Positions 1 to 64,000 of a stretch of DNA of 64,000 nucleotides are shown in pieces. Below the pieces are notes generated by a model. That model saw only the letters and a program-made list of their open reading frames with translations. It did no database searches and had not been told where the DNA came from. The stretch comes from Thermodesulfobacteriota bacterium (GTDB lineage Bacteria > Desulfobacterota > Desulfarculia > JACQYL01). Position numbers and translations under genes: made by a program. The stretch's first letter is position 1. Every line of letters begins with the position of its first letter. The DNA is taken from NCBI GenBank assembly GCA_963675595.2, contig CAXXLZ010000002.1:544001-608000 (forward strand). Reading direction: 5' to 3'.

Positions 1-341
1 TCGAGGAATTCGGTCGGGAAGCCCTGAAGGCGGAACAGGAACTCAATATCTCGAGTATGTGCACGGTGTTCGCCGAATCCGAAGTGGTGTCCCTCATCGC
101 CAAAGGCCGCAGCCGCCGCGAAATCGCCCTTGGACTGCACGCGAGTGTGCTCCGCCGGGTGGCCGCCATGATTCGAAGGGTTTCCTCGGGCGGAGACATC
201 GTATTCACCGGAGGCGTGGCTCAAAACCCCTGCATGCGCGCCCTGCTGGCGGAAAAAATGGAATGCGAAGTGCTTCTGCCGCAAGAACCTCAGTTCGTCG
301 GGGCTTTCGGCGCGGCTTTGCTCGCCATGGAAGCAGCATGA
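1..341 (+). CDS. Acyl-CoA dehydratase activase (HgdC/BadF ASKHA ATPase), C-terminal part; runs in from window edge
   Basis: ISSMCTVFAESEVVSL, VFTGGVAQN and PQFVGAFGAA motifs; upstream of a dehydratase-family gene. Confidence 0.9.
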   Translation, partial: EEFGREALKAEQELNISSMCTVFAESEVVSLIAKGRSRREIALGLHASVLRRVAAMIRRVSSGGDIVFTGGVAQNPCMRALLAEKMECEVLLPQEPQFVGAFGAALLAMEAA

Positions 342-490
342 AAGACTGGTGAAAAACGCGATCTGCGGTGTTGCGCTTCCTCCCTCGTCACTGCGGCGTA
401 CTTCTATGTACGCCTCACTCCTCGGGACTCGCGCGCCTTGCATCTCATCGTTTTTCACCAGTCTTCCGCAATCGGACTATTTTAACGGAC
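342..490 (+). repeat. MITE-like structured repeat R1, copy a
   Basis: Perfect 17-bp inverted repeats AAGACTGGTGAAAAACG (342-358) and CGTTTTTCACCAGTCTT (449-465); homologous copies at 36935-37083 and 46114-46262. Confidence 0.85.
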
Positions 491-829
491 CGGCGAAAAG
501 ATACGAGAAACAGTACGGTTTAACGGAGGAAAACTTTCGAGGAAGTTTTCCGGACCTCCTTTCAAAGCTTCTTGAGCGGGCCTCACCGCCTGCGGCGGAG
601 AGGCGAAGTGGAGACCGGGAATTGCCTCGCTTTTAAGCAATGAGCGGACAAACGACCTTTGCGCTTCCCAACGATTTCCCACCGGAGACGCTCCGCCGAA
701 GGCGATGCGGCCATGCCTGAAGTTTTCCGGGGGGTGTGGGGGGCGCTTTTTCAAAAGCGTCCCCCACGACTGCGGAAGCCGAACGAATAATAGTTTCCCA
801 ATGCATTACTTGAAGCGGGAGAAGACTTC

Positions 830-1981
830 ATGAATATCACACCATTGATGAACGACGGCCTGGACGGCGAACCCGGAAAGCGGGTGTTGAAATACGTGGA
901 GGGACGCAAGGCCCAGGGCGACCCCATTGTGGGGATCTACTGCGGATACGCACCCATCGAAGTGATACAGGCCATGGGCATCGTGCCGGCGGTGTTGTGC
1001 GCCTTTTCCAGGGTGCCCATTCCGTCGGCGGAAACCATGCTGCCGGCCAATCTGTGTCCTTTGATCAAGTCGAGCTACGGGTTCATCATCGAAGGCACCT
1101 GCCCCTTTTTCAGCCTGTCCGGCGCGGTCATCGCGGAAACCACCTGCGACGGCAAGAAGAAGATGTTCGAGCTCATCGCGGACATCAAACCCACTTTTGT
1201 CATGGACCTGCCCCAATTGCCGGACGAGGCCGAGGCCAAGCAGAACTGGAAAAACATGATCCTCAAGCTGTACGCGTTCCTGGAAGACACCTTCCAACGC
1301 TCGGCCACGGAGGATCAGATCGAGGCGTCCCTGCGGTCCGCCAACCGAAAGAACGAGCTCATGCGCAGGTTCTTCGACTATGCGGCGCTCAAGCCGCCGG
1401 TGCTTCATTGGAAGGAAATGTACGACCTGGGTTTCCTGGCCCTGCCGGCCACGGGCGACGAGATGGTCCCTCTGATCGAGACTCTGCTCGAAAGACTGGA
1501 AACCCGGGTGAAGGAAGGCATTTCCTTCGGAAAACCCGATGCGCCCCGCGTTCTGGTGACGGGTTGTCCGGTGGGAGGCGACGCCGCCAAGATTTTTAAC
1601 GTCATCGAAGCCGCCGGGGGCGTGGTGGTGGCTCCCGACGCCTGCACGGGCATGAAGGCTTTTATGGGCCGGTTTGAAGAAGGCACGGGGGACCCCGTGG
1701 GGGCCATCGCCGACCGCTACCTCAAGATTCCCTGCGCCTGCATGACCCCCAACCAGCGACGCCTGACCGAACTGTCGGCCCTGATCGAACGATTCCAACC
1801 CGACGCGGTGATCGACCTGATCCTGCAGGCCTGTCATTCCTACAATGTGGAATCCTATCGCGTGGGTCAACACGTGACCGAACAACACGGCCTGCCGTTC
1901 TTGAAGGTGGTGACGGACTATTCCGATTCGGACACGGGCCAGCTCAAGACCCGCATCGAGGCTCTTTTCGAAAGCATTTAA
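830..1981 (+). CDS. 2-hydroxyacyl-CoA dehydratase family (HgdB/FldC-like), probable double-cubane cluster reductase
   Basis: NLCPLIKSSYG, TCPFF, ETTCDGKKKM, DACTG, CACMTPN, QACHSY and GQLKTRIEA motifs. Confidence 0.88.
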   Translation: MNITPLMNDGLDGEPGKRVLKYVEGRKAQGDPIVGIYCGYAPIEVIQAMGIVPAVLCAFSRVPIPSAETMLPANLCPLIKSSYGFIIEGTCPFFSLSGAVIAETTCDGKKKMFELIADIKPTFVMDLPQLPDEAEAKQNWKNMILKLYAFLEDTFQRSATEDQIEASLRSANRKNELMRRFFDYAALKPPVLHWKEMYDLGFLALPATGDEMVPLIETLLERLETRVKEGISFGKPDAPRVLVTGCPVGGDAAKIFNVIEAAGGVVVAPDACTGMKAFMGRFEEGTGDPVGAIADRYLKIPCACMTPNQRRLTELSALIERFQPDAVIDLILQACHSYNVESYRVGQHVTEQHGLPFLKVVTDYSDSDTGQLKTRIEALFESI

Positions 1982-2017
1982 ATAGATGTCTCACATGTAA
2001 CCGGGGAAGACTTTCGA

Positions 2018-2300
2018 GCAGGCCTCACCGCCTCCGGCGGAGAGGCTGCGGATGAATTCAGGCTTCTCACTCCTTCCCAACGTTCCTTACATCTGCTGAG
2101 TCGGCAAAGAAGCCCTCAAGTTCGGCTTCGTTCCGGGAGGGACGGGCCTCCGTTTCGCCCTTGCGAATCGCCTACGGAATTCGCAAAACGAGCCAGCATG
2201 TACCGTTCAACGTATTAAAATACTTAAAGTTTTTTGGAGGGAGCCCGAGGGAACCCTTTTTTCAAAAAGGGTTCCCTCGGATACTCCTCTGAATGCTCAC
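2018..2300 (+). repeat. Composite intergenic repeat (R4 head GCAGGCCTCACCGCCTCCGGCGGAGAG plus ~235-bp R2 body with terminal hairpin)
   Basis: 2066-2300 matches 45827-46061 in inverted orientation; head also at ~577, ~7638 and ~37156. Confidence 0.8.
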
Positions 2301-2714
2301 AAAAAATGGCGACTTTTGCCTATTTACGTCCCCCTCTTCCCTGAATACACTAAGAACAGCGTTGTCTTCTTTTTCGTCCCTCGACAGTCGGGGCCACCTT
2401 CATACGCAGGAATTCATGCGGAGTGGGAGGCAGGGATGTAAAAAACACTCACCATACACCGCCGGTTCCTCGCGATTCCGCCGCAGCCGTGGTTTCCGAC
2501 TTCCCGGATGTCCCGCTCTCCCGCCCTTTTCCCGGTGCTTCCGCTTCCGCTTCGAGCCGTCCCCCAAAACTGGTCAAGTCTCACCATGAGCGCCTGTACC
2601 AAGGCGGTGTCCCCCCGGTCCCGTTCTGTGAAAAGGCCCGATAGGGTGTGCGAACGGACGTCGAACCCGCGACGTCCCCGCCGACGGTAAAAACCTGGAT
2701 GGAGGAAAACGGAC

Positions 2715-5700
2715 ATGGCGGAAGAAAAGGGAGGCGGCGGGAGTTCGCTGCCTGTGTCGGCGTTGATTCTGGCCCTGGCCGCCTTGGGCATCCTGGTGGC
2801 GCCCAAGTCGCCTCTGAGAAGCGATCGGCCCGTGCTTTCGCGCCTGCACGAAGCGGCTCCGCAGGAGGACGTGCGGGCCCGCCTGTGGGAGGACCCCTTC
2901 GAGGCCGTGCTCAAGGACGCTCGGGAAAGACGCTCTCGCTCGGGCGCCCGGGCGGGCGCCCATGGCTCCGTGCCGCTAAAGGCCGAAATTCCCCCGCTTC
3001 TCAAAGAGCAACTCGCGGAGGAGGGCCCCACTATTCTGGGCGTGATGACCAACGGGGGTCCCTATGCGGAGGACGGCGAGTGGCGGCTGAGACATCGCTA
3101 CGCCGTGGTTTCGGCCCTGCTGCGTGCCGGTTTTCTCCCTTGGGACGAACGGCACATCGGGAGCTTCTATTACGACTACGGCTCTTCCCGGAGTCCCGGA
3201 AGCAAGGCGCCCCCCACCATGGAACCCCCGTGTCCCAGTGGGGAGCCCAACATGTGCTGTATCGTTCCCTACGAGGTTTTCTGGAAACAGCGAACCGTTC
3301 CCCAAAAGTGCAAGGAAGTGGTCCTGCTGGTTTGGATCAACGACCATGCGAGCCTGCTCGACGGCCGGCCCCTGGCGCGGGTCCTGGAGGTGATTCGCCT
3401 GGCCGATCCCATCGTTGGAACCCAAGCCTCGAACCCTGGACCTTCAGAGTCCCCTCCTCCGCGCCTCAAGATCATCGGGCCCGTGGGGTCCACTCCCCTG
3501 GCCGCGATCTGGCGGGAGCTCATGGCGGCGGAAGCCGAATTGGGCAACCGGAACGATTCCGGAGAGCAGGCGCGGGGCGTTGCATCGACTCCCACCCAAG
3601 AATCGGACGGCGGATCCGACGCCTACGCGATCCACCTCTCCCGAGGCGAGGTGCAATTCTTCTCCCCTACGGCCACGGCCGCCGAACACGACCTGAGGGA
3701 ATGGAGCGATCTCAAGAACGATCCGGACTCGGGCTCCTCCGCAGCCCCGAGTTTGCAGGAAGAGTTCGAGGAGTTCGGAATCCGATTTTACCGCACCATC
3801 CTTACGGACGAGGAATTGGCCGGAGCCTTGGTAGATGAGGTGGCCTTGAGGGCCCACACCGGCAAGAAAAAGATGCATGTGGTTCTGGTGGGAGAGAAGG
3901 ATACCATCTATGCCCGGTCCCTTGCCGATTCCTTCAAGAAAGCCTTTGAAGACCATTCCAACGGGCAACAGGCGTCGGACTCCAAGGATCCGGCTCCCGA
4001 ATTCCAGACAGTGTACTTTTCCTATCTGCGAGGGTTGGACGGCAGACTTCCCGGCGACCCCCAAGACGAAGGCGCGGAATCCGAGGGGAATCAGGAAGAG
4101 TCCAAGACCGATCGATCGAGGGAGGACCGTCCGGTGGGATTCGGCCGTTTCGATTATCTGGAACGCCTCGCCGATCAAATCGCCTTATACGAAAAGGACG
4201 CGAAGGAGAATCGAGACTCCGCGGGAGTGTTGGCCATCGGAATTCTGGGCAACGACGTATACGATAAGCTGCTGGTCATCCAGGCTCTCAGACAGCGTTT
4301 TCCCTTGAAGCTGCTCTTCACCACGGATGTGGACACACGCCTTCTGTATCGGGACTATCGGAAATGGACCCGAAACACCCTGGCGGTTTCCAGCTTCGGG
4401 TTGTCCCTGCATCCCCGCATACAAGGAAGCGTGCCCCCCTTTCGTGATTCCTACCAGACTTCCCTGTTCTTCACCACCCTGGCGGCCCTGGGCACCATCG
4501 GCATTGAAAACGGCCGTCTGATCTACGCAGAGCAAACCGACGTAGACGAACCGCCGGAATCGGCTGTGCGTTTCAAGACCGACCGATCCTGCAATGCGGT
4601 TTCCGCCGCGTATGCGGGAAATGCCTTGTCCGCCCTGCAACCGCAGGTATATGAAATCGGAAGAAGCAGCCTGGTGTATCTCAGCTCAAAGGCCGGTGCC
4701 GGATCACCCGATTCCGGAAAACAAGGCGTTTCCATCTACGGCGAGACCGGTCGCGGCAACCGGGTGTTGGTGGATTTCATCGTGGAATACCTGTTGGTTC
4801 TGCTTCCTCTGGCGTTCGTTCTTTTCTGCGCACTCAGCTATCAGGTTCAGAACGTGCTCTTTCAACTGGGAAACTCCAAAAAAATCTACCTCCCGGCCGT
4901 TGCTCTGGGCGCGGTTCTCCTCGTATCCGCCGCATGGCTTACCAATCACGTCTCCGGTATTCCCCGGGAGGAGCCTATTTCCTTCACCGAAGGGATCAGC
5001 GCCTGGACCACCATCTGGATTCACTGGATCGCCTTCGCCCTGTCCCTGGTCTACTTGGGAATTCATTACCGCAGAATGAACGTAAATCGGGAGGCCATCG
5101 AAACGGAAGAAGGCATGGAGGCGTCTTTCCCGGGAAAGCGCGCCGATTCCGTGCGGAAAAGATCATTCGACTGGAAGATTTTCACGGGGTACTTGTGGCA
5201 GCCGACATCGAACGAAAAATCAGTGGAACCCGAACCAACGGAACCATCGACATCGGGCAAGCCCTCTCCTTCTCCTCCCATTGAAGAGCCCACCGCCGGA
5301 CGCGAGGCAATCTGGTCCGCCTATGTGCGTGCGTCCGAATCATGGCTCAGCCTCATCCGGGCCGTGCTGTTGACCGCCGTGTATTACCTGTTCATGGGGA
5401 TTCTCTTCAGGGAGTTCCATGCCGACAACCTCCTCATTCGAGGAGACCTGACCTATACCGTCTATGAATGGACCGGGCATGTCACTCGATTCCTCTTCTT
5501 CGTGCTCCTGTTCTTCGCTTTCGATCAGGCGCAGAACTGCGCCCGCATGGTGCAGCTATATACCGATCTGGTTCGGGAGCGTTCCGTTCAAGCCCTGCGC
5601 TCCGAAACCGCACCCGCCGATAACCTGGACAGAGACGCCCTGGACCTTGCACATCTCATCGCCAAACGCACGGAATGCGTTTCCCGACTGGTGTTGGCTC

Positions 5701-6074
5701 CCTTTTTCATCTGGTTTTTGCTCATTCTTTCCAGGCTCCGCTTCTTCGAAGGATGGGACACGGGACTCCTCCAGACCTTGGCCCGCATCATCGCGGGTTT
5801 GATCTGCGTCATGGCCGCCGTTACCCTGCGCCGGTCCGCCAAGCGGTTCCAGCAGACCCTGTCGGACGCCCTGGACATCCACCGGAGAAAGGCGGCGCGT
5901 CACGGCAATGAGGAACAGGCGCAACGCATCGCCTCGATTCGGGAGGAAGTAATGCAACTCCGTCGAGGCGCTTTTTCATCGCTCCTTCATCTTCCCATTG
6001 TCCAGGCCGTGCTCTGGCCCTTCACCGGCATCGGCAGCCTGTATCTCATCGACTACCTGGGGGAGTTTTTTTAA
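2715..6074 (+). CDS. Large hypothetical membrane protein (N-terminal anchor, ~650-aa extracytoplasmic region, C-terminal multi-TM region)
   Basis: 1119-aa ORF with RBS GGAGG; hydrophobic N-terminus; several hydrophobic helices after about aa 685. Confidence 0.75.
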   Translation: MAEEKGGGGSSLPVSALILALAALGILVAPKSPLRSDRPVLSRLHEAAPQEDVRARLWEDPFEAVLKDARERRSRSGARAGAHGSVPLKAEIPPLLKEQLAEEGPTILGVMTNGGPYAEDGEWRLRHRYAVVSALLRAGFLPWDERHIGSFYYDYGSSRSPGSKAPPTMEPPCPSGEPNMCCIVPYEVFWKQRTVPQKCKEVVLLVWINDHASLLDGRPLARVLEVIRLADPIVGTQASNPGPSESPPPRLKIIGPVGSTPLAAIWRELMAAEAELGNRNDSGEQARGVASTPTQESDGGSDAYAIHLSRGEVQFFSPTATAAEHDLREWSDLKNDPDSGSSAAPSLQEEFEEFGIRFYRTILTDEELAGALVDEVALRAHTGKKKMHVVLVGEKDTIYARSLADSFKKAFEDHSNGQQASDSKDPAPEFQTVYFSYLRGLDGRLPGDPQDEGAESEGNQEESKTDRSREDRPVGFGRFDYLERLADQIALYEKDAKENRDSAGVLAIGILGNDVYDKLLVIQALRQRFPLKLLFTTDVDTRLLYRDYRKWTRNTLAVSSFGLSLHPRIQGSVPPFRDSYQTSLFFTTLAALGTIGIENGRLIYAEQTDVDEPPESAVRFKTDRSCNAVSAAYAGNALSALQPQVYEIGRSSLVYLSSKAGAGSPDSGKQGVSIYGETGRGNRVLVDFIVEYLLVLLPLAFVLFCALSYQVQNVLFQLGNSKKIYLPAVALGAVLLVSAAWLTNHVSGIPREEPISFTEGISAWTTIWIHWIAFALSLVYLGIHYRRMNVNREAIETEEGMEASFPGKRADSVRKRSFDWKIFTGYLWQPTSNEKSVEPEPTEPSTSGKPSPSPPIEEPTAGREAIWSAYVRASESWLSLIRAVLLTAVYYLFMGILFREFHADNLLIRGDLTYTVYEWTGHVTRFLFFVLLFFAFDQAQNCARMVQLYTDLVRERSVQALRSETAPADNLDRDALDLAHLIAKRTECVSRLVLAPFFIWFLLILSRLRFFEGWDTGLLQTLARIIAGLICVMAAVTLRRSAKRFQQTLSDALDIHRRKAARHGNEEQAQRIASIREEVMQLRRGAFSSLLHLPIVQAVLWPFTGIGSLYLIDYLGEFF

Positions 6075-6223
6075 TGCGGAATTCCGCCATCAGACTCCGG
6101 TTGTTTTTTCATACGGGCTCACGGCATCATTAGGATGCTCTTCGCCGGGTTTTTGGTTTCCATGTTTTTGGTAACCTTTCCGGCCGGGGGGGAACTTTTA
6201 AAAAAGTTCACCCCCCGGACCCC

Positions 6224-7608
6224 CATAAGCGCTAACTTAAGCCTTTTGTTTTGGTGAGGTTTATGGTACCGTTGCCGCCAAAGGAGGTGGCAATGGAGCG
6301 TCTCGTTTTTTCCGAGGAAATGGAAGACTGGGAAGTTCTCCAGGGTTTTCTTCCCGATGGCTGGCAATCCAAAGCAAGGGAACTTGGTGCCGTTGTCAGA
6401 TACCGTAAGTTCGTGGACGCCGAAGGTCTGTTGCGAACGCTTCTGATCCATCTGGCGGAAGGTTGCTCACTTCGGCTGACGGCGGCCAAAGCCAGGTTCG
6501 GCAACATTACGTCGATTTCCGACGTAGCTCTCCTAAAACGACTGAATAAATGCGGAGAGTGGTTTCGGTGGATGGCCTTAGGGGTCATGGAGAAATGGTT
6601 TCGAAAGCTGCCCGCCGTTGTTTTTGGAGAGAATTCACGCATCAGGTTGATCGATGCCTCCACCATTCAAGAACCTGGAAGTACCGGAACGACTTGGAGG
6701 GTCCATTATTCCATACAATTGCCTTCGCTGCGCTGCGACGAAGTCTATGTAACAGACCCCAAGATCGGAGAATCCTTCACCAATTTCAAAGTCCATGGCG
6801 GTGAACTTCTTGTAGCGGATAGAGCCTATTGCACACCAAGAGGAATTCACCATGTCATAGACAACGGCGGCGACGTCCTGGTTCGAATGAAACACCGTGT
6901 CGCCATGGTGGACAAGCAAGGGGAACGATTCCAATTACTCCCTCATCTAAGGACGTTACGTGTAAATAAGCTTGGCGACTGGGATGCATTCGTTCCATTT
7001 GAACAACGCTTGGTTGCAGGTAGAATCTGTGCCATCAAGAAGAGCAAAGACGCCACTGAAAAAGCTCGTAAAGCGATAGAAAAAGAGGCGAGGAAAAAAG
7101 GTCGCCAAGTTACTCCGGACACCCTCGAAGCGGCGGCCTACATATTTGTTTTCACAACATTGGGCCGTGAAATCTCGCCCTCTCAGGTCCTCGAGATGTA
7201 CCGAGGTCGATGGCAAATTGAACTCGCTTTCAAGCGTCTAAAGTCCATTCTCGGTTTAGGCCATCTTAGAAAGACCGACATCGAAGGAGCCAAGGCCTGG
7301 ATCCATGGGAAACTACTGGTGGCTTTCTTAGTGGAGGCCATGATCGCCGCAGGCGAATCTTTTTTTCCCTGGGGATACCCACTCCAAAAAGAACCACCGT
7401 AGAAATCGATGCTTCTGGAGAGAGACCATGTTTATGTTACACCTGCTGAAACAAGCCGTGAACCCTAAACTCGGCTTGGCCGAATGCATTGCCGGCTGGG
7501 ATAACATATCTTTTTATTTGCGAGAACCGCCAAGGAAACGAGCACTTCAGCGGCTGATTCCTCAGACGGAAAGAAGCATAGCAAACAATGCTTAAGTTAG
7601 CGCTTATG
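6224..7608 (+). mobile_element. IS4-family insertion sequence, copy 1 (1385 bp)
   Basis: 19-bp TIR CATAAGCGCTAACTTAAGC; 11-bp TSD CCCCGGACCCC at 6213-6223 and 7609-7619; same length and transposase as 55524-56908. Confidence 0.95.
6293..7402 (+). CDS. IS4-family DDE transposase
   Basis: LIDAS, VADRAY and YRGRWQIELAFKRLK (YREK-type) motifs; RBS AAGGAGG before ATG 6293. Confidence 0.93.
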   Translation: MERLVFSEEMEDWEVLQGFLPDGWQSKARELGAVVRYRKFVDAEGLLRTLLIHLAEGCSLRLTAAKARFGNITSISDVALLKRLNKCGEWFRWMALGVMEKWFRKLPAVVFGENSRIRLIDASTIQEPGSTGTTWRVHYSIQLPSLRCDEVYVTDPKIGESFTNFKVHGGELLVADRAYCTPRGIHHVIDNGGDVLVRMKHRVAMVDKQGERFQLLPHLRTLRVNKLGDWDAFVPFEQRLVAGRICAIKKSKDATEKARKAIEKEARKKGRQVTPDTLEAAAYIFVFTTLGREISPSQVLEMYRGRWQIELAFKRLKSILGLGHLRKTDIEGAKAWIHGKLLVAFLVEAMIAAGESFFPWGYPLQKEPP

Positions 7609-7910
7609 CCCCGGACCCCCCTTCAAAAATCCCCAAGCAGGCCTCACCGCCTCCGGCGGAGAGCCTGAGGGAGAAATAGGGTTGCTCACTAATTTCCAAC
7701 GTTCCTTACATCTCATAAATCGGTAAAGGAATTCCCTTCTCAATAAATGCAGTTTTTAGCCCGAGCCGGATGTCACCCCCCCCTCTCCGCCGAAGGCGGT
7801 GAGGCACTCTTGAAATGCTTTGAAGGGAGCCCGAGGGAAACTTTCTCGAAAGTTTCCCTCGGTGAATGGATGCTTCTGCCCTTCACCAACCTCTCATGGA
7901 GATTCCGACC

Positions 7911-9293
7911 ATGCTTCTTCAACGGATTTTCACACTCGTGCTTCTTTCTGTTTTCATTTGGATTTCGCCCGGGTCTTCCCAGGCCGGGGAGTTGAATGTG
8001 GGCATCATCGGAGATCAGACCGGCAGTCTTGATTTGGACGCTTCGTACGAGGCTTTGAGCAAAGGCGTGGAGATCCTCAAGGCGCGGGAAGTGCAACTGG
8101 TGCTGCACGTGGGGGACCTCATAGAAAGCACGCGGTCGGACGAGGAATGCAAGAGGGATTACCAAAAGGCCGCGGGCATTTTGGACGGTCTCGGGGTGCC
8201 CTGGTATCTCACTCCCGGGGATCATGACGTGAATCCGGTTGCCTGGGAGGCGGGATCGGACGACCGGTCCAAGGAGACGTTGTTCCGCGGGCTCTACGCG
8301 GAAAAGGTGCCGGAGTTCAAGGACCGGATGTATTACAGCTTCGATTTCGGGGGAGTTCATTTCATCGCTCTGTACACGCACGAGACGTTGCGGGTGGACC
8401 CCAGGTGGGGCAACGTGTTTTTGGCGAAAATATCCGACGCCCAATTGGACTGGTTGGAACAGGACCTGGAACGCAACAAGGCGTGCGCCGGCGTGGTGGT
8501 GTTCCTGCATCAACCCCTTTGGTATCACTGGGCCGGGTGGGCGCGGGTCCATCGGCTCCTGGCCTGTTATCCCGTGCGTGCGGTCATTGCGGGGCATTTT
8601 CATTACGACCAGGACGAAGGCACCCTGGACGGGATCCGGTACGTGATCGTGGGAGCCACGGGAGGCGGGGTGAAGGACGCGAGTCGAGACGCGGGCAACG
8701 CCTGGCACGTAACCACCCTACGGCTTTCCGGGGAGTCGGTGAAGTTCACGCTTTCGCCCCTGGAGGGCGAAGAGCCGTTGGAACTCACCCCCAGAACGCA
8801 AATGGACCGGGTTCAGGCCGTGGAATCCATGATGGACGGTCTGTACGGTTTCGGTTCTCGCAATCCGGTGTTCCTGAAAGACCGGCGGCTCTGTTCGAGC
8901 TGCGATACGGACGCACCGGCCGTATTGACGTTGACGCGCGTGGGCAACCCCATCGACCTGCCCTTGACCGTGACCATACAGCCGTTGTCCAGCCACACGG
9001 CCCTGCGAGAGGCCGCGTTTGTGGTCGAAGCCTGCGCGTCGTCTCCAAGCGACTCCTCGTGCGTGCTGCCTCCGGGTGAACGCGTGGTCCTGTCCAACAC
9101 GTCCTTCGTGAGACTGACCTACGACGGTTCCGACCCCGAACCCCTGTGGTCCGCCCGTCCCGTGCCCAAGGACGGGGCAACCATCGAGCCGGGAACCCCG
9201 CTCCAACTTCAAATTCGCGCGGAATTCCAGGGCGAGGATAGGACTTACTGGGTGGATCGCGTTGTGTCCGTTGCGGTCAAGGGGTGTCCTTGA
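7911..9293 (+). CDS. Secreted calcineurin-like metallophosphoesterase with C-terminal extension
   Basis: Signal peptide; IGD, HVGDL, PGDHD, LHQP and AGHFH motifs; start chosen at ATG 7911 after GGAG. Confidence 0.85.
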   Translation: MLLQRIFTLVLLSVFIWISPGSSQAGELNVGIIGDQTGSLDLDASYEALSKGVEILKAREVQLVLHVGDLIESTRSDEECKRDYQKAAGILDGLGVPWYLTPGDHDVNPVAWEAGSDDRSKETLFRGLYAEKVPEFKDRMYYSFDFGGVHFIALYTHETLRVDPRWGNVFLAKISDAQLDWLEQDLERNKACAGVVVFLHQPLWYHWAGWARVHRLLACYPVRAVIAGHFHYDQDEGTLDGIRYVIVGATGGGVKDASRDAGNAWHVTTLRLSGESVKFTLSPLEGEEPLELTPRTQMDRVQAVESMMDGLYGFGSRNPVFLKDRRLCSSCDTDAPAVLTLTRVGNPIDLPLTVTIQPLSSHTALREAAFVVEACASSPSDSSCVLPPGERVVLSNTSFVRLTYDGSDPEPLWSARPVPKDGATIEPGTPLQLQIRAEFQGEDRTYWVDRVVSVAVKGCP

Positions 9294-10675
9294 GGGGGTG
9301 GCACACCGGGGAGGGTGGAGGGAAGAAGTGCACGGGGGGGGCGGCGGGTTTCGGGTCCCCCTGCCGTTGTATTGGCCTAACTTTTATCTATCGTCACGTC
9401 CTACCCATTTTCCGGCAACAAAAAAGTGCGCTGTGCGGCCAAAACTGACGGGAATTACCAATTTACAGGCTATTGCAGCTGGGGTAGACTAATATAATCT
9501 AAGAGTCAGGTTCTCCTTCGTCCTCAAGGATTCCACCAAATGGAAAGTGAAGTCCTCGGGAGTGCTGCCTCGCTATGAATCCCGCAGTGGTTTATGGTGA
9601 CCGCCCTTGCCGATGACAAGGGTGACCATTACTGCCGACGCCGCCGTCATCGTTACGAAATTCTTTCTGGCCTTGTAAGCGGAGCGCCGGAACGATACAG
9701 ATAACGTAAATGCACAGACAGTGCAACACGCAATAATAAATTATATATTTTATATTGAACTATATGGTAGGGATGCCATTATCCCTATCTATTATAACAG
9801 TTTTCATCATCTATATCGGATCAGTATTGCTGATAGCAATAGATAATGATACATAGCATAACACCAAACTATTTCAAAATCTAGGATGTAAAACATAAAG
9901 GAGGAGAATATAATGAAAAAAAATCTTTCAGCCATAATAATACTTATAACCATCGCCTTGACCACAGGATGCGCCAAGACAATATGGGTTTACAAAAACA
10001 AAGATGATAATAAAAGTTTGACTTATAAGACAGAAAAACTCAAGGGAATCCCATTTTACAGAAAATGCGGCATATGCCGACAAACTATCTCTTTTCTTGA
10101 TCCTTGGTATGACATAAAGCTGGTTATTTACTATAAAAACCATGTTACGTCCGACGCCGACAACGAAGCCAACGCCGACAACGAAGCCAACGCTATAACT
10201 CTTGTGAAGCTTAGAGATATAACCGTTAGAGCGCAAAAAAACAAGGCAACAGATGACATACTGAAGGAAATGAAATTTATTTTAATGGAAAATAGAAAAT
10301 GTGATTCAGACTGTTTCAACAATATTATGAACCATATTAATAGACTACGCGAAGTCAAAAATGAAGAACCAATTATGATATCTAACACTATAAAAATAGA
10401 TACGTACGTAGACTATTCACATCCCCTATACATTAATTCTCCGTTACCGTGGTTTGGCAGCTCATCTTTAGTTGCAACACTAGCTTCTGATGGCACACTG
10501 ACTGAGGTTACTAGTTCACCTGTGTCTCCTAAAGCGGATGAGATTGCAAATATGCTTCCAATAAAAGAGTATTTTATGAAAAGCCTTTCTTTGCCTTCAG
10601 GGGGGGAGACTTCCGGAGCAGAACCCGGAGCCCAACGCGATGGCAAGGCCGAATATGTTGATCGTATATTGGACT

Positions 10676-12225
10676 CTAGAGTTTAGAGCCATGCGGGGCA
10701 GCCAAGTTTGTATAGAAGAGCATAGTTCTCCAAGACGGGTTGAATACCGTTGACGTAAGGCTTTGAGATGATTGACTGAACACGGATATCAGGCAGCGCG
10801 CCCCAAGTCTTCCGGAGAATCGGTGAATTCCGGTTGGAATTTTTTGGATTTCCGGTTCCACATGGCTCGCACGTTTAAGTTGCCGAAAAGACGACCGATG
10901 GCTGCGGCCATCCAGCCGGCGGTGGCGGGCCTGTTCTTTCTCCAAGGGATTGGAAACATCGTATAGGCCGCGTTGGGACCCAGGCAGAGCGCCAAGAGCC
11001 GTGGCAAGCCGTAGGCCAGGCACAAGATCATGCTCCATCGAGCCAATGTCTGCCGTGTCTGCTGCCAAGCATTTTTCAGTCCGAACAGGTGCTTGATCTC
11101 GTTGAACATGGGCTCGGTCCACCATCGTCGTGCATAGCGTGTAATCACTTCCGCGCCGTCCATGTCGGGATCGGTACTGATCAGAAGATGCCAATCGGAC
11201 CAAGAGGGGTTGTCGGACATAAACCGGCACCACACGATCTTGCACAACCGGCCGTCCAGGAAGCGGACTTTGGCTTTGGTTTGGTAGAACTGGAAAACTC
11301 GTTCCGAGCCGTAGGCAAAGAGGGTTTTCTCCACCGGACGACAGAATCGTCCGATGTTTTCCAACGTGAGTTTTTCCCCATACTTTCTGGGTCTGCCCCG
11401 TTTCTTCCGAGGCGGATTGTCCGGAGGCAAAAACAGGGCGGTATCTTTGCGGACTTGGCCGATGACCGTCACACCATCGCGAATCAGGGGAACCACCAGG
11501 GAGCTTTTCATATACCAGGCATCGAGCAGCAGAATAATGAGAAAGCGATCCGGCAGCCAAGTCATGAGAACGGACATCAAGAGCCGCGCCGCGTCCAGTT
11601 TGGTGGTGTTCCCTTTTTTGCGGATGAGCCGAAACAAGAGGGGAAACGCGGCTACCCGGCCCTTGTGGCGGCAGATGACAGCCAGAGAAACCCGAAGCTG
11701 TCCCCACAGGAATTTGGGGCGGTTGGGCCGGTGCGCGTGATCGTAATGCCAACCGGCGCAGGGAGCTTTCTTGGACGATCTGGGCAAAGGGAAGTCGTCT
11801 ATGGCGAACTCGATGGATCGGTTTGGAATCCGTTTCAGGATCAGGCGCATCCATTGCCGGGCTAGCGCAAGCCATTGGAATCGGCCCTTTTCGATGGCCT
11901 TGTAATAGGCGGTCCAGGACAACTGGGGCCGAACGGCCAGAAGCGCGGAAGAAATATGGCCGCCGCGGCAGACCATACATCCCATCAGGAGTTCCAGAAG
12001 AGTCGGAGCTATTCTGCACGGAACGGCCTGAAATAGAAAGGAAATCCACTGCGATAGGAGCATAAGTGCTTGAGCCGTCGAATCCATTGGTTGACCCCCA
12101 AGGAAAGGTTTCTTTCCTTAAAGGGCCGCCAAAGGCGGCCGCGCATCCGCGCGGCAATGTCAAGTACTTTGTTGTCTTTATTCGCATTTTTCCTATACCA
12201 AGGGTCGCCAGACTCTAAACTCTAG
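10676..12225 (-). mobile_element. IS701/IS4-like insertion sequence (1550 bp)
   Basis: TIR CTAGAGTTTAGAG / CTCTAAACTCTAG; 7-bp TSD TTGGACT at 10669-10675 and 12226-12232. Confidence 0.9.
10789..12087 (-). CDS. IS701-like DDE transposase
   Basis: FAIDD, LLLDAWY and YARRWWTEPMFNEIK motifs. Confidence 0.88.
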   Translation of the reverse strand: MDSTAQALMLLSQWISFLFQAVPCRIAPTLLELLMGCMVCRGGHISSALLAVRPQLSWTAYYKAIEKGRFQWLALARQWMRLILKRIPNRSIEFAIDDFPLPRSSKKAPCAGWHYDHAHRPNRPKFLWGQLRVSLAVICRHKGRVAAFPLLFRLIRKKGNTTKLDAARLLMSVLMTWLPDRFLIILLLDAWYMKSSLVVPLIRDGVTVIGQVRKDTALFLPPDNPPRKKRGRPRKYGEKLTLENIGRFCRPVEKTLFAYGSERVFQFYQTKAKVRFLDGRLCKIVWCRFMSDNPSWSDWHLLISTDPDMDGAEVITRYARRWWTEPMFNEIKHLFGLKNAWQQTRQTLARWSMILCLAYGLPRLLALCLGPNAAYTMFPIPWRKNRPATAGWMAAAIGRLFGNLNVRAMWNRKSKKFQPEFTDSPEDLGRAA

Positions 12226-12695
<470 letters not shown>

Positions 12696-13313
12696 TAAAT
12701 TTCGCAAATACGCTATAAACAACGACAGACCAAGGCATTCTTCTATTCATCAACATACGATTGATTTATTGACGTGCCCCTGGCATCTACAAGGATAGCA
12801 CCTGCGTGTCTTCCGATTCACCTTACTGCTTCGCCATTGCTCCGGTGTCGATGACCCGCGGTACAGGGTCGTCGACGCCTTCCTCCCTCCCTCACTTATG
12901 TTTCACCCGCCTCTCCCACGGCTTCTTTTCCTTCTTGAGCTTCAACTTCTCGTCTAGCAGGGGACCCACGATCAGGGGTTTGGCGACGTATTGAATCAGC
13001 ATGCGGAACCACCATGATTTCACCTGGTCGTTCACGGCCCGGCTCAGGGAGGCCAGGGCTTTGTTCTTGAGGCGTCTGCGTTTGTCCTCGCTGAGCTGTT
13101 CGATATCGATCTTGGCCAAGGATTCATCTCGGTTCGGCACGTCCTCGTTGTATTCAAACTCATCTTTGACAGTTGGAGGGTGAAAAAGTGGGCCTCTCCC
13201 GCCTAACTTACCGAAATGATTAGGCTGGCCTTTTTCCGAGGCTCCAAACGTAGTGCCAATATGTCCGATTTTTTCCTTGACTCCGCCGACCTGTATTCCG
13301 TACAATTTGTTTC

Positions 13314-14924
13314 ATGTTTGCACGCGTCAAAAAGGTCAAAAGCGGCGGATCCGAGCATGAATATCTTCAGATCGTGGAGAACTATCGCCAGGATAAGAAG
13401 GTAAAACAGAAAGTTATATGTACACTGGGTCGTCTCGACAAGCTCCGTGAATCGGGTGCCTTGGACGGGGTTCTTACCAGTCTCGCCAAGTTCTCCACCC
13501 GGAATCAAGTCATCAATCTTTATAAGGAAGGTAGTGTCAAGGCAGACTGGGCCAAGTCCTGGGGAACCGTTCTGGTGATCGAGAAACTCTGGAAGACCTT
13601 GGGGCTCGATGTGGTACTCCGATCTCTCGCTTCTCGCTCCGATTATCGCTTCGATCTAGAGCGCGCGGTCTTTGCCTGCGTCTGCCAACGCTTGGTCCGT
13701 CCGGGATCCGATCTCGCCGCGAGCCGTTGGATTCAGAACGTCCACGGTGAAGGCTTCGACGACCTGGAGCTTCAGCACCTTTATCGATCCATGGACTTCC
13801 TGGCCGAGTATCAGCCCGAAATCGAAAAGGAACTTTTCCGTCGGGGCCGCGACCTCTTCGATTACGGGGTGGATCTCGTTTTCTTCGACACCACCTCGGT
13901 CTACTTCGAGGGCCGGGGGCCGGCCGAGTTGGCTCGATACGGGTTCTCCAAGGACCATCGTCCCGATCGGAAACAGGTGTTGGTGGGCGTCGTCATGTCC
14001 CGAAAGGGATATCCCCTTTCCTGTCAATTTTGGGAGGGCAACACGGCGGACGTTACCACCATCAAGCGCATCATCGCCCTGGTCAAGCGTCGGTTCTCCC
14101 TGAACAACGTGGTCCTGGTCTCCGACCGCGGTATGGTCGGCGTCGACAATCTGGTGGAACTGGAGCGTGCCGGTATCGACTACATCGTGGGCATCCCCAT
14201 GCGCCGTTACCAGGATGTCCGAGGCCAAGTGGTGGACACTCCGGGCTACTACCAAGCGCTCACTCCCACCTTGTGGTTCAAGGAGATTCATGTGAACGGA
14301 TGCCGTTACGTCCTCTGCTACAACCAAGACCAAGCAGCCAAAGACGAGGCCACCCGATCGGCCCTTGTGGAAAAGTTGAAAACCACCCTGAAAAAACAGG
14401 GGCCCCAGTCTCTGGTGGGAAACAAGGGCTTCAGGAAATTCATCAAACTCGACCGGGAAACCGTGCGCATCGATCCCGCCAAGGTCAAGGACGACGCCCG
14501 CTTCGACGGCAAGTATGTTCTCCTCACCAGTACCGACATTCCCGCCGATGAAGTGGCCGTTACCTACAAACGCTTGTGGCAGGTGGAAAGAGCCTTCCGG
14601 GACCTCAAATCGGCCCTGGAAGTCAGGCCCGTGTTCCACCAACGGTGTCAACGCGTTCAAGGTCACATCTTCTGCAATTTCCTGGCCCTATACCTGAAGA
14701 TCGCGCTGCAGAAACAGCTCAAAACCAAGGAAATCGACATCCCCTGGGACCAAGTTCTCCTGGACCTCGAAGCCTTCAAAGCCATCCATCTACAGGTCAC
14801 GGAGAAGTCCTACCTCCTCAGAACGGAATTCCAGGGCCGCGCCTACCACATCTTCCAAGCCGTCGGCCTCAAACCGCCGCCCACTTTGCAGACTCTCCAG
14901 GAGCACCAAAACGTAGTGCCATAA
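13314..14924 (+). CDS. IS1634-family transposase (copy A)
   Basis: EYLQIVENYR, FFDTTSVYFEG, GFSKDHRPDRKQV, VSDRGM, YKRLWQVERAFRDLK and C-terminal NVVP. Confidence 0.93.
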   Translation: MFARVKKVKSGGSEHEYLQIVENYRQDKKVKQKVICTLGRLDKLRESGALDGVLTSLAKFSTRNQVINLYKEGSVKADWAKSWGTVLVIEKLWKTLGLDVVLRSLASRSDYRFDLERAVFACVCQRLVRPGSDLAASRWIQNVHGEGFDDLELQHLYRSMDFLAEYQPEIEKELFRRGRDLFDYGVDLVFFDTTSVYFEGRGPAELARYGFSKDHRPDRKQVLVGVVMSRKGYPLSCQFWEGNTADVTTIKRIIALVKRRFSLNNVVLVSDRGMVGVDNLVELERAGIDYIVGIPMRRYQDVRGQVVDTPGYYQALTPTLWFKEIHVNGCRYVLCYNQDQAAKDEATRSALVEKLKTTLKKQGPQSLVGNKGFRKFIKLDRETVRIDPAKVKDDARFDGKYVLLTSTDIPADEVAVTYKRLWQVERAFRDLKSALEVRPVFHQRCQRVQGHIFCNFLALYLKIALQKQLKTKEIDIPWDQVLLDLEAFKAIHLQVTEKSYLLRTEFQGRAYHIFQAVGLKPPPTLQTLQEHQNVVP

Positions 14925-15162
14925 ACCTTTCTTTTTCGTATAAGCAGCTGAAATTACTGCATTAGTTTTTTTGAACTGTCAAACAGGAGTTTCAGAGATA
15001 ATGTTTTGCAACGACAAATTCAATAATAGTTTCGGGTAGTTACCTCTCGATGATACGTAGAACCTACCTTCCCGCCCCTAATATCCAGACCTAAGCCCCT
15101 TATTTTTCAACGACAATCGATTTTCTTCTTGACATGTAGAACCTATTAGGCATAATTCGATT

Positions 15163-16881
15163 ATGCCCCATTTGTACAAAAAGACCTTCAAGGGTAGAAC
15201 CTACTGGTATCTTCGTGAGGTCCACCGCGTCGGCGGAAAGGTCCAACTGAAGTGGCAGAAGTACCTCGGAACCCCGGAAACCATCCTCGCCAAACTCCAA
15301 GAAGCCGAGACTTCGGGCAAGCCGTCCAGACTTAAAACAGAGTCCTTTGGGGCCCTCTTCGTGGCTCATGCCCTGGAACAAGAACTGGATACGATCGGCA
15401 TCATCGACAGTGTTGTCCCAAGAGGGCGTAACGAAACCGGCCCCACGGTGGGCGAGTATTTCTACTACGCCTGGGCCAACCGGATGATCGCTCCCAAGAG
15501 CAAGCGCTCCCTTGAGGAATGGTACCGAAAGACCGCCATCCAACAGATTCGTCCAGTGGATTTGACTCAACTGACCTCCGAGCGCTACTGGGAGAAGTGG
15601 GATCGCGTTTCCAGGGAACAGGTTGAGAAGGCCGGTCGGCTTTTCCTCCAAAGGCTCTGGACGGGTCGCCGGCAGAACCCCGACACCGTGCTGTTCGACA
15701 CCACCAACTATTTCACCTACATGGCCACCAAGACCGGTTCCGATTTGGCGGCAAGGGGTTACAACAAGAGCGGAAAACACCACCTGCGGCAAGTCGGCCT
15801 CGGATTATTGACGGATCGCACTACCTCATTGCCGATCCATTACAAGGTCTATCCCGGCAACCTCCATGATTCCAAGCTGTTCGAGCGGATTCTCGACGAG
15901 CTGTTCGGCGTGATCCTCGGCTTTGCGGACGGAAACAAAACCCTTACCGTCGTCTTTGACAAGGGCATGAATTCAAAAGAAAACATGGCCCGCATCGATG
16001 CCCAAAGCCGAATCTATTTCATTACGACCTATTCCACCTATTTCGCCGACCATCTGGCCGCCCTGAATCCCGAGCACTTCCTGGTTCTCGATATCCCCAA
16101 AAACCATCGGCTCGAAGCCGAAGAACGCCCCGAGGACAGACTCACCGCCTACCGGACCAAGCTGACCCTATGGGGTCGGGAGCGCACCGTGGTGGTCACC
16201 TTCAACCCGGTTACCAAACGCAAAAAACTTCACGATATGAGCCGGAAACTGGATCAACTGAAAACGGAACTCGTCCAATTCCGGCAAAAGTTCCGCGACC
16301 GGGAACCTCAATGGCGAAACCCTAAAGCCATCACCACCCGTTATCACAAGGTCTGTGAACAGCTTCATATCAGTCACAAATTCTATCGCTTGGCTTTCAC
16401 GGAAGAGATCATGAGCTTCCGAAGGGACTATGCGGAGATCGAGGCGGCGAAGGCCGTCGTGGGGAAGAATCTCATCGTCACCGACCATCATGATTGGGAT
16501 ACCGAGGCCATCGTCCAGGCTTCCCTTGACAGATACCGCATCGAGCAGCAGTTTCGGGTGAGCAAGGCTCCATGCCACGTCAGGATCAACCCGATGTTTC
16601 ACTGGACCGACAGCAAAATCCGCTGTCATCTTTTGACGTGTATCATCGCCCTCTCATGTCTGAGACTCCTCGAACTCAAGGTCGGTGGGTCCGAAACCGC
16701 AAAAACGCTCATCGAAGAAATGGCAAGCCTCAACTCCATCTTGAGCTGGCAGAAGGGCGCCACACAACCGTCCGTCCAAATCGAGGAGCCCAACGACATC
16801 CAAACCAAGGTGCTGAACGCCCTTGGATACACAATAAACGACGGTTCGGTTCTACAACTTCAAAGCTCATTTATGTCTTGA
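15163..16881 (+). CDS. IS1634-family transposase (copy B, divergent from A)
   Basis: LFDTTNYFT, GYNKSGKHHLRQV, VFDKGM, RYRIEQQFR and PMFHWTDSKIRCH motifs. Confidence 0.92.
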   Translation: MPHLYKKTFKGRTYWYLREVHRVGGKVQLKWQKYLGTPETILAKLQEAETSGKPSRLKTESFGALFVAHALEQELDTIGIIDSVVPRGRNETGPTVGEYFYYAWANRMIAPKSKRSLEEWYRKTAIQQIRPVDLTQLTSERYWEKWDRVSREQVEKAGRLFLQRLWTGRRQNPDTVLFDTTNYFTYMATKTGSDLAARGYNKSGKHHLRQVGLGLLTDRTTSLPIHYKVYPGNLHDSKLFERILDELFGVILGFADGNKTLTVVFDKGMNSKENMARIDAQSRIYFITTYSTYFADHLAALNPEHFLVLDIPKNHRLEAEERPEDRLTAYRTKLTLWGRERTVVVTFNPVTKRKKLHDMSRKLDQLKTELVQFRQKFRDREPQWRNPKAITTRYHKVCEQLHISHKFYRLAFTEEIMSFRRDYAEIEAAKAVVGKNLIVTDHHDWDTEAIVQASLDRYRIEQQFRVSKAPCHVRINPMFHWTDSKIRCHLLTCIIALSCLRLLELKVGGSETAKTLIEEMASLNSILSWQKGATQPSVQIEEPNDIQTKVLNALGYTINDGSVLQLQSSFMS

Positions 16882-17532
16882 TTTCAGCTAATTGAGTACT
16901 GTCTTCTTCGACAACTCTGAAACTCCTGTCAAAGATCAGTCAAAGCGGTTCAGGGGCAGGTGGTCGGGTCCCAAACCGCCCTTTTTGAGCACGTCGAGAA
17001 ATTCTTTCCGAGCCTTTTCCCGGCCCACGATGTAGTCGAAACGGCGGTATCGCCTCTTGTATGGTTGGTTTCCGTTCCACGAAGATTTACCGGTTCGTAT
17101 GGCAGTTTTTGGCCCAGGATCGCGACGGTCATGCCTCCCGCCGAAGCACCGCTGATCACGTCGATTTCGATGCGATGGTCGGAATCCGACGGCAGGCTGA
17201 GATTGTGCTGCCCCAAGGCCTGGACCACCACGGCCGGCTGGTGCCGGCCCATGACGGATACCTCCTGCGACGGTTGGGTTGGGTTTCGGGTTTGGAAAAA
17301 GATTGTCGGGGATAGGTCTTCGTGTCCGTTTGTTTCAGGGCGGCCACTAGGGGTAGGCCATAGTGCCTACTCGAAACTACGGCCGCAGGCCGACTTTTCG
17401 TGCTTCGGTCCGGGGCAGGAGGATTGGCGAGGCCGCTCCGGAGGTGCGGCCATGCTTGGAAGTTTTGCGGGGGGTCCGGGAGGTGCTTTTCCAAAAGCAT
17501 CCCCCGGTAGGGCGGATCGATGCCTTCGACCG

Positions 17533-18039
17533 CTAATACACCGGCACCAGGGCATAGCCGTTGGTTTCATACCCGATGAGGGAAATCCAGCCGTTGTCCA
17601 CTTTTGTGAGTTCCGGCATGATGGACGCCGGATCCAGGTTCATGACCTGCACCGCCACCAGGCACACTTCCAGTTTGATTCCGTCCTTGCCCATTTGGGT
17701 GATGATGGTGGAGATACCGTCCAGCAGGGCCCGGTCGTCCACCGAAAGCCCGTCCCGGTTGGTGTTGAGCAGATTCACCGACGCGCCCATGAAAATCACC
17801 ACGAAATCCGGCTGGTCCGAGATTTTGCGGATGGCGGCGTCGTGAAAGGTATCCAGAATCAGTTTAAGATGAATCGCCGCGGTTTTCAGGTTCGCATCGC
17901 GCATGTCGAAAACCACCTTCATGGTGTCCACGCCCTTGAGGCTCTCGTAATCACCGGCGGACGCGGTAGGAATCCCCGCAAACGCCGCACACAAGGCAAA
18001 CACCAAACCCAGGGCCAATACCTTCCCTCTTTTGTTCAT
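17533..18039 (-). CDS. Secreted DsrE-family protein
   Basis: Signal peptide; KVVFD, VIFMGASV, LEVC and NGWISLIGY motifs; RBS AAGGAG before ATG 18039. Confidence 0.8.
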   Translation of the reverse strand: MNKRGKVLALGLVFALCAAFAGIPTASAGDYESLKGVDTMKVVFDMRDANLKTAAIHLKLILDTFHDAAIRKISDQPDFVVIFMGASVNLLNTNRDGLSVDDRALLDGISTIITQMGKDGIKLEVCLVAVQVMNLDPASIMPELTKVDNGWISLIGYETNGYALVPVY

Positions 18040-18175
18040 GATGATTCTCCTTTGCTTTACAGCCGTTTTGGGGAAAACCCCGTGCACGTCTTCACAGGAT
18101 CGCCGGGGGACCCATGTTCCCTCGGCCCCCTTATCCGCCGGTTTGTGGGATCGGAGCACTTAAGCCGCGACGCCC

Positions 18176-19108
18176 TCAAATCAAGCGTCCCAAAGCCCCG
18201 CTCAGCCGTTCCAGTTGCCGGTCCGTCACCAGACTGCGCAGAAGGGACTGAAAACGAGGATGCTCCACGCCGGAAAAGATGTATTGCCTTCGATAAGCCT
18301 GCAAGAAAACGGTTTCCGCCCGCTGTGCCTCATCCTCGGTGAAAGGTCGCCCGCAGGACTTGATCAGGTATTCGGCGTCGGACTTGCTCTGCGCCTGCAA
18401 AATACCGTCCACCGCTCCCACCAGCTCGATGGTTTCGTCCACGGCCAGGTCCCGTTCCACGGGCGACAGCCTTTTGTCCTCCCGAGGCCATTCCAGGGCG
18501 TCCAGGTAGGCGTGATGGGCCTCCTCCTTCCAATGATACAGGAACACGTCCTTGTAGAGTTCGGACAGGTTTTCGTCCGGTTCGATGCTTTGCTTGTAGT
18601 GTTCCTGGGTGAACAGCTCGATCGCGTACATGAGGGCCAACACCGCCCAGGTGGACTTCTCGAGAACCGCGCCGGCAACCACGTTGGGGTTCCAATGGAA
18701 CGTGTAGCCCGGGGGCATGCCTTCGGCCATTATGAGTTCGATCCTGCGGAACAGCTCCTGGTGCTTCAGTTCCTCGTCGCAGAACCGAATGAGCGCTTCC
18801 AGGGCCGTCTGGTCCCCCAGTCGATGGTCGCGGGCCAGGTCCAGGACTTTGCCCACAATGAAGCGTTCCACGAACCCGAACATATTGGCGTAGGTCCTGC
18901 CCTGGATTTGGGCGGCCGTCGTCTTTTCGGAATCGGTGAGAAAGTCCAGCATGGGAACTTTGGAAAGACCGTCGGGCAGGAACTTTTTCGAGAAATCGAA
19001 GGAGCGCCCCCGAAGGACATCACGGTCGATGTCCCATCGAATGCGCTTGGACCCTTCCACGGCCCGGGCATAGAGTTCCGTATCCACGGAATCAACGTAG
19101 GTTTCCAT
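18176..19108 (-). CDS. Ferritin-like diiron protein (AurF-like)
   Basis: Paired ExxH ligand motifs DEELKHQ and EEAHHA, plus IELFTQEHY. Confidence 0.75.
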   Translation of the reverse strand: METYVDSVDTELYARAVEGSKRIRWDIDRDVLRGRSFDFSKKFLPDGLSKVPMLDFLTDSEKTTAAQIQGRTYANMFGFVERFIVGKVLDLARDHRLGDQTALEALIRFCDEELKHQELFRRIELIMAEGMPPGYTFHWNPNVVAGAVLEKSTWAVLALMYAIELFTQEHYKQSIEPDENLSELYKDVFLYHWKEEAHHAYLDALEWPREDKRLSPVERDLAVDETIELVGAVDGILQAQSKSDAEYLIKSCGRPFTEDEAQRAETVFLQAYRRQYIFSGVEHPRFQSLLRSLVTDRQLERLSGALGRLI

Positions 19109-19346
19109 GTCCGCCTCGGCTCCTCTTCGGTAAGGGGAAGGTTCCGGAGGGTGTCCCGCAATCCGGGTCGGTAGGATTCGGGTTTATACTAAATATATGC
19201 CGGCCGCGAAGAGGGGTATATTGGGGATTCGCTGTATTTGGATTTCGGTTTCAGGGTATTCGGGAGGAGCTTTTCAGGATATGGGAAGGTTGCCGTGAGC
19301 GGCCGCCCTTGCCGGCCCCTGCGGAAGCCCGGTTGTCGCGGGCCGG

Positions 19347-19721
19347 TTACGCCTCTTCGTCCACCATGAGGCCTTCCCCCGCTTCGAGGCGGGCCACCCA
19401 CGTGTAGAATCGGTCCGGATCCATCTTCTGCTTCAGGTTCTGTTTGACGCGCCCGGCCGCATCCAGGACCACCAGGTCGATGAACACGTCCCCGCCTTCG
19501 CGGTAGACACAGAAACGATAGGGAGAACCCGACTTTTCCAGGATTTGGTGGGAACGCTCGGCCGCTTCGAGGAGTTCTTCGAACGACCCCGGCGTCTCGC
19601 GGCGCTCCTCTTCCTTGTGCCGTCCTCGCCTTCGGTCGGGCAATTCGGAATGGGTTCGAGGATGCACGGGATCGGATTCCATCACCCGATCCACGGGCGG
19701 AGTGAGTTCGTCGTCCATCAT
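19347..19721 (-). CDS. Hypothetical protein, possibly FlaG-like
   Basis: RBS GGAGG before ATG 19721; YRFCVY...GEGLMVDEEA C-terminus resembles FlaG ends. Confidence 0.55.
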   Translation of the reverse strand: MMDDELTPPVDRVMESDPVHPRTHSELPDRRRGRHKEEERRETPGSFEELLEAAERSHQILEKSGSPYRFCVYREGGDVFIDLVVLDAAGRVKQNLKQKMDPDRFYTWVARLEAGEGLMVDEEA

Positions 19722-19761
19722 GAAATTTCCTCCGGTGTGGGCCGCCGGCGATTTTAGGTAA

Positions 19762-19915
19762 TCCTTCACGGGGGACCTTTGTATTGAGTCACAACGTCTC
19801 CGGGGGAACACTGTTCCCCCGGCCCCCCTGACGCGGGCTCCGTCCCTGACGGGACGAAGCCGACCCGGGTGTTCTTGAGGTGCAACGCTTTCGTCGAAAG
19901 ATCCCACGATTGCGG
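19762..19915 (-). repeat. Intergenic repeat R3 (inverted copy)
   Basis: Reverse complement aligns to 44560-44672 and to the flanks of IS4 copy 2. Confidence 0.7.
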
Positions 19916-19974
19916 ACCTGAAAAGTCGTGCGGAGAGAGCTCTTGAACCCGTAATCGCGTACGATGTCGGAATC

Positions 19975-21042
19975 CTAATCGCTCGTGGATCCTTCCAGAA
20001 GCATAGGAAGCACTCCCGACATTCCCTGGAAGTTCCCCGCCCCGGAACTCCGAACCTGGCCCGAATCGGCTTGCACCATGAGGGATGAGCAGTCCACGGC
20101 TTCGAAATTCGACCCCTCGACCTGCTTCAACTCCCGGAGCACGTCGTTGTCCCAGCGCTCGTCGGGAACCCCTGAAATGTACCATGAGGAGCCGTTGTCC
20201 GCCAGGATGATGCCGTATTGCTTGAAGGCCCGAAGAATGGTCTGCACGATGGGAGAAAAACCCGATTCGTCAAAACCCGATTTGAGGCGGAAGCGTTGGC
20301 CCATGGGAGGATAAGCGGGTCCCGTGAGGCCGGACGCGTCGTGACGGGCCGGCCAGACGTGGGCTTTTCGGGTTTGAGGAGCGGTGAACCGGACGGCATG
20401 CCGGATTTCGCCCGAGGCGGCTTCGTCGTAGCGCACCAAGCCGGGGAGAATGGGGAGGCCGGCGGCATCGGCCGACGTCCAGGTATCCGGGCGCAGGGCG
20501 TGGGATTTCAGATCGAACACGGCTCCCGAACCCGCGGTCCAGGAACCGTCGGGCTGGGGATAGGCGTAGTAGAGTTCATACAGCGCGCAGGCGTCCCGAT
20601 CCAGAATCAGCACGTGGCGGTCGCCGTCGCTGTCCGAACCTCCTTCGATGGGAGGATCGGGGGGGACGGGATAGGGTCCGGGATCGCTTTCGTCGGCGTA
20701 ATCGAAGGTCACGTCCACGCGGGTCTGGTCCCCGGGAACGCTCACATAAGGGATGCCGATGGGACCTCCGTCCCAGGTCCCGGAACCGAAATCCGGATGC
20801 AGGGTCGTGTCCGCGCCGATGGTCTGGATGTAGAGGTCCGAAGAAGCATCGAGGGGCAGGTTGTCCACCCGCGTGTTCCAGATGTTGTCGGAGGGAAAGA
20901 CCGCGCATCCTTCGATGTCCGGAGGGGAATCGGCGCAGGCCGTCATGGGGAAGATGAGCAGGGCAAGGAACAGCCCGATGAGACGGCCGAAACGGGACCG
21001 CCGGCATGGAAGCCGAGAAGAAGCATTGCTGATCCGATACAT
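19975..21042 (-). CDS. Conserved secreted hypothetical protein (possible lipoprotein)
   Basis: Signal peptide ending MTAC; PIGIPY, DRHVLILD, ADAAGLPILPGLVRYDE and YGIILADNG motifs. Confidence 0.8.
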   Translation of the reverse strand: MYRISNASSRLPCRRSRFGRLIGLFLALLIFPMTACADSPPDIEGCAVFPSDNIWNTRVDNLPLDASSDLYIQTIGADTTLHPDFGSGTWDGGPIGIPYVSVPGDQTRVDVTFDYADESDPGPYPVPPDPPIEGGSDSDGDRHVLILDRDACALYELYYAYPQPDGSWTAGSGAVFDLKSHALRPDTWTSADAAGLPILPGLVRYDEAASGEIRHAVRFTAPQTRKAHVWPARHDASGLTGPAYPPMGQRFRLKSGFDESGFSPIVQTILRAFKQYGIILADNGSSWYISGVPDERWDNDVLRELKQVEGSNFEAVDCSSLMVQADSGQVRSSGAGNFQGMSGVLPMLLEGSTSD

Positions 21043-21151
21043 GGATGGCTCCGCTTTTGGTGATTACTTTTTAATATTCTGTATTATGTTATGTTTCTTT
21101 CGGGGGTGTTTGCAACCGGTTCGGGGAGCGTCGGATGCACGGAATCCATCA

Positions 21152-21386
21152 CGGCGGGGCGGTTCGCGAACCGCCCCTACGGAGGGAATGATATCGCGAT
21201 GGGGGCAATGACCAAACACCCCCATGGATCGAACGTCTATCGTTGAACCCTGAATACGCGCGTCGGGGTGAAAAAATTCCATGTAGGGATAGGCCACAGT
21301 GCCTACCCGAATGCACGGCCGCAGGCCGACCTGGTTGTTTCTGCGAGGCGTAGCCGTGGCGGAGCGGTTCGCGAACCGCCCCTACA
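21152..21386. repeat. Two REP-like palindromes GCGGTTCGCGAACCGCCCCTAC
   Basis: Copies at ~21152-21180 and ~21358-21385; CTAC end is the reverse complement of the GTAG REP signature. Confidence 0.7.
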
Positions 21387-21713
21387 ATGCCTCCATATCC
21401 GGGCCCGGGGGAAAACCGTCGTCCACTGGGAATCGACCTAAGGGTCGGCAACGCCGGCCCCGTTCCGGAATGTCGCCGGCGGGAGAACACCCCGGAACAC
21501 TATCTTTTTTTAGGAAGATGGTTATAATCCTCCATCACCTCGCTTCGGAGATTGGGCGGGTAGCGGGAGCACATGCGATCCGTCACGAAAATGCGCCTTG
21601 CCAACGCGACGATTCTCGAGTATCCATTCCAATCCCTGATTGAAGACTACCGCTCAAACCGTCGAAGGACGCCGACGGCGGGCGAAGAAATTTAGAAAAA
21701 TCCCGAGGACCCT

Positions 21714-23504
21714 ATGGAACTTAGAAAAGACCTGAGAAACATCGCCATCATCGCCCACGTGGATCACGGCAAGACCACCCTGGTGGACGCCATGCTCTGG
21801 CAAAGCGGGATTTTCCGCGACAATGAAAAAATCATGGAACGAGTGATGGACAACCTGGACCTGGAACGGGAAAAGGGCATCACCATTATGGCCAAGAACA
21901 CGGCGGTGATTTACCGGAATACCAAGATCAACATCGTGGATACTCCGGGACACGCCGACTTCGGCGGGGAAGTGGAGCGAGCGTTGAGCATGGTGGACGG
22001 GGTGATGCTGCTGGTGGACGCCACCGAGGGACCCCTGCCCCAGACCCGGTTCGTGCTGGGCAAGTCCTTGTCCCGCAACCTTCCCGTGGTGGTGGTCATC
22101 AACAAGATCGACCGGCCCGACCGTCGCATCGATTCCGTGCTGGACGAAATCTACGATCTGTTCATCGATCTGGGCGCCGCCGAGGAGCAACTGGAATTTC
22201 CGGTGCTGTACACCAACGCTCGAGCGGGCATCGCTCTCCTCGACCCGGAGGACGAAGGCAAGGACCTGCAACCGCTTTTCGACACCATCCTGAAGCATGT
22301 ACCACCGCCCGCCTTCAATCCGGACCTCCCCTTGCAGTTCCTGGTGGCCAACCTGGCCTATTCGGACTACGTGGGGCGCATCGCCGTGGGGAAGATCGTC
22401 AACGGCGTTTTGCGACAGGGAGATCAGGTCGCCCTCATCAAGAAGGGCGAAGTCAAAGGCAAGGTGACGCTGAGCCAAGTCTACTCCTACGACGGACTCG
22501 AGCGGGTCTATACGCAGGAGGTGCGCGCCGGAGACATCGCCGCCGTGGCCGGAGCGGAAGAGGCCTTCATCGGGGACACCCTCGCCGACCTCGAGAATCC
22601 CAAAGCCCTTCCCGCCATCAGCGTCGAAGAACCCACCATGTCCATGGAGTTTTCCGTCAACACCTCTCCCCTGGCCGGTAAGGAAGGAAGGTTGCTGACT
22701 TCCAGGCAAATCAAGGAGCGCCTGGAAAAGGAAACTCTGTACAACGTGGCCATCCGGGTGCAGCAGGGAGAAAACCGGGACAGCTTCATCGTGGGCGCCA
22801 GAGGGGAACTCCAGCTGGCCGTGCTTGTGGAAACCATGCGCAGGGAGGGCTTCGAGCTCGCCATCTCCCGGCCCAAAATCATCTCTCGGGAAGTCAACGG
22901 AGAGAAGTTCGAGCCTTTGGAGTTGGCCGTGGTGGATGTCCCCGAAGAATACATGGGCGTGGTCACGGAAAAACTGTCCTCACGCCGCGGGCGCCTGATG
23001 AAAATGGTGAATCACGGCTCCGGCCGCGTGCGCCTCGAATTCGAAATCCCCACCCGCGGTCTTATCGGATATCGGTCCCAGTTCCTCACGGATACGCGGG
23101 GAACGGGCGTACTCACCACCCTAATCGTGGGTCAAACGCCTTACGGAGGGGAAATCGCCGCCCGCCCCAACGGGGTGTTGGTTTCAGACCGGACCGGCAA
23201 GGCCGTGGCCTTCGCGGTGTTCCACCTGCAGCCCAGGGGCACGATTTTCGTGGAACCCGGAGACCCGGCCTATGAAGGCATGATCGTGGGCGAGAACTCC
23301 CGCTCCAACGATATCTGGGTGAACATCACCAAGGAGAAGAAGCTCACCAACCTCCGCGCGTCCGGGGCGGACGAAGCTCTCCGCTTGATTCCTCCGCGTC
23401 GGTTCACCCTTGAACAGGCCATGGAATACATCAACAACGACGAACTGGTGGAAATCACTCCCAAGTCCATCCGACTCAGAAAGAAAGCGCTGAAGAAGCC
23501 CTGA
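21714..23504 (+). CDS. typA: Translational GTPase TypA/BipA
   Basis: [46 protein letters not shown] and [13 protein letters not shown]. Confidence 0.97.
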
Positions 23505-23626
23505 CGGCTCCGCTTCGAAACCGGGGGGCGGGCAAGCCGGTCCCCTGGTGATGACTCCGTGGGTCCGTATGATATTGCGGCGAGGACGAAGCGGGAAAGA
23601 AGAAGCCCGCGCGACCGGATATGGGG

Positions 23627-24613
23627 TCAGAAATCGGGATAAAGCTTCTTACGGCATTCGGGACAAATGCCGTGGGAAAAACTGGCCTCGGACCGCTCCA
23701 ACAAGTATTCCTCGAAGTCCTCCCAATCGCCCTTATCGTTGCGGATGCGCTTGCAGGAGCAACAGATGGGCAGGAGTCCCCTGAGCCGCTTGACGCGGTT
23801 CAGCGCCTCTTGGAGTTCGGCCACGAGCGCTTCCCGCTCCCGCTCCTTCTTCTTGGCCTCAGTGACGTCCAGAAGCGTTCCCAATAGGCGGGAAGGTCTT
23901 TCGTTCGAGTTGCGAACGACATGTCCTCTGGAGGATAACCAGCGGTAGCCGCCGTCTTTGTTCCGGACCCGGTACTCCGACTCGTAAGCGGGTGAGAGCC
24001 CTTCCACATGGGCGAGAATCTCGTTCAGCACCCGATCCGTGTCCTCCGGGTGCACCCACTGAAGCCATTCATCGAGCCTCTTCACGGCGTCTTCGGAGTC
24101 ATATCCCAGATACGCGAACAAATTGGCGTCCAGGTGAATCTCCTCGGTCCGCAGGTTCCATTCCCATACCCAGACGTTGGCCGCCTGAACGGCCAAGGCG
24201 TATCTGCGCTCGCTCTCCCGAAGTTTCCGTTCCATCTCCTTGCGGTGCATGGCCACTTCTATGGCCGTTTTAATCTGGGCCGACTGGAACGGCTTGAGAA
24301 TATAAGCCAAAGGTTGCACGGCCTTGGCCCGCTCAAGAAAGGCTTCATCATCAAAAGCGGTGACGAAGATCACCGGGATTTCCGACTCCTTGGTGATCAC
24401 TTCGGCTGCTTGAATGCCGTCCATGGACCCCGGCATGACGATGTCCATAAGGATCAGGTCGGGCACCAGCCTCCGCGCCATGGACACCGCTTCCACGCCC
24501 GAAGAAGCGATGCCGACGACCTCGTATCCCAGGTGTCGCAACCGCTCCTCAAGCTGCATGGCGATGATGAACTCATCTTCGGCGATGAGCAGATGAAAAG
24601 GGCTTTCGCTCAA
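23627..24613 (-). CDS. Response regulator with PAS domain and C-terminal CxxC...CxxC motif
   Basis: AEDE, LILMDI and KP receiver motifs; WEWN...VHPED PAS; LLPICCSCKRIR...SHGICPEC. Confidence 0.88.
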   Translation of the reverse strand: MSESPFHLLIAEDEFIIAMQLEERLRHLGYEVVGIASSGVEAVSMARRLVPDLILMDIVMPGSMDGIQAAEVITKESEIPVIFVTAFDDEAFLERAKAVQPLAYILKPFQSAQIKTAIEVAMHRKEMERKLRESERRYALAVQAANVWVWEWNLRTEEIHLDANLFAYLGYDSEDAVKRLDEWLQWVHPEDTDRVLNEILAHVEGLSPAYESEYRVRNKDGGYRWLSSRGHVVRNSNERPSRLLGTLLDVTEAKKKEREREALVAELQEALNRVKRLRGLLPICCSCKRIRNDKGDWEDFEEYLLERSEASFSHGICPECRKKLYPDF

Positions 24614-24968
24614 ATGACTCTCCGTTTCTCCAAGTGAAACAATCGTCGGGAGGGACCGTGTTTGGAGACATTCGGCAGGGATAGGCGTTGTGTACGATCA
24701 CGGGCGAGGATCGAACCGTGCTTCCCTGAAAAAACTTAAAGTTGGAGTTCATTTTAGAGCTTTTATGCGGTAACGTAAATAGGGTAATTCATGATATTCT
24801 ATGCACGAAATCATGATTCTAACGCTGAAATCACCTGATATGACGTAATGCCTAGTATATTGTAATGCACCGGATCGGTCAACCGGAACCCACCCGGAAA
24901 GATCCGTGCCCCCATTCGGAGACGGAAAACGCTTCTCACGACCAATGCCGCTGTGTAAGGAGTACGAA

Positions 24969-25481
24969 ATGGAACGGATAACCTACGCGCGCTACGGGTT
25001 GCTGATGGAAGGCGAATCCCTGGAGATTCAAACAGCGGGTGACGGATACTGCGAACCCGGCTACTTCATGGGAACTCTTTTCGAAGGTCGACAAGATCGA
25101 CCGCTCCCCATCGGAGTGGTTCACTACCCCGTGGCCCTCACGGAGCCTCCGAAATATCGAGTTCGCTGCGAGCTTTGTCGGTATCTGGTTCAAGACGCCG
25201 ACGCCTTTTGGCAGAGATTGTATCAATCGGAAATGATCTATCCTCACCTTTCGCCCGAGTTCTCTCTCATGCAGGTAAGACACACCACGGTCTTCACCTT
25301 GGACGGTGCGGCCACGGCGGCCCCGTTGTTCGTGCTGAATCCGTTGTTCTACCTGTTCTGGAGAGAGCGTTACGACATGCGTCTAACGGAAATCGCCCCG
25401 GACGCCGAGGGCTTCGTCGGCTGGCGAGCCGTGCCCCCCTGGAAGCCGGACGAAGACATCGCGCCGGTCGAGCGATGCTGA
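24969..25481 (+). CDS. Hypothetical protein
   Basis: RBS AAGGAG before ATG 24969; coding-like composition; no family recognised. Confidence 0.6.
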   Translation: MERITYARYGLLMEGESLEIQTAGDGYCEPGYFMGTLFEGRQDRPLPIGVVHYPVALTEPPKYRVRCELCRYLVQDADAFWQRLYQSEMIYPHLSPEFSLMQVRHTTVFTLDGAATAAPLFVLNPLFYLFWRERYDMRLTEIAPDAEGFVGWRAVPPWKPDEDIAPVERC

Positions 25482-25572
25482 GGAAAGCGAAACGGAACGG
25501 TTTGCAGTACCTGACGGCAAAGGTTGAGAGTCGGGGAACCCGCGACAAACGGATTCCCCTGAAAAAGCATTC

Positions 25573-27012
<1,440 letters not shown>

Positions 27013-27365
27013 CTATACCACAGCGGAAGCCGGTTTGCCATGCGGGAATCCCGTCCTCTTCCTTTCCACCTCGATTTTCAGCAAAAGGAAGGGAACCGCA
27101 TCCACGACCTGCCGCGCCAAAATTCCGGACCGCTCGTAAACGAAACAAGATTTCACATGGTCTTCTCTTGATCCGGGAGTAATTTTAGTAGAAAGTAGGT
27201 AGTGAAAGGATCTACATAATTCTGAGGACAGCCCTCCTCGACCCTGCGGATCCCAATCAAAGCCGACCTCCGTATCTCCCATGGAAGTACCTGGATTCGG
27301 GCGACACCCGTGAGGTGCGAAAAACCGACGGAACTCGAACGCGCCGGCTGTTGGAGTATTTTCCC

Positions 27366-30300
27366 ATGACGAACCGTGACAATCCCCAAGAACGCGAGCA
27401 TCCCGCCATGGATGCGCCCCGTGAAACCCGCGATGGTCGGGCGCGGCCGCCCGCATCGGACGCCCCCGCCCCGCCCCTTGATGCTTCGGACGTCTACGAA
27501 CGCATCGTACAGACCATGAATTCCATTGTTCTCCTGAGGGATTTCGAGGGGAAAATTCTTTTCATGAACCGAGCCGGACAGGAGTTTTTCGGTTTCCGGG
27601 AAGATGAAATCGTCGGAGCGAACGTAGTGGGCACCATTGTGCCGGAGCGTTCCCTGAACGGCAAGGACCTGTCCGCCATGATTCGGGACATCGGAAGGAA
27701 TCCCGACGACTTCATTTATAATGAAAACGAGAACATGCGCCGGAACGGAGAACGTGTCTGGATGTCTTGGGCCAACCGCCTCTTCCTCGACGAACAGGGC
27801 CGACCCGTGGGAATCCTCGCAGTGGGCAGAGATCTTTCCAATCGGAAACGCATGGAGGAAACCCTTCGTGCGAGCGAAGCGCGTTACCGGACGTTGGCGG
27901 AAAACATCCCCAACGGTGTCGCGGCTTTGCTCGACCGTGATCTGAAAATCGTCTTGGCCGACGGCAGAGCCGTGGAGCAAGTGGGACTCACACAAAAGGA
28001 CTTCATCGGAAAGACTCCCACGGAAGTCTTTCCTAAAGAAATAATCGATCCCGTTCTGCCTTTGCTCAAGGTCGCTTTGGAGGGAATCCCCGTCACGTTT
28101 CAGGCGAATTACGCCGGACGGAATTTTGAACTGAGCGCGGCCCCCATCGTCGACTCCTCCGGAGAAATCAGCCGGTGTATGGTCCTTGGACTGGACGTGT
28201 CCAGACAGGTAGAAGTGGAGCGGGCTTATAGGGAATCGAAGCAAATGGTAACGGATATTCTCGAGAGCACCACTGAATCCTTCGTCTCCCTGGACGAAGA
28301 TCTCACGGTGACCTACATCAACCGAGCGGCGGAAGAAGTTCTGGGATGGAACCGTCGACAGGTGGTCGGCCGGAAATTCGACGAAATCATCCCCGAAGCT
28401 CGTGGAGGAATCCTGGAAGAGAAATTCCGGGAAGTCCTGGCTCGCAGGCAACCCGTCGCTTTCGAAAGATTTTTCGACCGGGAACCCTATCGAAACTGGT
28501 ACGACATTCATTTGTACCCCGAACCCAGGGGCGTCTTGGCTTTCTTCCAGGTCACCACCCAACGAAGGGAAGCGGAGGAGCGGCTCCGCGCCAATGAGGA
28601 ACGATTTCGCCAATTGGCCGAAAACATCCGTCAGGTGTTCTGGTTGACCAGGCTGGATTCGAATGAATTCCTCTACGTGTCGCCCGTCTTCAAAGAGGTC
28701 TGGGGGCGTGATCCCGAAACCATGTATCAAAATCCGTCCGTTTGGTTGGATGCCGTGTATCCCGAGGACGTGAAAGAAGTAAAAAGATACCTTCGAGCAC
28801 TATCTCGAAATGAAGAAGCCGAGACCCAATACCGCATCGTGCGTCCCGACAAATCCATTCGATGGATACAGAATCGGGGATTTCCGGTCAGGGACTCTTC
28901 CGGCCAACCCTACCGTCTGGCCGGAATCGCGGAAGACATCACGCACCGTAAGCGGGTGGAACGAGAGTTGAGAGAAAGCGAATCCCGTTACCGCAGTCTC
29001 GTGGAAGACAGTTTCGACGGCATTTTCGTTCAAAAAGGGTCTCGCATCGTTTTTGTGAATCAGCGACTGATGGAAATGCTCGGCTATGACGAAGAAGAAC
29101 TTCTGTGCTTGGAGCACTGGCAAATCTACCATCCCGATTTCCGGGACTTGACCCGCAAGCGGGCCTCGGCGCGAATGATGGGTGAGCAGGTGCCGACCCG
29201 CTACGAGGTGCGATGCCTCCGCAAAGACGGAAACTCATTTTTCGCCGAAGTGAGCGCCCGGGCCATCACCCTGGACGCGGAGCCGGGAATACAGGTCTGG
29301 ATTCACGACATCAGCGAACGCAAACTGGCCGAAGCCACCCAAAACCGATTGGAGGCCGAACTCCGCCAATCTCAGAAGATGGAAGCCATCGGCACGCTGG
29401 CCGGAGGAATCGCCCATGAATTCAACAATATTCTGGCTGCCATTCTGGGATACACCGAACTGGCTTTCTTCGGCCTTCCCGAAGACCACCCGTCTCGAAC
29501 ACACCTCGAACGAGTCGTCTCCTCCAGCCACCGGGCCAAAGACATCATTCAGCAGATTCTGAGTTTCAGCAGACGGAACGATCAGGATAAAAAACCGCTT
29601 CGCATCGGGCACGTAGTGCAGGAAGCCATGAATCTGGTCCGGGCCACGCTGCCTTCAAATATCGAGATTCGCGAGAAAACGGCCTTCCTTCCGGGGACCG
29701 TCCTGGCCAATCCCACACAGATTCACCAGATCATTTTCAACTTGTGTTCCAACGCGGCTCACGCCATGCGCGATCGGGGCGGAATGCTTGAAGTCCGGCT
29801 TTCCGAGAAGCGACTGGACGGTGTCCCGCCCGCAAGCCCCATGGGCGTACCTCCGGGCAGATACGTAGAATTGGAGGTGAGGGATAGTGGAGAGGGAATG
29901 AGTCGCGAGGTCCTGGAAAGAATCTTTGAGCCCTTCTTCACCACCAAGAGCCCCGGAGAAGGAACCGGCATGGGGCTTTCCGTGGTCCACGGCATCGTCC
30001 AGAGCCACAGGGGTTCCATCGATGTCTCAAGCAAACCGGGGCAAGGGTCTTCATTCCGCGTCCTTTTGCCCGTCCTCGACGATCAGATGGCCGGGGAAAC
30101 GCCCTGTGCGAGATTTCGAACGCCGGGGGGCAGTGAACGGATATTGTTTGTGGACGATGACAAAGACATCGCCGACCTTGGACGAAATATGCTTTCCATC
30201 CTGGGTTACCATGTCACCACGGCCGCATCCGGCAGCGAAGCGCTGCAAATTTTTCGAGACCGACAGCGGAAGTTCGATCTGATCATTACGGACCAGAGCA

Positions 30301-30491
30301 TGCCGGGAATTACCGGACTGGAGCTGGCGGAGGCGGTTTGCCTGATTCAACGAACCACGCCCGTGATCCTGTGTTCCGGCTCGGCCGAGATTCCCCCTTG
30401 CGGAGACAACATCCGGGAATTTCTCGTCAAGCCCATCACCATGACGCAACTCGCTCTGATCGTCAGGAAAGTGCTGGATTCGCAGGACTGA
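27366..30491 (+). CDS. Multi-PAS hybrid sensor histidine kinase/response regulator
   Basis: About five PAS/PAC repeats; QKMEAIGTLAGGIAHEFNN H-box; FFTTK...GTGMGL; C-terminal receiver; start uncertain (27315 or 27366). Confidence 0.93.
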   Translation: MTNRDNPQEREHPAMDAPRETRDGRARPPASDAPAPPLDASDVYERIVQTMNSIVLLRDFEGKILFMNRAGQEFFGFREDEIVGANVVGTIVPERSLNGKDLSAMIRDIGRNPDDFIYNENENMRRNGERVWMSWANRLFLDEQGRPVGILAVGRDLSNRKRMEETLRASEARYRTLAENIPNGVAALLDRDLKIVLADGRAVEQVGLTQKDFIGKTPTEVFPKEIIDPVLPLLKVALEGIPVTFQANYAGRNFELSAAPIVDSSGEISRCMVLGLDVSRQVEVERAYRESKQMVTDILESTTESFVSLDEDLTVTYINRAAEEVLGWNRRQVVGRKFDEIIPEARGGILEEKFREVLARRQPVAFERFFDREPYRNWYDIHLYPEPRGVLAFFQVTTQRREAEERLRANEERFRQLAENIRQVFWLTRLDSNEFLYVSPVFKEVWGRDPETMYQNPSVWLDAVYPEDVKEVKRYLRALSRNEEAETQYRIVRPDKSIRWIQNRGFPVRDSSGQPYRLAGIAEDITHRKRVERELRESESRYRSLVEDSFDGIFVQKGSRIVFVNQRLMEMLGYDEEELLCLEHWQIYHPDFRDLTRKRASARMMGEQVPTRYEVRCLRKDGNSFFAEVSARAITLDAEPGIQVWIHDISERKLAEATQNRLEAELRQSQKMEAIGTLAGGIAHEFNNILAAILGYTELAFFGLPEDHPSRTHLERVVSSSHRAKDIIQQILSFSRRNDQDKKPLRIGHVVQEAMNLVRATLPSNIEIREKTAFLPGTVLANPTQIHQIIFNLCSNAAHAMRDRGGMLEVRLSEKRLDGVPPASPMGVPPGRYVELEVRDSGEGMSREVLERIFEPFFTTKSPGEGTGMGLSVVHGIVQSHRGSIDVSSKPGQGSSFRVLLPVLDDQMAGETPCARFRTPGGSERILFVDDDKDIADLGRNMLSILGYHVTTAASGSEALQIFRDRQRKFDLIITDQSMPGITGLELAEAVCLIQRTTPVILCSGSAEIPPCGDNIREFLVKPITMTQLALIVRKVLDSQD

Positions 30492-30499
30492 AAAAGTTT

Positions 30500-30527
30500 G
30501 TGGAACCCGCGTCAAAGCGGGTTCCAC
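30500..30527. terminator. Hairpin between convergent kinase gene and icmF operon
   Basis: GTGGAACCCGC-gtcaaa-GCGGGTTCCAC, 11-bp stem. Confidence 0.6.
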
Positions 30528-30537
30528 CTCCGGCCTT

Positions 30538-30738
30538 TCAATCTTGATCGACCGTTTTACCTTCCCGGGACTTCTCCTTCATCAGCTCATTGATCACGCA
30601 TTCCGTCCTGAACTTGCAGTAAAGATGAGGGTCCAGGCATTCGGGATTGTTCTCGACACACTCCCCGCATAGGCCAGAGTTATGTTTTCGGCAGGGAAGA
30701 AAGGCTTCCCTGTCCGGGTGATTCCTGCATGCGGGCAC
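30538..30738 (-). CDS. Small Cys-rich (B-box-like) protein
   Basis: CRNHPDREA..CRKH...CGEC...C...YCKFRTEC; starts directly after the icmF stop. Confidence 0.7.
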   Translation of the reverse strand: MPACRNHPDREAFLPCRKHNSGLCGECVENNPECLDPHLYCKFRTECVINELMKEKSREGKTVDQD

Positions 30739-33700
30739 TTACATCCCCCTTCGGTATTGGCCGCCCACTTCGTTCAGGGCATGTGAGATTTGCCCCATGG
30801 AGCAGACGCGCACGGTTTCCATGAGTTCCGCGAAGATGTTTCCCCCGGAAAGCGCCGTCTTCTTCAGACGCTCAAGGGCCTCCGGCGCCTCGTCGGCATG
30901 TTCTTCGTGAAACCGCCGAAGCCGCTCCAACTGACCCTGCTTCTCTTCTTCTGTGGCGCGGGTGAGTTCCACCAGGCAGAACTCCTCTTCTTCTTCCATG
31001 TCGTGGGGGTTCAGGAAAGTGTTCACCCCGACGATGGGCAGTTCGCCGGAATGCTTGCGAGCCTCGTATACCAGAGACTCTTCCTGAATCCGGCTTCTCT
31101 GGTAACCGGTCTCCATGGCCCCCATGGCTCCTCCCCGCTCGGTGAGCCGATCGAACTCCTCAAGAACCGCCTCTTCGACCAGGCGCGTCAGTTCCTCCAC
31201 GATGAAGCTGCCCTGATAGGGATTCTCGTTCTTGGCCAGTCCCCACTCCCGGTTGATGATGAGCTGGATGGCCAGAGCGCGGCGCACCGATTCTTCCGAC
31301 GGGGTGGTGATCGCCTCGTCATAAGCATTGGTATGGAGGGAATTGCAGTTGTCGTAGATGGCACAAAGCGCCTGCAGGGTCGTTCGAATGTCGTTGAAGT
31401 TCACTTCCACGGAGTGCAGGGAACGACCCGAGGTTTGGATGTGATATTTGAGCATCTGGGAACGCTCCGCCCCTCCGTACAAGTTCTTCATGGCGATGGC
31501 CCAGATTCTCCGGGCCACGCGTCCGATGACCGTGTATTCCGGGTCCATGCCGTTGGAGAAGAAAAAGGAGAGGTTGGGAGCGAATGCATCGATATTCATG
31601 CCCCGGCTCAGGTAGTATTCCACGTAGGTGAAGCCGTTGGCCAAAGTGAAGGCTAGTTGCGAGATGGGATTCGCGCCGGCTTCGGCGATATGGTACCCCG
31701 AAATGGAGACCGAATAGTAGTTTCGTACCTGATTGTCGATAAAGAACTGCTGCACGTCTCCCATCATGCGCAAAGCGAACTCAATGGAGAAGATGCAGGT
31801 GTTCTGGCCCTGGTCTTCTTTGAGGACGTCCGCCTGAATCGTGCCCCGAATGTTCCTCAACACATCCGCCCTGATCTTTGCGCGCTCTTCGTCACTCGGC
31901 CCTCGACCGTTTTCTTCATGGAATTTTTCCATCTGTCGATCTATGGCCGTATTGAAGAACATGGCCAGCATGATGGGCGCCGGTCCGTTGATGGTCATGG
32001 ACACACTGGTGTTGGGCGCACAAAGGTCGAATCCGTCGTATAAGATCTTGGCGTCGTCCAAAGTGCAGACGCTGACGCCGGAGTTGCCTACCTTGCCGTA
32101 GATGTCCGGCCGGGTGTCCGGGTCCTGTCCGTAGAGAGTCACGGAATCAAAGGCCGTGCTCAACCGTTTGGCCTCACTGTTTCGGGAAAGGTATTTGAAC
32201 CTCCGGTTGGTGCGGTCGGGAGCCCCTTCCCCGGCGAACATGCGGGTGGGATCCTCGTCACCGCGCTTGAACGGGAACACGCCCGCCGTAAAGGGAAACT
32301 TCCCCGGCACGTTTTCCTCTCTCAACCAACGAAGAATCTCCCCCGGGTCTCGAAACTTGGGCAACATGACCCTGGGAATACGCTTGCCGGACAAACTGGT
32401 GGTATGTAGAGGAACCCGGACTTCCCGGTCTCGCACCTTATATGCGTATTCGTCTCCCGAATAGGCTTCCACAAGCAGCGGCCAGTCCTCCAGCAGCTTG
32501 CGCGCCTCCCTGGGAAGAGCGTCGTTGGTTTCCCGGATTTCCCGCTTCAGCAAATCAAGAGCGCTCTCCCCCGTTTCTTCGAGCCGGGCCTCAACCAGGG
32601 CCAAAGCCTCTTCGAGGTGCCGGGCCTTGCGAGCCAACTCGCACATCTTCTTTGTTTCACGGTGGTAGTGTCTCACGGAATCCGAGATTTCCGACAGATA
32701 GCGCATCCGTTCCGGAGGGATAATGATGGTCTTGCTCGAAGAAGTCTTCCTTTGGGAGGCGGGGATACGGCTTTCCCATCGAAGGCCCTTCTTTTCGGCG
32801 ATGAGGTCCAGAATCCCATGGTACAGGGCCGTGACGCCGTCGTCGTTGAATTTGGCCGCGATGGTTCCGTATACGGGCATATCCTCCGGAGAACGATCCC
32901 AGACTTCCCGATTCCTCTGTACCTGCTTGCGTACGTCCCGCAGAGCGTCTTCCGAGCCTTTTCGCTCGAACTTGTTGACCGCCACCACATCCGCGAAATC
33001 CAGCATGTCGATCTTCTCGAGCTGACTTGCCGCTCCAAATTCGGACGTCATGACATAAAGGGAAATATCCACGAGTTCCGCGATGGCGGCATCCCCTTGG
33101 CCGATGCCGGCGGTTTCCACGATGATCAGGTCGTACCCGGAAGCCTTGAGCACCCAGATGCCTTCCTGCAACGCATCGGAAAGCTCGTTGCCGGAACGGC
33201 GAGTGGCGAGGGACCTGAGGTAAACCCTCGGGTTATTGATGGCGTTCATGCGGATCCGGTCGCCGAGCAACGCGCCGCCGCTCTTCCTGCGTGTGGGGTC
33301 CACGGCCAGGATTCCTACGGTCTTGTCGGGAAAGTCATACAAGAAACGCAGGATCAATTCGTCCGTGAGCGAAGACTTTCCGGAACCTCCCGTTCCCGTG
33401 ATACCCAGCACGGCCATTTGGGAGGATTCCGCCCGTCGCCGGAGCTCAGCCCGGAACTGCTCCAGGTGACCGTTCTCGGCGATCTTCTTCTGTTCCATCA
33501 GGGTGATCACCCGGGCCACCGCCGGTTTGTGGTCCGGCCTTAAGGCCTCGGGCGTGAAATCGGCCAGATCTTCGGAAACGGGTTTGTCGACGGTTTCCAG
33601 GAGATTGTTGATCATGCCCTGCAGGCCCATTTTGCGACCATGGTCCGGGGAGTATATCTTGGCGACGCCGTACTCCTCGAGCTCCCGGATTTCGTCGGGG

Positions 33701-34020
33701 ACAATCACGCCTCCCCCGCCGCCGAAGACCTCGATATGGCCGGCGCCCCGCTCCCTGAGCAGGTCTTTCATATATTTATAAAACTCGATGTGTCCTCCCT
33801 GGTAACAGGTAGCCGCCACGGCTTGGGCGTCTTCCTCGATGGCTGCGTTGACGATTTCATCCACGGAGCGGTTGTGCCCCAGATGAATCACTTCGGCGCC
33901 GCTGGCCTGCATGATCCGTCGCATGATGTTGATGGAAGCGTCGTGGCCGTCGAACAGGGAGGCCGCGGTTACGATTCGAATGGGATTCTTCGGCGAATAA
34001 ATACGGGCTTTATCGGCCAT
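30739..34020 (-). CDS. icmF: Fused isobutyryl-CoA mutase/MeaB GTPase IcmF
   Basis: N-terminal B12-binding [12 protein letters not shown]; GTGGSGKSS GTPase; mutase TRMFAGEG and [10 protein letters not shown]; ends GGQYRRGM. Confidence 0.95.
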
Positions 34021-34129
34021 ACGATTCTCCTCTGGTTAGGGACTTGTCGACCTGTTTGCCGACCTTCCGAAAACCCGTGGTGAGGCATCGGGGATGGACC
34101 GTCGTGGGAGGGGTTTCCTCCCGGATCCA

Positions 34130-34765
34130 TCAGTCGACGTATCCGAGGACCAGTTCGGTTTGGAATCTGGTGTACTCTTCCAATGTATAGCTGCGTTGCA
34201 GCGTCCACCTTCTGAACGTCCACATGTGCCCCAAGACGGCGATGGTGTGGGCCAGAAGGGTGAATTCTTTGTCCTCCCGCATGCGCAGAAGGCCCGATTG
34301 CACTCCCTGATTCAGAATTTCCCGGAAGATGAAGGTGATCCTTTCTTCATTCTTCAGCACGAAGTGGAGTGAGTCGGGTTCCAGGGAATTGCTCTCCTGA
34401 TAAATCAGCAAAATCATGTCCGCCATCTGATCGCACACGAGGAAATACTCGCGAATCGCGGCGGCCAGCAGCTCCCTGCCCGATGAGTGAGACGAGAGAT
34501 TGGACTCGAGACGTTCACGTACGGCGGTGTGGATGGTTTCGCAGACGAGGTACAGGACGTCCTGCTTGGACTGGACGTACTCGTACAGGCTTCCGATGCT
34601 CAGGCCTGCGGCCTGGGCGATTTCACGCGTGGTGGTTGGATGAAACCCTTTGCGCACGAAGAGAGACACCGCGGCTTCGATGATTTGCCTGCGTCGCCTC
34701 TCGACGAGTTCCGGGTCCTTCACCAGTGTAGGAATATTCTTTTGGTCGGCATCGGAGTGGGTCAT
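34130..34765 (-). CDS. TetR/AcrR family regulator
   Basis: HTH KGFHPTTTREIAQAAGLSIGSLYEY; upstream of icmF. Confidence 0.93.
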   Translation of the reverse strand: MTHSDADQKNIPTLVKDPELVERRRRQIIEAAVSLFVRKGFHPTTTREIAQAAGLSIGSLYEYVQSKQDVLYLVCETIHTAVRERLESNLSSHSSGRELLAAAIREYFLVCDQMADMILLIYQESNSLEPDSLHFVLKNEERITFIFREILNQGVQSGLLRMREDKEFTLLAHTIAVLGHMWTFRRWTLQRSYTLEEYTRFQTELVLGYVD

Positions 34766-34772
34766 TTCCTCA

Positions 34773-34833
34773 CCTGACTGAACGCTCGCTCGGTTAGGTC
34801 CATTATATACGTCAACACCCCCGCCGGGTCAAT
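34773..34833 (-). promoter_or_regulatory. Sigma70-like promoter and imperfect palindromic operator of tetR-icmF
   Basis: Minus strand TTGACC...TATAAT; palindrome CCTGACTGAACGCTCGCTCGGTTAGG at 34773-34798 (18/26 self-complementary). Confidence 0.55.
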
Positions 34834-35039
34834 GGAAACCGGAGGGAGGCCCGGCCGGGAACCTCTTTCCGGGGGCCGACAGGGTCACCGTGCCCAAAAC
34901 TCGGAATCATACATTTTGGTAGGTTCGCCTCCTCTCCATACTCATTCGTAATCTCTTCTCGAGCTCGCAAGGTTCAACGAGCGCTTCTTTCGACCGGAAA
35001 CATCTTTGATTTTATGCGGTTACGTCGGTACGCAAATTC

Positions 35040-35429
<390 letters not shown>

Positions 35430-35504
35430 CCCGTCCCGGCCAAGTCACGTTCACGTCACCAAACAAAAACCCATTCGAACGAATTACGTTCCGGAGAGAC
35501 TGAA

Positions 35505-36851
35505 ATGCTGAAAAAACCGAGTATACCGATGCTGGTCCTTCTGATTGTCGGAGTACTGACCCTATTCCCCTTACTTTCCTGGGCCGAGGATGCGGCCCCC
35601 ACGGTGGAAAGCAACCAGGCGGCCATTGAAGCCGTGCAGACCCACGCGGACTACGTCTGGACCTTGGTGGCCGCAGCCCTGGTATTTTTCATGCAAGCCG
35701 GGTTCGCCATGGTCGAGTCCGGGTTCACTCGCGCAAAGAACGCCGTCAACATCATGATGAAAAACCTCATGGACTTTGCCATGGGTAGTTTGGCCTACTG
35801 GGCCGTGGGCTTCGCCATCATGTTCGGAGCCACCACCACGGGCTGGTTCGGCACCACGGGATTCTTCTTGAGCGATTTCAGTCCGGGTTCCGATCCTTGG
35901 GTCCTCGCTTTCTGGATGTTCCAGGTGGTTTTCGCCGCCACCGCCGCCACCATCGTTTCCGGGGCCATGGCGGAACGCACGAAATTCATGGGTTACCTGG
36001 TTTACAGCGTCATCGTCAGCGCCATCATCTATCCGGTATTCGGCAGTTGGGCATGGGGCAGCCTGTTCCACGGGAACGGCTGGCTGGAACAGCTCGGTTT
36101 CATCGATTTCGCCGGGTCCACCGTGGTCCACTCCGTCGGTGGTTGGGTGGGATTGGCCGGCGCCATCGTCCTGGGTCCGCGCATCGGAAAATACACCAAA
36201 GACGGCGCCGTCAAGCCCATTCCGGGTCACAACCTGACTTTGGCCGCCCTGGGAACCTTTATTCTCTGGCTGGGATGGTTCGGATTCAACCCGGGTTCCA
36301 CCACGGCCGCCGTCAAAGACATTTCCTGGGTCTTCGTCAACACGAACCTGGCGGCCGCAGCCGGCGCCGTCATGGCCATGTTCACCGCCTGGAGCAAATT
36401 CGGTAAACCGGACATCGGTATGAGCCTCAACGGCGCCTTGGCGGGACTCGTGGCCATCACCGCACCCTGCTACAACGTAACCCCCTTGAGCGCGGTCATT
36501 ATCGGAGCCATCGCCGGAGTGCTGGTCGTCCTGTCCGTCCTGTTCTTCGACAAAATTCGCGTGGACGACCCCGTGGGCGCCATTTCGGTTCACGGCGTGT
36601 GCGGCGCCTGGGGTACCCTGGCAGCCGGCCTGTTCAACGTTGAAGGCGTCACCGCCAAGATCATCGGCGTGCAGCTTCTGGGCATCGGAGCGGCCTTTGT
36701 GTGGGCTTTCGGCGCAGGCCTCATCATGTTCAAGCTGATCTCTCTCACCGTGGGACTCAGAGTCTCTCCGGAAGAGGAAGCCGAAGGTCTCGATTTCGGG
36801 GAACACGGCGCCACCGCATACCCCGACTTCCAGATGTCCAGTCGAATGTAG
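35505..36851 (+). CDS. amtB: Ammonium transporter
   Basis: FFMQAGFAMVE, DFAGSTVVHSVGG, WFGFNPGS and DDPVGAISVHG. Confidence 0.96.
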   Translation: MLKKPSIPMLVLLIVGVLTLFPLLSWAEDAAPTVESNQAAIEAVQTHADYVWTLVAAALVFFMQAGFAMVESGFTRAKNAVNIMMKNLMDFAMGSLAYWAVGFAIMFGATTTGWFGTTGFFLSDFSPGSDPWVLAFWMFQVVFAATAATIVSGAMAERTKFMGYLVYSVIVSAIIYPVFGSWAWGSLFHGNGWLEQLGFIDFAGSTVVHSVGGWVGLAGAIVLGPRIGKYTKDGAVKPIPGHNLTLAALGTFILWLGWFGFNPGSTTAAVKDISWVFVNTNLAAAAGAVMAMFTAWSKFGKPDIGMSLNGALAGLVAITAPCYNVTPLSAVIIGAIAGVLVVLSVLFFDKIRVDDPVGAISVHGVCGAWGTLAAGLFNVEGVTAKIIGVQLLGIGAAFVWAFGAGLIMFKLISLTVGLRVSPEEEAEGLDFGEHGATAYPDFQMSSRM

Positions 36852-36872
36852 ACCTACCCTCCAACCCTCAAC

Positions 36873-36910
36873 AGAGGGGGGAACTCCCCAACGCGTTCCC
36901 CCCTCTTTAT
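36873..36910 (+). terminator. Rho-independent terminator after amtB
   Basis: AGAGGGGGGAAC...GTTCCCCCCTCT stem followed by T-rich tail. Confidence 0.65.
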
Positions 36911-36934
36911 TCCCTTCTTCCGCCTTCTCCTAAG

Positions 36935-37083
36935 CAGGCCGCCCAAAAACACGATCTGCGGCGTGGCGCCGCATCCCTCGTCACTGCGACATACTCTATG
37001 TACGACTCATTCCTCGGGACTTGCGCGCCTTTCAGGTCATCGTCCTTCACCAAACTGTGGCAACCGGCCTTTCTTAACGGGCT
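36935..37083 (+). repeat. MITE-like repeat R1, degenerate copy b
   Basis: Core CCCTCGTCACTGCG...TCCTCGGGA..GCGCGCCTT shared with 342-490. Confidence 0.75.
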
Positions 37084-37346
37084 GTTGGGACGTAACCCTT
37101 CACGGGGGGAACTTATGAAGAAGTCCCCCCGCGCTCCCCCCTCAGAAATTCCGAAGCAGGCCTCAACGCCGTGGGCGCAGAGGCGGAGCAATAAATCAGG
37201 ATGCCTCAATAGTCTCCAGCGTTCCTTACCTCTGCCGAACCGGCAAAGGCTCTCCCAAGTTCGGCTTCGGAACGCGCCTTTCGGACTGAGCCGCAAGGGG
37301 GTCCTGGGTGATGCCGTTCCCCCCGGTGACCCTGTGAATGGCAACC

Positions 37347-40300
37347 TTAGGACGGCATGAGATTGAAGTCCTGCCCGGTCTGATTCGAAGTTACATTTTC
37401 GTAGGACAGCGACTCGGGGTCGAAAGTGCTTTCGCCGTAGGAAGGCGTCACCATGCCGCTCCACCCGTAGGGAACCTGCGCCGTATAAACTCCCTGGCCG
37501 TTGGTGGTCACGGTTCCCACTTCGGTTACCTGTATGGACACCCCCGGGATGGGATCTCCCAAAACGGCCACCGTCCCCGAAATGGTCACGGGATCATGGG
37601 CCTTGGGCACGGCCTCGAAGTCCCGACCGTCCAGGCCCGAAACCACGTTGTCGAATCCGTACTCAGGCGGCTCGAAGTCGTAGGACTCCGACGTCGGGGT
37701 CACGGCGCCCCCCCACCCGTAAGGAACCTGCATCGAGTACGTTCCCGACTCATTAGTGGGTACGGAGCCCAACCCTTCAAAAGAAATGATGATACCGGCC
37801 AACGGGGCTCCTTCCACTCTTACGGTCCCGGAGATGATCGGCTGGGGGGAAGGTCCGGTGGAAGCGGCCTCGAAGTCCTGACCCGCGACGGACTCCGTGA
37901 GCCCCTCATAAGGCCGAGACACGGGGTCGAAAGTGTACTCTTCCGACACGGGTGTGACCGAGCCGGTCCACCCGTACGGGACTTCCATGGAATAACGTCC
38001 GATCTCATCGGTGACCGCGGACTCCGCACCGTCGAACTGAATCACCACGCCGCCCAAGGGTTCGCCTCCGCTCGTAACGGTGCCCGAAATCGCCACCGGC
38101 GTGCCGGGCTCTCCCACGGGAAAAGCCTCGAAATCCTGATCCGGCAAATCTTCGCTTACGAAATCGTAGGTTCGTTGTGCGGGATCGAAGGTGTATTCCT
38201 CGGATGCCGGAACCACACTCCCGGACCATCCCGCGTTCAAAACCACCTCGTACCGTCCCGACGCATCCGTGTACACGTCGCCGACTCCGCCGACCGTCAA
38301 TCGGATTCCTTCCAGGAGGTCGCCCTCATGGTGAACCCTGCCGGAAAGGGTCACTTCGGTGGGCTCTGCGCCGGTTATCGCGGTGAAATCCCGGCCGGTT
38401 TGGTCCTCCGTCACGTCCGTATAGCTCCGGGATTCCGGAACAAAGGAGTATCCCTCCAACGAGGGAACGGCCGTGCCGCTCCACCCGGAGCATTGACTCA
38501 CCTTAATCTCGTACGCACCCTCGCCGTTCGTGGTCGCGACTCCCAAACCCTCGAACACGATGTCGACTCCGGCCAACGGTTCTCCCCCGGAAGTGCGCAC
38601 GGTTCCGGCAATGACGGCCCCGAAGGTGGAAGGATACCAGGACCGGACCTGAGCAACCCGGGACTCTCCGTCATCGGAGGACATCCAGGCGGAACCTTCT
38701 CCCGATGAATCCATGCTCAGCGAAAGGAATTCTCCGCCTCCCATGGACGGTACATTCACCACTCCGCGGCTCACAGGGCTCAGGAATACGTTGAAACGGA
38801 GGGCGTCGGGCGTGGTGATCACGATCGTGGACGTGTCGTAGGTCTGGATGAAGAAATTCAACGAAACCGATTCACCCGGAGCCGCGTCCTTGAAAATCCC
38901 CGAAAATCCCTGTACGGAGGAAGCCGGGAACCATCGGTAGATCGTGTAGTTGACGGACGACGATCCCGCCGGCGTCAGAGAAGCGGTCCCCTGATGCGAG
39001 CCGGAGAAGGACGCGGTGAGCCGATGGCCCGCACCGCCCAGGTCCCACGCGTCGAAGCCGTCCGACGGATCCTCGTCCAGGAAGGCGGAAGCCGTAATGC
39101 CGTCCGGCGACGCAATCATGAGCACGGCCCCGGTACTGTAGGTTTGTACGTAAAAATTCATGGTCACGGCATCGGAACCCGGTGGAGCATCCTTCCACAC
39201 GCCGTCCAGTGGAGCGGGCGGAGAAGCCAGGTCCACGGCGGCGCCGATCCGGGTCACGGCGGCCTCCATCCGTTGGACGGCCGCATCGCGAAGGGTTACC
39301 CTCTGCTCCGCCTGATCGTTGGAGTCGGCAAGGAATCCGGCGGCTTCCAGGACTTCGGATTCCGCCGCCCCGAGTTCTCCCAACAGGTCGGCGCCCAATT
39401 CACCGGAGCCGACGCCCTGCTGCTCCACGATGGTCATGAGACTCCGGATCACGTCGGATAGAGCGTTCAGGTCCACGCCGCACTCTTCCCGGTCGCCGCA
39501 CTCTTGAATTAGATATTCGCCGTAACTCAGAGATTCCTTCAACTGCACGTTCCAGTCGGCCAAATCGCACACCGACGGCTCCTGAACCTCGAACACGAAC
39601 ACCTTCTGCACCAGAGACTTGAGATTTCCCCGCCCGTCGTCCGCCGTCCAGGTGACCGGAGTGACCCCGGCGGCAAATCTGGAATCCGAGGGTGCGTCGT
39701 TGGTGACGAGGACTTGGGAGGAACAGCCGTCGGAAGCGCTCGCCTGGCCCAGGGAGACCAACGCGGGCGTTTGGTCGGGTGGTATGACCATTCGGTAGGC
39801 GTCCGGAGGAATCGTCAACGAGGGGGGCGTCTGGTCGTAGACATCGACGTCGAAGCTGTCCGTGTCCACAACTCCGTCGTTGTCCCTCACCAGCAGGGTG
39901 ATGGAGTGCACGCCGAAGCTCAGCGCACCCTGAGGGATCACCACATGGGACCCGGTTCCCCGGAGTTTTTCCGTTACCAACCCGTAATCCTCGTACCATT
40001 CATAATTGTTGGCGGGGATGGAGTCATACACGTCGAAGGATCCCGACGCGTACAGATTGATCGGCACGTTGTTGGTTTCCTCGGAACAGGGAGCAAACTT
40101 CTCGGATTCCAGGCCCACCGCCTCGGGAGCAAAATTGAGAAACGTGCCCAGAAGATCAATACTGATCTCCACGGTGGTGGGGTCGCCGTCCACATAAATG
40201 GTGGACGACAGGGGACCTCCCTTGAGCTGAAACGTCTTGTTGGTGTGGTTGATGTTCACGTCCACCGGCAGGAGATTCTCCGTGATGAACAGCAGCAGGT

Positions 40301-41558
40301 CGTCGTTCACCTTCAGACTCTCGCTGCACGCGAATTCTCCCACTCTGATCTGATACAGGTCGCAGGGGTTCTTGGGATAGGTGTCCATGCAATAGGCCGT
40401 GCTGGTGTCGTACATCACGATGGCGATGTCCGCGAGGTCCCCCACGTCGGACACGTGAAAGTCGTCGATGTTGAGAATGAGACTGTTGATGCGAATGTCG
40501 TGGGTATCGGCGAGATATTCGAATTGCAGCGTTCCGTAGACGCCCCGGGTTTCCTGCTTCCCCTTGACCTTGATGGTCGCTTTGCTCTGAGTGGCCCCGA
40601 ACTCGATTTCGGACCGGTGCAGGAAGGACTTGTTCACGGTCAGGCCCGACTGGTTGGACGAATCCTCACAGATTTTGTCCACGGTGCACACCGCGGGTTC
40701 ACATTTCACCGAATCGTAGCCCGCCTTGAGCTTGTTCCGTTCCTTCTCGCACGCCGCGTTGGCCGCGGTCACCGCGCTCTGACTTCCGTCGTAGCAGCCC
40801 TCCGCGATGTCCTTGAGCAGCAAGGAGGTCTGAACCAACTTGGTTTGCGGTTGCACGAGCGCGAAGTACATGGCCTTCCACCCCCCGGGAACACTCACCG
40901 GCCACTGGGGAAACCCGCTTTGGTTGCCCTGAAGCGTGATCTCGTCTCCGGTGCTGAAGGTCTTCTTCGTATCGTACTCCCAGACCTGGAGATTCACACT
41001 GGAACCCGTCGGCGAAACGGAGTAGTCCGGCATCGTGATGGTCACCACGAAAGGCGCCCCGGTTTGGGAATTGATGAGCTTGGTATACGAACCGGTCAGC
41101 CAGTCCGGCGGCTTTGACGCTCTCGAATCGTAACAAACGAAGAGCTTGCCCGAATTGTTCTGCCACCGAATCTTGGTCTGTTGAGGAACGGTCACGCCCC
41201 GGTCGTCGAAATAGGTCATCACGAGGTCCGCGCCCTTCAAGGGTTCGTAATTCGTCCCCTTCACCACCCAGTTCCGGTCGTGGTAAGGCTTGTAGGTCTT
41301 GCTCTTGTCCTCGAGAAAGCCTTTCACCGCGGAGGATTGGGACACGGGCGTCACTGCCAGGCGGGATACGGTGAGATTCAGGTCCAGATTCTGTTTCTTC
41401 TGTGTTTTGATTTCAGCGGTACAGTCATAATAGTGGTTCAAGGGGGCGGATATGGGCAGGCCCGATGTATCGAAAGTGCAGCACATGGAGGAAAAAACAA
41501 ACAACGCGTACAATAAGTACGGAACCAAAGTCCAGAAACCGATCCATTTTCTGTTCAT
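37347..41558 (-). CDS. Large exported protein with PKD/HYR-like domains and five C-terminal carboxypeptidase-regulatory-like beta-sandwich repeats
   Basis: N-terminal hydrophobic signal; DQTPPSLTIP...VTWTADDGRGN; five ISGTV...G.Y...VP.GWSG.V.P....Y.FDP repeats. Confidence 0.8.
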   Translation of the reverse strand: MNRKWIGFWTLVPYLLYALFVFSSMCCTFDTSGLPISAPLNHYYDCTAEIKTQKKQNLDLNLTVSRLAVTPVSQSSAVKGFLEDKSKTYKPYHDRNWVVKGTNYEPLKGADLVMTYFDDRGVTVPQQTKIRWQNNSGKLFVCYDSRASKPPDWLTGSYTKLINSQTGAPFVVTITMPDYSVSPTGSSVNLQVWEYDTKKTFSTGDEITLQGNQSGFPQWPVSVPGGWKAMYFALVQPQTKLVQTSLLLKDIAEGCYDGSQSAVTAANAACEKERNKLKAGYDSVKCEPAVCTVDKICEDSSNQSGLTVNKSFLHRSEIEFGATQSKATIKVKGKQETRGVYGTLQFEYLADTHDIRINSLILNIDDFHVSDVGDLADIAIVMYDTSTAYCMDTYPKNPCDLYQIRVGEFACSESLKVNDDLLLFITENLLPVDVNINHTNKTFQLKGGPLSSTIYVDGDPTTVEISIDLLGTFLNFAPEAVGLESEKFAPCSEETNNVPINLYASGSFDVYDSIPANNYEWYEDYGLVTEKLRGTGSHVVIPQGALSFGVHSITLLVRDNDGVVDTDSFDVDVYDQTPPSLTIPPDAYRMVIPPDQTPALVSLGQASASDGCSSQVLVTNDAPSDSRFAAGVTPVTWTADDGRGNLKSLVQKVFVFEVQEPSVCDLADWNVQLKESLSYGEYLIQECGDREECGVDLNALSDVIRSLMTIVEQQGVGSGELGADLLGELGAAESEVLEAAGFLADSNDQAEQRVTLRDAAVQRMEAAVTRIGAAVDLASPPAPLDGVWKDAPPGSDAVTMNFYVQTYSTGAVLMIASPDGITASAFLDEDPSDGFDAWDLGGAGHRLTASFSGSHQGTASLTPAGSSSVNYTIYRWFPASSVQGFSGIFKDAAPGESVSLNFFIQTYDTSTIVITTPDALRFNVFLSPVSRGVVNVPSMGGGEFLSLSMDSSGEGSAWMSSDDGESRVAQVRSWYPSTFGAVIAGTVRTSGGEPLAGVDIVFEGLGVATTNGEGAYEIKVSQCSGWSGTAVPSLEGYSFVPESRSYTDVTEDQTGRDFTAITGAEPTEVTLSGRVHHEGDLLEGIRLTVGGVGDVYTDASGRYEVVLNAGWSGSVVPASEEYTFDPAQRTYDFVSEDLPDQDFEAFPVGEPGTPVAISGTVTSGGEPLGGVVIQFDGAESAVTDEIGRYSMEVPYGWTGSVTPVSEEYTFDPVSRPYEGLTESVAGQDFEAASTGPSPQPIISGTVRVEGAPLAGIIISFEGLGSVPTNESGTYSMQVPYGWGGAVTPTSESYDFEPPEYGFDNVVSGLDGRDFEAVPKAHDPVTISGTVAVLGDPIPGVSIQVTEVGTVTTNGQGVYTAQVPYGWSGMVTPSYGESTFDPESLSYENVTSNQTGQDFNLMPS

Positions 41559-41903
41559 GGCCTATTCCTCCTGCTTTGGACCGAACGGGTTTGGCTGAGA
41601 AGATAGAAGATAATGGGGCGATGGAAATCCCGCCCTCGCCGAGTTCCGGAAGAGGTCTCGGCGCACCCGGTGGGACCGGATTATGATGACGACCGAATCA
41701 TGACCATAGATGATTTTGGGATGTGAACAACTATGTGAACAATTAAAGGTTAACGAATCTTAACGCTTTCCGTCAAGATGGACGAGGTGTCGGCAGCAGG
41801 AAGCTCGACTGTTTTGAGCGGGCGTTTCGTGTCCCTCGCCGGGTGTGGAAACAATAACTGCGATGAGGAGCCAAACCCGCCGCAATCCGGCGTTTCCGGA
41901 CGC

Positions 41904-42689
41904 TCAGCATGCATTCCGACCCGGCGCTCGGTCCCTTTTCCTTCCGAGATAAACCCACAAGCCCGCGGCGAAGCATAGGATCAACACGGCTGCGGCTTCC
42001 GTAAGGGTCATCGTGCCGCCGAACAGGACTCGATCCAGGTCCCCTCGGAATCGTTCCAGCACGAGTCTGGAGGAGGCATACAGGCCGAGATACAGACACA
42101 GGAGTCCGCCGGTGCGTATGCGCCGCTCGCCGACCCGCAGGAGCAATATAAAAATGCCCAGAGACACGAGCCCGGTGTAGGCCTGGGTGGGATGGAGCGG
42201 AATTCCCGTGGGCGCAGGAGAATACGGATGCCGGAACACGATTCCCCAGGGCAGTTTCGTGGGAAGGCCGTAACAGCATCCGGCGAGGAGGCAACCGATC
42301 CTGCCCACCGCATCTCCCAGAGCAATGCCGGGAGCGGCCGCGTCCGAGAGGTTCCACGGGTCCAATCCTAGAGGGCGTGAGGCGATCCAAGCGGCGGCCG
42401 TACCGGCGGCTACGCCTCCGGAGAAAACCACCCCTCCCTTCCATAGGAGGAATACTTCCAGGGGATGTTCAAGGAAAGGGCCGGGGTCCAGAACAACGTA
42501 AAACAGGCGCGCACCCACTACGGCTGCGATTATGGCCCATACCAGCAACTTCCTCACGCTCCTCCGATCGCACCCCGCCCGACCGGCTCGATAGACGGTC
42601 AGTTCCACCCCGGCCATGAATCCCAGCGCTACGAACAGTCCCCAACTGTGAATCGTCACACCATTGAACTCGAACAGTTCGGGCAGCAA
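41904..42689 (-). CDS. lgt: Prolipoprotein diacylglyceryl transferase
   Basis: GARLFYV, WKGG, GRIGCLLAGCCYG, HPTQAY and ERFRGD; TTG start at 42689 inferred. Confidence 0.9.
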   Translation of the reverse strand: MLPELFEFNGVTIHSWGLFVALGFMAGVELTVYRAGRAGCDRRSVRKLLVWAIIAAVVGARLFYVVLDPGPFLEHPLEVFLLWKGGVVFSGGVAAGTAAAWIASRPLGLDPWNLSDAAAPGIALGDAVGRIGCLLAGCCYGLPTKLPWGIVFRHPYSPAPTGIPLHPTQAYTGLVSLGIFILLLRVGERRIRTGGLLCLYLGLYASSRLVLERFRGDLDRVLFGGTMTLTEAAAVLILCFAAGLWVYLGRKRDRAPGRNAC

Positions 42690-43432
42690 GGTTCCCCATC
42701 CTTTCCGTGGAAGCGACTCCCTCAAGCCGGCCTGGGGAAATCGGAAGACTCCGCAAGCCCCCAATACCCACGATGCGTTTCACCATCGAGAAAAGATCCC
42801 GCAAGGTCAATCCCCAAACAGGTCCGACCTGAAAAATCGTAACGATTCACGGGGTGCGCCGGCGGGGGACCAATAGCCCACCGGACCCCCGTTGCGCTTT
42901 TGCGAATCGCGTACGCGATCTGCAAAACGAGCGGCATGCACCGCCCAACTGATAAAAATACCTAAAGGGTTCTGGAAAGGCTCCCCACGAGTTCCCAACG
43001 CTTCCTGCATCTCTTGAATCGGCAAAAGAACTCCCCGGTTCTGCTTCGTCACGCTGGAGGGGGTACAAAGCCGCATTAAGAGGTCCCAAGTGATGTCGTT
43101 CCCCAGTGAACGATTACGGAAAAAGAAACCCTCGGGTCAATCACCAAGCCGGCCCGACCGCACGAATCCCTTGCCCCGTAACCTTGTATGTCACCGAGGA
43201 TTGTGTTATTTTTCAAGGTAGTTTCTGTGTCGAGAACTCAGGAGTAGAGCCGACCCCGAAATTCGCGCATCGGCCGGGATGTTTGGGCTTATCGCCCGCC
43301 TTCACGAGCCGATTCCAGGTAAAGAGACAGGGACCGGGGTTGGATCGGGCATGCTTTTCCCACCGAGCATCATCGCTTTCCAACGCGTCCGCCTTGTGCG
43401 GCACGAGATTTTCAACGGAGGAGGAACGTCTC

Positions 43433-44449
43433 ATGGTACCTCAGAAGGGAATGACGCTCAGCGAACATCTCATGGCACAGGAGAAGACGAACCCGGCCGC
43501 CCGCGGCGCCTTTTCCAGGCTGCTCAACGAACTGATCGTCGCGGCCAAGATTATCTCGCGCGAGGTGAACCAGGCGGGACTGGCCGAATCCATGGGCTTC
43601 ACCGGAGACGTGAACGTACAGGGCGAGGAAGTCCAGAAACTGGACGAGTTCGCCAACAACCTGATCACCCGTCGTCTGGAACGCTGCGGCGTGCTCTGCG
43701 CCATGGCCTCCGAGGAAGTGGCGGACATCATCGAGATTCCCGACCGGTATGAATCCGGCGACTATCTTCTCATGTTCGACCCCTTGGACGGATCCACCAA
43801 CATCGACGTCAACATCAGCATCGGAACCATCTTCTCCATCGTACGCAGGGACTCCAAGGGTCCCACCGTGTTGACGAGCGATCTCCTGCGGCCCGGAGTC
43901 GAACAGGTGGCCGCCGGCTACTTCCTTTACGGTTCCAGCACCATGATGGTGTACAGCACCGGTAACGGGGTCTCAGGCTTCACCATGGACCCGAGCGTGG
44001 GAGAGTTTTTCCTTTCCCATCCTCAAATCAAGATTCCGGAACGCGCACGGATCTACAGCGCCAATGAAGGGAACTACCAGTACTGGAGCCCGGAAGTTCG
44101 TAAGTACATGGACTATCTGAAAGGCACGGACAACGCCATCGGTAAACCCTACCAGTGCCGGTACGTAGGCTCCCTGGTGGCGGACTTCCACAGAAATCTC
44201 CTCAAGGGCGGCATATTCATGTACCCGGCCGACAACAAGGATCCGGCCAAGCCTTTCGGAAAGCTCCGATACTTATACGAATGCGCCCCTTTGGCCTTTG
44301 TGGTCGAACAGGCCGGCGGATACGCGAGCACCGGACAGGGACGGCTCCTGGAGTACCAACCGGAAAGCATTCATCAACGGGTCCCGTTGTACATCGGCAG
44401 CAAGCAGGACGTGATCGAAGCGGAGGAATTCGTTTCAGGAAAGAGATAA
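43433..44449 (+). CDS. fbp: Class 1 fructose-1,6-bisphosphatase
   Basis: NVQGEEVQKLD, FDPLDGSTNIDVN, RYVGSLVADFHR and GKLRYLYEC. Confidence 0.96.
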   Translation: MVPQKGMTLSEHLMAQEKTNPAARGAFSRLLNELIVAAKIISREVNQAGLAESMGFTGDVNVQGEEVQKLDEFANNLITRRLERCGVLCAMASEEVADIIEIPDRYESGDYLLMFDPLDGSTNIDVNISIGTIFSIVRRDSKGPTVLTSDLLRPGVEQVAAGYFLYGSSTMMVYSTGNGVSGFTMDPSVGEFFLSHPQIKIPERARIYSANEGNYQYWSPEVRKYMDYLKGTDNAIGKPYQCRYVGSLVADFHRNLLKGGIFMYPADNKDPAKPFGKLRYLYECAPLAFVVEQAGGYASTGQGRLLEYQPESIHQRVPLYIGSKQDVIEAEEFVSGKR

Positions 44450-44559
44450 TCGTAATCCCTCACGCATGGAACTTCTGAAGAAGTTTGTACGGATTCACGG
44501 CGTATTCGCTGCGATTCGCAACGGGGATCAGAGTCCCTCTCCGCACAAGGTTACGGGGC

Positions 44560-44672
44560 CGCAATCATGAATTTTTCGACGAAAGCGTTCCCGCTTGAAT
44601 GATCGGATCGGCTTCGTCCCGGCAGGGACGGAGCCCGCATAGGGGGTCCGGGGGAAGTGTGTTCCCCCGGAG
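44560..44672 (+). repeat. Intergenic repeat R3 with an empty IS4 target GGGGTCCGGGG (44643-44653)
   Basis: Aligns with the joined flanks of IS4 copy 2 (TTTTCGACGAAAGCGTT...GACGGAGC..AGGGGGTCCGGGGGAA..TGTTCCC). Confidence 0.75.
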
Positions 44673-44765
44673 AAGGAATCGCGGGGGAAAAGTCCGCCCA
44701 AGGCGGCTCTTCCCCCGCCCGTTTTTTCTTTTCAACGGGCCGTCGAACATCCGACGGATAATTCA

Positions 44766-45794
44766 ATGCTGATACTGGGAATCGAAACATCCTGCGATGA
44801 AACCGCGGCCGCGGTGGTGGAAGCCGGCAAGACCGTCCATTCCAACGTAGTCTCCAGCCAGGACGAGGTACACGCCCGGTATGGAGGCGTGGTGCCCGAG
44901 TTGGCTTCCAGAGTGCACATCCGGATGATTCCGGCGGTAATCGACCAGGCTCTTCAAAAGGCCCACGTCACTTTGGCGGATATCCACGGCGTGGCGGTGA
45001 CCCAGGGACCCGGCTTGGTGGGATCCCTCCTGGTGGGTCTGGGCGCGGCCAAGTCTCTGGCCATGGCCTTCGAGCTGCCGCTGGTGGGCGTCAATCATCT
45101 GGAAGCCCACGTGGCCGCCAACTTCCTGGAACAAGACCCTCCGCCCTTTCCCTTTTCCGCCCTGGTGGTCTCCGGAGGGCATACGAACCTCTTTTACGTG
45201 TCGGACCACCTCACCTACCGCACCCTGGGGCAGACCCGCGACGATGCCGCGGGAGAAGCTTTCGACAAGGTCGCCAAGTTTTTGGGGCTGGGTTATCCGG
45301 GAGGCGTGGTCATCGATCGCATGGCGAAAACGGGCGATCCCGTGTCCGTGGCCTTTCCGAGAGCCATGATGGATGACGATTCCCTGGACTTCAGTTTCAG
45401 CGGACTCAAGACCGCGGTGATCACGCACCTGAAAAAGCATCCCCTGGAAGACCCCGGATTGGAGCAGAAACAGGCCGATCTGGTGGCCGCGTTCCAGGAG
45501 GCCGTGGTGGACGTCCTGGTGTCCAAAGCCCTTCGCGCGGAGGCTCGAAACCGCACCGGGCATCTGGTCCTGGCCGGAGGAGTGGCAGCCAACAGCCGTC
45601 TGCGGGCCCAACTCGCCCGGGCCGCATCCTCCGCGGGCATCACCCTCCACGTCCCCAGGCTCGCCTATTGCACGGACAATGCCGTGGGCGTGGCCTCCCT
45701 GGGCTACCATCAACTTCGGCTGGGTCGAAGGGCCTCGTGGGACCTGGACGCATACTCCCGGCTTCCCCACCGGCTCCCCCCGCGCCACCGCTGA
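44766..45794 (+). CDS. tsaD: tRNA threonylcarbamoyltransferase TsaD
   Basis: LGIETSCDET, GGVVPELASR, NHLEAH, VSGGHT, TRDDAAGEAFDK and CTDNA. Confidence 0.96.
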   Translation: MLILGIETSCDETAAAVVEAGKTVHSNVVSSQDEVHARYGGVVPELASRVHIRMIPAVIDQALQKAHVTLADIHGVAVTQGPGLVGSLLVGLGAAKSLAMAFELPLVGVNHLEAHVAANFLEQDPPPFPFSALVVSGGHTNLFYVSDHLTYRTLGQTRDDAAGEAFDKVAKFLGLGYPGGVVIDRMAKTGDPVSVAFPRAMMDDDSLDFSFSGLKTAVITHLKKHPLEDPGLEQKQADLVAAFQEAVVDVLVSKALRAEARNRTGHLVLAGGVAANSRLRAQLARAASSAGITLHVPRLAYCTDNAVGVASLGYHQLRLGRRASWDLDAYSRLPHRLPPRHR

Positions 45795-45826
45795 CGCCGG
45801 CAAGGAGCCATGACAGGCAAGGAAAG

Positions 45827-46061
45827 GTGAGCATTCAGAGGGGTATCCGAGGGATACCCTTTTTGAAAAAAGGGTTCCCTCGGGCTCCCTCCTAAAAACT
45901 TTAGGTATTTTAGTATGTTGAACGGCACATACTGCTCGTTTTGCGAATTCTCTAGACGATTCGCAAGATCGAAACGGGGGTCCGTTCCTTCCGGGACGAA
46001 GCCGAGCTTGGGAGCCTCTTTGCCGATTCAGCAGATGTAACAAACGTTAGGAATGAGTGAG
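45827..46061 (-). repeat. Intergenic repeat R2 (inverted copy of 2066-2300)
   Basis: Colinear reverse-complement match including the CCGAGGGA..CCTTTTT..AAAAAGGGTTCCCTCGG hairpin. Confidence 0.8.
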
Positions 46062-46113
46062 GACTTTCCCGAAAGTCCTCCCCCGTGAATGATTGCGAAA
46101 CCGGTCCCATAGA

Positions 46114-46262
46114 AGCCCGTTGAAAAAGGCCGGTTGCCGCAGGCTGCTGAAAAACGATGAGATGCAAGGCGCGCAAATCCCGAGGAATGAGACGTACATA
46201 GAGTACGTCGCAGTGACGAGGGATGAAGCGCAACGCCGCAAATCGCGTTTTTCAACAGCCTG
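46114..46262 (-). repeat. MITE-like repeat R1, copy c (inverted)
   Basis: TIR CAGGCTG(C/T)TGAAAAACG; interior nearly identical to 342-465. Confidence 0.85.
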
Positions 46263-46278
46263 ATACAGGTCCTTCAAT

Positions 46279-47103
46279 ATGCATTCCCGCGAACCGTCGT
46301 CTCACCGGCCCAAGAAATACTGGGGGCAACATTTCCTCAGCGATCCGGAACTCATCCGAAAGCTGGTGGACGGGATGGAACTCACTCCCGAGGATCGGGT
46401 CGTGGAGATCGGCCCCGGCCGAGGCGCAATGACCCCGCTGCTTTGCGACCGCGCGGCCCGGGTCATCGCCGTGGAAATCGACCCCGAACTCCACGCCGAA
46501 CTGCTGGAACGGCTGGGCGACACGTCCAATCTCTCCCTCATCCACGGCGACTTCCTGGAAGTGAACCTCCAAGACCTCACCGCCGAGGGCCAACGAATCA
46601 CCGTGGTGGGCAACATTCCCTACAACCTCTCCGGTCCCATTCTGTTCAAGCTGCTGGAATCCGCTTCCTTGTTGGACAAGGCCGTGCTCATGCTCCAGAA
46701 GGAAGTGGCGGATCGCATTCTGGCGCCCCCCGGAAACAAACAGTACGGCGCCTTGACCGTGCTCACCGCCTATTATGCGCACGCAACCCGACTCGCCGTC
46801 ATCCCTCCTGGAGCGTTCTTCCCGCGTCCCAAGGTGTCCTCCGCCACCGTCAGGCTGGACTTTCGAAACCCGCACCCCCGCAAAGCCGAGGATGAAAACC
46901 TTTTCAAAAGGGTGGTCAAATCGGCTTTCAGCAGCCGAAGAAAAATGATCAAGAACGCCATGCTTTCCAGCCCGTTCCTCGATCTCTCGGCAGACCAACT
47001 CACCCAAGTCTTTCACCAGGCATCGGTGGATCCCTCCCTGCGCGCGGAGGTATTGAAACTGGATGCCTTTCTGGATTTGACCGACGCCATTGTCGGCCTC
47101 TAG
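46279..47103 (+). CDS. rsmA: 16S rRNA dimethyltransferase RsmA/KsgA
   Basis: KKYWGQHFL, VEIGPGRG, GNIPYN, MLQKEVADR and FFPRPKVSS. Confidence 0.96.
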   Translation: MHSREPSSHRPKKYWGQHFLSDPELIRKLVDGMELTPEDRVVEIGPGRGAMTPLLCDRAARVIAVEIDPELHAELLERLGDTSNLSLIHGDFLEVNLQDLTAEGQRITVVGNIPYNLSGPILFKLLESASLLDKAVLMLQKEVADRILAPPGNKQYGALTVLTAYYAHATRLAVIPPGAFFPRPKVSSATVRLDFRNPHPRKAEDENLFKRVVKSAFSSRRKMIKNAMLSSPFLDLSADQLTQVFHQASVDPSLRAEVLKLDAFLDLTDAIVGL

Positions 47104-47336
47104 CCGCTGTCTGCTTCCCCAAGCCGTCACCTCAATCCACAACGGCACAGAAAAATATCGGGCTTTCAGTCGGTTGCGGCGATAACTCCAACCAGAGCCC
47201 CCTTTAACCAGCCACCCGTTAAGCCTTGTCGGTATCCCGCTTACCCATTTTTTTTCAAAATATTGACACCCTCTCATCCGTGACTTATCATCAAAAAAAG
47301 GCAAAATGAACCATATCCAAAAGGAGGTATTTAGCT

Positions 47337-47504
47337 ATGGCCGATGCACACAAAGCTGAACAACCGTTTGTCTGGGTTAAGGACAAGAAAGGCAACGAGT
47401 TTATTTGTCCTATCAACGCGCTCAAAGACCCCAAAAAGGCATCCGATGCCGAACTCAAGAATTGCGTAGACGACGCTTCCATGGGAGTGAATATCGGGGA
47501 TTAG
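47337..47504 (+). CDS. Small 55-aa protein, absent from the ORF track
   Basis: RBS AAGGAGG; MADAHKAEQPFVWVKDKKGNEFICPINALKDPKKASDAELKNCVDDASMGVNIGD; downstream hairpin with T-run at ~47553-47591. Confidence 0.75.
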   Translation: MADAHKAEQPFVWVKDKKGNEFICPINALKDPKKASDAELKNCVDDASMGVNIGD

Positions 47505-48061
47505 TATATCCGATAAGACCTATTGTTTCTTTATATTGCAGCATCCTCTCATAGACGTGCCTTTTCGATCTTTTTAAGGCGCGTCTTTTTTATTTGGATG
47601 ATATTAATAAAGGCCGCTCTGAATAAGTAGATATAACTATTATAAAGGCGTCTGACTGCGAACATATGATTTAACATCGTAGGATTTGGGTGATTATTAA
47701 GTACTACGTTTTGGGACTGATATTTTGAGTATGTCCATGCTCCATACCTTTATAATACAATCAAACTAAATCGACATTCCCTTTCAATCTGTTCTCCTCG
47801 TATCGGCAAGCGACTTTCCTCCGGTTGGCTGATCTCAAGTCTCCCGACAATCTCAGTGATGGTCATGCCAAGCTTTCAATGCATCCGATCACATAATAAG
47901 ATGAACATTTGGAGGAGCATCATAGGGAACCCTCCCAAGAGCATTTGGTATTTTGTTACGTTGGACGGTACATGCTGCTCGTTTCGCGAATTCCCTAAAC
48001 GATTGTCAAGAACGAAACGGAGCGTCGTCCCTTCCGGGAGGACGCCGAGCTTTTGGTTTCG

Positions 48062-48465
48062 CTAACCTAAAACTGACCCACGCATGGAGGGAACGCTAAC
48101 GAAAAATTGACCCACCTGTGATCAGGCCCTGATAAGTGTGATGAAAGAAGCAAAGACCGCTTGTCGGGGGTGAGGAGATGCTGACGGTGGATCAATACGG
48201 CTACGTTAGGACGGCACATCGGGTGTACGGCAAGGGGATCAGGGAGATCGCCCGAGAGACGGGGCACTCCAGGAACACGATCAAGAGGGCATTGCGGGAG
48301 GAGCACGGCGGTTACGGCGAGAGGCGGCATCAGCCCTATCCTTCCCTGGGGCCGTTTCTCAAAACGATCGACGGTTGGCTGACCGAGGACCGGGATCGGC
48401 CTCGGAAGCAGCGGCATACGGCGGCGCGGATTTACCACCGGTTGAGGAAGGAGCAAGGATTCAAG
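48062..48465 (+). mobile_element. IS21-family remnant (left end and truncated istA)
   Basis: Repeated AAA(C/T)TGACCCAC end motifs; MLTVDQY...GIREIARETGHSRNTIKRAL...RPRKQRHTAARIYHRL; truncated at the 200-bp repeat. Confidence 0.85.
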
Positions 48466-48653
48466 GAACCCGACCAAGACGATCCGTCGGCCGCCTGATA
48501 CGTGCGGGGTGTCATGTGTCGTCTTCGATCCGGAACCGGCGTGTCAACACGGAAGAGGAATACGTTTGAAGCGGGTCTTAGACGGGACATCTCTTCTATT
48601 TCACCCACTCCAAATGGCCTGCCGGCGCTTGTCACGTTAGTCAACAACGTCCC
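48454..48653 (+). repeat. 200-bp repeat, copy A, ending TTGTCACGTTAGTCAACAACGTCCC
   Basis: About 80% identical by eye to 51429-51628; end motif also at 51283-51311. Confidence 0.85.
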
Positions 48654-48759
48654 CTATCATATCTCTTTGCGTGCGAGTACAGTGGCGGTTTGGGAGAGAA
48701 AATCGGGGCGCAATTTAAGCCACAAACGATGTGATAGAGCATGGGGAAGCCAACTAATT

Positions 48760-50635
48760 GATGAGTTCGTAAAAACCTCTCCGTAAAGGTATCTAGTTGA
48801 AAATATGAATAAAAATGGCATTTATGGGTTGACCTTTCTTTTGGGTCCTGTATGATAAGTATCTGACTTGATTAATAATATGGTCCTTAGGGGGGTTGTT
48901 TTGTTTCGGCCTAAGAGAACGCAAAAGACCATTTTCGACCACGATATTTGCCTTCCCGCAGACAGGATCGAGGCGTTGGAGAAGACGTGGGCCGGTCCGT
49001 TCCGGCGCCTGGTGCTTCCCATGATCGATGAGGAGTCTTTCCGGCCTTTCTACTGTGAGGACAACGGCAGGCCCAACAGACCCGTGGCCATCCTTGTCGG
49101 AGCGTGTGTTTTGAAGGAAATGAACAGCCTGACCGATGCGGAAGTCTTGGGCGCTCTGGACTTCGATCTGCGTTGGCAATATGCCTTCAACATCAACGCC
49201 TTTGAATCTCACGTCTGCCAGAAGACCCTGCACAATTTCCGGACCTTGATTACCGACAACAAGCAAGCGCGGAGCCTCTTTACCGGAATCACGGACGCCA
49301 TCATCGAGACGGCGGCCCTTAGCACGGACAAACAGCGGTTGGACTCCACACAGATCACTTCCAACATGGCTCATCTGAGCCGTCTGGGGCTCTTTACGCG
49401 CACCATCGAGGCGTTCTTGAAACGGCTCCATAAGAAACATCCCAAGTTGTATGAGAAACTGCCCCGACTTTACGACAAGGCCTACTTGAAGCGCGCAGGC
49501 TATTTTGCCGATGCAAAATCATCGCGGGCCAAGCGTCGTCTGGACAAGTCCGCCCGCCATCTCGCCGACCTGGTGGACCGCTTCCGAGGTCATCCGGAAA
49601 TCAGCCGAATGAAAGAATACCGGCTGATGGCCCGACTACTGTCGGAGCAATGCCGTTTCACCGAGGGAGATCCCGACAAAACAGAACTCGAGAAGCCCAA
49701 GGAAATCCCTGCGGACTCCCTGCAGAATCCTTCGGATCCCGACGCCACCTATGGGCGCAAGGGCAAAGGATATAAGGCTTCCCTCACGGAGACCTGCGTG
49801 AAGGAAAATCCCTTCCAGGTGATCACCGATGTGGACGTGGCCCCTTCCTATGACAGCGACCAGAAAGACGTGATGCCCGTTATCGAACGCCTGGAGGAAA
49901 CGGGCCGCAAACCCGAAGAGTTGTTCGCCGACGCAGGCTACGGCAGCGGCGAGAACATCCTTCAAGCTCACGAGCACGGAGTCGAGCTTACCGCTCCGGT
50001 GACTTGCGGAAAAGCGCCGGATCTCAATAAGATGCAGTTGAGTGACTTTGAAACGAACGAGGACTGCACCCAGGTCGTTTACTGTATCCGGGGGCACGCG
50101 CCACTTGAATGCAAGATCGTTGACCGCGGCAAAGCGGTGGAAGCCGTGTTTTCCCGCGAGCACTGTCTCCTATGCGAATTTCTCCCCATCTGTCCGGTAA
50201 AACGGATCAAGGGCGGAAATTATCGACTGAAGTACAAGCGCAAGGACATGGCGACCTCCAAGCGCAGACTACAGCAGGAAAGCCATGATTTCAAAGAACG
50301 CTACAAAATCCGGTCCGGCATCGAGGCCACCATCTCCGAAGCGGATCGGGTCACGGGATTGAAACGATCGTGGACCCGAGGCAAAAAACGGGTCACCTTA
50401 TCTGTTTTCATGAAGGCCCTGGCCATCAACATCAAGAGGTTCGTCCAGAGCCGCCTTGATAAGGCCAAGAAGGCCCTTTCCAACTCGATAGAGGGAGGCA
50501 GCAACGATAATTTCCGTCGTCTTTGTAGCCTATGTCACGATGACAGTAACCTTGGCAGTGTTGCAATGGCCGCTTGAACTTCCAATGCTCCAAAAAACAG
50601 CCCTGTTCGTAAAGGGGGGTTCTTACGACGGCATC
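48760..50635 (+). mobile_element. IS1182/IS5-like insertion sequence (1876 bp)
   Basis: Imperfect TIR GATGAGTTCGTAAAAACC / GGTTCTTACGACGGCATC; 8-bp TSD AACTAATT at 48752-48759 and 50636-50643. Confidence 0.9.
48901..50577 (+). CDS. DDE transposase (IS1182/IS5-like)
   Basis: DNGRPN, RLDST, LQNPSDPDATY, ADAGYG and YKIRSGIEATISE; start inferred at TTG 48901. Confidence 0.88.
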   Translation: MFRPKRTQKTIFDHDICLPADRIEALEKTWAGPFRRLVLPMIDEESFRPFYCEDNGRPNRPVAILVGACVLKEMNSLTDAEVLGALDFDLRWQYAFNINAFESHVCQKTLHNFRTLITDNKQARSLFTGITDAIIETAALSTDKQRLDSTQITSNMAHLSRLGLFTRTIEAFLKRLHKKHPKLYEKLPRLYDKAYLKRAGYFADAKSSRAKRRLDKSARHLADLVDRFRGHPEISRMKEYRLMARLLSEQCRFTEGDPDKTELEKPKEIPADSLQNPSDPDATYGRKGKGYKASLTETCVKENPFQVITDVDVAPSYDSDQKDVMPVIERLEETGRKPEELFADAGYGSGENILQAHEHGVELTAPVTCGKAPDLNKMQLSDFETNEDCTQVVYCIRGHAPLECKIVDRGKAVEAVFSREHCLLCEFLPICPVKRIKGGNYRLKYKRKDMATSKRRLQQESHDFKERYKIRSGIEATISEADRVTGLKRSWTRGKKRVTLSVFMKALAINIKRFVQSRLDKAKKALSNSIEGGSNDNFRRLCSLCHDDSNLGSVAMAA

Positions 50636-51428
50636 AACTAATTCGGCGTGGATGGTTGTAGTTCATGTTCAAGTCGGTGAATCCCGCCCCCATAATTAGG
50701 CTTGCGAGTTCTTTTGGTGTCAGGAGGTTGACGTGGTGGACGTTAGTGCGTGCGGGTGGATAGAAACGACAGGGGGATTGGATCAGTAACTCGCCACCTC
50801 TTCTGAGTATCCTGAATGCTTCGTTTATCATGAGTAGTTGTGCAGACTTTGATAGGTGCTCGATAACTTGGTTGGAAAAAACGGCATCGTAGGATTCGTT
50901 CCGCAAAAAGGTCAGTGGGTGGCTCAGGTCGTGTTGGTGTACCCGAAAGCCTTTGGCGCGGCATAGGGTTACTCCCCCTGGATCAATCTCACACCCGGAG
51001 GCGCTACGGTCGTTGTGGACGCACGCTTCTAGGAATAGTCCAATTCCGCATCCCATTTCAAAAATATCTTTGGGAGTTGTCTTGAAACGTTTAAGATAAA
51101 CCTGATAATGCTGCCATGAGCGTTTCATCTGGGCGGTGTAATCGTAAGCACATGGTGATGTTTTTCCTGTCTGAGCGCACATTACTAAGACCAACCTTTA
51201 AATTTAACAGCCCGTTGAAGAAAGGATGTTACCGCCCACGAAGAGTAAGGATCGGAATCATTTGTTCGAATCGTCCAAACACCTACCAGCGTTTGTCACG
51301 TTAGTCAATAACCTACCCTCGCCCCACCCGACGCACTGGAACAAGCCATGAACGAGAAGGAAGAATTCGCCCACACCATTCAGAAGACGTCCGCCCGGGC
51401 ATCCTGATTGGCGGCGTTCAGGAAACAC

Positions 51429-51628
51429 CAAGGATTCACGGAAGCCGACCCAGACGATCCGTAGGCCGCGTGAGAGGCGCAGGAATGTCATGTGTCGTCT
51501 TTGGTTCGCAACGGGCGTGTTGAAACGGAGGTGGAATACGTTTGAAGCGGATATCAGCCGGGACATCTCTTCGATCTCACACACTGCGCGTACCTACCGG
51601 CGTTTGTCACGTTAGTCAACAACGTCCC
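51429..51628 (+). repeat. 200-bp repeat, copy B
   Basis: Direct repeat of 48454-48653 with identical last 25 bp. Confidence 0.85.
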
Positions 51629-52333
51629 GTAATCCCAATAGACGCGTTCCTCCCGTGAGGGATTGCGGCACTGTGGTCCGCCCCCACAGGGATGCAGTAG
51701 TTCGAATTGGGTGTGATTCCACGAGAGGCGTGTGGGGGGGACGACGTCCCCCTGCGGCACACCTCGTGACCCGACTTCTTCCTCCGCCTGTCCGCTCAAG
51801 ACGGTGAAGCCTGCTCGGGGTATGGGCCGATCCACGGGGATTTCGCGGCGCCTTCGACTTTCCATCCGAGCACCTGCCAAATACGACATACTAAATATCG
51901 CCGCATAAACGGTAAACAGTGACGAAAAAAGCTTTTCGTATACCGAGGTCCGCACTGAAAACCCCTTTCCCGAGCTGAATGATCTCCGGAGAACCTTCGG
52001 CATTTACGAAATGAATCGAATGAATGAGTATTTGATGTGCCTCTTTTGTAGGAACCGCTTCAAAAGTTTTACGGACTTCGTCATAACGGTTCTGGACACC
52101 AGCACCCTATTAGTATTACAATACCGCTCGATAATCGCTTGGGCCCGACGACCGTGATCTCGAGGATCGAACCTCGACCCTTCGTCGGCGATGCGGCGCT
52201 TCGGCATACGATCGGCATTCTCCGCCATGGCGTTTTCTTTTTTTGCGTGGCATAATGAGCGACCGATGTTGTGTATTAAATCGTAGGAACAGGGATTCCC
52301 TTTGCTCTTCTCGACTCGCACTCCGAGAGATAC

Positions 52334-55174
52334 ATGAAAGATCGTCCTTTCAAAACCGTACCTGTAGATGATGAGCTTCTTGTTCTTCGGCATAAGGCGG
52401 CCGAACTGGAACATCGAATCACCGAACTGCGGCGGGTGACCGATGGGCTGCGCGACAAGGAAGCTTTGTGGCGACGAATCGTGGACGCCATTCCCTATCC
52501 GGTTTTCGTGAAGGACGAGGAGGGCCGTTTCCTCGCCGCGAATCGGGCTCTGGCGGAAGTGTTCGGCAAGGAGCCTTTAGAGCTGCTTGGGAAAGAGGCG
52601 ACCCGGTTTCATCTTGATCAAGAGAATCACGCGAAGCTGGTCAAACAGAACAAGGAAGTGCTGGAATCCGGCCGTACCTGCTCCATCCCCGACCTGATTT
52701 TCCCTGACCACCTCGGTCGTGAACGTGTCTACCAAACGACCAAAATGCCCCTGCGTTGGCCCGATCCTCCTCATTCCGCCGTGTTGGGCGTGGCCGTGGA
52801 CGTTACTGAAAAGCGGGAGGCGGACAAGGCCCTTCGGCGCGGCAAAATGCTGCTGTCGACCGGTGAGCGGCTCGCTCATTTGGGGGCCTGGGAATGGGAC
52901 ATCGAAGAGGACCGCTTCAGTCTTTCCGAAGGATGGCTTCGAATTCACGGTTGCACCACGCCGCCGGTAAACAGGTCCGAGTTGCACGGTTTCGCCCATC
53001 CCGACGACCTTGACGCGGTGATTCTCGCCCAGGAAGAGGCCATACGGGCCAAACGGACCTATGATTTCGAGAACCGCATCATCAGGCAGAACGACGGCGA
53101 GACGCGTTACGTGAGGGCCGTGGGAGAGATCGTCCAAAACGAGTCGGGCGTCCCGGTTCGCATGATCGGGGTCGTTCAAGACATCACGGACCGGAAACGC
53201 GCGGAAGACGCCTTGAGGAAAAGCGAGGCACGTTACCGCCACTTGGTGGAACACGCCCCGGCGGGCATTTTTGAAGTGGATTTCCTCGAAAATAAATTCA
53301 TCACCGTTAACGACGTGATGTGTCGCTCCACGGGCTATTCGAGGGAAGAACTTCTCGCCATGGATCCCATGAATATTCTGTCCGAGGAAAGCAAATTCCT
53401 GTTGCTTCAAAGGCTCAAGGCCCTGTTCGACGGGCGTGAAGCAGAAGAGCATCAGGAGTTCCAGATACGGACCAAAGACGGGAAAAGGGTGTGGATCGGG
53501 CTGAATGCTCAGTATGTTTATGAGGGCGGCGTGGTTCGAGGCGCCACCGTGGTGGCCCACAGTCTGGATGAGCGCAAACGGGCCGAAGAAGCGCTTCGCA
53601 TAAGCGAACAACGATACCGCCGATTGGTGGAAAAGTCCCCGGATATCATCTTCCGCTTCTCGAATCGTCGAGGCGGATTGTACTGGTCGGCACGCGTGGA
53701 GGAGATTCTGGGATATCCTCCCGATTATGTGCGTCTTCACCCTTGGGCCTGGTACCGATCGATTCATCAGGACGATCGGCCGCGTGTGGACAAAGCCGTG
53801 GCGGAAGGTCCGGAAGGGACGGATTCCGGGGTCGAGTACCGTGTCCGGGACGTCCAAGGCCGGTGGCACTGGTTTCGGGAGCGGTTTATTTCGCGGGAAA
53901 TTCTGGACGGCGAAATCATCGTCGAGGGGCTGGCCACGGACATCACGGACCGCAAGGAGGCGGAAGAAGAGCGAGTGGCCATGGATCGCCGGCTCTACCA
54001 CGCTCAAAAACTTGAAAGCCTGGGGTTGCTGGCGGGGGGCATCGCCCACGATTTCAACAACCTGCTCATGGCCGTCCTGGGCAACCTGGACGTCGCGGCG
54101 ATGGAATGTTCCGAATCCGCCCGCGCCCACATTGAAAAAGCGGCGCTGGCCGCGCGAAGAGCCGCCGATCTCACGCGACAAATGCTGGCCTATTCCGGAC
54201 AAGGCCGATTCTTCATGAGGGAGTTGGATTTCAACAACTTGGTGTCCGAGACCGTAACCCTGCTGAGGGCCGGTCTTCCCAAGAAGGTCAAACTCCGCAT
54301 GAAACTCGGTAGGCGTCTGCATCCTTTCCCGGCGGACGAAGGCCAGGTTCGACAGGTGGTGATGAATCTGGTGACCAACGCGGCCGAAGCCGCCGGAGAA
54401 CGGGGCGGCGTGGTCACGCTCACCACGGACGAGGCGGATTGCGACGCTGCCTACCTGAGCCGCACGAGAACCGACGAGACGCCCCAACCGGGCCGTTTCC
54501 TCCGGCTGGAGGTACGCGACGAGGGCTCCGGTATGAACGCACATACGCTGGAACGATTGTTTGACCCGTTCTTCACCACCAAGTTCATGGGGCGTGGCCT
54601 CGGCATGGCCGCCGTTTTGGGGATCATCAAGGGACACGGAGGAGCCGTAATGGTGGAGAGCGAAGAGGGCAAAGGCACCTCCGTTCGCGTGCTCTTTCCG
54701 CTGAACGCGGAAGTGTCCGAAACCGCCGGGACTGCACTATCCCCCTCTCCTCTCACGGACAATCCTGATTATCCGGACGGTTCCGGCACCCTCCTCGTGG
54801 TGGACGATGAAGAGATGGTCCTGGATATTTGCTCGGCCATGGTCAAGCGGGCCGGTTTCCAAGTGTTCACCGCCTCCGACGGCGAAGAAGCCTTACAGGT
54901 CTTCTCTCAACACGGGGACGAAATCGACGGCGTCATATTGGACCTGTACATGCCCCGCATGGACGGGGTCGCCACGTTTGAAGAGCTTCGCCGCTTGAGG
55001 CCGGATATGAAGATTATTCTGTCCAGCGGCTATGGAGAAGAGGAGGCCACTCGGCGGTTCAGCGGACGAGGGCTCTCCGGCTTCCTCCAAAAACCTTACG
55101 AACTCAGAAAGCTGTACGCCGAATTGGAACGAGTGTTCGGCCCGGCGGCGAGCCGCCCCGAAGCAACCCCATGA
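52334..55174 (+). CDS. Multi-PAS hybrid sensor histidine kinase/response regulator
   Basis: Four PAS/PAC repeats; QKLESLGLLAGGIAHDFNNLL; FFTTKFMGRGLG; receiver VVDDE...LDLYMP. Confidence 0.93.
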   Translation: MKDRPFKTVPVDDELLVLRHKAAELEHRITELRRVTDGLRDKEALWRRIVDAIPYPVFVKDEEGRFLAANRALAEVFGKEPLELLGKEATRFHLDQENHAKLVKQNKEVLESGRTCSIPDLIFPDHLGRERVYQTTKMPLRWPDPPHSAVLGVAVDVTEKREADKALRRGKMLLSTGERLAHLGAWEWDIEEDRFSLSEGWLRIHGCTTPPVNRSELHGFAHPDDLDAVILAQEEAIRAKRTYDFENRIIRQNDGETRYVRAVGEIVQNESGVPVRMIGVVQDITDRKRAEDALRKSEARYRHLVEHAPAGIFEVDFLENKFITVNDVMCRSTGYSREELLAMDPMNILSEESKFLLLQRLKALFDGREAEEHQEFQIRTKDGKRVWIGLNAQYVYEGGVVRGATVVAHSLDERKRAEEALRISEQRYRRLVEKSPDIIFRFSNRRGGLYWSARVEEILGYPPDYVRLHPWAWYRSIHQDDRPRVDKAVAEGPEGTDSGVEYRVRDVQGRWHWFRERFISREILDGEIIVEGLATDITDRKEAEEERVAMDRRLYHAQKLESLGLLAGGIAHDFNNLLMAVLGNLDVAAMECSESARAHIEKAALAARRAADLTRQMLAYSGQGRFFMRELDFNNLVSETVTLLRAGLPKKVKLRMKLGRRLHPFPADEGQVRQVVMNLVTNAAEAAGERGGVVTLTTDEADCDAAYLSRTRTDETPQPGRFLRLEVRDEGSGMNAHTLERLFDPFFTTKFMGRGLGMAAVLGIIKGHGGAVMVESEEGKGTSVRVLFPLNAEVSETAGTALSPSPLTDNPDYPDGSGTLLVVDDEEMVLDICSAMVKRAGFQVFTASDGEEALQVFSQHGDEIDGVILDLYMPRMDGVATFEELRRLRPDMKIILSSGYGEEEATRRFSGRGLSGFLQKPYELRKLYAELERVFGPAASRPEATP

Positions 55175-55523
55175 TTTTCCCGCAGGCTCCCCGAGGGGCC
55201 CCCCAAGCTGTTCCGCGCCCGGCCGCACAGGAACTCCCCGGCACACGGGTCCGTGAAGCCGTATTTCCATGTCTTTGAGAGTATGAGTTCATGATACGCG
55301 TTCAGAGGCTATTCGGGAAAACCTTTTGGAAAAGGTTTTCCCGAACCCTTTCCAAAACTTGTTGAACGGGTTGCTCGCTGCGCGTCACAACCGAGTTAGG
55401 GGCTCTCTCTAAGCAAATTTCCAGGCTCGCAACCATCGGATTTTTCGACGAAAGCGTTGCACTATGTAAATGCCCTGAAAGGCTTCATCCCGATAGAGAC
55501 GGAGCACGCAAGGGGGTCCGGGG

Positions 55524-56908
55524 CATAAGCGCTAACTTAAGCATTGTTTGCTATGCTTCTTTCCGTCTGAGGAATCAGCCGCTGAAGTGCTCGTTTCCTT
55601 GGCGGTTCTCGCAAATAAAAAGATATGTTATCCCAGCCGGCAATGCATTCGGCCAAGCCGAGTTTAGGGTTCACGGCTTGTTTCAGCAGGTGTAACATAA
55701 ACATGGTCTCTCTCCAGAAGCATCGATTTCTACGGTGGTTCTTTTTGGAGTGGGTATCCCCAGGGAAAAAAAGATTCGCCTGCGGCGATCATGGCCTCCA
55801 CTAAGAAAGCCACCAGTAGTTTCCCATGGATCCAGGCCTTGGCTCCTTCGATGTCGGTCTTTCTAAGATGGCCTAAACCGAGAATGGACTTTAGACGCTT
55901 GAAAGCGAGTTCAATTTGCCATCGACCTCGGTACATCTCGAGGACCTGAGAGGGCGAGATTTCACGGCCCAATGTTGTGAAAACAAATATGTAGGCCGCC
56001 GCTTCGAGGGTGTCCGGAGTAACTTGGCGACCTTTTTTCCTCGCCTCTTTTTCTATCGCTTTACGAGCTTTTTCAGTGGCGTCTTTGCTCTTCTTGATGG
56101 CACAGATTCTACCTGCAACCAAGCGTTGTTCAAATGGAACGAATGCATCCCAGTCGCCAAGCTTATTTACACGTAACGTCCTTAGATGAGGGAGTAATTG
56201 GAATCGTTCCCCTTGCTTGTCCACCATGGCGACACGGTGTTTCATTCGAACCAGGACGTCGCCGCCGTTGTCTATGACATGGTGAATTCCTCTTGGTGTG
56301 CAATAGGCTCTATCCGCTACAAGAAGTTCACCGCCATGGACTTTGAAATTGGTGAAGGATTCTCCGATCTTGGGGTCTGTTACATAGACTTCGTCGCAGC
56401 GCAGCGAAGGCAATTGTATGGAATAATGGACCCTCCAAGTCGTTCCGGTACTTCCAGGTTCTTGAATGGTGGAGGCATCGATCAACCTGATGCGTGAATT
56501 CTCTCCAAAAACAACGGCGGGCAGCTTTCGAAACCATTTCTCCATGACCCCTAAGGCCATCCACCGAAACCACTCTCCGCATTTATTCAGTCGTTTTAGG
56601 AGAGCTACGTCGGAAATCGACGTAATGTTGCCGAACCTGGCTTTGGCCGCCGTCAGCCGAAGTGAGCAACCTTCCGCCAGATGGATCAGAAGCGTTCGCA
56701 ACAGACCTTCGGCGTCCACGAACTTACGGTATCTGACAACGGCACCAAGTTCCCTTGCTTTGGATTGCCAGCCATCGGGAAGAAAACCCTGGAGAACTTC
56801 CCAGTCTTCCATTTCCTCGGAAAAAACGAGACGCTCCATTGCCACCTCCTTTGGCGGCAACGGTACCATAAACCTCACCAAAACAAAAGGCTTAAGTTAG
56901 CGCTTATG
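55524..56908 (-). mobile_element. IS4-family insertion sequence, copy 2 (1385 bp)
   Basis: Same TIRs as copy 1; TSD GGGGTCCGGGG at 55513-55523 and 56909-56919. Confidence 0.95.
55730..56839 (-). CDS. IS4-family DDE transposase (identical protein to 6293-7402)
   Basis: Identical translation in the ORF track. Confidence 0.93.
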   Translation of the reverse strand: MERLVFSEEMEDWEVLQGFLPDGWQSKARELGAVVRYRKFVDAEGLLRTLLIHLAEGCSLRLTAAKARFGNITSISDVALLKRLNKCGEWFRWMALGVMEKWFRKLPAVVFGENSRIRLIDASTIQEPGSTGTTWRVHYSIQLPSLRCDEVYVTDPKIGESFTNFKVHGGELLVADRAYCTPRGIHHVIDNGGDVLVRMKHRVAMVDKQGERFQLLPHLRTLRVNKLGDWDAFVPFEQRLVAGRICAIKKSKDATEKARKAIEKEARKKGRQVTPDTLEAAAYIFVFTTLGREISPSQVLEMYRGRWQIELAFKRLKSILGLGHLRKTDIEGAKAWIHGKLLVAFLVEAMIAAGESFFPWGYPLQKEPP

Positions 56909-57159
56909 GGGGTCCGGGGGAATGGTGTTCCCGCGGAGACGGTGTGACCCAACAAAGAAGTTCCCCCCGTGAATGATCACGTGAAGAGATACCCCTCTGA
57001 GGGATTCCAAGGACGCGCACCCGGAACGGAGTTTTTCGGTTGAACGGCGGAAAACCGGTATGCTTTAATGCACCCTCCCTTTTCATGAAGAAAAGTTGCT
57101 CGTCCGGTGTTACCGGGCTTTGGTCTAAACGGAACGAAGACGGTCGAAGGAGCTCCCCC

Positions 57160-57816
57160 GTGCAGGAGGAAGAAATCAGGGACATCAATCCGTCCCTTCT
57201 CATCGATGCCCAGCGCCCTACGGAAGTTATCCTCAAGTTCAAGGGAATCAAGGAAGAACTGAAGAGTACCCTCGTGGGAGCCAAGCCGGGCCGCTGCATC
57301 CTGTTGGACCCTCCGTTGGTCCACGATATACAACCCCGCTTCTATCTCGATCGGGAACTGGAGGTACGGTACACCGTCAACAGGACCGTCTACGGTTTCA
57401 GCGTCAAAGTGCTCGGCTTCGTCCTTTCGCCGTTCCCGCTGTTGTTCACTTCCTATCCCGACGAAATCCGGCAGGTGAACCTCCGCAGGTTCGTGAGGAT
57501 CTCCTGTTTCATTCCCACCATCGTGGACATTTACGGCAAACCCTACAGCGGGACCATGACCGATATCAGCGTCGCGGGGTGCAAGGTCATCTACAAGAAC
57601 AACGATTTGAGCATTCACCGAATTCACACTCAGATCAAGCTGAGCTTCAACCTGCCCGATTCGGATAAGCCCTTCATTTGTCACGGCAATATCCGAAACG
57701 TTAATTTGGACAGCCAACAGGCGGCCATCGGTATCGTTTTCGGTTCCATGCCCAAAGAAACATTGGACGCGATTACGGGTTTCATGCAAAGCAGCGGAAA
57801 TTCCTCGCCGGAATGA
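57160..57816 (+). CDS. PilZ/YcgR-like c-di-GMP receptor
   Basis: LRRFVR (RxxxR) and DISVAG (DxSxxG) motifs; GTG start inferred after AAGGAG. Confidence 0.85.
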   Translation: MQEEEIRDINPSLLIDAQRPTEVILKFKGIKEELKSTLVGAKPGRCILLDPPLVHDIQPRFYLDRELEVRYTVNRTVYGFSVKVLGFVLSPFPLLFTSYPDEIRQVNLRRFVRISCFIPTIVDIYGKPYSGTMTDISVAGCKVIYKNNDLSIHRIHTQIKLSFNLPDSDKPFICHGNIRNVNLDSQQAAIGIVFGSMPKETLDAITGFMQSSGNSSPE

Positions 57817-57943
57817 CGCTGTTCCGGTCTTTCGACCGGAATCGGGATAAGACGATTGAAGCACGCATTCACGGAAGGGAACTTCATAAAAAAGTTCTCC
57901 CACCTACCCCGTGAACAGCCGCAACTTGAGGAGGCACATCAAA

Positions 57944-58267
57944 ATGGTGGAAAGCAAAAAAGCGTTGTGGGTGGTCTTCCGACCCGAGAGTCCGGAGACG
58001 GGAGCGGCCATGAGAGAGAAATTCGAAGGCTCCTACCCCGTGTTCAAAGAGATGCCGGGGCTCTACAGCAAGCACTGGTGGGTCAACGAAGAACGGGGAG
58101 AGTGGGGAGCATTATATGTATTCGACACGGAGAAGGACCTTCGCGAATACATCGAATCCGACCGCTGGTTGAACAAGGTCCCTGAAAAGTACGGATACAA
58201 ACCCGCGGAGGTCTCCATACTGGACGTAGGTCCGATTCTCTGCAGAGAGGCCGTCACCCGGCCGTAG
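57944..58267 (+). CDS. YdhR-like dimeric alpha/beta barrel protein
   Basis: PGLYSKHWWVNEERGEWGALYVF; RBS GAGGAGG. Confidence 0.75.
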   Translation: MVESKKALWVVFRPESPETGAAMREKFEGSYPVFKEMPGLYSKHWWVNEERGEWGALYVFDTEKDLREYIESDRWLNKVPEKYGYKPAEVSILDVGPILCREAVTRP

Positions 58268-58359
58268 GGCCGCCTGGTCGCGACGCGGTGGGACCCGCGC
58301 CTCCCATGCCGCCCGCCCTGTTCCGAACCTCGAAGGCAACCGACGGCATTCCCGTTCCA

Positions 58360-60249
58360 TCAGGCTCGCGTGACGGAAGCGTCGTTCGTGTTCGTCAGTC
58401 TCGCCGCCAGGAGCGTGACGTCGTCGAACTGTTCAAGTCCTTCGCTGTACTCCTCCACGGCTTTCGTGATGAGGCGACACAGGGCCTCGGGACTCGAGTT
58501 CGCATGGTCCGCCAACAGAGCCTGCAGGCGCTCCATCCCGAACTCGCCGTTTTCGCGGTCCGGGGCCTCGACGATTCCGTCCGTGTAGAGAAGCAGCCAA
58601 TCCCCGGGTTCCAGGACTTCCCGATCCACGAGATACTCGAAGTCGTCCATCACTCCCAGAGGGACTCCTTTGGGAACAGCGAGCACCTCGGCCCGCCCCT
58701 CCCCTTTCCTGTAGACCAGCGGCGGGTTGTGCCCTCCGTTGGAATAGACCAGGTCCCCCGACTGAAGATCCAGAATTCCGTAAAACACGGTGGCGAACAT
58801 GCAGGCGTCGTTGTCCGCGCACACGAATCGGTTGACTCGCTCCAGGGTTTCCTTCGGGCCTTCTCCCCGCAGGGCGGTAAGCCGCAACACGGACCGGCTC
58901 AAAGCCATGAACAGGGCCGCGGGAACGCCCTTTCCACAAACATCCGCAATCACCAGTCCCATGCGTCGGTCATCCAGCATGAAGACGTCGAAAAAGTCGC
59001 CGCCCACTTCCCGGGCGGGAATGCTCTCCCCAAAGACCTCGACTCGTCCGTGCTCCGGAAAGGTTCGGGGCAGGAAATCCTGTTGGATCTGATGCCCGAT
59101 TTCCAGCTCCTTGCTCATCCGTTCCCGTTCGGCCGTGGTCTTTTCCAGATTGTCCATGTACCGAATCAGATCCAGGGTCATCTTGTTGAAGGATTCGGTC
59201 AGTACACCGATCTCATCTCGTGACTTGGTTTCCAGGGAGCCTTTGCTGAAATCGCCTTCCGCCACGGCTTTGGTGCGTTCCGTGAGCTCGATGATGGGCC
59301 GGGTGATGCCGGATTGGAGCCGGTGACCGATGAGAAAACCGAGCACGAGCATGGCCGAGGCAATGGCGGACAGGCCGATGACGGACTTCACCCTCAGGTC
59401 GTGATATTCCGCGGCGGAGGTGTGCACCGCCAGAACCCCCAACGGCCGCCCATCGAGCCCCAAAATGGGTTCGAATTCCGCAAGGCACCCGTGGCGGGAG
59501 ATGTCCACATGCTCAAAAGGACTGTTCTCGAACAAAGTCCTGCGAACGACCCCGACGGGCAGTTCCTCCGCACAGAACATGGTCGAGTCCTTTCCCGATC
59601 CCCCCGCGGAGGCCACGGACCGAATTCCTTCGAACAACTCCACACCGCCCATGACGGCGCCGCTGATCAGTTTCAGGAGTCCGACGTCGCTCTTCAGACG
59701 ATATCGAACGCGTACCGCCCCCACCACGGCGGCCTCGTCCCGATCATAAACGGGATACGCCACGGCAATGCTCAAAGATCGCTTTCCCGTAGACGCATCC
59801 GTGATCGCCTCGCAGGCTGCAGGCCGATCTCCCTCCAGGGCTCGCGCTATGAACGGATCCTCCACCGATGCGGCGACCGACTCTTCGAAAGGCGGATCCA
59901 TCAGTTTTATTCTTCCCAGCCGGTCCGTCACGGTGATCTCGATCCCTTGGAGCGATCCCGGAAATCGTCTCAACCTCTCCATCGAAACCGGGGAATCTCC
60001 CTTCTCCAAAAAGGATACCAAAGGCGGGTCCATGGCGAGAGATCTGGACAGGCGTTCCAGGTCCTCGATCTTATCCTGAAAAATCAGGGAAGCGATGCGT
60101 ATGTCCTGCCGAATATTCTTTACCGCTTCTTCCTCCACCTCTTTGAGGAAAAACAGCACGGAAAAGATCGTTGTGATGAGCAAGGGTACGAGGATGATCA
60201 CCAGGGAATAGAAGACCAGTTTCGTTTTGATGCTGTTCTTCAATCGCAT
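58360..60249 (-). CDS. Membrane PP2C phosphatase (Cache-HAMP-SpoIIE/RsbU)
   Basis: Two TM helices; RDEIGVLTESFN HAMP; EVGGDFFD, IADVCGKG, YTDGIVE and DDVT. Confidence 0.93.
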   Translation of the reverse strand: MRLKNSIKTKLVFYSLVIILVPLLITTIFSVLFFLKEVEEEAVKNIRQDIRIASLIFQDKIEDLERLSRSLAMDPPLVSFLEKGDSPVSMERLRRFPGSLQGIEITVTDRLGRIKLMDPPFEESVAASVEDPFIARALEGDRPAACEAITDASTGKRSLSIAVAYPVYDRDEAAVVGAVRVRYRLKSDVGLLKLISGAVMGGVELFEGIRSVASAGGSGKDSTMFCAEELPVGVVRRTLFENSPFEHVDISRHGCLAEFEPILGLDGRPLGVLAVHTSAAEYHDLRVKSVIGLSAIASAMLVLGFLIGHRLQSGITRPIIELTERTKAVAEGDFSKGSLETKSRDEIGVLTESFNKMTLDLIRYMDNLEKTTAERERMSKELEIGHQIQQDFLPRTFPEHGRVEVFGESIPAREVGGDFFDVFMLDDRRMGLVIADVCGKGVPAALFMALSRSVLRLTALRGEGPKETLERVNRFVCADNDACMFATVFYGILDLQSGDLVYSNGGHNPPLVYRKGEGRAEVLAVPKGVPLGVMDDFEYLVDREVLEPGDWLLLYTDGIVEAPDRENGEFGMERLQALLADHANSSPEALCRLITKAVEEYSEGLEQFDDVTLLAARLTNTNDASVTRA

Positions 60250-60466
60250 GAGTCGGACGCTCCGTTTCGAGTGGGAGGGCGGCGTCGGCCGGTTTCCACG
60301 TGAACCGCACAGGAACCCGGTTCGCGCTCTCCAACACGGAAGCCGCGATTTGAGATTGCAGCAGCTGGAAGGGGTTTGCTATAGTTGCCTCTCCTATAAG
60401 GTTTTTCGGGCCGAAAGGCAACCATGCGTTGCGCCGGTACGCTGCGGAACGCGGAGGAGGAAGATA

Positions 60467-60802
60467 ATGGAAGTGATCAACGCCGGCAAACAAGGTGAGC
60501 TTTTGATCGTGAAAGTCAAAGGAAGACTGGACGCCGGCTCGGCACCGGATTTCGAACAACGGTTGAAGCAATGGATCAAGGACGGTGATACGGGGATAGC
60601 CCTGGACTTTGCCGAACTGGACTATATCAGCAGCGCCGGCTTGAGGGCCGTGCTGTCCACGGCCAAAATGCTCAAGGCGAAGAACGGACGCTTCGCCGTT
60701 GCGTCTCTAAAGGGCCCGGTGAAGGAAGTATTCGAGATCTCCGGTTTCACCTCGATTCTCCCGGTTTACGATTCCATCGAATCGGCTCTTTCCGCGACAT
60801 AA
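60467..60802 (+). CDS. STAS anti-sigma factor antagonist (RsbV-like)
   Basis: GRLDA, LDYISSAGLR and VFEISGF; RBS GGAGG. Confidence 0.92.
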   Translation: MEVINAGKQGELLIVKVKGRLDAGSAPDFEQRLKQWIKDGDTGIALDFAELDYISSAGLRAVLSTAKMLKAKNGRFAVASLKGPVKEVFEISGFTSILPVYDSIESALSAT

Positions 60803-60968
60803 AAAGCGCCGGCCCCATACCCGAGATCCCGGAATAAAGACGGCGCCCGTTCCATGGGCCGTCTTTTCACTTGGAGGCTCGAACCATCCCACGACGGTCT
60901 TTCCGTCGAGCACACTCGATCGAGAAATCCTCCCCTCCTTTGGAGCGATTCTCGGCAGGACATCATCT

Positions 60969-61379
60969 ATGCCCCGCATCGAGGGTCCCGCTGAACTGGA
61001 TCAACTGGAATCTCTTCTGGGATTCGTGACCGGTTTCCTCCAGGAACGGGGAGCCCGGCCCGATCGTATTCCCGGGATTCAGCTCGCGGTGGAAGAAGCC
61101 CTGGTCAACGTCTTCAACTACGCTTATCCCGACGGTAAAGGCGTGGTCGAGTTGAGGATCGATACCCAAGAAGACGGTGACATCGTCCTCGAAATCGTGG
61201 ATTGGGGCGTTCCTTTCGACATGGTTTCCGCACCCGAACCGGATTTGAACGAAGACGTGGATCACCGAAAAGTGGGGGGACTCGGCCTTGTCCTGATACG
61301 AAAAATGGCCAAGAAAGTCCGGTACCTAAGGGAATATCAGCAAAACAAACTGACCCTGATTTTCGATGGACGGGCCTGA
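60969..61379 (+). CDS. Anti-sigma factor Ser/Thr kinase (RsbW-like HATPase)
   Basis: LAVEEALVNVFNYAY, DWGVPFD and GGLGLVLI. Confidence 0.92.
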   Translation: MPRIEGPAELDQLESLLGFVTGFLQERGARPDRIPGIQLAVEEALVNVFNYAYPDGKGVVELRIDTQEDGDIVLEIVDWGVPFDMVSAPEPDLNEDVDHRKVGGLGLVLIRKMAKKVRYLREYQQNKLTLIFDGRA

Positions 61380-61505
61380 GCCCGGACGGGACGGCGCATC
61401 GTATCGGGAGACAAACCCGCCGAGAACAAAACGGTCCAACGTACCGGACCCTACCGGCGGAACGGATGCACCTTGAATCATGGAAACCTATCATCAAGGG
61501 CCGGT

Positions 61506-63095
61506 ATGAGAGAAAAGAACTCCGGTTACACCAAGAAATTCCCATCCTTCAGATCCTACGATCCGCCTTCCTGTGGTTCTTTAGTCAAAGCCGTCGTCAT
61601 GGTTTTACTGCTGCTCTCGGCTGTTTTCCCGGCCTGCGGCGGTTCCACCGGCGACACCGGCGAAGTGCTTTGGTTCTCCGACCTGCATTTCAACCCCTTC
61701 GCGGACCCGGCCGTCGTGACCCGGCTGGCGGAAAACAACGCAACCGAGTGGGACGCGATCCTGTCCGAGTCTCCGGTTCATGCCGTGCTCCCACTTTACG
61801 GCAAAGAGGCCAACAGAGCGCTGCTCGAGGCTTCCCTCGCCGACATGCGGGAGCATGTGCCGTCGCCGGATTTTATCCTGTTCGCCGGCGACTTCTTGGC
61901 GCACAAATTCGATACGGTATATCTGAAGCTCACAGGGGATGCGTCCACGGAAGGATTACGGAAATTCGTCGATAAGACCCTGGCCTACATCGTTTCGCGG
62001 ATTACCCTCTATTACCCGGAAACTTCCATCTATTTCTGCCTGGGCAACAACGACGACTACGACGGCGATTACCTCCTCGCGCCCCACGGCCCGTTCCTCG
62101 AGAACACTTCCGATTTTTTCGCCGACGCCTTCCTGAAAACCGCGTGTAACCGGGAATCGTTCGCGGCCACCTATCCCCAAGGAGGCCACTACCAAGTGTT
62201 TCCCGCCGTTGGCGACGGCTTGCGGATCCTTTCGCTCAACGCCGTGTTTCTCTCCCGAAACGCTCCGGATACGGATTCCGATCCCGGCGACGCACAACTG
62301 GACTGGCTGGAGCAAAGTCTTTCGGCGGCGGCCGAAGCGGGAGACAAGGTCTGGATCCTGTTGCACATCCCCCCCGGAGTGGACGAGTACGCCACGGTAC
62401 GAGCCAATGAGGGAAAATCCGATTTTAGGGACATCATCCTGCATATAAAGGAAAAGTATTCGAAACGATTGACAAGCATCGTATCCCAATACGCCGACAC
62501 CGTTACCGAGGTTTTCGCCGGTCACATTCATCGCGAGGCCTTTCGCCTTATCCGTTCTCCCGAGGTCACGACCGGTTCCGGAGTTCCCGTGCTGACGACT
62601 CTTTCCATCTCTCCGGGCTTCGCCAACAACCCCGGATACATAAGCTTGACGTACCAACGAGGGACGTTTGTGATATGGGACTATGAAACCCGCTGTCTCG
62701 ATTCCGACGACGGACTCTGGCGCACCGGCCACCGTTTCCGAGAGGCCTACGGCGACTCTCCCTTGACGGGACAAAGCGTGTGGACCCTGTATTCCGGCCT
62801 GAAACACGACGCCGACCTGCAGGAACGTTACATTTCCGCCTACGACGGCTTCAAGAGGACCCACCGACAGATCACGCCGGAAACCTTCGACTATTACTTG
62901 TCGGCCATCCCCTATTTGGACGCGGAAAGCTACCGTCGTGCGCTGGAAAGCGGTTCCGAATCCCAAGACCGGGCCGCGGCCTCCGGATCGGCGTTCAGCC
63001 GGGACGTTCCAAAAGCCGTGCTTGTTCAGCGGGAACCTCCGCCTTTTTCCGTCGGCTCCGAGTTTCCGCCGGCGGCTTCCTCTCTGCAGAACTGA
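61506..63095 (+). CDS. Secreted or lipoprotein metallophosphoesterase, acid-sphingomyelinase-like
   Basis: SDLHFNP, AGDFLAH, LGNND, LHIPPG, AGHIH and SISPGFANNPG; start uncertain. Confidence 0.85.
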   Translation: MREKNSGYTKKFPSFRSYDPPSCGSLVKAVVMVLLLLSAVFPACGGSTGDTGEVLWFSDLHFNPFADPAVVTRLAENNATEWDAILSESPVHAVLPLYGKEANRALLEASLADMREHVPSPDFILFAGDFLAHKFDTVYLKLTGDASTEGLRKFVDKTLAYIVSRITLYYPETSIYFCLGNNDDYDGDYLLAPHGPFLENTSDFFADAFLKTACNRESFAATYPQGGHYQVFPAVGDGLRILSLNAVFLSRNAPDTDSDPGDAQLDWLEQSLSAAAEAGDKVWILLHIPPGVDEYATVRANEGKSDFRDIILHIKEKYSKRLTSIVSQYADTVTEVFAGHIHREAFRLIRSPEVTTGSGVPVLTTLSISPGFANNPGYISLTYQRGTFVIWDYETRCLDSDDGLWRTGHRFREAYGDSPLTGQSVWTLYSGLKHDADLQERYISAYDGFKRTHRQITPETFDYYLSAIPYLDAESYRRALESGSESQDRAAASGSAFSRDVPKAVLVQREPPPFSVGSEFPPAASSLQN

Positions 63096-63342
63096 TGTCG
63101 CCTTTCAGGCTTCCGGGACGGCTCGGTTTCGCTCCGGGCTACGGCCGGATCGAAAACATGGAGACTCTTGCTACCTATTCACCGGGTGTGCCGCAGAGGG
63201 ACGCCGTCCCCCCGCACCCCCTGCCGGGGGACCCATGGCCCCCCGGACACCCCTCTGAATGCTCACAACTCTTGAATTCCCGGACAAGGAATAAAGGACG
63301 GTATTCACGGGAGCCGCATCCGCAAGAAAATCCGGAACAGGG

Positions 63343-64000
63343 ATGAGGAAAATGATCAAGCTTTTTTTCCGACTTCGAGTATGGATGCTCTTACTCCCGG
63401 CATGCCTCGCGGCCTGCACGCCGTCTCCCGAGCCGGCCCGTGCCGAAGGTCTGCATCACGATTTGCGCGTTTTGCTGTACCCTTCCGAGGGACGACTTTC
63501 CGGAACGGACGCCATTACCTTTGAATCCGATGAAGAAGAGCTTCTTCTGGGGATCGCCCCATCCGCTCGCATCCTCAGTATCCAAATGGACGGCAAAGAA
63601 ATCCCCACGGAAAACAAGCGAGGCGTGCTTGCCGTGCCTTTGGGCAAACAATCAACACGCCATCGGCTGCTCGTGAAATATGACGCCGTGTTTCGCGATC
63701 CCGTGCCCAGACCGGCCTTTGCCTCCGACAATCCGGGATACGGCGTGGTGGGGATCATTGCCGAAGAGGGCGTTTTCCTCCTGCCCGGCGCGGGCTGGTA
63801 TCCGTCCGGTATGAGTCCTCCGGCTTCCTTCCGACTTACGGTGGAAGCGCCGGAAGGAATGGAGGCGGTCACCATGGGCGCGCGTGTCGACCGATGGACC
63901 CGCGACGGCCTTTCCGGTTCCCGCTGGGAAATACGTCATGCAACCGAAGCACCCGCCCTTTCCGCCGGGTATTACCTGCCGGAGGAACGCAACGCCGGAG
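63343..64000 (+). CDS. M1-family aminopeptidase-like exported protein, N-terminal part (runs off window)
   Basis: MRKMIKLFFRL...LAAC; HHDLRVLLYPSEGRLSGTD, GAGWYP and FRLTVEAPEGMEAV resemble M1 N-terminal domains; catalytic motif not in window. Confidence 0.65.
   Translation, partial: MRKMIKLFFRLRVWMLLLPACLAACTPSPEPARAEGLHHDLRVLLYPSEGRLSGTDAITFESDEEELLLGIAPSARILSIQMDGKEIPTENKRGVLAVPLGKQSTRHRLLVKYDAVFRDPVPRPAFASDNPGYGVVGIIAEEGVFLLPGAGWYPSGMSPPASFRLTVEAPEGMEAVTMGARVDRWTRDGLSGSRWEIRHATEAPALSAGYYLPEERNAG

Follow-up and report, generated by a model that had tools for sequence, protein, structure and literature searches.

IS186 of Escherichia coli shows a target preference of the form 5'-GGGG(N6/N7)CCCC, and its first description called it GC-specific (PMC6925257, which cites Chong 1985 and SaiSree 2001), and it uses a lon promoter hot spot in both orientations (PMC3045373). 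IS421 is classed within the IS4 family, IS231 subgroup, in the table of PMC6352166. For IS231A, Table 1 of PMC2577343 gives an 11-bp duplication at GGGNNNNNCCC, corresponding to GGGN5CCC.

Targeting of repetitive extragenic palindromes (REP) has been documented for five IS families, with IS4 among them (PMC1525189). According to the same source, all 10 of 10 copies of ISRm22, an IS4-family element of Sinorhizobium meliloti, lie in REP elements; ISRm22 is placed in the IS4Sa subgroup and has conserved target arms (PMC2266710, section 6). An IS living in dispersed palindromic repeats is thus already known within the IS4 family. IS1397 and ISKpn1 of the IS3 family and ISPpu9, ISPpu10, and IS621 of the IS110 family also accumulate in extragenic palindromes (PMC1525189; PMC12288879), and IS110 elements are described as using a guide RNA and a fixed orientation (PMC11208160).

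The original prediction for the DNA analyzed here was of an IS4 element with sequence- and orientation-specific targeting of a dispersed intergenic repeat that serves as a safe haven. It started from the view that IS4 elements are mostly loose in target choice, which fails for this branch of the family, given the G/C-tract targets of IS186 and IS231A and the REP targets of ISRm22.

Anatomy and classification of the element

The window, which is the whole 64,000-nucleotide stretch analyzed (C2:544001-608000 of a 6.79-Mb genome with 56% GC and three contigs), contains two copies of a 1385-bp IS with the same ends and transposase, as had been predicted. Copy 1 (6224-7608, plus strand) is intact and shares 100% identity with eight further genomic copies, and BLASTn showed copy 2 (55524-56908, minus strand) to be 100% identical to copy 1. 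The element is bounded by perfect 19-bp terminal inverted repeats, with CATAAGCGCTAACTTAAGC at 6224-6242 and its perfect reverse complement at 7590-7608 (both on the plus strand in copy 1). Its sole transposase ORF (6293-7402, plus strand) encodes 369 aa and begins with an ATG after AAAGGAGG, a good ribosome-binding site. A 55-aa ORF at 7428-7595 had no Pfam or NCBIfam match and was treated as non-coding.

The transposase contains a DDE_Tnp_1 domain (PF01609, E=3.3e-19) and scored 139.5 bits with the NCBI IS4-family model NF033592 (cut-off 115), the match spanning profile positions 5-331 of 332. The Y(2)R(3)E(6)K motif, as defined for the IS4 family (PMC2266710, section 6), was found as YRGRWQIELAFKRLK and aligned with the equivalent block of IS421. 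The element therefore combines a single-ORF PF01609 DDE transposase and a YREK motif with the end features of the IS4 family (5'-CA ends and a duplication of 7-13 bp), its repeat beginning with CAT and its duplication being 11 bp long. For the IS231 subgroup, an end signature of CAT-------AA--TAA and direct repeats of 10-12 bp are given (PMC2266710, Table 1); CATAAGCGCTAACTTAAGC has AA at positions 11-12 and TAA at positions 15-17, and the 11-bp duplication falls within this range. The element measures 1385 bp versus 1450-5400 bp given for the subgroup, and IS421 is short too.

Among plasmid records, the nearest named relative was IS421/IS186, with 34% identity across 95% of the protein (E=3e-57). 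The IS421 inverted repeat, CATAAGCGCTAACTTAAGGGTTG, has its terminal 18 nt in common with our element and with a related IS from another genus (described below), nt 2-18 being invariant as aligned. The element resembles IS186/IS421 in these terminal nucleotides, in transposase length (369 vs 370 aa), and in the YREK block. An amino acid identity of 34% lies outside the ISfinder-style rule for the same element (<2% aa or <5% nt divergence; PMC2266710), and the element is therefore a relative of IS421 and no isoform. Taken jointly with the targeting explanation given below, it is very probably an autonomous, recently active IS4-family IS of IS186/IS421-like type, and it probably falls in the IS231 subgroup.

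Target duplications, insertion orientation, and paired G/C runs

BLASTn analysis of the genome revealed 15 copies of the IS: 12 were intact, nine of them at 100% and three at 99.86% identity, and three were interrupted by a 1875-bp insert. Because the copies are 99.86-100% identical, the expansion of the IS is recent. A perfect 11-bp duplication was present at all 15 copies, with 13 different 11-mers. On the transposase strand, the duplications read GGGGCACGGGG, CCCCCGGACCC, CCCCGGACCCC (twice, both window copies), GGGAGTTCCCC, CCCCCTGCCCC, CCCCTGCCCCC, CCCTTCTACCC, GGGCGGGGGGG, GGGGTCCGGGG (twice), GGGGTGCGGGG, CCCCTAAAGGG, CCGTTCATGGG, and GGGCGCGGGGG. In the window, CCCCGGACCCC flanks copy 1 at 6213-6223 and 7609-7619 on the plus strand, and on the minus strand it flanks copy 2 at 56909-56919 (the left, transposase-proximal end) and 55513-55523 (the right end), confirming that both window copies carry the same duplication.

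Both empty sites of the original prediction were also recovered. At 44643-44653 (plus strand), GGGGTCCGGGG lies within G5-TCC-G5; the surrounding repeat belongs to the family that also holds the copy 2 site, and its flanks resemble those of copy 2. The variant predicted near 19815 occupies 19816-19828 (minus strand) and reads G6-CC-G5 on the minus strand, or C5-GG-C6 on the plus strand, within the same repeat family.

The shared flanking 11-mer of the window copies is what would be seen if the 11-mers were carried along as element ends, or if the copies had arisen by segmental duplication instead of transposition. We give this practically no credence. Across the 15 copies the flanking 11-mers vary, which makes them target duplications and no part of the element ends. 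Further out, the flanks either show no relation or come from different repeat families, and empty paralogous sites hold the 11-mer only once. Insertion is thus aimed at a class of sequences comprising more than one 11-mer.

The two window copies also share one orientation relative to their 11-mer, from which orientation-specific targeting had been proposed. When orientation was evaluated over the 15 genomic copies, no bias was observed: on the transposase strand, six duplications were C-rich, six G-rich, and three mixed. The window 11-mer itself was filled as CCCCGGACCCC (two exact insertions and one offset by one base) and as the opposite-strand GGGGTCCGGGG (two insertions, at C2:1347398 and C1:629189). 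With sites oriented G-rich, repeat family A was entered in one direction at sites 1, 11, and 15 and in the other at site 3; in family B, site 10 was opposite to sites 2 and 4, and in family C, site 14 was opposite to sites 6 and 7. These counts refute orientation specificity of insertion.

Comparison of the 15 duplications revealed that positions 1-3 and 9-11, together with the base just after the duplication (position 12), were G/C in every case, with a free centre. Motif counts were made on the IS-free genome, from which all copies had been removed computationally. The motif (G3|C3)N5(G3|C3) had 11,385 sites (1.7e-3 per position) and was in register with 14 of the 15 duplications, far more than chance would give (binomial P=2e-38). 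Pairs of runs of at least 5 nt spaced 2-4 bp apart numbered only 213 in the genome and received 11 of the 15 insertions, at 10 positions. Under a strict definition (runs of at least 5 nt, 3-bp gap), there were 127 sites, eight of them occupied. GGGGTCCGGGG occurred 69 times against about nine expected from base composition; four occurrences were filled exactly and one at a 1-bp offset. The predicted sequence specificity therefore stands as a strong motif preference, and not as a choice of one 11-mer.

Runs on the same strand (G..G or C..C) were found at 12 of the 15 insertions, a predominance in line with availability: 112 of the 127 strict sites have both runs on one strand. Two observations fit the paired-run rule less well. 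The base to the right of the duplication was G/C at 15/15 insertions versus 10/15 for the base to the left, a hint of end asymmetry. Strict sites with a right flank starting with A/T were occupied in 8 of 90 cases and those starting with G/C in 0 of 37 (P=0.10); an A/T preference beside the runs was not significant (P=0.10 and 0.26).

Two observations indicate that the targeting signal is local. First, the four sites in unique DNA (sites 5, 8, 12, and 13) likewise have G/C runs at the duplication ends and follow the same rule. Second, a tandem pair of IS copies at C2:2114159-2116940, with a 12-bp middle spacer and the outer duplications CCCCCTGCCCC and CCCCTGCCCCC, fits two successive insertions into one C5-TG-C6 site with a 1-bp offset, so that the second insertion had an IS end as one flank. 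Unequal crossing-over was considered as the origin of the pair and rejected on the basis of the 12-bp spacer and a right flank of C4, not the expected C5.

Dispersed repeats and disrupted genes

Eleven of the 15 copies were located in or beside dispersed non-coding repeats belonging to at least three families, and four were in unique DNA. The repeat association in the original prediction was thus borne out for most copies, although it extends over several families and leaves four sites outside them. Among the 127 strict sites, 109 lie inside repeats, and the occupied ones were all in repeats (8/8), which is what availability would lead one to expect (P=0.28). When the motif was loosened to (G4|C4)N3(G4|C4), the occupied positions were again all in repeats (7/7), compared with 205 of 822 sites overall (P=5.6e-5). 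This excess reflects context beyond four-base runs and is attributed to run length of at least 5 nt; additional effects of flanks or hairpins may contribute. Since the repeats hold most of the paired runs, the IS is found mostly in repeats without the repeat as such being recognized.

The competing reading is that the transposase recognizes the dispersed repeat as such, either through its extended sequence or through its hairpin, in a fixed orientation and as a dedicated safe haven. It would explain the 11 copies in or beside repeats, the occupancy at the four-base-run level (7/7 against 25% of all sites), and the shared 11-mer and orientation of the window copies, and families A, B, and C do have their right-hand G run as the 5' arm of a palindrome. 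We nevertheless judge it very improbable, as the same 11-mer and every repeat family were entered in both orientations, and the insertions used 13 different 11-mers, at least three families, and four unique-DNA sites, three of which break ORFs. In addition, the strict motif shows no repeat excess, an IS end formed one flank of the second insertion in the tandem pair, and homologues in unrelated genomes keep the G/C-end rule without these repeats. Set against the type 1 association of Tobes and Pareja (PMC1525189), in which all or nearly all copies of a REP-specific IS lie in the repeat at a fixed position, the present distribution (11/15, at least three families) falls outside the definition.

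A pure safe haven is also at odds with the insertions that broke long ORFs, which had been expected only of the other IS in this DNA. Three of the 15 copies, all in unique DNA, did so. At site 13 (C1:1458008), a PAS hybrid histidine kinase is split in its HisKA domain; at site 12 (C1:330186), the break falls near residue 84 of the 655 in an NHL-repeat protein; and site 5 (C2:1206197) lies within an 829-aa ORF with no Pfam match.

All copies seen are survivors, and selection against insertions in genes may have strengthened the repeat bias. In its full form, this argument holds that the IS has only a loose G/C preference and that its intergenic concentration stems mainly from selection against genic copies. 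Most of the 11,385 S3N5S3 sites must be coding, yet long ORFs hold only 3 of the 15 copies, and extant copies alone are visible. Against it, the 99.86-100% identity points to a recent expansion, and the three gene disruptions are still present; the placement of 11 of 15 insertions in the 213 sites with runs of at least 5 nt is too sharp for purging alone, and a tract preference of like kind is described for IS186 in laboratory experiments (PMC6925257, PMC3045373). We therefore consider purging an improbable main cause and retain local paired-run targeting, with repeats entered through motif abundance, as very likely the best explanation of the observed anatomy, duplications, motif statistics, absence of an orientation bias, and recurrence of the rule in relatives.

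Scanned against Rfam at gathering thresholds, the whole window yielded 0 matches, and its repeats therefore belong to no curated RNA family. A RAYT/REPIN link was rejected, as the three Y1_Tnp (PF01797) loci of the genome had no G-tract hairpin repeat within 1.5 kb. A MITE was considered at site 9, where the flank starts with CATAAC; BLAST match boundaries do not begin there, so the flank is a mosaic of repeat modules rather than a MITE that carries the ends of the present element.

A broader idea, which we put forward only tentatively and regard as rather unlikely, is that the host's covarying G-run hairpin repeats, a superfamily of about 110 hairpins with 109 strict sites, evolved as a low-cost IS sink. 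In the same idea, the transposase clade would read the shape of G·C runs and not their bases, with half-sites either G- or C-rich, as a non-palindromic exception to the palindromic target model, and relatives in other phyla (loci L082-L087) would have settled in GC-rich palindromes.

Relatives and proposed mechanism

We compared the element with relatives in other genomes. A related genome of another genus (G001) contained, at contig ends, an IS that has the same inverted repeat and is 73-84% identical in nucleotide sequence. Its eight junctions represented six insertions, all of which abutted G/C tracts (6/6). Three of the six lay beside the same G-run hairpin repeat, in both orientations, and two left/right pairs gave duplications of 10-11 bp.

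A scan of species-representative genomes identified 79 homologous loci with 37-62% amino acid identity, from Betaproteobacteria, Acidobacteriota, Methanoregula, and others. A crude end-finder detected an IS186-type inverted-repeat pair at 58 of the 79 loci; by the same crude procedure, duplications were 11 bp in 26 of these, 10 bp in five, and 9 bp in seven, with 20 lacking a perfect one. Among the 26 duplications of 11 bp, the only ones scored, 21 had G/C at positions 1-3 and 9-11, and 14 had homopolymer triplets at both ends (GGG..CCC in six, GGG..GGG in four, CCC..GGG in three, and CCC..CCC in one). On this evidence, the target rule is a property of the clade; the preference is strong and conserved.

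The described systems share parts of this pattern. As in IS186/IS421, the duplication of 10-11 bp is flanked by G/C runs and insertion occurs in either orientation, and the IS421 copy on NC_019063 is located in G6-ACCACT-C4; unlike in those elements, the favoured runs are at least 5 nt long, have a spacer of about 3 bp, and are mostly same-strand rather than G..C, and the proteins share only the 34% amino acid identity noted above. With IS231A of Bacillus thuringiensis, compared here by target and ends, the element shares the subgroup end signature and an 11-bp duplication that has a G/C triplet at either end, whereas the IS231A consensus is palindromic (G..C) and its host is a Firmicute. ISRm22, compared here from its descriptions, is likewise an IS4-family IS in dispersed palindromic repeats, but in the present case repeats hold only 11 of 15 copies, and a short tract motif determines insertion. 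Copies of IS1397/ISKpn1 and ISPpu9/ISPpu10/IS621 also build up in dispersed palindromic repeats; these elements, however, have other transposase classes and specific REP recognition, and in contrast to the IS110 REP-targeters, the present IS enters in either orientation and follows a local signal.

In the mechanism we propose, a single DDE/YREK transposase would bind the 19-bp terminal inverted repeats, and both ends are joined to the target with an 11-bp stagger, about one helical turn. Cut-and-paste chemistry of the DDE type is presumed from family knowledge of other IS4-family elements. Target capture strongly favours sites whose two joining positions both fall within short G·C homopolymer runs (S3-4 at either end of the 11 bp), ideally two runs of at least 5 nt about 3 bp apart, irrespective of which strand carries G, and insertion occurs in either orientation. 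Because each half-site can be G-rich or C-rich, we infer that the transposase senses the geometry or shape of G·C runs spaced by one helical turn, and not individual bases. Paired runs of this kind are rare in the genome and lie mostly in a dispersed superfamily of hairpin repeats, where the IS consequently collects.

The identical duplications of the window copies are thus a sample of two from known IS186/IS231-type behaviour and reveal no new orientation-specific homing system. The end sequence and the target rule hold across transposases that are only 34-60% identical, in bacteria and in methanogen MAGs, and same-strand G..G sites serve as targets no less readily than palindromic G..C ones. 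The locus illustrates how apparent repeat homing arises when a simple motif preference meets a motif-rich repeat family.

Dispersed hairpin repeats of the host

The modular dispersed repeats form a large superfamily that occurs throughout the genome, with examples in the window at 6165-6215, 44605-44680, and 19790-19860. Their core consists of G5-7 N3 G5-7 followed by a hairpin in which the second G run pairs with a C run to close the stem, and the inner stem covaries among subfamilies (AACTTTT/AAAAGTT, AGGACTTT/AAAGTCCT, CGCTTTT/AAAAGCG, AAGACTTT/AAAGTCTT, and others). Counting G5..C5 hairpins by strand across the genome gave 224, corresponding to approximately 112. An Rfam scan of the whole window at gathering thresholds returned no match for the hairpin repeats, and no such repeat was found beside a Y1 transposase gene within 1.5 kb around each of three Y1_Tnp (PF01797) loci. 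An ORF of 1119 aa with several predicted hydrophobic stretches (2715-6074, plus strand) ends approximately 150 bp upstream of the first IS186-like copy (6224-7608, plus strand).

The IS1182-like element and its association with IS186-like copies

The second insertion sequence in the window (48761-50635, minus strand) is 1875 bp long and has 21 intact copies in the genome, 20 of them at 100% identity and one at 99.95%. It encodes an IS1182-like transposase of 569 aa, whose score of 197 bits falls short of the 270-bit cut-off, and the window copy is flanked by an A/T-rich duplication of approximately 8 bp (AACTAATT).

Three IS186-like copies, at 4294-7560, 1344132-1347398, and 257322-260588 of the same contig (CAXXLZ010000002.1, contig coordinates here and below), are interrupted by the IS1182-like element. 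The first two, both outside the window, are composites of 3267 bp each in which the insert lies in the same orientation and at the identical point, nt 101-107 of the IS186-like element (transposase codon 11). The two composites have different flanks and different 11-bp duplications (GGGCGGGGGGG and GGGGTCCGGGG). It seems that the defective composite moved as one unit, with transposase supplied in trans.

Head-to-tail tandem pairs of both elements were also present outside the window, and the two copies of each pair stand about one duplication length apart. The spacer is 12 bp in the IS186-like pair (2114159-2116940) and 8 bp in the IS1182-like pair (3852924-3856681). The IS186-like pair fits two insertions into a single site with a 1-bp offset.

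Landing sites of homologous elements

Among the 79 homologue loci from the scan of species-representative genomes, six (L082-L087) belong to one Acidobacteriaceae MAG. In five of these six (L082, L083, and L085-L087), a homologous element with 44% amino-acid identity is housed in a GTCCCGC-N5-GCGGGAC palindrome; the search for element ends at L084 found none. Several Betaproteobacteria homologues are likewise housed in GC-rich hairpins, such as GGCGAACGCC. REP-like palindromes seem to be a recurrent landing place in the IS186-like clade.
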